A stretch of 56,825 bases of DNA, counting the filler, from Platydemus manokwari (Eukaryota), in NCBI GenBank assembly GCA_037951405.1. It is 5 parts of 5 records of this genome, joined end to end, with 100 filler letters (N's around TTAATTAATTAA, not from the genome) between each part and the next. Parts side by side here need not be neighbours in the genome. Positions count along the whole stretch, not along the records: positions 19,779 to 29,190 come from JBBMOY011253096.1; 4 more parts are not named here. One strand, written 5' to 3'. Shown here piece by piece: positions 1-56,825 of the stretch (within the stretch, counting starts at the first letter, position 1; the number at the start of each line of letters is the position of its first letter). The position numbers were made by a program, and so were the translations under genes. The notes below the pieces were generated by a model that was given only the letters and a program-made list of their open reading frames with translations, was not told the DNA's origin and ran no database searches.

Positions 1-66
<66 letters not shown>
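1..66. repeat. (TAA)n microsatellite
   Basis: Direct: pure TAA run at the window start. Confidence 0.98.
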
Positions 67-68
<2 letters not shown>

Positions 69-1737
69 TAAATAATATAAATAATGCTTACACAGCAGCA
101 ATAATATTTTTAATTTTAAAATATATATTTATAAATAAATCAGCATTTATGTTTAGAAAATTTATTTTTTTAATATTTATAATTTTTTAAATTTTTTTAA
201 TTTTAATCGATTTTGATTTATAAATACTTATTTATATTAAAATTCCCTTCATTTCTTGTCATAATATTAAAATTCCTTTTAAATTATATGTAAACCTGGA
301 ATTTTGTAATGATATCTCTCTAATAATTTAAAAAGTTTTAAATAATAATTTAATTTAATTTTTAAAAAAGTAATTTTAAACCATTCTGAGAAATTGCAAA
401 TTTTTCAACATGTAATGAAAGCGACTATCAATTCCAAAAATAAATAAACAATTCATTTTATCTTCTCTGTTTCGTTTGATAAACAATGTCAAAAATGCAT
501 TCATAACTTTTTGCCATAAATAAATATTCAAAAAAAATTGCCCATCAATCAATCGGAAATGCATTTTGAGAATTAAAACAAATCTCTTTAATTGTATTGC
601 CAATTCATTATTTTATTATTAATTATTTTTATTTAAACAAAAATTAGAAAACTCACTATGAGGAGCCACTGGATTTTTGGTAAAATAATCCATTTTGAAC
701 AGCACTAAAATTAATATTAGATAATAGTATCAATTATTACAAACGAAAAATACTTTGAAAGATTTATCTATTATAAAATGGAATTAAAATCACTGAGATA
801 TTTAAATGGATATCAGAAAAGGTCTTCTTTGTCGATATCATTTTAATTACTTGATCATTATCATAATTGTTATTAGCATCTGTTGCCACAATTCGCGTCC
901 TAAACAGTTCTCGAAATTCTTATTACCTACGGTCAGCAGTAAGCCTTAATATTTGATGTTTGTTCGCTTCGATTGCTTCAAATACCTATATGAGGATGAA
1001 ATACGCTACGGTAGACAATGATTTAATTGTAATTCGATAATTTAATCCTAAACCCTCTTTCTATTCAATGCTATTCCTACTTTCAAGTATTGTGATTACG
1101 TACATGTGAGAATTGGACCGATCATTACTCATCCAATGCACCAAAAGCAAAAAGTCAATTAAAATGATGATGATCAGGTGGTGAATGTAGTTCTTTACAA
1201 GTTCTTTACTGAGAGATTTCTAAAACAAAAAGGAACAAACCGAGGACTTGCAGAAGACAATCAATGGTAGCCGCTTAAGAAAGATATAATAAATGAATTT
1301 CTGCAATCAGGTGACTTTTAATTATATATTGAATAAAGTCTGTTCGTAAAATTATTTAAGGATATCATCATAATCATTTTTATTAGTGTGAGAAAACGCC
1401 GGTAAAAGTTATTAGTATAGGAGAAATATTAATGATCGTTGTAGTAAGGCCAGGAGTAGATCCCTGTGAATAAATTTGTATAGTGATACGACTTAATGAT
1501 CGCCTTATTGTCTTTTATAGTCGTATTAAAGAGTTAGCTGGAGCAGATTAAAATCAATTTATGATAAGAGCCTAATTCAATATAAACAAGAAATATAAGA
1601 TATTTATACTTATATGGAATGTTAGAAATGCAGCATCTTACTGTTCGAGCATATCTAGTGGGCATATCTAGGATCCCCTGCTCAATATTACATATTATTG
1701 AGATTTACTGTGTCATGAGATTTTCAACCAATATTAC

Positions 1738-1740
<3 letters not shown>

Positions 1741-1771
<31 letters not shown>
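1741..1771. repeat. (TA)n microsatellite
   Basis: Direct. Confidence 0.95.
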
Positions 1772-1772
<1 letters not shown>

Positions 1773-2531
1773 CCTTGTCTGATCTTAACCTTTATCATAT
1801 CAATGATATTTTTATGTAGACATGTATAATTTTAGATTTGATAAACAACAATATTCGTGGAGAATGGCAAAGAAAATTATTTGAAAATAAAATTAATTTT
1901 ACTCTCATGGATACGGATCGAAGAATTATCATTAATATTCAATTTACTGTTGAGGAGAAAAATCCATAAATTTAAGGAATTAAGTCAAGTGTCTTGAAAA
2001 AGAGGATTATTTCATTGTCGACTATATTCACGATTCAGAATCATAAAATCAAATGAGAATACTAATGGATAAAAATATCAATCATCAATTTTGATCCAAA
2101 TAATTAATCTTTTTCAACCATTTCCTGTGTTATAGAGAATGCTCTGACAGAATTCGACGGAAATTTACTATATCAACTCATTACAATTAATATATCATTA
2201 CCATATAATCATAATAAAATTATCTTAAATTTTTTGATGGCCTTTTCCAATCGATTTCAAATAGTATTTTATCAGAAACTAGAATAAAAATAAAAAATTA
2301 TAAATAAATAAAAATTGATAGCTTTAGAGAATCTCTAAAATCCGAACATTTATTTTCCTATTTGATTTTCTATTATTTCACTGTTGGGTTCTCAGTTGAA
2401 TAAGTTCTGACAAATCGATTTAGACTCATCAATCAATCTTTTAGAACATATATTGAATATAAGAAAGAAAATTCATACAATTATGTTTAAGTGTCCTGAC
2501 ATTAGAGAATATAATTTTTATTTTAGCTATA

Positions 2532-2622
2532 TTATATATACATATATATACACACATATATACGTATATACATATATATATATATACACACACACATATA
2601 TATATATATATGAATGTGTGTA
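2532..2622. repeat. Compound (TA)/(CA)/(TG) low-complexity tract
   Basis: Direct; explains the spurious YIYI ORF 2453-2644. Confidence 0.9.
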
Positions 2623-3073
2623 TGCGTGTTTCTTCTATGTTTGAAATGTAATAAATGTTGAAATCAATTTAGACAGCCTGGTTAATCAAGCTTACTAAAA
2701 TTCGAACATGACTCACTATATGTTTCAAAGAATTCACCACAATTCCAAAGACAAAACATCAGTAGTTGGTTAACAGTAAACAATTACTTCAAATTATTTA
2801 TTAGCTAATTAAAGTACAAACAATTTAATTTAGTGTAGGGCGTAGTTGCAAAATTCAATTGTTGGTTTATTTTCAAATATCACGGACCACCAAAAGAGGA
2901 ATATAGAGATTGAGTAAATAATCTTGTACTAAGCTTAACAGTTCATTGAGTTGTCAAATCTTTGATATTCATTTAATGTGAAGATTTATAATGAATTGAA
3001 ATTTGAAAAAATTTTAATGAAATTATTATAAAATATTATTTTGTTTGAATGATTGTAAATAAGAAGTTTTATT

Positions 3074-4250
3074 TGGTGTCGTGATTTTTCAACTCGTTTT
3101 CAATTCGTGTTTTATAAAAGTGTAGCTGTTTAAATTGTGACCAATTATTTGGATTTGATTTTGTCTACGACACGGAAGTATAGAAGAGGTGGAAGACATA
3201 TAAACGACTTAAAGATTATCTAACAAAGTTGTATAGAAGATGTAGAAAAGAAAAAGTGAAGCTTAAAGAAGTCATAAAGAAGTCATTGTAACTAAAATAT
3301 AATTTGTTGGCGTGAATTTTCAGTTCGTTTTTGATACGTGCAGCTCGCAATGAACATTAGATGAAGCTTAAACAGAAGACGTAAATATACCTTGGAAGGG
3401 TTTTGTAATTTCCTACTTGATTGATGACTAAAATTTCTACAAATATCAATTCGGAGAAGAGAATCACCGTCAGTTAACAAAAATCAATTTAAGGGGTGAA
3501 ATTGTAAGTGTAAAATTTAGATAAATTTTAACCAATTAAATATATAAAATCATTGCTTCTCATTTTTCCGACTTAATCTCTTTCGAACCGTGTTATCAAT
3601 TTTGGTTCCATCTATCCATCCATTAAATGAATCTAAAAACTTCAACACATAACATTTTATATTTCATCGAAAAATTCAACAAAATTATTTCAATTGAAAA
3701 TCAAATTCCAAGGAGAATGTTATTTCATGAACTAAAATTAAGGCTTCGGAAAACGTGAATGTACTTTAAAATTTAATCGATCAGATTTATGAAGAAAGAT
3801 TTTCTGATTAAGATCAGCAGCAATAAGATTATTGATTAACTGGCTACCGGAAATCTTAAAGAATTAAGAATAATTTAATTGTGAATTTTTATAACTTTAA
3901 ATTTTAGGAATTTTTTTGAAAATTTAAAATGAAGTAATTTTTAAAATAATTTTAATATTTTTATAAAATCCTGATTAAAATTGACAATAATTGAAGTTCT
4001 CGGGAAAATATTTGAATGGTAAATATGAAGTAAATCCTCTAAATGAATAATTCTAACGAATCTCAAAACTTATATGAAAAAGCTATCACTAAGAGTTGTT
4101 ATGTTAAATGGAAGAAAGATATCTTATTTCTAGAAACAACAAAAGATTTCCAGAATATGTGTCAGGCGGTAATTAATGAGAATACACGAATTATGTCCAA
4201 TTTTCTAATCAATGTCTCATATTTTGGCTATTTTTTTCAGTTGAAATAAA
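3074..4250 (+). mobile_element. Ty3/Gypsy (Mag-like) relic: PBS, gag start, protease
   Basis: PBS-like TGGTGTC at 3074. A gag-like stretch FDFVYDTEV*KRWKTYKRLKDYL follows (~3155-3225), then a degenerate aspartyl protease motif VGVNFQFVFDTCSS (~3305-3346). Confidence 0.5.
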
Positions 4251-5172
4251 TTTCACAATTTTTGAAAATAATAACCATAGATAAAACTTCATAAAGCACC
4301 ACGCATATTTCTTTCAAAAATTAAATTTAGAATGTATATCTTTTGAAAAATATTTTTTATTATTATTAAATCTTGATAATTTATATGTGCTCTATTATTG
4401 ACTATCACTGGAATAATCATTTTGAATTTAATTTCAAATAATAACAAAAGTTGAGTATGGAGAGAGAGAGAGAATAATTTCCCAATCATTTAATAAGGAA
4501 AAATTCCGAATTACATAAATCAAATAGAAAGAAATTTCTAAACTGATTTTTTCTCCTTCCTCCAGAGACATTCAGTTCAACAGATCAATGAATTGAGAAA
4601 AAGATAAAATAATGCTATTAGATGAACATAAAAGGGAAAAGAATCAATTTGTATTCCTGTCACATCAGCCATTTCTCTAACTGACTACGCCAAAAAATAC
4701 AAGAAGGATTCAAGCTTTGTGACAGTTTGGTTTGTTATCGGTTGTTAGAAATATGTCAAATATTTTCAATACGCTTAATTCATCGATTTTAAACAATTAA
4801 AACAAATTTATTGTATTTCTCATATTAAATTTTAAATTGATTATTTTATTTTAAAAAACAATTTAAAAAAATCGTCAATGAAACAAATATTCAATACTCA
4901 ATTAGATTAATAATAAACCAATTAGTAAAGTTTTAAATAAATAAATAAATATTGATTGAAATATCTCACTTGACAATGAAATTTTGCATATTTTATCTGT
5001 TGTGTGTGATTTCGTTTTGATTTTTCTTTTGAATTTTGTTGGAGCTTTTGACTGGGCTCTTTTTATTTAAAATTTGATTTTCAGTAACAGCAGCATCGAT
5101 TGTTATGTTTCTTAAGATTCCTGGCGGTGAAAAATTCAATGGGGATAATCACAATCCACCTATTAGAATCAT

Positions 5173-5397
5173 TCATTCTAAGGATTCCTTCAAATAAAAC
5201 TTGATTTTATAATATTTCTGTATTGCCAACATTATGATGTACCTGTTTAATACCAGTCCACAACCACAATATTTGGAAATTGTTAAACGATAAAAGTTAA
5301 TGATTGGTTTTCCGTTAATTACAAAAGTTGCAATTTGTCTACCGGAGTTGGCCTTGGATTTTCTAATTGATTCCTCCAAGTTTTCTTTTAGTAGCAC
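5173..5397 (-). mobile_element. Possible LTR-retrotransposon protease fragment
   Basis: ORF contains IATFVINGKPIINF, resembling the strand before the DTG motif; the catalytic motif itself is not intact. Confidence 0.25.
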
Positions 5398-5885
5398 TAA
5401 GTGTTATGAGGGAAATTTGTTAAATTGGAATTTTTATTATTAATCAATTACAGCACTCTCTCCAATCATTAAACATGGAGAAATTTGCAACTGTCTCTAA
5501 ATTACTTAATGCATGACACATGAATCCAACAATGAAAGATTGAAAGCAATCGGAAATTAAGATTATATATAGCTTAATAATAACGATAAAGAATAGCCAT
5601 TACCATTAGTTGCAATGCAAATTAATTGTTATGATTTGTAGGCAGACACCAATTTGAATAAAATGTCATATGATCTGGGTTTAACGATTGAAAATTAAAC
5701 TTGAAGGATGATTTATCAAAATACCCACTTTCCACTTTCAGAGACTGTCGGAAAAGTTAAAGGAACTTTAGGGTGACCTGGTGTTTACCGAAAAAATATA
5801 TTAGACGACAAATAACGAATGTGAATTGTTAGGATTTAAAAAAATAATTTCAAACAAAAAGACTTTTAAACGAAATTTATATTAA

Positions 5886-5956
5886 CACGTTGACGGACAC
5901 TTGCGTCTGTAACCGTCAATTTCGAACTTCATTTGTTCCTACTGTCCGTCAATGTG
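5886..5956. mobile_element. 71-bp piggyBac-like MITE with TTAA target-site duplication
   Basis: Direct: TTAA at 5882-5885 and 5957-5960. 14-bp TIRs CACGTTGACGGACA / TGTCCGTCAATGTG with one mismatch. Confidence 0.75.
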
Positions 5957-7599
5957 TTAAAAACATAAATTGTGAATTTTTATTATTTAAGTGAATTGGA
6001 TAAATATACTTTATTAGTTTTGAATTTTCAATTTGATTTCAATTGGTGCTTTATAAAAGAAGAGCGATATAACAACGGATAATAACTATTATGTAACAAC
6101 TATTACAATGATTTGATGATAAGAATGTTGAGTTCCACATACTTAGTAATTACACAAATCAAACATTAATATAAAAAGTATTTTTCAATGAGTCTCTCTC
6201 TCAATCTCTCTTTCTTCCTCTCTCTCTCCGTATATAAAAGGAGAATATTCTTGCTTGTAGTTGCTTAACTTTTTGTAGGATATCACGAGATAAAATTTCG
6301 TTTTAATAATTTTAAGGGTATTTCGTGGGAAATCTAGAGATATAGCAGCTGTTTAAGCAGTGACATCTATTAAAATTGTCTGGTTTTTCACTCGTTGGAA
6401 GGTTCAGTTCCACATTGATTGTTTCCAGGATTTGAATTACAGTCTGACTGTATCAGAATTCTCAATAAAATTTAACAAAAAAATTAACAACAATATAATA
6501 GTAATGAAATATTTATCATCAACTGATTTCGTCACTTGACAGCTTGTAATTGTTTCTAAAAATATCTGGCGCACCTCGTTTCCGTTGCTGTTTGATAGAA
6601 ATAGCTTTTAGTTATTTTTTGCGGTCATCCCTTATTTTGATTTTATTAAGTTTGATGTATGGCCTTCTTATTATGATAATCCAATCAAGCCTTATTGAAA
6701 TGATATTAAACTATTTATATTCATTATGTTCATGAGTTAAAATTCATGCTCGATAATAAATAGTTCAGTATGGTATCAACTCATCTTGAAATATTATAAT
6801 CCATTGATTCATTGGGATATTTAGGAAACATATTAGTTGTTGAATAAATGAGATAAATGATATGTTAGAAGATCTATGAAGCATAATTTAACAGACTTCC
6901 CGAATATATATTAAAATTATGTATTGACTTGTAGGTATATGGAGTTTCAAATTCGAAATCATCATTTATTTAGAGAAATGAAATCAATGGAAACTTATTG
7001 TTGAATTTAGTTAAAGGGATTCTCTTGTGAAATTTTTACAATGTTTTGATTTATTCCAAAATATAACAGAAATATTTCAAGAAAAAACTAAAGTTTCAAG
7101 ATAAACGTACAAAGACCTACTGTTATATTTCTCATATTAAACCAAGCTATTAGGAGATACACCAAGAAGAAAGACATTCGTTTGGAAGCAAGTTATTTAA
7201 TCTTGATTTAACTTAAAAAATTATATTTTTGAAAAATCATAATTCAGTCTAATTTCAGGGTGGATATTCTATTAATATCTCGGCCCAGTGTAAAGCATTG
7301 GCATTTTTTCAAGATAAATGATTAACAAAGGAATAATTATCAAGCTGTATTTTAATATAAAGCGGTTACATAATTTTTAACGTATCATACTTTGCCTCTG
7401 TATTTAATACACAAAAAAACTCATCTCTATTGGCAACTAACAGTTCTATTATTAATTATATTATGATTTTCTGTTTTTATTTTATAATTAAAAATGTTGA
7501 TTTGCAGTTATTCTCTTTCACACATATTATTGATTTCGGTATAATAATAATAAAAAAATATATTACTTCAAATAATTATTATAAATATATCATTAATTA

Positions 7600-8270
7600 G
7601 CTTGATGTTGTATTAGATAAACGATTAGTCAAATGTGCTTCTGATCTACTCTCTATTTTGCTAATAGTTGTTATAAATATGATTATCAACTCCACAGATA
7701 TGAAATATCATTTTAGAACAATAACTATTTCATTTTGTGACCATCACATTATTATCACTTCTTTTGCTTTTTGTATTGTCGTTATTTATTCATCTACCCA
7801 ACCTATTGAATAACCCAACTCTAGGATAATCATCAATAAATAATAAAGAATCCATTAAATTGCCAGTTGTGATGATAATTGGCATTGGGAAAGTGTGACA
7901 AATATTCCACACATTACCTTAATTGTTATTTTTTGTCCAACATTATATCGAATTGTCTGTAAATTTTACCATTAAATATGGACGGATTTAATAAGGATTG
8001 AATAAATTATTGACTGACGAAATCATTCTTATCCTTTCAATTTTTCATTAATAAATAACTTGATGATGGTCGATTAAAATGTGACATTTTGTCTCAGTTG
8101 ATCGTGATTTCACAAATCAACAATGGTTTTCGAAAAAATTTTATTCCGAGTGTATAAATAAAAATTTCAAAAAATTTCCTGGCACTTTCAAAGAAATATT
8201 TTAATTGGTATTCCGTCAAAGAGCCAGATTTAAATAGAGCGGTTCCTCGTTTAAATGTCATTCAATCAAA
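7600..8270 (-). mobile_element. Degenerate Penelope-like RT fragment
   Basis: Minus strand gives GKIYRQ followed by FPMPIIIT / SSQLA, resembling 'Y.Q..G.PMG..S..LA'. Heavily decayed. Confidence 0.35.
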
Positions 8271-10540
8271 TCCTCCATTAATATCGATAAACCAATTAAT
8301 TCTATTTTAATTTTTTTTAAAAAAAACGATAACGCGTTTTTTGTATTTGTTAAAAAAAATTTGAAGAGAAATTCTCATCTAGATTCGTTGATTTTTTTCA
8401 TTTCATTGATTATATTAATATCAAGGTTAAATTGCAAAACAGACTTAATGTGGTCGAACATATTTAATATGTTGTCTTCCATTATATAATAAACGTTCAT
8501 AACAACAAATTATTGATTAAAGTGTTATTTAAAATTTAGAGATAAATTAAAATTTTTAAAAATTGATTAAATAATTAAACGAAAAGCGAATAAAATAATG
8601 ATACTTCTTAGGTTCTTTTAAAACTAGAATTGCTGGTCAACACTAGTTATAGTTAATCGAACAGAAACTGTTCATCTATCATTCACATTTTTTGAATTTT
8701 TTTTCTATTTCCTAATTAATATTAACATTTTATTAAAGCGAAAAAATAGAAATTTTAAATAATATGATGATAAAAATCAACATGATAATTAAAAAAATAA
8801 ATTAAGAATCATCAATAAGTGATCAATAAATATTCGATTAGATTAATAAGAAGTTATTTTGATTATAAAATGGCTGAGCATTTTTAAATTTCAAAGATAA
8901 TTATTGTATTTAAATATAAATTTGAATCGTGATGTTTCAGTTCGTCTTAATGGGCTTTATGAAATAATAAAGACATACAAGATGGGTGAAGAATGAAGCC
9001 TTTAATACTTAACATACTGGAACATGACTGTTAGCCGCTACTATTTTATAAACCACACAAACGAACTGAAGAGTCAAGACACCACAAATCTATTTTATAC
9101 AAATATGATCTTATATTAAATCCGAATTAAATTAGAATTAAAATTTTAATTTATAAAAAAATTCATTTCATTTGAAATATCTTTCAATGACGTCTGCAGA
9201 ACTTGTCTCGTTTGTTTAACTGTAATGTTTCTCTCTTTACCTCTTCGAAAGATCTTTTGTAAAATGAGAGAAATTTGAATGCTGTGATTCTCACCAAGGA
9301 GTGAATGTTTGATGAAAATAAAATACATTCTCGAAATTAACAAATTGATCTATTATTTGTTGTATTTATATGGAATATTAATTCAAATAATTATTATAAT
9401 TGGTGATATATTAATAATAAAATATTAAATTATATATTATGGATTCGATCATAAAAAATAAAATTTTAATCAAATCACCTTCATTAATATAAAATTTAAT
9501 TTGTAGAATTTCGGTTTTCGGATTTGCATCATTTTCATTCCCTAATGTGTAAATTGTGATCTATTTATACCTTTTACTTCATCGATACTGATGGATTACG
9601 GTCACATAATTGGGAGAATTCAATGATCTTGCATATGCTCAATCATTATCCCAAAACTGTTATGTCCAACATAATTTTATAGTGTTTTATAGATTTTATT
9701 TTTTCGAAATTTTAAGTAATTAATCTATATTTTTTATCTTCACTGTCAAAACATGTTTATCATTTCTCCCCTGTTGCTTAGCTAAATGTAACATTTTCAC
9801 AATGGAGTTTTATAAGCAATTGCCACATAAGATTAAAAACTAACATCCAGAATGTACCTCATCCTAACATTATCACATTTTAAAAGTAGTTATTAGAGTT
9901 TCATAATAATATTAGAAATAATGATAATATTTTTTAAATAACCGAAATAATAGAAATGATTTCAAGTGGATTGTGTTTTGTACCAAATTTGAAATCAATT
10001 GTAAGAAAGAATAGGAAATCAAGAAATTTGTCACAGTTAACAGTTAGCAACTCTTCATAAAATAATGGCATATGCTTTGATAAATATAATTTATATTTTT
10101 TGATTAGTTATGAAAAAATTATTAAAAATCTATTTGTTAAAAAATAAATATAATAATGATAAAATGTTACGAAATATGAAAAATAATATTTAATGATGAG
10201 ATGTAATTATAAATATGTTTATCAGATACGGTAAATTTTGGGTTGAAATGCATGAAATTCCAAATTACTATTATGTATTTAATATTAGGTACATCTAGGA
10301 GCAAGTATAAAAAGAATGAACTAACAAAGTAGTCCGATATTTCAAGAAAATCAATCTTAGGTTCACAATGAATTATTTTATAAAGATATTTTACATTCTA
10401 ATGTTGGCGAAATAGAATTTATTGCAACTTATTGTAGAGTAAAGAATATTATATGTGTCCTTGATTATGAAAGTGGTATAAATCATATATTTCTTGTTTG
10501 GAGATATTAAGGGATTTGCATGTTAAAGAATTAAAAAATA

Positions 10541-10640
10541 NNNNNNNNNNNNNNNNNNNNNNNNNNNNNNNNNNNNNNNNNNNNTTAATTAATTAANNNN
10601 NNNNNNNNNNNNNNNNNNNNNNNNNNNNNNNNNNNNNNNN
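10541..10640. other. Artificial assembly linker (44N-TTAATTAATTAA-44N)
   Basis: Direct; the same 100-nt spacer occurs four times, and its 12-mer has stops in all six frames. Confidence 0.97.
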
Positions 10641-12487
10641 AATTAGAATTGAAAAAAAAGTTTTTGATAAACAGAACTCATAATTTCAATTAATAATTTC
10701 CAATTGAGAATTGAGAAATAGAAACTGGTACAATACAATTCGATCATTGAAATGACTATATTATGGGACGTGAGATAGTTATTGTAACCAAATATACAAA
10801 TACTCATTAAGTGTATAATTCCAGACAGAATTATGAATTTATGTAAATTCAAGACTGACAATATTTAGTCTGGCATTCAGTTTAATTATACTTTTTCATC
10901 ATTTTCCCCGTTTACGATAATCAAATAAAGCTCTGAGAATAATTAAAGTGAATTCATAATATGTGAATGAAAATCATTATCAAGAATTATTTCAAACACA
11001 GATAATATTGTTTCAATGATAAATATTTCAGTATTTTCCTGAAATTAAATGGTGAAGCCTTGCAGAAATGATTCCATGAATATATATATGATTGATAATC
11101 ATAAATTTAAGCTTAGAGATTATTTAATTATATAATGTCTTGTAAAACATGACATCGATTAATTTGAGCTATATTTAATTATAACAATAATTGACGTTGA
11201 TTTTATCAATTTTATCATCATATTTTATTATATTTAAAGAACATGCAACGAATCACAGGTTCTATCAATTTGTATAAATTACTTAAAACTGTATTTTATT
11301 CTAAATAAACAGGAATTATTATTTTCACGTGAAGTTTGCCTTTGTTTTGATTTGTTTGTGGTATTTATGCTTCACAGAAAACTTCATCAACGACATTGAA
11401 ATGTTTTTCAAATCTCACACAAATTTACAAAATAAAGAAATACTCAAAATTAAAATAAAAACAATTTAAAAAAAATGAAACATTATTTGATTGCGAAAAT
11501 GACATATGAATATGTCAATTGAGGAAATATTGCTGAATAATTTTTTCCTACAACATTACCATTCTATTGTTGATCTAGAGAATAAAAATGTTTGCAAACA
11601 AGTTGTTATAAGTTAAATACTACTTTTAATTTTAAAATATTTTAAAGTTAGTACTATGAAATAAAAATATATTATAAATAATTCATTTATCACTTTTGGT
11701 GGGCAACAGTTAAATTTCTGATTTGTTCGCATCGCTGCACATTCAATATTGATTGAAAGCACATATAATTGTTATTGTGTGCTACTATTCCTGATATTTA
11801 CAACTCAGATATACCTGGGTTTGTATAAAATATGCAAACTTAAGAATATCAATTCACATTGAAATGACACGCTTTAAATGAAGCTCGAATGAAAATAATA
11901 ATTTAATATGATATATTAAGAATCAGTTTCGAAAATGATCATTTCTAGATTTTTCTTTTCTATTTTAATTAAACATGCTAACAATCTAATTGGTAATCGA
12001 TAGACAGTCTATAAATACTTATCGAGATACCAGAACAAATTAATAAATCAATGAAGCATTTAATGTTTTCCTCTTAATATTAAGCTGATAATAAATATTG
12101 TTACATCATTATTAACATATTTCTACTTGATTATAATACAAGAATTCTAATATTGATATAATTGTCCATGCCATTTGAAAAGTTCCATTTTAATGGCACA
12201 CATACGCAAACACACACATATATGCGTGTGTGTACATGAAGGTTCCCTCGTTGAATCAATGACAATCCTGACAGGCACTCCAACCGTAGATCAGTCTCAT
12301 AATATCAAAACGTATTTCGAAATAAATTCATAAATATATAATAATAAATATATATGTATTCGAATATATACATGGTAAAAATCACGTAACATTTATAGAA
12401 AAGGAGAAAAAATTGAAAAATTAAATATTCAGATTAAAAGCTAACATATGCATATAATCCGAAGATAATTCGAGAATATTTCTACAG

Positions 12488-12948
12488 ATTATCGATTATA
12501 ATCAGTTCTTGAAAGTTATCGATATTCGGGATGAAGATAAAGTTAAGAAAATTATGAGAGTTTATTTTAGACTATCAAAATAAAATATGCTAACAGTCAA
12601 ACAATGTTTCAGTTTATTTTTCATTTTCTATTGTCAGTAAAAGTTTTACAAGAACTCAGAATATGCAATCAAGCATAAAAGTCAATTAATTTTTAATTTT
12701 TAATTAATTTTTCTTTTCGAAAAGACAGTAATGGAAATGGAAATAATTACCCTTGATAAATATATGGTATTTCATCAATGCTAGTATGAATAAAATAAAT
12801 CAGATATTTGATATTAGAACAATAACAGTAAAATTTCTAGTTTTGAAACTCTTGCAATAGATGTTGGATATTTTGGGTGTTCACAATCTTTATTGATTAC
12901 AAATCATTTTGAAAATCTAGAAAATTCTATCGATTCCATGTTTTGAAT
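12488..12948 (+). CDS. Candidate internal exons of an unknown micro-exon gene (partial)
   Basis: Six short exons separated by GT-AG introns of 29/32/44/51/58 nt splice in frame to IIDYNQFLKVIDIRDEDK-TIKIKYANSQTI-KSFTRTQNMQSSIK-TVMEMEIITLDKYM-NNNSKISSFETLAID-KILSIPCFE. No family recognised. Confidence 0.4.
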
Positions 12949-13899
12949 GTGAGGAAATTTATATTTGAATTCAAATGAAAATGAATACTGATGATTTTAA
13001 GCGCTATGTCGCTATGTCGCTCAAATTGTGAATTCCTGACCTAGTTAACAATGTTTAGTAGGTTACCGATATTCTTTTATAGTACACGAAAGTAATCATA
13101 GTAAAAATAACCTAGAAGCAGTCGATATATTAGATTTTATGGGCAGATAAATACAGTAATCATCCTCCACTTTTGAGGAATTGGAAAAATGTTGCTGTTA
13201 AGAAGAATTTTTTTATAAGAAAAATAATAAAGAAAAATCAAATGAACTTGTAATTTTTTTTTATCATTGGAAAAATATGGCGGTTAGGAAAAGGAATACC
13301 GTATAAGGTTTGATTGACTAGATATGTTCAATTGGCGATGAAGAGTAATTAATTATTGAAATTGTCATCAGTAAATGAAACAAATTGTTTTACCCATTAT
13401 AATGTTAATCGAGAAAAACCAATTAAATATCACAGAAAATTTTTGAAAATATTTGCACAACTAAAAATCAAAATAATTTTCTTTTTCTGAAATATCGACA
13501 GGTTGTGACGAAAAATCAATATTTGTCAACCAGTGCCATTAAATTCAATAAAATTGTCATAAATAATTGATAAATATTAAATATTTTAATTAGTTATGTA
13601 AAATGATATCAATTTTTCAGTTTCTCTTATAAAATTATTAGATTAATTTGATGTATTTATTAAAGCCAAAAATTTCCAAGAAAAAACCAAATCAGATTTT
13701 ATTTAAAAAAAAAGAATCAAATCGGCTCTTCACTAATTGGTTTATTAGTGGATTGATAGAAAATTTGTAGTGAAATTGGAAAAATAAAACAATTAATTAA
13801 TTATATTTTGTATTCCATATCTGTCATGGATACTGTTGGCTAGTTTGCATCATAGTTATTTCTTCCAGAATAACACATTTACAATGAAAACAATTCTCA

Positions 13900-14600
13900 T
13901 TATTTGAATTCTCGATTGTTTTGTTAGGAATTATTTACCACAACAATATAATAATAAGAGAAACATAATAATGGTTCTTTATCAATATAATAAATATTAT
14001 ACGCAGAAATAAAAGCAACGTCTCCATCATATAACGTACAAGGCTGCAGAACCTCTCCAACATTCAATCAGACATGATTCAAACAAAGTCTGAGCCGATA
14101 ACATCAGTTAAGATCAAAAGATGTTTTCTATCGTAAAAAGAATTAAAAAGTGTATCAAATTAAAGGCTTTTTGATTTAGTTATTTTATAAGAAGAAAATG
14201 ATAAATTGTATTGACAATTATAATGATTTGGTAAAGTTCAAAACCAGTAAAATGGATTTCATATGCTGACAACATTCCTTCAATGGTTAGCAAGTAGGTC
14301 AATCATTTAGTACCTATTAATGTACCATGTTTAATAAAGCGAAATTTCTTAACTTGTATAATAATTTAATATTTGGAGAACCATTTTTCAAAATGACATG
14401 TACGAGTTTCTTATCAAATGGGTTATAGTGCGAAATATGAAAAAAAGTATAACATATTAATAAAAAACATAGTTTGAAAAAGTACAAAGCAAACTAACTC
14501 TACATTGCAAGAAAAATAGGATTCCTTCGTATACTGGAATTGTGGTATATAGAGACAATGTTATCGGCAACTTTGAAACATGTTACAGGGGATATAATTT
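13900..14600 (-). mobile_element. Penelope-like RT relic
   Basis: Minus strand LSLYTTIPVYEGI (~14520-14560; PLE 'SLYT.IP..EG') and FIKHGTLIGTK (~14308-14340; 'Q..GTAMGT'), in correct order. Confidence 0.65.
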
Positions 14601-16749
14601 TAACATTTTAAAAATTTTTTGTGATTAATCAATAATTACTTTAATTTAAAAATATAAAAATATTTAATTAATAAAAATATTAAAGAATTTATCAAGATTA
14701 TTGTAATTATAATTATTATTCTATTGTTTTTATTATCGATAGTCAGCATAAGTATTTTTGTTATGATAATTATTTTTGTATTTTAGTGAACCATGTCTGT
14801 AAGGGAGATTCGTAAATGGAAATGTGAATGTGGTATGTATGACGTGTGTATGTTGCTTGATTGCATGTTGATTAGTGATTGCGCAATTGTCAGTTGCTAC
14901 AATCCAATAAACCTCCCAAGATGTTATTACATCACCAATAATAAAATGATGTATATAACATCGTTATTGTATTAAATAAATTATTCAGTCTAAAACGTCT
15001 TATTTGTGACAATGTTAATATCTGGTCAACCTTAATAGGAAAAAATTAAGTTCATTAAAAACTTTTAAATATTGCTAATAATTAAATTCAAGCAACAGGA
15101 TTGTTTGGATTTATTTACAACTAGGAGCGGTTTAATTATTAGTCACAGTTAGTAAAATTAGATTTTTTGAAAATTACTGAATGCCTTTTTCTCCATCAAT
15201 CCATCCAATCAGATTTAACCATAATTGTTAGTGATATCAAAAACTGAAAATTTACAATTCTTTAGCTATTTTAAAACGAAATAAATTATTGGTAATTTGT
15301 CACAATTTTTACATGTGTTTTGGATGGTATTAACTGAATCAGATATTATTAATAAAAAATATTATTATGAACTATTTACTAAATATTATGCATTTATGAA
15401 TATTTGGGTAAAGCCGAAGAGACATATAAATTATATGTAAAGTCGTCAATAATATAATTATTAAAATAAATAATATTTCTAAGATTTAAGGAATATCTAT
15501 TTTCAACATTGGTAACAAGAAAATCTAAAATTAAACCTAGTGTAGGAAATGTTGTGTTTGATCGAGTTCATGGTTTTATGTATGCGTATACGTTTATATT
15601 TTTATCGTGTTTGATTTTTATAACTAAGTTGATCAAATGCAGTGCTCTACACTGTTTTTATTTTTGAGGTCGATCTCCATTTTTATGGATGTAAAGAAAT
15701 AGTGGCAAATAAGGAAATTATTAATACTAGTGTTCATAGATATATTCTTTCCGAGTTGATCTTTTTATGATCAGTCCTGTGCTCAATCTGACTTTTTACT
15801 GAGCATTATCTCAAGTTATATATGACTTTAGTTGATTTACAGTTTTCTTATTGCTGGGTCGGATAGGAAATTTTATGCTTTTTAGTTCGGGATGCGTGAA
15901 ATTCGAGGCTAAATTAATGGATCGACAGAATACATGATCAAAGGTTGAAGTTGATTGCATTTGTATGATGCTCCGTGGCTCAAACGAGCCAAGTGTCAGT
16001 TTTATATAAGGCCAAGTGCCTTTGATTCTATAAAAAGAATAAACATAAAACCAAATCACGAAGAGCCTAGTAACTAGGCGAAGGTTTTCAATTTATTTAT
16101 TATTACATACATATTTGCGAACCAAATGTAAAGTAAAATAAAAAAAATATTCGATATTTCAATCGAGAAATTCTTATAACTTTTATAATTAGTTCATTTT
16201 TAATACTAGGCTTTCAAATGCTCTGTGAAGTCGTAAAAATATTTATAAATTTAAAAAAGATAAGATAAGTTTATCATCGTATGCAAATAGATTAATAAGT
16301 GTTTTTCGAACTGTTAATACGAGTCCTAAACAAAATAGATAACATATCTATGAAAAATCTAAAATAAATCATTTATAAACGAAATAAATACAATCAAAAA
16401 CAATGATAATGAAATATATTATTATCATAGGTATGATTTGATTAAATTAACTGCGAAGCTTTGTAAATGGAAAGATATAAAATATGAAAAATGCTAGAAG
16501 CTTTTGAACATATAAATCTTCAGAATATTAATTAATTTATGTATTTCACAGATGATCGAAAAGCGAACTGTTCTGAAAAATAAAAACCGAGGAAAAGTTT
16601 CAATTATTCATGAACAGTTTGTTGGTTACTCAACGATAAAGATTTTCTTAATCAAAGAATCGATATATTGATGCATTCAATATATAGGATTGGAACAAAA
16701 GTCTTGGCCGATAGAAAGTAATATTTATTTAACCTATAAAGACAATATG

Positions 16750-17720
16750 TAAATTGAGAAATGAACAAAACATCAATCGACTGTAAATCTAAAAATTTTC
16801 AATGTTTTATGACGAAATGTTTAGTTTAAATCCATTATTAGATCCTTTTTTAAATGTTTAATTTTTATCTTATAATTCAATAATTTTTTCAAATAGATAT
16901 CATTAAAAAAAATATTATCTTATGGCATATGATATATGAAACTAAATTTCTGGAATAAATATGAATTGTAAAACAAAACTTTCCAAACAACTCATCTAAA
17001 TCATTTATAATATCTGTTAATTGTAGTAGAAATGACGGTTTGATGATTGATATCAAAAGAAAGAGCTCATCGTTAAACTGGTTGAGAGGCTCTTTATATT
17101 GCTTATTATCAAAAGGAACATATTTTTTCCATGTATGGATCCGAAACAACGACCATATAACTTAACTTTATCATTATTTACTGTTAAGCGGCGGGCACTC
17201 GAGACGATAACATTTTTATTTTACAGCAGTATATTTCTCATACGGATAATTGTAACACGTATCGTTTGTTATGCCTTCAATAATTTTTAAATAATTATAA
17301 TTTGATAAAAATCAATATATTGATTTATCACTAACCTCCCGGTTTTTTCTCTAACAAAAACAGCCAATTTCATTGGTTCATACAAGTCTTCAAAATGATG
17401 TTATCAGAAATGAATATCTATTTTCACCAGGTATTCGCTTTCAGATTCAAAATTGTCAACACTACACACTACCAGTTTTCTTCATTTCTCAATTCATTCG
17501 TATTGATTATTCTAATTTAGCTAATCATCAATTTATTTTTAGAAATTATAAATGGGATTTTATCTTCAGATCAAAATTTAAAATTAGCTTCTACAAATTT
17601 GTTTCAATTAGTTTTAGTAATTATAATGATAATAAATCTAATCAATTTTCCTTTATTTCACAATTCGTCGTTCAGTGGTTGTGTTTCATAAAAATAGCCT
17701 CCGAAATATGAAATATAAGT
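16750..17720 (-). mobile_element. Penelope-like RT relic
   Basis: LYGRCFGSIHG (~17130-17160; 'G..MGS') followed by FNDELFLLIS...IINDLDELFGKFCFT in ORF 16889-17149 ('YVDD.F....LN....KFT'). Confidence 0.4.
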
Positions 17721-18449
17721 AGGAAACTAATGAAGTCTATCGGTTAGGAAGCTCAACAAAAGAAAATAGAATTAACAAAATTCTCAAAGATAAATAGCGA
17801 AGAAAGATAAAATGAAAGACAATAATTAGAATATTTACAATTTTCCATCTCCTGATAAAAACGATGTTATTAATAAAATGAAATTTAATTAGTAATTTAC
17901 GTTTTTTGTTTTATAAAAATAGTTTTTTGTTTTTTTTTCAAACACAGAAAAGGCGATATCGATATATATCTATTTTTATAATTCCGTACTAAATAATGGC
18001 AAATAATGAAAGAAATAATTAAAAGAATCTCCAAGAAAATCAGTTAAAATGATCTCTTTATTTTTAACAAAACATCGACATAATGAAGTTGGGAGATTTT
18101 TATAATTAACCCACGATCATAGATTTTTTGAGTACTCAACCTCATTACAGGATTATTAATTTTCATAATTTTTGCATGACAATAATAACAGAGGTCAAGA
18201 AAAGAATATTAAAGGAAATTTTGGAAAAGTATTCAAAAAGTATTTTTGAAGATTTAATTAAATTTAATATAAAAAAACAATTAATTAGAAATCTAATTTC
18301 ACTCATTCATTGATCACGAATTTCTCTTTAAAATACTGACTAAATAAATATGAAGTACTATATTTAAACAAAACGAATATTTGGGTTTGGCGATAATTAA
18401 CTTAACGATATCAGTATATTTTACGATTTGGATATTTCTCGATACAATA

Positions 18450-19100
18450 TTGATATTATCGATTGTTTACAGGCATCAGATTTTTCAGAATTTTACATCT
18501 TGACAACTTATTCTTTAATGGAAACACCATTCCGATTTATCAGAATATTTGTGTTAAACAGCTACGAATAATAATTCTATTGAAATGATTCTAATAACGC
18601 TGAGAGATCTCATTTATCGATTAATCTTGATCAGAATTATCGATATTAATTAATCGATACAATTTCAAAATTATAAACTACACAATCAATTCAATACAAC
18701 CACAGCACGATTCTGCAAAAATATATAAAGCCGTGATTGCAAAATGTAAAATCTCTTATAAAAATTTGCAATACAAAGTTGGATTTACAGGCCAGAATTT
18801 TAATACTTAAATTTACCAATACAATTCTAAGTTCAACAAAAATCATTAACACTTAATGGACTACTTGTGAGAGCACCAAATAAATTCTTTCATTGCACTC
18901 TTGTTTTCTGTACCAAGATATCAAAGAAATTAACAATATTTCTACTAATACAGTAACAATTTATGTTGACTTTAATAAAATTCCAGATTTCTGCTTAGAC
19001 AATATATCGAACTCTGCGTGCATATCATCTAACATATCGTTGCAGAACAAGTCCAAAATGAGCTTTTTATAATTCTTTTTCAACTTATTATTTAAAACTT
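18450..19100 (-). mobile_element. Penelope-like RT relic
   Basis: YRKQ...LFGALTSSPLS (~18850-18912; 'G.AMGSPLS') and NPTLYC downstream. Confidence 0.4.
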
Positions 19101-19678
19101 GTTTATTAATATATTCTGTTATATTCTAAGTTATAGATTATCAATTTTTATATATTTAATTGTATTCGGGAATCATTATATTATTCAGTTTTGTTTCATT
19201 GGTCTATCATAATTTTGCTTTACACATCATCTTGGATGATGTAAACAAAAGAAATTTAAATGATTATAATGGAGAATATTTGACATCAATTTTATTACGT
19301 TACAAATAATCATATCGAAGATACATTTAACATCGACGTTTACAATGTAAGATTATATTTTATAATATAATCACCGAATAAATAAATTAAGAAAAAGTAT
19401 GCATGTGTATGTGTGTGTGTTTGTATGTAAAAATTGAAAAAAACAAGTTGCTCTTGTAGTAGTTGTATTAAATTCGGAACAAAACATTAATTTAAGATCA
19501 CCAATGAAAATAATTATTTATAGGCTCGATAAAATGTAGGTAGTTTGAAAAAAATTGAAAACTTATGAATTTTTACCTGATAGATTTAAAGTTCTAGCAG
19601 TAATACAATGGATTATTTTATTAAAAAGAATACAAAGTATTTATAAGCTATGTAGCCAAAAAAGCCCCATATCACTTG

Positions 19679-19778
19679 NNNNNNNNNNNNNNNNNNNNNN
19701 NNNNNNNNNNNNNNNNNNNNNNTTAATTAATTAANNNNNNNNNNNNNNNNNNNNNNNNNNNNNNNNNNNNNNNNNNNN
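19679..19778. other. Artificial assembly linker
   Basis: Direct: 44N-TTAATTAATTAA-44N. Confidence 0.97.

Positions 19779-19823
<45 letters not shown>
19779..19823. repeat. (TAA)n microsatellite at contig start
   Basis: Direct. Confidence 0.97.
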
Positions 19824-19824
<1 letters not shown>

Positions 19825-20237
19825 CTCAATAGTTTCAAAAAATTGATTTATAACTTCCAATAACTCTACTAAACAAATAACGTCTATCTCAATCGATTTT
19901 CAAATCAACATTATAAAAAAAGAACACAAATCATAACAAATAATTTTTATATAAATACAATCAACCTCGCATAATTAAAGATATTGTGTGGTATAGATTT
20001 TGTTATTTTTATAATGAATTAATCCCAAATAACTGATATATGAATTTACACTTGAAGACCTCATCACAATGATCTCTCTAATATATTTTAAGAATATCAT
20101 AAATGTTGAAAACTCCTTCAATCATAATACAAAAATCACCAAAAAATATATAATATTCACAACAATTTCAAACGAATATTCAGATAAATGAAGCGATATT
20201 GGCAAAATTGTTTTTATACTTATTCTAACAATGTTTA

Positions 20238-20681
20238 CCGTATTTTCGGGACTATAAGGCACATCTTAAAAAATGAACTTTTTGTAAAAAATTTTCATAA
20301 ATAAGGCGAAATCCTAACAATGAGTTGACTGATTAATATAATAAATTAAAAACATATAACAACGTTTAATGCTCATCATCATCTAAAATGTCACGTTCAC
20401 TTACACTAACAGCATCTTTTTACATACCATTTTTATTTCGCGGCTGCTGCCGGATTCTCTATTTTAAACAAGAATACACTAAATAGATTTCATATAACGT
20501 GTTTTCTTAATTAAAATCACATTTCTATACTTTTTAAAAATATATCCATTACTTAGTAATCAAAGATTTATAAATGTTATGAAAAATAATTTAATACACA
20601 AAGCACATTGGATAATAAGACATTCAATAGAATTTAACTAAAAATCTGTTTTAAGGCTCGCCTTATGGTGCGGAAAAACGG
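20238..20681. mobile_element. Non-autonomous Tc1/mariner (Tc2/Kanga-type) MITE, 444 bp
   Basis: TA at 20236-37 and 20682-83. Left TIR CCGTATTTTCGGGACTATAAGGC; right TIR (revcomp) CCGTTTTTCCGCACCATAAGGC. Subterminal ATAAGGCG / ATAAGAC repeats are present. Confidence 0.75.
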
Positions 20682-20807
20682 TATATTGGGCAAAATTCGT
20701 GTATATGTGCAAGTGTATTTTACAGATCACAATTGTTTAGGATCGTGCTACATCGATAGAAATAACATGAAAACATCTTTACAAAAATATATTACAACCA
20801 AAATTAT

Positions 20808-23800
20808 TTACTTCACATCTTCCAGAGTAGGATTTAAATTGTAAGCTTTAGCTTTATTTTCATACATTCTACCTAAACTCGGTATATTTTCTTTTTCGTT
20901 AAATGTCTGATGAATCTGTTTGAAGTTTTTACTACCACCTTTATCAGTTAGATATTCGCTTGACATTGTGTCGCGTGAATAATTATTTGATTTAAAGATC
21001 TTTGTTTCTGATGAGGAATTTGCAGATTTTTCCTTTGCCTTCGTAGATGCAGTACAATTATTATCGGCAAGCATTGTTTTTCGAGTTTGTGGTGAGTTTA
21101 TTAATTTAGGTATTTGAGTTCTGCTTTGTTCACTAGAGTGTGAAACCTTCTTTGTACTTTCTGCCATCGGTTTCATTTTGCAAAAATCATTAATATCAAC
21201 AATAGATTCATTTTGATTCATGATTTCCTTGTTAATGGACGTACTTTCTGCAATAGGTTTTCTGTTATTAAAATACTCTTCACTTAAAATATCTAGATTG
21301 AATCCATTATCTGGTTGTTTATTTACAAATAAATTTTCTTTGTTTTTGCTAGTGCTTTCTGCAATAGGCCTCCTTTGATTGAAATCCTCTTGCTTGATTG
21401 TCATTTCAAAATGTTTATTATCGGAATATTTCCTTTCAAATGAGCTCTGTTTATTTATATTCGTACATTTTGCTATTGAATCGATTCTGCCAAAATTCTC
21501 TTGTATAATAGTGTTTTCCATAAAATGATCTTGCTGATTTTTCATTTCAAATGAGTCTGGTTTATTTTTACTTGTGCTTTCTGCGATAGGTTTACGTTTC
21601 TGAAAATCATCCTCTTTGATTGTATCATTAATAAAATTATGTTTTATCGGCATCATTATCGGTAAAGTTTGCTTATCAATTGCCGTACTTTCTGCCATAG
21701 GCCTTTGTTGTTTTAAATCATCTAAATTGACAGTTTTATCAATAAAATTCACATCCTTTCCCATATTTTTCAAAGTATATATTGGAGACTCGTTCGATGA
21801 TTCACAGTTATTTGAAGGCTCTGAAACTTCAATGATTTGAGACAAATCAGATTTCCTTTTATCTTTACTGTCACTTGAGAAAGTTTTTTTCTTTGATAAA
21901 TATTCAGCATCATTTTTGACCAATGAGACTTTACTCATATCTATTTTATTTACAGATTCTGATCTTTCATCTGGTTTACTGCAACTAATATTATCATTTA
22001 TATTTAATTTTTCGTTTTTTGATGTAGATAAAATATTCTCATTATTATGTTTACTAGTTTTTGTTTCTATTTTATTGATATCAGAATTGTCCAATGTGTC
22101 TTGATTAACATTAATCGATGTTTTATTTTTGAATTTTGGTGGATTATCTGGTATTTTAAACACTCCGTCCATTGCAGAACTTTTGGTTGTTGATTCTTTT
22201 TCTGCAGCAAACTTTTCTTTAATGATTTCACTGATTTCGGGTATCAGCTTGGCATCGAGATATTTTTTCAATACATGATTTAACGATGAGAATATATTCT
22301 TATTCAATTCTGCAAAATGACCATTCACCTATTCCCTCACATGTAATTATCGTATAAAAACAACAAACAAACAAAACCAACCCATTTTTCTTCAAATAAT
22401 AAGCTGGAAATCAAATATAAATTAATAAACAAATAATTGAAATAATTATAATTAATGTTGTTTATAAGATAAAAATCAAATAAAAAATTCATATATTTAC
22501 AGTTAAAGATTATATTGCTATGTAATTATAAATAATGCGTAAACATATCGGATATAGGAGAGTTGACTGGAAATTAAAAAGTTATTCCCTTTTCATTAAT
22601 TATAAGGTTTAAAATATTAATTTTTTTTTTAATTTTTTTTTCCAAGCTTTATTTATAAAATAATTTATAATATACAATTAAAATTCAATTAAATAATAAA
22701 TATATTTATTTCAAGACGTAATTGGACAAAATCTTCAATTTTTATTCACCGTGTGATAAATTCTTGGGAAAGTGATTTGTTTTTAAATACCCAATATTTA
22801 ACCGCTAGAAAATGACAAAAATGCAAAGTTTGTTGTGCAGGAGAAAAATGTTTCAAGAAAATGGAAAAATCATAGGCCCGTGTTAAATGTTAATTTCGAA
22901 CCTCTGATTCTCGAATCCATGTAGAATATACAATAATTTGAAAAAATAGATGCTCAATGAACACACATATTTTATCGAGTATATCCAGTAATTTCCGCAT
23001 AAAAATCATCAATATTTGTCAATTAAAAACATTCTCGACTAAAATGGCATTGAAATATCTGACTGGGATAAAGACACAATACAATGGATACCAAGATATT
23101 ATTTCATCAATCGCCAGAATCCAATTTATCAGCTTGACAAAAATATAACAATTTCATGGGATTTCCAATTACAAAACACTAGGAGAATATTGATACTCAA
23201 AAATTGTAAAAAATATATAATACCACATTTAATAGTACCGCAAACTCAAGTACTTGGGGCCTTACATAATACGGGAGAAATTAAGCAGCACTGAGGGCAG
23301 GGCGTGTAGATCTGTGTTTAAGGAAATATCAGCGATGGATGTCAACAAAACAACATTTCCCAAAAATTCCGGTAATGCTTCAATTAGAATAAAAATAACT
23401 ATTGCGCGTCAAGGAGAGTTATGATAAAAATCTCTAATTTGCAATCGACCCAAGATTCCATAGGATATTAAAAAATATATTGACAAATTTTTTCAATTAA
23501 AAATCCCAACCAATAATCATAATATTTATAAAATAAAAATATTAATGAAATTCATCGAACTTAGATTATTGAATAAAAAAGCTTTCGAAAAAACCAAAAA
23601 TATTCAATTAATTAATTAAATTTAATGATACTATTACACACAATTCAAAAAATTAAAAATGCCTAAATGGATTACATTCGCAACATACTCACTTAATTTC
23701 TCGTTCATAATATCCGAATGCTTTCTTAACATCGGGATAATTAGGACCCACCTAAAAAAATAATACGCTTTCAAACATGATTGTTCAAAACGAAAATCAT

Positions 23801-24556
23801 ACAATGTTTTGACAATTGTTCTGGGTTGACGTAAGAGCTTCCTATTTGAGTAAAAATTTGAATTAAAAACAAAATAATCATTTTCAACCTTCGCTGATTT
23901 AACTTTACTCCTATATTTACCACGAAATGTAGTAAATGATGTCTAAATTAATACCCTATTAAAATATTCATCGTGAAACCTTTTATCAAAACTTTAACCT
24001 CAAGCATCCGCTTCACAACCACAAACTGTTCGGTTACGATTGACTGAAGAAATAAAAATGTTTAACTTTTTAAAATTTAGTTATTATTTTATCGATTCAA
24101 AATAGAGTTAAAAATTACAAAATACTTTAAAATTTATTTAAAGAAAACAAATTTAATAAGGACTCACTTTGAATTGTTTTTCTGTCTTCTCGTGCTAGAA
24201 TGTCAATTAATTTATAAACTAATAAAAAAATGTTAACTCACATCTTCAATTTTTTTCACAATTTTGACATTCTCTAAATACAGATCCTAAACGCGTATAT
24301 AATATATGTGAATATAATGAAATGACTATAATTGGTACTTTTTCTCTTTCCTCTATTGTTAGAAATTTGAAGTAAGTTCTACAGTGACTTTTAAAGTCAT
24401 CTCGATATTCTAAATTATTAATGATTCCATTTAAAATAGAATTTCTAAATAAGTACTTAGTTTGAAATAGTTTTCTCTAAACCATTTTATAAATATTTCT
24501 TTGTTTTGTAAATCGGGACATTTAGATAAATTATCTTTTTCAGATTTTGAATCCAT
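20808..24556 (-). CDS. Orphan ~660-aa protein: possible divergent HMG-box-like N-terminus, low-complexity body, 37-aa P[IM]AEST tandem repeats
   Basis: Exons 24556-24457, 24409-24339, 24286-24242, 24194-24168, 24043-23999, 23942-23889, 23841-23803, 23751-23693, 22403-22382 and 22328-20808 have GT-AG borders and splice in frame (MDSKSEKDNLSKCPDLQNKEIFIKWFRENYFKLKYRDDF...EINLLFEEKWVNGHF...). The 1.5-kb open exon is very unlikely by chance in this AT-rich DNA. The 3' end may splice further (35-nt GT-AG candidate near 20811). Confidence 0.8.
21150..21760 (-). repeat. Coding tandem repeat, 111-nt/37-aa period (six motif copies)
   Basis: PMAEST, PIAEST, SIAKCT, PIAEST, PIAEST, PMAEST spaced 37, 37, 37, 37 and 29 aa. 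Confidence 0.92.
22950..23470 (-). mobile_element. Penelope-like RT fragment inside the long intron of the repeat gene
   Basis: Minus strand FVIGNPMKLL (~23145-23175; 'G.PMG'). Lies in the only long (1.3 kb) intron. Confidence 0.3.
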
Positions 24557-25799
24557 CTATACAATAATTATCCAAAAAATATGTCAAATACTTATTTTCA
24601 AATCAGCGATATAATAAAACAAATTTTTAGTTTGTTGTCTTTCATTTAAAACATCAGATAAATAATTTTTATAAGATTTATATTATCTCTATTATTAATT
24701 AATGTCACTATTAATTACGTATGAATGTTTCTGTGAGATTAATTTATGTTATATCAGTTTAGATAATAAACAATGTACAGGATTTAATTTATTTAAATAT
24801 TTTTAAAATTCAAAAAATGCGCACATATCAAACATTACCAAGAAGAATAATGATCAAAGTTTTGCAGAAAATCATGCAGAAAATTTAGAAAATTACTAAA
24901 TAATTAACTAACAAATAAAAGTTATTTAGTAACAACACATGTGCATAAATTCCCAGCATTATAGATATTGATAACCAAAGATAGCAGAAACACTAATCAT
25001 ATTAATGCATCACTGAAATATAATTCTGAGAACCCACATAAGTAAGTGTTTTGGAATTGTAAAATAAATAATTGAATATTATATGAATTTTGATGATAAA
25101 ATCAGTAAAAATTGTTTCAACTGTTTATATCTCAATGTTTTTCAAAAGAGAGTTAAAGCTGACTTAAACGTAAAATACTTATAAATTAACAACTTTAACA
25201 GCCCTATGGAAAGAGAATAAAAATTATTGCTCACATTTATTAAATTTATCGTTATAATATTACACTGGTTGCGGCATAAGTTTCGCAAAAAAACTGTGTT
25301 GTTGTCTTTGGCTCTAAAAATTGGGACAAATATTACCTTTGCTTTGTGGCCGATGGGTTCTTAATTTAAGCAATGAATAACAAGCTTAAACAAAATTAGT
25401 TTTCTAATTGTGCAAATTAGTTTTTATTTCACTAACGTAATAAAATTAAAATTTTACATTTTATATTTTATACTTCAAACTAATTAATTTTACAATGTAC
25501 AAGTCATTTTGTTAATATTTTTTTGTCTAACAACTCTATGACTTCACCGATATGTTAATCAAATAAATCTCAAAAACAATCTAGTTTGTAAATATAAATC
25601 TTTCCTATTCTAACCAAATATAAATTCATGCTACAGCACTAATTTTAAAGTTATCCAAGGTCTTGATCTGAATCAGATAAAGAGATAAATCTGACACCAG
25701 TTAAACAAAAATACTAGAAGACAATCCAGGAGTCAAAGTTATTGTATAAACAACTTCAGATTTATTTGATTTGAAGTAAAGTTATCACACCGAATGGGA

Positions 25800-27220
25800 T
25801 CACTGAAAGTTTGTATTGAAACAAAACTATGACAGAATAAATAATGACATCTCCGACTTCGAGGTGATTTGTAACACGGATTCACATCCGTGCCAAAAGC
25901 TAAATGCCTTTAGAGTGTTTCTACACTATAGATTGCCGTTTCACCTTCGAAATAGAGAAGTCAGTATTCTGTCTCTTTCTTCTCCACACAAGAGGCAAAT
26001 GGTGGTAAGCCCATGGAACTCGGATTCGATGAAAAGATCAGACAGTTAGTTTTAAAAAGTTATAGGAGTTAGCTTTATTCCTTCAACCAATAATGACTTT
26101 TTTATACCTGTTGAAAGTTAGAGGGTCTTTGCCTTATGCCAGCAGAAATTGACTTTTATATTCAGAATATAATAGAATGTTTTCGGTTGTTGAACAACTC
26201 TGACTCTGTCTTTGTTTCTTTCAATCGTTCTGAAGTTGACGAATTTCATAGGTCTCTTGACTGGCTAAATAACACAATTGATGATGAGTGTGCTGGACAG
26301 GGCTCCTGGTGGTAGAGGTGGTTCGGTTGGGGATCCGGGCTCTGCGGAAGAGAGGAATGGATTGTATGTTTGTCTTGCTTGAAGGAGATATATTTGTAAA
26401 GGTTACCTGTAGGGATTCACAATATACGATAGGCAACAAAAAGAAGGATAAATTGTGTTCTGTTCTTCATGATGGATCTGGTTTCTTGAGTTTTATCTCT
26501 TGGACTGAGAAAAAGTGCCAGGGTATATCAGTTAAGACTGTTGTGCTATCTAAAGTTTCAATGGGAGTCTTAGACTCAATTATGTTGTCACCACAGGTTT
26601 GGCACTTCCTTGCCCTGAGTAGAAATAACCTTTTACTGCTGAATTCCCGGCCTTTCCGTGTAATGCAGAGTAAATATTTAAATACCCGTCAATGCGTTAC
26701 TGCAGTGGAATCGACGGTCCACGTACTCAACCATTGTATTGGTAGCCCTTATGAGGCGACCTCTAACCATAATGCAGTATTTGCAATTTTGGGTGAAAGG
26801 CTTATTGCTTTAGGATATAATGTAGCCGTTGACTGCTCCCCAACTGAGGTGAAGACTTCTTTACGTCTTGACTTAATAATCCGAATTTTGGGTAGTAAAA
26901 ACATGAAAAAATATGCTTTTCTCGTTCCACTTGATAAGGAAAAAAGCTTTAAGAATAACATGGAGAGAAACTAGCGAAAGTATGAAGTCCTGGCAGTTCA
27001 AATAGCTAGGCAATCCAGAATTTTAGTGAGCCTGCATATGTTAAACGTAGGTTGTTTAGGATCATGGGATCCACAAAATGATGGAATCTTGAGACGAATA
27101 GGGTTAGATAATAAAATTTCAAACAAGTTGGCTTCACTTCTTGTTTCGACTTCTATCATAGAATCATATATGTTATATAGATCTCACATAGCCAATAAGC
27201 AGCCCTGCCAATATGTCTAA
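25800..27220 (+). mobile_element. RLE-type non-LTR retrotransposon 3' relic (NeSL/Utopia/R2-like)
   Basis: CCHC-like RQCVTAVESTVHVLNHC, then HNAV, LRLDLII (RPD), KYEVLA and VGCLGSWDPQND; ends YRSH...*. In-frame stop after 26971. Confidence 0.85.
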
Positions 27221-27779
27221 CACACAATAACAGAAAAAATGATGGCTTGTACATACATAAAAGGGATTTCAATATAGGTATTTCTTTTATTATTGTGTAT
27301 GTGAGACGCAATAAGTCTTCTTGACATTTCTATTCATTTTTATGCTGTGGTAGAACGCATCTTTCTTGATTGCTGAGATCATCTCGTCATGGAGAAAACC
27401 ATGTATAAATCGATTATAGGATATAGAATAAATATTACCTTGCATTTTCATTTTAGATCAGAAAGAAAATATCGTCACGGAGATGAGTTTTATTATTGTT
27501 ACGTGACTATATTCTGTTTTTTAGATTTTAGCCTGGTAATTGATGAAAAACGGGGTGATCGCGGAACGAGAAGATTTGATTAAAGAAAAGCGCACATTGA
27601 ATATTTTTATGCCTGTGAAAATCGAATGCGATTAACAAAAATTGGATTACAAAAAACCAGAATTTCGGACTTTGATATTCAAATGAGAAATTTTTATGTT
27701 TTGAAATAAATCTTTGCATCTTCATAATTGAACACAGAGAAACACGTGATTAATTGGTATTTATCAACCTCATATTAAT

Positions 27780-28510
27780 CCAAGAATTAAATATTTATCG
27801 CTTTATTCAATGGAAGATAAGATTTCTTTTTATTTTACGGTAATCATGGAATTGATTTCCACCATTTTAAACCCCAATATTTTACAGAGCTTTTTACAAG
27901 TAGTCTACTTGACATCTATACGGGTTGGGTACAGTCTTATATCAGTTATACCAACAAAACTTCTTTTTTCTGTGATTATTCTTTCTCCCAACAATCTGTA
28001 TTTCAACTTCTTTCGTTTTTGGATATTGATATTTATGTTACAATATATCTCTATTATCAGTCTTTTCAATTAACAAATTTCTGTAAAAAATTCCTTTATT
28101 GATTATTTATTAACTAAAGACAAATTATCAAAAACAGACAGGATTTTCTAAATAATTATTTAGTTCTGAACATCAAATGTTTACAATTATTTTAACCAAC
28201 ACAATACGCTAAAATAAAGGATTTAACCAAGGAAGCATCAATTTCACTGGTAGCGTGAAAACCTTTTTTCTGAATCAATATTTTGTACATAGATTATAGA
28301 ACATCGAATTTATCGAAAATAGTAGATTAGTATCATCCAGGAACCAAGTTATTTATTACATATTATATCTCTTCTAAACTATCAAACACCAGTTCTTTCA
28401 GAACGCTTCTATAGCTCCAGAAAAAGTTGCTTGTCTAATACTTTTATTTTTCAAAAGGAAATCTTTATCTCGATGAAATAGTTTAATGTTCTTTGCTTTT
28501 TATTATTGCA
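27780..28510 (-). mobile_element. Gypsy RT relic
   Basis: Minus strand QATFSGAIEA... followed by WFLDDT (YLDD-like, ~28330-28350). Decayed. Confidence 0.45.
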
Positions 28511-28679
28511 TGGATTAGATTAATTTTTCTGTTGATTAATTTTTCTTGTCGATTGATTGTTTGATTGATTTCTTTAATTTAAATTTCAAATTTGTATTCA
28601 ACAAATCTAATAATAGTGGAAGAGAATTAATATCCAAGTCGAGAACAACCTTAATTATTAATAAAGCATATTGCCAAAA

Positions 28680-29190
28680 AACTATACAATGAGAGATGGG
28701 GTTTGCCGAAGCCGAATGACAAAAGACCGAGACCCGGATATAGAGATCTATTGTGACGAAGTAGGTCTTTTTAAAGATCAGGTGTCTAATATACGGATAA
28801 GGAGATTTAGTTTTCCGCAATTTTCACATTTTGCCTGGCCCTAATCAACGGTCAAAAAAGCAAATTTTACGCATCCGTGACGAAATTGAAAAATACGATG
28901 GTGAAGATGAACACATATTGCAAGAGATGGATAATCAAAAAAATCAGGATTGTCTCATTACTTACATTTCAATATTATTACTACACCAATAAAGTTTAAA
29001 AAATTGAAGTATCGTCCAATGGATCATGTTAAAAGAATTGTTTGAGCGCATTCAAGCTTCCGGATTAAAGATAAATTCAGATAAATATTTTTTCTTCAGA
29101 AACGAAATTAAATTTTTGACTAGTGTCATAAGTATAGATGGAGTGAAAATAATCACCGATAAAATTGTTAAAATCACAAATGTCCAAGAA
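28680..29190 (+). mobile_element. Gypsy RT relic truncated by gap
   Basis: ELFERIQASGLKINSDKYFFFRNEIKFLTSVISIDGVK matches the Gypsy RT C-terminal 'RL..AGL.L...KC.F....V.FLG..IS..G' motif. Confidence 0.8.
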
Positions 29191-29290
29191 NNNNNNNNNN
29201 NNNNNNNNNNNNNNNNNNNNNNNNNNNNNNNNNNTTAATTAATTAANNNNNNNNNNNNNNNNNNNNNNNNNNNNNNNNNNNNNNNNNNNN
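29191..29290. other. Artificial assembly linker
   Basis: Direct. Confidence 0.97.
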
Positions 29291-30049
29291 AAAGAATTAA
29301 ATTTGAAATGTTTTGAGATGAATAAAATTAAAAGAGAATAAAAATTAATAATATAAAATTATTATTTCTGAAAATAAATATTAAAGCAAAATAATATAAT
29401 ATATAATAATATCTTATATATGAAGTAGGAGATTGTTAATTATTGATATTTACTGATCTGGCATGTCATTCCAATTGGAGAGAATTTGCTGCATCATATT
29501 TCTAGCTAAATTTATATAAAAAGAATGACAATCATTAGATAATCGCCAATACTGTAAGAAAGAAAATATTATAATTGATTTCAAAAAATCGATGCAGTGA
29601 TTTTATTCAGAATTGATTTTATACAGGTTAATTCTTTTGATGTTTATTAAAACGTGATATTCGTGAGTATCTTTACAGTATTAAATTGAAATAGTATAAG
29701 ATATCTGAAGATAGTAATCCCGAGTATCCGTGGAATAAAAATTGTATTAGATATTCGAGAATAGTTTAGTATTTCGATAAGTTGAGCGTACAAATGTTGT
29801 TTACAAACTCTGGTATTATTTGTGTCATAACAGCTTCTACGCTAGTAGTAGAAAGACCACAAGCAGATACTCTGCAGCTATTACATATAGATTTGAGGGC
29901 TCGACACTTGTGTTTTATTGTTGTACAGAGAAAATTTGTACATTTTATGAAATAATAAATCTTGATGATCAACATTTATTGGATTCAGATTAGTATATTT
30001 AGATTAGTAGTGTTATTGTGTTGGTAATCAATAGATCCGGAGCACATCT

Positions 30050-32020
30050 TTTTCCAGTCACTTTTCAACAAGATACTCCGGACCAAAATCAATGGAAAGA
30101 GTGCAACACAAATCTCCTCATTAAGCTTGGAAAACAATCTTCCTACTACACTATTACATTATAGAGGCCAATCGGTCTAAAGGACTCTTCTCACAATACT
30201 TAACTTTCGCTTACTAAAATAGATCGATCCCGGAAACCTACTATCTACTAATCAAAAAACCATGTTCGCATCGGATGGTTGTGACGAACACAACGCCTAC
30301 CTGTTCTCGCTTCAGGAATGCATGGCCCAAGACAACAAGGATATGCATATATGCTGGATTGATTTCAACAAGATGGGATGTAATACTCAGTACATAAAGA
30401 TGATTCTATCCATAGAAGACTGCAAATCAACTTAAACATGTGGAATATTGAAAATACCGCCAATTCCAATTTTTTGAGGTTTCAAACAAGGTTGCCTCTT
30501 GTCAATGACTCTCTTCGGTTTTATCAATAGATTTTCTATTGCGATCAGTTGCTAACCTATCTGAACCATTGATCGTCTACGATAACTAATTTTCGACATT
30601 GGCCTAAGCCGACGACATTGTCATCATCGCAAACTTTGAAGAAAACCTAGAAAATAAGACCAACTACCTGGCACAACAATTAAATGATATCCAACTAACT
30701 ATCAATACATCAAAATGTAGAAAATTTTGCAAAAAACATCAGAAACCATATTGGCCTAAAGATCTTCGACCAGTCAATATCAATTGTGGAGTCTGACAAC
30801 CTACACAGATATTTCGGGGTGCCTTTCGGACTTTTAAAACGAACACCAATGGATCACATACTGGAATCAATCGTCACCGACTTCGAAGAGATCGTTGAAT
30901 CCAGGCTGCACTCTTTGCACAAGTTTTAGGTCTAAAATATCTTCCTGTATTCGAGATAGCTATTCCACCTCAGAGTCCAGCAGGTCAAAATCACAAAATT
31001 AGATTGAAGACCATTAATAACAGACCAACACGGACAATCAGTGCAATATTTAAACAATAACATTCGCTAAATCTTCAGAAAAATACTCTACATGCACAAT
31101 TTCAATTCTAGCAACAACAACTTCCAATATACGCCAAAGAAACTTGCCGGAAACGGAGTCACCACGTCCTTAATGGAATACTGCGTCCAGATCATGGTCG
31201 GAATTTTCATATACCTCAAGAACCCGGATCACGAAGATTCATCGCACATCACATCATTAACGTCGTCAAACACCGCGTGACAGACTCGTAAGATCTACAA
31301 ACTGTACCACTATGGATTTAGGACAAATTGCTCACTGAGAAACCATCATCTGCAACGGCATGGTGGACCAGAACTATGTTAGCTCCAAGAAAACTCAGAA
31401 AAATCAAAACCGATGTGGACTTTTATAACCACCATTCTGATGTCTTGCTAAAATTAACGACACATAACATTTCAATTTTGGTAATCTGGGAAAGCTATCA
31501 GATGTACTGTATGATTCAATTGCCATGCACTTTTACCACGAATGGGTAAAAATGAAGAAACCAGGAAGATTAGTTCACTGCTTCTCGGCCAGCCATATTT
31601 CGCAGAAACCGCTCAAAAATTTCTACTTATCACAGGAAGTTTGGATTTTTGCACTGAAGCCAGAAACAATCTCCTCCTACTCTGTTACAGTCCATATTTC
31701 ATCAAACAAAAGAAATCCATACTATACCGAAAATGCCAAACATAACCGGAGACTGACTCTCATATCTGCACACATTGTCCAGCAGTCCCTGGTCTGGCAT
31801 CGAAGAGACATTCAATTATATTAGATCACCCCGGCAACTATCTAAAATTTCTCGGACTGGTCATCGACAAAGATACAAGCCCACAAGAAACCGCTACAAA
31901 ACTACGACTGTATCTAGTCATAAGAAACGATGTAAAAGACGTGCTTACATCACCGACCTGAAGACTCCTTTCGATATCAGTGCAAACCCCAAAAGCTACA
32001 AGGGTCTTAACAGATAAAAA
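30050..32020 (+). mobile_element. Second RLE-type non-LTR retrotransposon relic (RT + CCHC + RLE; NeSL/Utopia-like)
   Basis: Ordered motifs across frameshifts: RPIGL, SDGCDEHN, CWIDF, FKQGCLLS, LA*ADDIVII, YRYFGVPFG, AWWTRT, EARNNLL, KLRLYLV (RPD), ITDLKTPFD. Confidence 0.85.
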
Positions 32021-32599
32021 TATAAGTACTAAATATATAATAAACAATAAAACGTAAATAAAATCAAGTCATGATATTTAGAAATTACAAAGCTAACTTA
32101 CGTGTTCATTATATTAACCTATGAAAAAGAAATAAAATCAAATAAAATAACAATAACCAATTACAAAACTAATAAAGATAATGTAAACGGAAAATAGTAT
32201 TAAAAGGATTATTAAACAATAAGAAAATGCACCTCAAAACTTTCAGAAATTTTTTCACATGATATAGAAGAATAATTGACTAAAATTATGAGTAATCTTT
32301 ATATTATAATTAATATAACAATATTTCTGGAAAAGAATTATGAATTGATTAACCTGGAAAAAATCTCAAATAATTTTGACTTCTTTTTAAACAACTTTTC
32401 TACTGGCCTCTTTCGCCTCCAAATTTGGGTTGCAGTAGCTTCTATTACTGGTTGTTTTTTTTTATCTTTATGGCACCAGGACATCACAAAAATTTTTTAT
32501 ATCGCACATTGTATTAATTTTATTGTGTTACCGATTTAATGATAAATTTTATTGATACTCAGCTAATGTTATATTATATATCTGAACTAATAATGTACA

Positions 32600-33150
32600 T
32601 AATCTATGATTAGACAAGGATAAGAGTGGGATATTGGTAGATTTGTTCATCTGACGCAGAAATGAATCAACAACAACATTATCTAAATCTACTAAACAAC
32701 TTCGCTCTCATCACGCTCAATGTATTCTATGTCTTCAGGATTGCCTCAACAAGTAGGAGGATGATCTTCCCAATACTACCTATTCCAGTCTTTAATTTAC
32801 CCGATGATGGGATCCCAATCCCAGATTCAATCATCCTACCAAAGTCTACACAGTCCCAATTCAAGTGGAAAGTGAATATTGACGATGACAATTTGTGATT
32901 AAATTTTTTGCATGTGAGGCAGAATTTAATTTCATGGTGCAGCAACTCATTGAGACAAGTTTTTACATCAATTCTCAACAAGACTATATGTGAAACATAG
33001 ATAAAGCACCACTTGTTCTATTCCAAACTCATAAATGTACATTAAAATAATTAAGCAGATAGAATATGTTTTAACCTTTTATCATCACCGTATGGGATCA
33101 TCTGTTTGATGATAAAGAACACTTAGCAGAATGTCAGATATTAATATTCT
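32600..33150 (+). mobile_element. Penelope-like C-terminal relic (HTH / GIY-YIG region)
   Basis: ICSSDAEMNQQQHYLNLLNN resembles PLE 'ICS.....E...L....NN'; VWDHLFDDKEH occurs further on. Confidence 0.35.
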
Positions 33151-34449
33151 AAAATGTAATTCCAAAATAACCGTTTATACATTTTAAATAATATCGTTCT
33201 TGCACTACAAATAAAATTGGGGTTCAAAATTTTTTACAGATTTTGAATATTCATTAAGTTCAAAAGACAAAATACTTTAAAGTTTTTTAGTCTCAATAAA
33301 TGTCTGTAAATATTAATTGTTAAATTGATAAATTTCATTCGCCTAATTCTCATTTCATAAAATTGTTATTCATTTCAAGAGGGTAATATGTTATCAATGT
33401 ACCAATTGCATATTTATTGCTTGATGTTAATAATAAATTATTTTATCACCTATTATTTGAAAAATTACAAGAGGAACTGTTTCATTCGTATTTCCCTCTA
33501 CTTTTAAAAAGCTTTTAATGGAAATGAGTTATACGCCCATCATAATGGTTTCGGTAATAATTTTAAAAGCATTTATTCGAATGTTAGTAACGAGAGAATA
33601 TTTTTAAATGGAAATATTTCACATCAAATATAAGCCGCTACCATTTGGACTAAACAAACTGAAAAATCAAGACACCAAATTATCTATATAAAGACATATA
33701 TTTAAGCAAATTAATGTCTTCTAATATTAATTCATAAAACTTTATAAATATAAATTGTCAAATATTCACACCAAATAAAAGTGATAACTTTATGTTCAAG
33801 TTAAGAAAAGGTGTCACGAAATAAAATTTTTAATTTATATGAAGTGTGTTTTAAATAGTTTTTAAAATTATTTAAGAAATGAAAAATTAATCATCTGTTG
33901 AAGAAAATTTCAAAAAAATTAACATAACATAAACAAAAAACGAAAAATCTCTGTTATTTGAAATTGATTTTCAGAATCCTAATAAAATGACAAGCAAAGT
34001 AAATAAATAAAGCAAAAACTTACTGGAATTATTTTGAAAAGAAAATGAATTGTTAATTGCGGTTAATTTTTGGATAGATTTCCAATAATTGGTAATTTAG
34101 AATTATGAGTGCGTGATGTGAAAAATTGATCAAATTATACTATAAACAGCTTCATTCATGTAGTTGAACAATGATATAAGTGTTATTCAAAACAAAAGAT
34201 CTTGATTGAAATGAATAATAAAAGATATAAAATTCTCTTATTAGTTCCTGACTGTGAAATTTTGTGATAACTCATTATCGTTTTAAGTTTAAATGTGATG
34301 GATTAATGTTTGTGAGAAACTTGTTTGATCTTTGACTACTGAAAATGAGTTGAGATAAAATCAATCTTAATTTATCCTTAATTAAGAGAAATTGGGTCAT
34401 GTAGTGCCAAAGCAGTGGATTATCTCTATGTAAATCGATATTGCTCCTG

Positions 34450-35500
34450 TCTCGTAATTGCAAATGACAAATAATGATTTTGTTTGATACTTATTTAGTG
34501 TTTCAAAAGTTCATCGCAAACTTTGCACTTAAATATTGCAAAAAAAATCTATAAATAATCAATAACATTGACTATTCGACTAGAGTTGGAGGAAGAAACA
34601 AGAGAAAAGGCAGTATTTATTAATAGCACTAGATACTGACAGTTTCAGTTTAATAGAATCTCTTTTAGATTAAGTCAGCACCTGCAAATTTTCAGGAACT
34701 TATTAATGTCGTATTGAAGACTGAAAATTGGATGTGCAGCGTAATTTATCTGGACGATATGTGGAAGAACAGTCAATGAACACAATGAAAAGTTGGAAAA
34801 AGTTCTGAACCGAATCGATGAGGCTGGGTTGAAAATGATTTCAAAGAAGTGTTTTTTCTTATAAAAAGAAATTAAGTAAATAAGAAATGTTGTTGACGAA
34901 AACGGCGTAAGAACAGATTAAGACGAACTTGGGATAATAAATAATTGATTAAAATCTCTGTGTCAAGGAACTGCAGGAATTTTTGAGATTATGTTGGTAT
35001 TTTAGTTGGCTTATAAATTAATTTACTGATTAAACCAAACCACTATAAAAATTAATAAAAAAGAGAGCAAATTAAAGTGGAATGATTTAACAAAAGTTTC
35101 TTTTCATAAATTGAAAGCGTCATTAATTTCGTCACCAGTTCTAAGTTTACCATGCAAATAAGGTAAATATGTTCTGGATACTGATGCATATTTCGAGGCT
35201 ATAGAAGCTGTACTCTCTCAAATATAAAACGGTGAAGAACGTGAATATTGTATAACAAGAAAAGAGTTATTAGCCATAAATATACGTGTCTTTGTTAGAA
35301 CATTTAAGCATTACCTAAATGGTAAGAAATTTATTGTCAGAACTGATCACTTAGATTAGAAATGGTTGCTGAATTGGGATTCTTCTAGCGCATCACAATA
35401 GTGTATATGAAAAACAGAGCTGGAAATATTTAAAATGAAAACAGAATATAGAAAAGAAAAAGAACACATCAACTCAGATGCCTTATCATTTCGAACAATA
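34450..35500 (+). mobile_element. Gypsy pol relic (RT-RNase H)
   Basis: SAPANFQELIN, VIYLDD, RIDEAGLK...KKCFF, LISSPVLSLP, YVLDTDA, RKELLAI, FKHYLNGKKFIVRTDH, INSDALS. Many stops. Confidence 0.92.
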
Positions 35501-35554
35501 CTTTATAAAGCACCAAAACCTTAAAATATAATCGAGAAGAATTATATCAAGTCA

Positions 35555-36130
35555 TCATAAACATAGCTTGCATTTCCTCACACATTTCGAAAATTTGATG
35601 TCAAGTTGGATGATAATAAAATTATCGGTTTCCACATGTGTCGAAGAAAACTCAATATTCTTCAAATATAGATTTGTGATCAAAGTATGATCCAAAGACC
35701 ATATCATTGGACATTTGAGTATGGCAATGGTTTTGTGTTTCAAATTTTGAATTGGTCTAGCAATTTGTGTATCAATGAACTTATGACACGGCATTTAAAC
35801 TAGCACTATTAGTTTGCAGAAGTTTCAGAATATCAAACTATTGATTTGAAAAATCGCTATACCACCAGTAATGATTGTGATACCTAATGAATTTGATCGA
35901 TTTGACCAATATATATTTATCAAAAACTATGTTCCATACTCAGTTTGAGATTCGTAAAGTGCAAAGGTCTTGTCAATTCCAGCTTATTAAAAGTTCTATT
36001 TTACAGGACAGTGGTTCATTGGCTGACACTCGAGAGTGGACAGTTGAGTGAACGAATTGAGGTTTACGTCTACAATACAAGGGTGACCAAATTAGATGTG
36101 ACATTCGGGGTTTGTACAATTACCAATCAA
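35555..36130 (-). mobile_element. Gypsy integrase relic, opposite orientation
   Basis: HI*FGHPCI (zinc-binding HH half) and PCHKFIDTQIARPIQNLK (like 'PYHP.TNG.AER.VQTLK'). Confidence 0.5.
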
Positions 36131-36796
36131 ATTTTTAAAAATCATTTAATAATATGTTATTGATGAAATAATATCTCCACAAATTCGGCAAAAATAACTC
36201 TAATTGTTATTACTATCAAGGATAGATTGAAAATCTTGTTCTTTGTTTCTCAAAGATTTATATTCTTCAAATTTTTGGAATTTAATCTTTGAATTATACT
36301 CCGTAGCAATCATTATTAGCGGAAATTAACAGATTAACTGATACATAAAGATGGAAAATCAAATAATTTTAAGAAAATACCATTAAAAAAACTAAACGAT
36401 ATTAATGTAAAAGCAAATGCGATTATTATAAGCTTTTAAATCAATATTTCTTATCAGAAGGCAAATGGATTAGATTATTTTAAACTGATAATATGCAATT
36501 ATATAAAATTTATCGTAAAAATGCTTGAAACGAATTGGTTTGAAATTTGTTTTCTTAAATATCATTTGTATTTAATAAATGAAACATTAAAAACTCAATA
36601 AAGCGGATACAAGAACTGAAAAACAAAATTCTTTTATTTTCAGATTTAAATAGTGTTCTTAAAATTTTGTAAATTCGTTTTGTAGAATCATTGATATAAC
36701 GTCGAATTATTATCACTAAAAATGTTAAAGGTCCACTGTGTAATAGATCAGACCTTTATTTATTAATCGATTAGTGATAACATTAAAACAACTATT

Positions 36797-37794
36797 TCAT
36801 TTACATCGAATATATTTGCACATGATGAAGTTTCTAAAGTTCTTGAACAAGATCATGTACACAATTGGATTCACAATGGTCACACATGCAAACACAAATT
36901 TAAGATAATAGAACATATGCTCATTAATAAGTTTGTTATCATTTATAATAATTATTATAAATGAAAAAAAGATCGTCAATTGCGCTAGGCCGTATGAAAT
37001 TGTGGAAATTATATTAGCGATTGAAAATCGAAGAGTTAGATGTTTGTTTGTTGTGAAATTCTTATTTGAACGAGGTCTATTCTTCAGAGTTTTCCATAGC
37101 ACAAATATGGTAACCAAGTTTAATATTGTAAATATTATAAAAGGTAAAATTGTTGTCAAAAATAAATCGATAATCAATAAAGTAAACGAAAAATTATTTA
37201 AACAAATGTAATGAGTAACGTTATAATGAATTTGATAATTAGAAATACATATTGATTGGGCCAGTAGACTCACTAAAATAGCGAAACCAGTTGCACAATA
37301 TATCTTTTGTTTTGTTATTGATTTATATTGAAATGGTAGAACAATACAGACAAAACGCTCCAAAGTCAGTAAAATCATCATGTTGATACTGCATAAACTA
37401 AGAGTACCAAATATATTCGGATTTGAAATTAAATAGCAGTAAGTTATTGCATCAAAAGCACTTGTTATTACTTCGTTTGGTTTAAAATTATACATTGGAA
37501 TAATGAAAATTGATCCCAAATCGAAACAGGTTTGAATTTTAATGATGATTGTTGCATTTGTTGAAGCTATACGATGTTTCCTGAGGAACAACAAAACAAT
37601 TATGTTCAATATGGCAAACAATGATAATATGATGCATCTAAATATAAAAAACAGGACACTGTCCCCAAGATTCTCAAAGATTTTAAAATTCCACATGAGA
37701 ATAATTCTTTGTATTCAAAGTGACACTTAATCATATACTTTAAAAAATTATAATTTGTTGAATTGAGTTCAATTATATTATGATATTGTGCCAT
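36797..37794 (-). CDS. Orphan class A (rhodopsin-like) GPCR, ~321 aa
   Basis: Seven hydrophobic segments; TM3 LTLERFVCIVLPF, TM7 IVNPIVY, helix 8 FKNFRNFI, candidate disulfide cysteines. Exon 1 (37794-37739) joins exon 2 (37706-36797) through a 32-nt GT-AG intron, adding an N-terminus with an NST sequon. Confidence 0.9.
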
Positions 37795-40099
37795 GATTTC
37801 ATTGGATTGATAGAATTATTGCAGGTTAAAAAGATGAAAATTTTGATAAACAATTTTGATTGGATAGAACTTATTTTGGAAATTTATTGTGATTCTAGAG
37901 GTTGTTTACAAATATTTCTAATAAATTAATAGAATAATACAAAAAAGAATTTTATATTTTCGCCGCACAATTGAGATCTTAAGAAATATATCTCGACATA
38001 AACTGATAATTTTCATGATTATTGTAACACCTCACAAGCCTTCAATCACTTTATATATTATTTTAAATTTCATTTAGCCAACATTAGAAAAATATAGATT
38101 TTCTTATGTTTATCAAATCCACAATTTTTACAAGAACAAATTCTAGTTTTAAAAGAATCTTTTATATTGGCAAAATCGAGATTTTGAATTTCTTATTTAT
38201 TTGAGAACTTTTTTCAAAAGAATAAAACATATTTAAACTATAAAGCTGATAAGAAAATATTCACACAGAAAATTAATCATAAAATTTGAATTAATTATTC
38301 TCTGTGATTAAGAAAAATCGTAACATCACGCCTATCCTCTATCTGATCAGTGAATATTTTTAACTTAAAAATTACTTTCACACTATAATCAGGCATTTCT
38401 TGCTTCGATTGGCACGTTCTGAGACTTTGTACGACATCCACAACTTTACAAAGTCTGATGATATCAATATTCTAGAAATGGATTGATAAAAGTCGTCCTG
38501 CTATATGTTGACCGTAAGTAAATAAATTTTAAAATGACGTCTGACTTTGATCTTATTATATTACTAAATAAATAATAAATAAAATCATATTAGCTGATAT
38601 CTTTTAATTAGAAACATTAAAGTCATCGTGATATAGCAAAGATTGATCATAGCAAATATTCTGTGATTGATTATCATATAAAATAACCGATAAAAGACTT
38701 ATCACGATAACTAAAAGGTAATTTATCAATGTCCTCATTTATTTAGATAAACAAAATTAATGATTTAATGTTACCTTTGATTTTGACTTTCTTAATTTCA
38801 GATTTTTTATAAATCTGTTATCATTATTATTTTTGAAAAACATATTCATGTTTAGCTTTGTAATTATGAAATTATTATCAAATTATTGTTAAATTATTAT
38901 TTAAATATAAATCTTTTCCAATTCATTAAGGATTTGATAGGATTAATTATAGATTTTGATATATAATCAACTTATAATTCATTATTCACTACAACATTTA
39001 TTAAAGATATTCCTTTTTCACTTCAATATACATAACCCTCTGAAATGTATATCTTTATTAAATCACATAAATAATAAGATATTGTTCACTGAAAGTTATT
39101 GGATACAATCATTAATTATTTGAATGAATTGAATTTTTGTAGAGACAATATGTAGTTCATGTTAACAGGGGTTGCTACCGTTTGTGAGAATTTCTTACTG
39201 TTACTGTCTAGGTTTAAAAAGAACCAAAATATTGCTTATAAAACCCCAGAAAGGTAATTATTTAAAATATTATAGCAAATTTTCAGTAACAATTATCGTT
39301 TGATTATAAATTACATTGAGATGAATCATAAATCCTATTGAATCAAAAGTTATTTCATATATTAACTACAACATTACAATTTCGATGACCAAAAACAACA
39401 ATTTCAGCACAACCAAACATTGAAATAATTTAAAAAACAATTGAGAAAATGCAAATCGAAAAATGCCATTTCATCAACTTAGTGACAGTTCTATAGAAAT
39501 GTTATAGAAAATGAATTTGATTTGATGTTGTCGACGGGTTGTTTTAGATGAAATATGATAAATTTGAAATTTTATCGATTTACAAGGGACATTTCATAAT
39601 TTTAGTAGAAGATTTTTAAGTGATAACATAATGAATGCAATTGAATTTATTTTCGAATATAAAAATCATTGGAAATTAGATTTAACAAGAAAATGAATTG
39701 CTTGATTTGCATTATGTAATATATTGATCATTTAATGACATGTAGAATTATGACAAAAATGGTATTGTACAGGTAGGTCAATGCAAAAGAGATATCTTTT
39801 ATCAAATAAAAGTACAGCTTGAGAATAGTAAGTAATGAATTTTCAGGTCATTGAGAAGTATTCGAAAAACTGTAAAGTACCACAGTAATGTATAGAAATT
39901 TGGATGAAATGGTTTCTTTCTAAATTTTCTTTCTAAAAATCTATTACCATTTTCGCCAATAAAATCTATTTTCAAAAATATATTAATATGATATAAATAT
40001 ATCTGTAAAATAGAAGGGTTAAATCTTTCTCCGTTTTTAAGAAAAATTTTCAGAAGTATTGAACATAATGCATTAGGAAAATTAAAGGTTTAAATCGTT

Positions 40100-40900
40100 T
40101 CAATTCTACTCGACTTCGATTCCCCACCTAAACTCTACTCGGATTCCAAATGAAATTAATGCCTTACAGTTTAGTAAAAAATTTTATTTACTGAGCAATT
40201 TCTAGTATGCGTAGCCCTCCCTTCTTTCTACTCACACACAATTATGCATACCTAGCACGACCAGATAGTAGCAATTGCATCAACTAAATTGTGATCCGTT
40301 CATCTCAAACAGTTCTCCGTTGCCCGAGCTCAAGGTCCTGATTCGAATTCCTGTATATAAATTATCTCGAACACAATTCATTATGATCTTGTTCAGTAAT
40401 TATTGTCGTATTGAAAATATCAAAAGTGAGCCCACTGGAATAAATTATCAAATTTTCAGCACTAGTAACTTCATCTTTCCAGATTTTCAAGTCTGATCGA
40501 GACGTTTGTCACCGGAGGTCTAGACATCTATGAAATTGTCAACTCAGTACGGTATTCTATGTGCAGATGAAGATATACTCACAAATCCCAATTTCAACCT
40601 CTGACGTCCCGTTAACACAATCTTAATGAAAAGCTCGTCCACAGTTTTGCAATTTCAACAAAATAATACACCACAATGAACTTAGACACAAACTCCAATT
40701 CCCCAACCACATTCTCCTACTTAGAACTTTTATACCAATTGATATGATGGCCCAGCAAAATGAACTCAATATAGGATCTTAACAAACGTATTCAAAATTT
40801 CATCGATCTGCCATTTTAACAATAGAATTGCACTAACTTCGAACTTTCTGCTCGATTCCCGCATCAGTCTGCTCACTAACTCATTTGACGCGAAAAATTA
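40100..40900 (-). mobile_element. Gypsy RNase H/connection relic
   Basis: Minus strand RDVRG*NWDL*VYLHLHIEYRTELTIS*MSRPP resembles 'RW.L.L..Y.F.I.YR.G..N..D.LSR'. Confidence 0.5.
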
Positions 40901-55269: not shown

Positions 55270-55850
55270 GTTAATGATTAATAAGTTGCATCATATCCGG
55301 TTTATGTCAAACGGTAATAAGTAATATGGAATTTCAGGTGTTATGTAGCTGGGGAAAATGATTTTTACTTTATAAGTTAAATAATTAAAAATATTTGTAA
55401 TTAGATCATGAAATTAACATTCTATTAACAAAGAATTTAATGCATTTATTATTTGGAATGATAAACGGTGCAGATAATGAACGAAATAAACCTGAACAAA
55501 AGAAACAAATAAAACTTAAAGATGATGAATAAAGTATACATATTATTCAAATAAAAGTTAAATATTTTAAAATTATGAATAAAGCGGGAATTTCTGAACA
55601 AGAATTCAAAAATATGATTATCCTAGAATTTTGAATGAGAAACAAGACTCGAGGTCATTAATGGGAACAGCGTAACAAATTAACCTCATAATTTTATTAT
55701 ATGGATTAAGAAAGTTATTAGCAGCTAAGAGAAGAAATATAATAATGTTTATATCTCAATAAATAGAATTTTAACAAAATTATAAGTTAAAATATATAAA
55801 GAAAGGAGAAAATCCTCCAAAGATGTTTTACCTAAATTTTTTATAAAAAA
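55270..55850 (+). pseudogene. Maverick/Polinton A32-like packaging ATPase relic
   Basis: CIISGLCQTVISN (degenerate Walker A, ~55287) and AAKRRNIIMFISQ (~55721; A32 'GRH.N...I..SQ'). Confidence 0.55.
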
Positions 55851-56825
55851 AATGGTGAGGAACATGAAATTAAAAAAGATTTATATTTTATTTATCCATC
55901 AGCAACAATAACAACTAATTTGAATAAATTCAATGATGTTGCTTTTGAATCTCAACAAACTTAAGATATAAAATTGAAATTGAATTAAAGGAAAAAATGG
56001 AAAATATGGTCCAAGTTAAACATAATATAACTTTAGAAAATAATTTCTTTTCAATTTTTTTTAACTCGTAAGATTAAAATTAGAAACACATGAAATTAAA
56101 AATATTAAAAATTTTGGTTAAGTGTTTTAAAGCAGATAAATAAATCGGAGAATTAATAGGTTTGACGTCTGATAAAACTAAAGAAGATTCAAATAGGGAC
56201 AATAAAGGTTTTCAAAGAAGAAAGACTTTCTAAAATTTAAAAATCACATTCACAAGAATAACTCCTTTAACACAATTATCTAGATTTTTAGAAAGTTATA
56301 ATAGGCCGTTACATCTAATGATGATTAAGTTAGTTTTGAATAAAGACAAGAAAATAATTTACGGGATAAAAGGAGAAGGAAAATTAACTACTAAGTCATT
56401 AGAATTTTGTATCTCAGAGTTAACTTTAAATCCAGAGAATGAATTAAGTTTATTAGAAAGATTAAATACTGATAGACCTGTTCTAGTAAATTATTTAAAT
56501 AGAAAATCAAATTTTATCAATATTCCGATAGGATAAATATATAATTGATAAGTAGCCTTATTATAAAATAGATCGAGATATATATTAGTAGGATTTAAAG
56601 ATAAAATTGAACACACAAAAAATAACTCAAAATTTATTCAGATAATTGTTAATAGCAAAATTAAATCATTAAGAGTAAAATTAAGTAACTCAAAATGTCC
56701 AATGAATAAAATACAATTTGATATAACAAACAATAACCAATCATAACCTTAATTAGCTTATATCAATTGATGTAAGGAATTTAAAAACAAACTACAATTA
56801 AATATTTTAAATTTTCAAAAGTTAT
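55850..56825 (+). pseudogene. Maverick/adintovirus-like double-jelly-roll major capsid protein relic (runs off window)
   Basis: Ordered motifs YPSATITTNLN, NNFFSIFF..VRLKLETHEI...FG, NKGFQRR, TPLTQLSRFLESYNRPL..IKLVL, LNPENELSLLERL, RSRYILVGFKD, LRVKLSNSKCP. Stops and frameshifts throughout. Confidence 0.7.

What the first reader, a model, noticed from the sequence alone, without database searches (positions are those of the whole stretch)
21150..21760. 37-aa tandem repeat presenting six P-[IM]-A-E-S-T motifs: candidate multivalent phospho-docking (polo-box-like) array
Seen: an exact 111-nt period in which a core 'F..T[IV]..[DE]DF..[RK][RK]P[IM]AEST...K' is conserved while spacers diverge; one copy has decayed (SIAKCT). 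Known: the PLK1 polo-box consensus is [P/F]-[hydrophobic/P]-[hydrophobic/A/Q]-[T/Q/H/M]-S-pT, and repeated phospho-motif arrays (e.g. KNL1 MELT) act as tunable signalling scaffolds. P-I/M-A-E-S-T fits every position except -2 (E). Inference: a lineage-specific cell-cycle, kinetochore or meiotic scaffold with a repeat I do not recognise from any named family.
Basis: partly seen in the sequence, partly recalled or inferred. Interest (0 to 1): 0.75.

Follow-up and report, generated by a model that had tools for sequence, protein, structure and literature searches.

The report
Orphan disordered protein with six-motif repeat
A single-copy gene in an AT-rich eukaryotic genome encodes a predicted disordered protein with six tandem copies of a short motif ([RK][RK]-P-I/M-A-E-S-T). 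Selection is clearly preserving the motif, but no relative, domain or partner could be found, so the proposed polo-box docking role is neither supported nor excluded.

Summary
On the minus strand, a 506-codon open frame (20808-22328) carries six repeat units at 21138-21779. Five are spaced exactly 111 nt (37 aa) apart; the sixth is 87 nt (29 aa) away. Five cores read P[IM]AEST and one is decayed (SIAKCT). Lag-37 self-identity is 58/174 (z = 13.9).

In the five intact cores, codon positions 1+2 never differ, while position 3 differs in 43% of pairs, close to the spacers (54-56%). These are therefore old duplicates under purifying selection at the protein level.

AlphaFold2 predicts a confident helix at aa 2-45 and no structure across the array, which fits a linear-motif array in a disordered region. 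Read depth shows the locus is single copy, and a second genome has the same copy number.

No relatives were found in Pfam, PDB sequences, two word searches, an exhaustive phmmer search of 1.84 billion representatives, the ESM Atlas or a metagenome pattern scan.

The polo-box reading rests on the motif alone. S-T and E at -2 fit PLK1 self-priming. E is not a preferred -2 residue for docking, and +1 is neither Pro nor hydrophobic. KNL1 features are absent. Expression, the full gene model and the binding partner remain unknown.

The parts
20808..22328 (-). 506-codon open frame (stop codon included). It is probably the last, large exon of a multi-exon gene. The first ATG is at codon 53, but codons 1-52 are open and predicted helical.
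   Evidence: Single-copy depth of about 12 in run X1, and a colinear contig 20640-23158 with no gaps.
22194..22325 (-). Predicted long alpha-helix, ORF aa 2-45 (pLDDT 81-90). This is the only confidently structured part.
21669..21779 (-). Repeat unit 1 (37 aa); core PMAEST at 21684-21701.
21558..21668 (-). Repeat unit 2 (37 aa); core PIAEST at 21573-21590.
21447..21557 (-). Repeat unit 3 (37 aa). The core has decayed to SIAKCT at 21462-21479 and the basic pair is lost (ID). The upstream block HFMENTIIQENF is kept.
21336..21446 (-). Repeat unit 4 (37 aa); core PIAEST at 21351-21368.
21225..21335 (-). Repeat unit 5 (37 aa); core PIAEST at 21240-21257.
21138..21224 (-). Repeat unit 6, shortened to 29 aa (8 spacer residues missing); core PMAEST at 21153-21170.
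   Evidence: (HMM positions 11-37)

Best explanation
This is a real, single-copy protein-coding exon of a protein with no detectable relatives. The protein is rich in K, S and N and is predicted to be mostly disordered. Behind an N-terminal helix sit six tandem copies of a two-part short linear motif. Block A is hF...T[IV]..[ED][DN]F. Block B is [RK][RK]-P-[IM]-A-E-S-T-x-x-N-K. The linkers between units are free to vary. The copies are old duplicates whose hexapeptide is held by purifying selection, so each copy most likely serves as a docking site for the same partner. The array would then give multivalent, tunable binding. Because the Thr is invariant, Ser is at -1 and Glu at -2, I infer that binding is switched by phosphorylation from an acid-directed kinase of the PLK1 or MPS1 type. 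Shown here: the reading frame, repeat geometry, selection on the core, predicted disorder, single-copy status and absence of detectable relatives. Inferred: docking function, phospho-regulation and the identity of the reader domain, which is unknown.
For: The open frame has 506 codons in 28.6% GC DNA. The 37-aa periodicity gives z = 13.9. Five intact cores show 0.00 differences at codon positions 1+2 and 0.43 at position 3, against 0.55 and 0.54 in the spacers. The codon table shows CCT/CCG, ATC/ATT/ATG, AGT/AGC and ACG/ACA/ACT in the cores. AlphaFold2 gives pLDDT below 50 and no secondary structure for aa 49-460, which includes the whole array, but pLDDT 81-90 for the aa 2-45 helix in the same run. 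Depth is about 12 across the ORF against 340-590 in a nearby interspersed repeat. A second genome's contig is colinear with no indels. Its four ORF differences (three non-synonymous, one synonymous) all lie outside the cores. E at -2 of the Thr fits the PLK1 consensus [Phi-D/E/N/Q-x-pS/pT-Phi], and S-pS/pT-X is the self-priming polo-docking type (PMC7544505).
Against: There is no evidence of transcription, translation or phosphorylation, because no RNA run was listed. No orthologues were found, so conservation is shown only between paralogous copies within one protein. Single-sequence AlphaFold2 is weak evidence for disorder in a protein without an alignment. The protein libraries searched did not return even this protein itself, so they appear to cover this organism poorly, and 'no relatives' is a weak negative. 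The 5' end of the gene is unresolved.
Confidence: 0.55

Rival explanations
1. One reading: each P-[IM]-A-E-S-T is a polo-box domain docking site (S-pT), self-primed by PLK1. The protein would then be a multivalent PLK1 scaffold in mitosis or meiosis.
For: S at -1 and T at 0 occur in 5 of 6 copies, and T in 6 of 6. E at -2 fits the PLK1 phosphorylation consensus, and S-pS/pT-X is the self-priming docking type (PMC7544505).
Against: E is not among the preferred -2 docking residues (T/Q/H/M). The +1 residue is S/A/K/N, so there is no CDK-primed S-T-P and no hydrophobic +1 for PLK1. There is no S[ST]P anywhere in the ORF. The conserved unit also includes a basic pair, an N-K tail and the upstream block A, none of which a polo-box needs. 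[DENQ]-x-[ST] occurs 30 times in this ORF, so the kinase match carries little information. No binding, phosphorylation or expression data exist.
Confidence: 0.12
2. A highly diverged KNL1/Spc105-type kinetochore scaffold, in which the AEST core stands in for MELT and recruits Bub3-Bub1 when phosphorylated.
For: The overall design is similar: a tandem array in a disordered region, a two-part unit, Thr with Glu at -2, and one decayed copy. KNL1 repeats are known to change consensus quickly, for example to MSLT, MEET and DMSLT (PMC4558858).
Against: There is no M[ED][ILVMF][ST] anywhere and no SILK, and only one RVxF-like site, KDVNF. Residues before the core are basic, not acidic. Only 114 residues follow the last core before the stop codon, with three short low-confidence helices and no room for a coiled coil plus tandem RWD. 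There is no Pfam, PDB or phmmer match.
Confidence: 0.04
3. An array of sites for a different reader, such as a MATH/SPOP-type degron (nonpolar-polar-S-S/T-S/T), an FHA domain, or a domain that does not depend on phosphorylation.
For: AESTS in copies 2, 4 and 5 fits the SPOP-binding consensus as I recall it from Zhuang et al. 2009. Multivalent weak sites are typical of SPOP substrates. Conservation over about 10 residues suggests a reader that contacts more than S-T.
Against: Three of six copies do not fit (ESTA, ESTK, KCTN). P-[IM] and the basic pair are not part of that consensus. pT+3 is not consistent across copies (K/I/N/V), which argues against an FHA domain. Nothing was tested experimentally.
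Confidence: 0.1
4. A precursor protein cut at the dibasic pairs (KR, RR, RK) in front of each core, releasing repeated PIAEST-type peptides.
For: A basic pair immediately precedes 5 of 6 cores. A conserved short peptide with divergent spacers is the classic precursor pattern.
Against: No signal peptide is visible in the exon or in the candidate first exon. No Gly-dibasic amidation or cleavage site follows the core. Conservation straddles the dibasic pair (block A upstream). The protein is long, K/S/N-rich and starts with a 45-residue helix.
Confidence: 0.05
5. The 37-aa units are structural repeats of a folded domain that single-sequence AlphaFold2 cannot see.
For: 37 aa is in the size range of helical repeat families. 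The prediction had no alignment.
Against: No secondary structure at all is predicted across the array, while a helix in the same chain is predicted confidently. The composition is about 60% K/S/N/E/D/T/Q. The conserved positions form a contiguous peptide rather than a periodic hydrophobic pattern, and the sixth unit tolerates an 8-residue deletion.
Confidence: 0.08

Closest known systems
KNL1/Spc105 MELT repeat arrays (Bub3-Bub1 docking)
   Same: Both are tandem arrays of short motif units in a disordered region. Both have a conserved Thr with Glu at -2, a modular unit with an upstream block plus a core, diverging spacers and decayed copies. In both, the consensus is kept by purifying selection within a species (PMC4558858).
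   Different: There is no MELT-like M[ED][ILVMF][ST], and a basic rather than acidic lead-in. This exon has no SILK, no RWD or coiled-coil tail, and no sequence similarity.
Self-priming polo-box docking sites (S-pS/pT-X), such as C. elegans LMN-1 (PMC7544505) and CENP-U/PBIP1 T78 (the latter from memory)
   Same: An S-T dipeptide with an acidic residue at -2, so one kinase could both create and read the site. The site is present in multiple copies.
   Different: E at -2 is not a preferred docking residue, and +1 is not hydrophobic or Pro. Nothing here shows phosphorylation or binding.
Multivalent SPOP-binding consensus arrays (nonpolar-polar-S-S/T-S/T; from memory, Zhuang et al. 2009)
   Same: AESTS occurs in three copies, and multivalency in a disordered region is shared.
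   Different: Half the copies do not fit, and the conserved flanks are unexplained.
Prohormone or neuropeptide precursors
   Same: Repeated conserved short peptides after dibasic pairs, with divergent spacers.
   Different: No signal peptide and no C-terminal processing or amidation site. Conservation crosses the dibasic pair, and the protein is long and lysine-rich.

Membership tests
PLK1 polo-box docking motif | Ser at -1 and Thr/Ser at 0 (S-pS/pT core) | tested here: met
   S-T in 5 of 6 copies; C-T in the decayed copy; T in 6 of 6.
   E in 5 copies and K in 1.
PLK1 polo-box docking motif | Priming context: Pro at +1 (CDK, non-self-priming), or the PLK1 consensus D/E/N/Q at -2 with a hydrophobic +1 (self-priming) | tested here: inconclusive
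   No Pro at +1 and no S[ST]P in the ORF. E at -2 fits, but +1 is S/A/N/K and not hydrophobic (consensus from PMC7544505).
PLK1 polo-box docking motif | Phospho-dependent binding to a polo-box domain | not testable with these tools
   No multimer prediction, no phosphoproteome and no RNA run was available.
KNL1/Spc105 | MELT-like repeats M[ED][ILVMF][ST] or known variants with Met at -3 | tested here: not met
   The regex scan finds none. The core has Ala at -3 and I/M at -4.
KNL1/Spc105 | N-terminal PP1 motifs SILK and RVSF | tested here: inconclusive
   No SILK, and one RVxF-like KDVNF at aa 191. The true N-terminal exons are unknown.
KNL1/Spc105 | C-terminal coiled coil plus tandem RWD domain | tested here: not met
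   The stop codon comes 114 aa after the last core. Only three short helices at pLDDT 45-58 are predicted there. There is no Pfam hit. The GTGAAG at the last codons is a weak donor.
SPOP-binding consensus array | nonpolar-polar-S-S/T-S/T | tested here: inconclusive
   Three of six copies (AESTS) fit. The consensus is taken from memory.
Any Pfam family or solved structure | A significant profile or sequence match | tested here: not met
   Pfam gives 0 families at E <= 10 for the whole ORF, and only sub-threshold noise for pieces. PDB sequences give 0.

The most novel reading that the evidence does not exclude
The protein is a lineage-specific mitotic or meiotic phospho-scaffold. Its six E-S-T cores would be written by PLK1 or an MPS1-like kinase and read by a polo-box or Bub3-type domain. 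That would be an independently evolved counterpart of the KNL1 MELT array with a new motif grammar: a basic pair, P-Phi-A-E-S-T, and an upstream F...TI..EDF block.
Probability: 0.1. Interest if true: 0.6.

Novelty: new variant of a known kind. Interest (0 to 1): 0.3.

Why it matters
Tandem arrays of short linear motifs in disordered proteins are a known way to build tunable, multivalent signalling platforms. This array has an unrecognised motif, and selection on it can be read directly from the codons: positions 1+2 are frozen while position 3 is as diverged as the spacers. The six-residue core together with the upstream block gives a defined peptide for pull-down experiments. If the partner proves to be a mitotic reader domain, this would be a case of convergent evolution of a KNL1-like design. 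As it stands, it is an uncharacterised gene with a clean repeat and no functional anchor.

Tried and rejected
- **Tandem Repeats Finder:** no array at score >= 30, because the units are too diverged in DNA.
- **Family and structure-sequence scans:** Pfam on the whole ORF, the array alone, the N-terminal helix, the C-terminal 30/50/120 aa and five candidate upstream stretches gave only sub-threshold noise. PDB sequence search found nothing.
- **Homologue searches:** the word search of 5.8 billion proteins with the whole ORF, and again restricted to aa 184-397 at E <= 10, found nothing. Exhaustive phmmer against 1.84 billion representatives found nothing. The ESM Atlas gave no usable hit.
- **Metagenome pattern scan:** a search for two cores 76-106 nt apart returned four loci. 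All match only the hexapeptide forced by the pattern and score at noise level against the repeat HMM.
- **Literature:** searches for PIAEST, PMAEST and KPIAES returned nothing relevant.
- **Shugoshin idea:** the C-terminal 'AYNLNPTL' loosely recalls the Y-x-E-P-x-L of the Shugoshin C-terminal box. I rejected it because there is no Pfam hit and the spacing is off by one on both sides.
- **Further copies:** no further copies or other periodicities exist outside aa 184-397 or elsewhere in the piece.
- **RNA genes:** Rfam and tRNA scans of the piece found nothing.
- **Spliced gene model:** Candidate upstream exons were examined one at a time only, and their phases do not connect cleanly to the large exon.

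Full report
**What is there**

About 8% of random codons in this composition would be stops, so such a frame cannot arise by chance.

The first ATG is at codon 53. Codons 1-52 are also open, and AlphaFold2 folds them into a confident helix (aa 2-45, pLDDT 81-90). The frame is therefore most likely the large last exon of a spliced gene. Two acceptor-like sites sit at its 5' end: aatag|GTGAATGG at 22329/22328 and ttttgcag|AATTG near 22310.

Small exon-like stretches with good GT/AG borders lie upstream on the same strand, between 24556 and 23692. The first begins with an ATG at 24556 (MDSKSEKDNL...). I could not connect their phases cleanly to the large exon. Taken one at a time they match no Pfam family. 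The ORF ends in TAA, and the GTGAAG overlapping its last codons is only a weak donor.

**The repeat**

Core hexapeptides start at ORF aa 210, 247, 284, 321, 358 and 387. That is four intervals of exactly 111 nt and a last one of 87 nt (independently, family D2).

The six units are:
- YTLKNMGKDVNFIDKTVNLDDLKQQRPMAESTAIDKQ
- TLPIMMPIKHNFINDTIKEDDFQKRKPIAESTSKNKP
- DSFEMKNQQDHFMENTIIQENFGRIDSIAKCTNINKQ
- SSFERKYSDNKHFEMTIKQEDFNQRRPIAESTSKNKE
- NLFVNKQPDNGFNLDILSEEYFNNRKPIAESTSINKE
- a shortened sixth unit...NQNESIVDINDFCKMKPMAESTKKVSH

The unit has two conserved blocks. Block A is hF...T[IV]..[ED][DN]F. Block B is [RK][RK]P[IM]AEST..NK. About 11 variable residues lie between units. Copy 3 keeps block A but has lost the basic pair and three of the six core residues, each by a single-base change.

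Identity at lag 37 is 58 of 174, against 12 +/- 3.3 in shuffles (z = 13.9). No other lag exceeds 18. There are no further copies in the ORF or in any frame of the piece, and no other periodicity.

**Selection**

The units are only 41-61% identical in DNA, which is why TRF misses them. Among the five intact cores, codon positions 1 and 2 never differ (0.00). Position 3 differs in 43% of pairwise comparisons, using CCT/CCG, ATC/ATT/ATG, AGT/AGC and ACG/ACA/ACT.

The spacers differ by 0.55 at positions 1+2 and 0.54 at position 3. The silent sites of the core are thus nearly as diverged as the spacers, while the replacement sites are frozen. This is the signature of old duplicates with purifying selection on the peptide. 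It does not fit recent duplication or gene conversion.

**Second genome**

The only run that holds the stretch (X1, organism coded) consists of genomic contigs. Depth is about 12 across the ORF, against 340-590 at 20175-20570, so the gene is single copy and not part of a mobile element.

One contig covers 20640-23158 colinearly with no gaps, so the copy number is the same. Four differences fall in the ORF: A427S, S375Y, I369V and a silent change at K148. None touches a core. This is too few to say more than that the protein evolves fast.

**Structure**

Single-sequence AlphaFold2 gives a mean pLDDT of 42. Residues 49-460, including the whole array, are below 50 with no secondary structure. Three short low-confidence helices lie near the C-terminus.

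The composition is K 13%, S 12%, N 12%, E 8% and D 7%. The conserved positions form contiguous peptides, and the sixth unit tolerates an 8-residue deletion. Together these features point to a linear-motif array in a disordered region rather than a folded repeat domain. A single-sequence model is weak evidence on its own.

**Relatives**

None were found:
- Pfam: 0 families at E <= 10.
- PDB sequences: 0.
- Word search of 5.8 billion proteins: 0. Repeated on aa 184-397 alone at E <= 10: 0.
- Exhaustive phmmer of 1.84 billion representatives: 0 at E <= 0.001.
- ESM Atlas: nothing usable.
- Metagenome scan for two cores at the right spacing: four loci, all chance matches.

Neither word search returned the protein itself. 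That suggests these collections cover this organism and its kin poorly, so 'orphan' means 'no relative in what I could search'.

**The interpretation**

S at -1 and T at 0 form the S-pT core. E at -2 fits the PLK1 phosphorylation consensus Phi-[D/E/N/Q]-x-pS/pT-Phi. S-pS/pT-X is the self-priming docking type (PMC7544505).

Three points count against it. E is not a preferred -2 docking residue. The +1 residue is S/A/N/K, neither Pro nor hydrophobic, and there is no S[ST]P anywhere in the ORF. [DENQ]-x-[ST] occurs 30 times in this ORF, so the kinase match carries little information. The conserved unit is also much larger than a polo-box needs.

The same core fits other grammars about as well. 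AESTS in three copies matches the SPOP-binding consensus as I recall it. The basic pair in front of each core resembles a prohormone cleavage site, although no signal peptide or downstream processing site is visible.

This exon has no MELT-like motif and no SILK, and only one RVxF-like site. Just 114 residues follow the last core. It resembles KNL1 in design only, not in membership.

**Verdict**

The most defensible mechanism is a multivalent array of docking sites for one unknown partner, probably switched by phosphorylation of the invariant Thr (confidence about 0.55 for the generic statement). The polo-box reading is one of several untested specific versions (about 0.12). Expression could not be assessed because no RNA run was listed.

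The interest is modest. It is a clean example of a selected linear-motif array with a motif no library recognises, but there is no functional anchor.

Noticed in passing
window 20175-20570: In genomic run X1, summed contig depth jumps to 340-590 here, against about 12 in the flanks. Many contigs break or join here. This is a high-copy interspersed repeat about 250 nt downstream of the ORF's stop codon.
   Followed up: partly
window 29008-29190 (+): An open stretch running into the piece's edge (...LKINSDKYFFFRNEIKFL...GVKI...) gives a weak RVT_1 match to the end of the reverse-transcriptase profile (E = 0.01, below the cut-off). It is probably a retroelement fragment.
   Followed up: partly
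window 26288-26971 (+): A 228-aa open frame with no Pfam or PDB match. From memory, its ...VHVLNHC...NHNAV...GYNV...RLDLII... stretch resembles the restriction-like endonuclease region of R2-type non-LTR retrotransposons. This is unverified.
   Followed up: partly
window 24556-23692 (-): A run of small exon-like open stretches with GT/AG borders and introns of about 50 nt. It starts at an ATG (MDSKSEKDNL...; then YRDDFKSHCRTYFKFLTIEEREK; SIVTEQFVVVKRMLE; VGPNYPDVKKAFGYYEREIK). It could be the 5' part of the same gene or a neighbouring gene. None has a family match.
   Followed up: partly
window 23129-23303: Run X1 holds two contig versions here. One is identical to the window; the other has 9 substitutions and 7 inserted bases. 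This is a polymorphic or heterozygous non-coding stretch.
   Followed up: no
window 19779-19824: A perfect (TAA)15 microsatellite at the edge of the piece.
   Followed up: no
ORF aa 162-167 and aa 330, 479 (window about 21828-21845; 21339-21341 region; 20892-20894 region): LSQIIE fits the PP2A-B56 LxxIxE pattern, and there are two KEN triplets. Both are expected fairly often by chance in this K/N/E/I-rich composition, so they are leads only.
   Followed up: no
L002:622-740 (metagenome contig Ga0123339_10011192, 27% GC): An unrelated 18-aa tandem repeat (...VKPIAETTVPTEQIVTPV...), picked up by chance through the core pattern.
   Followed up: no
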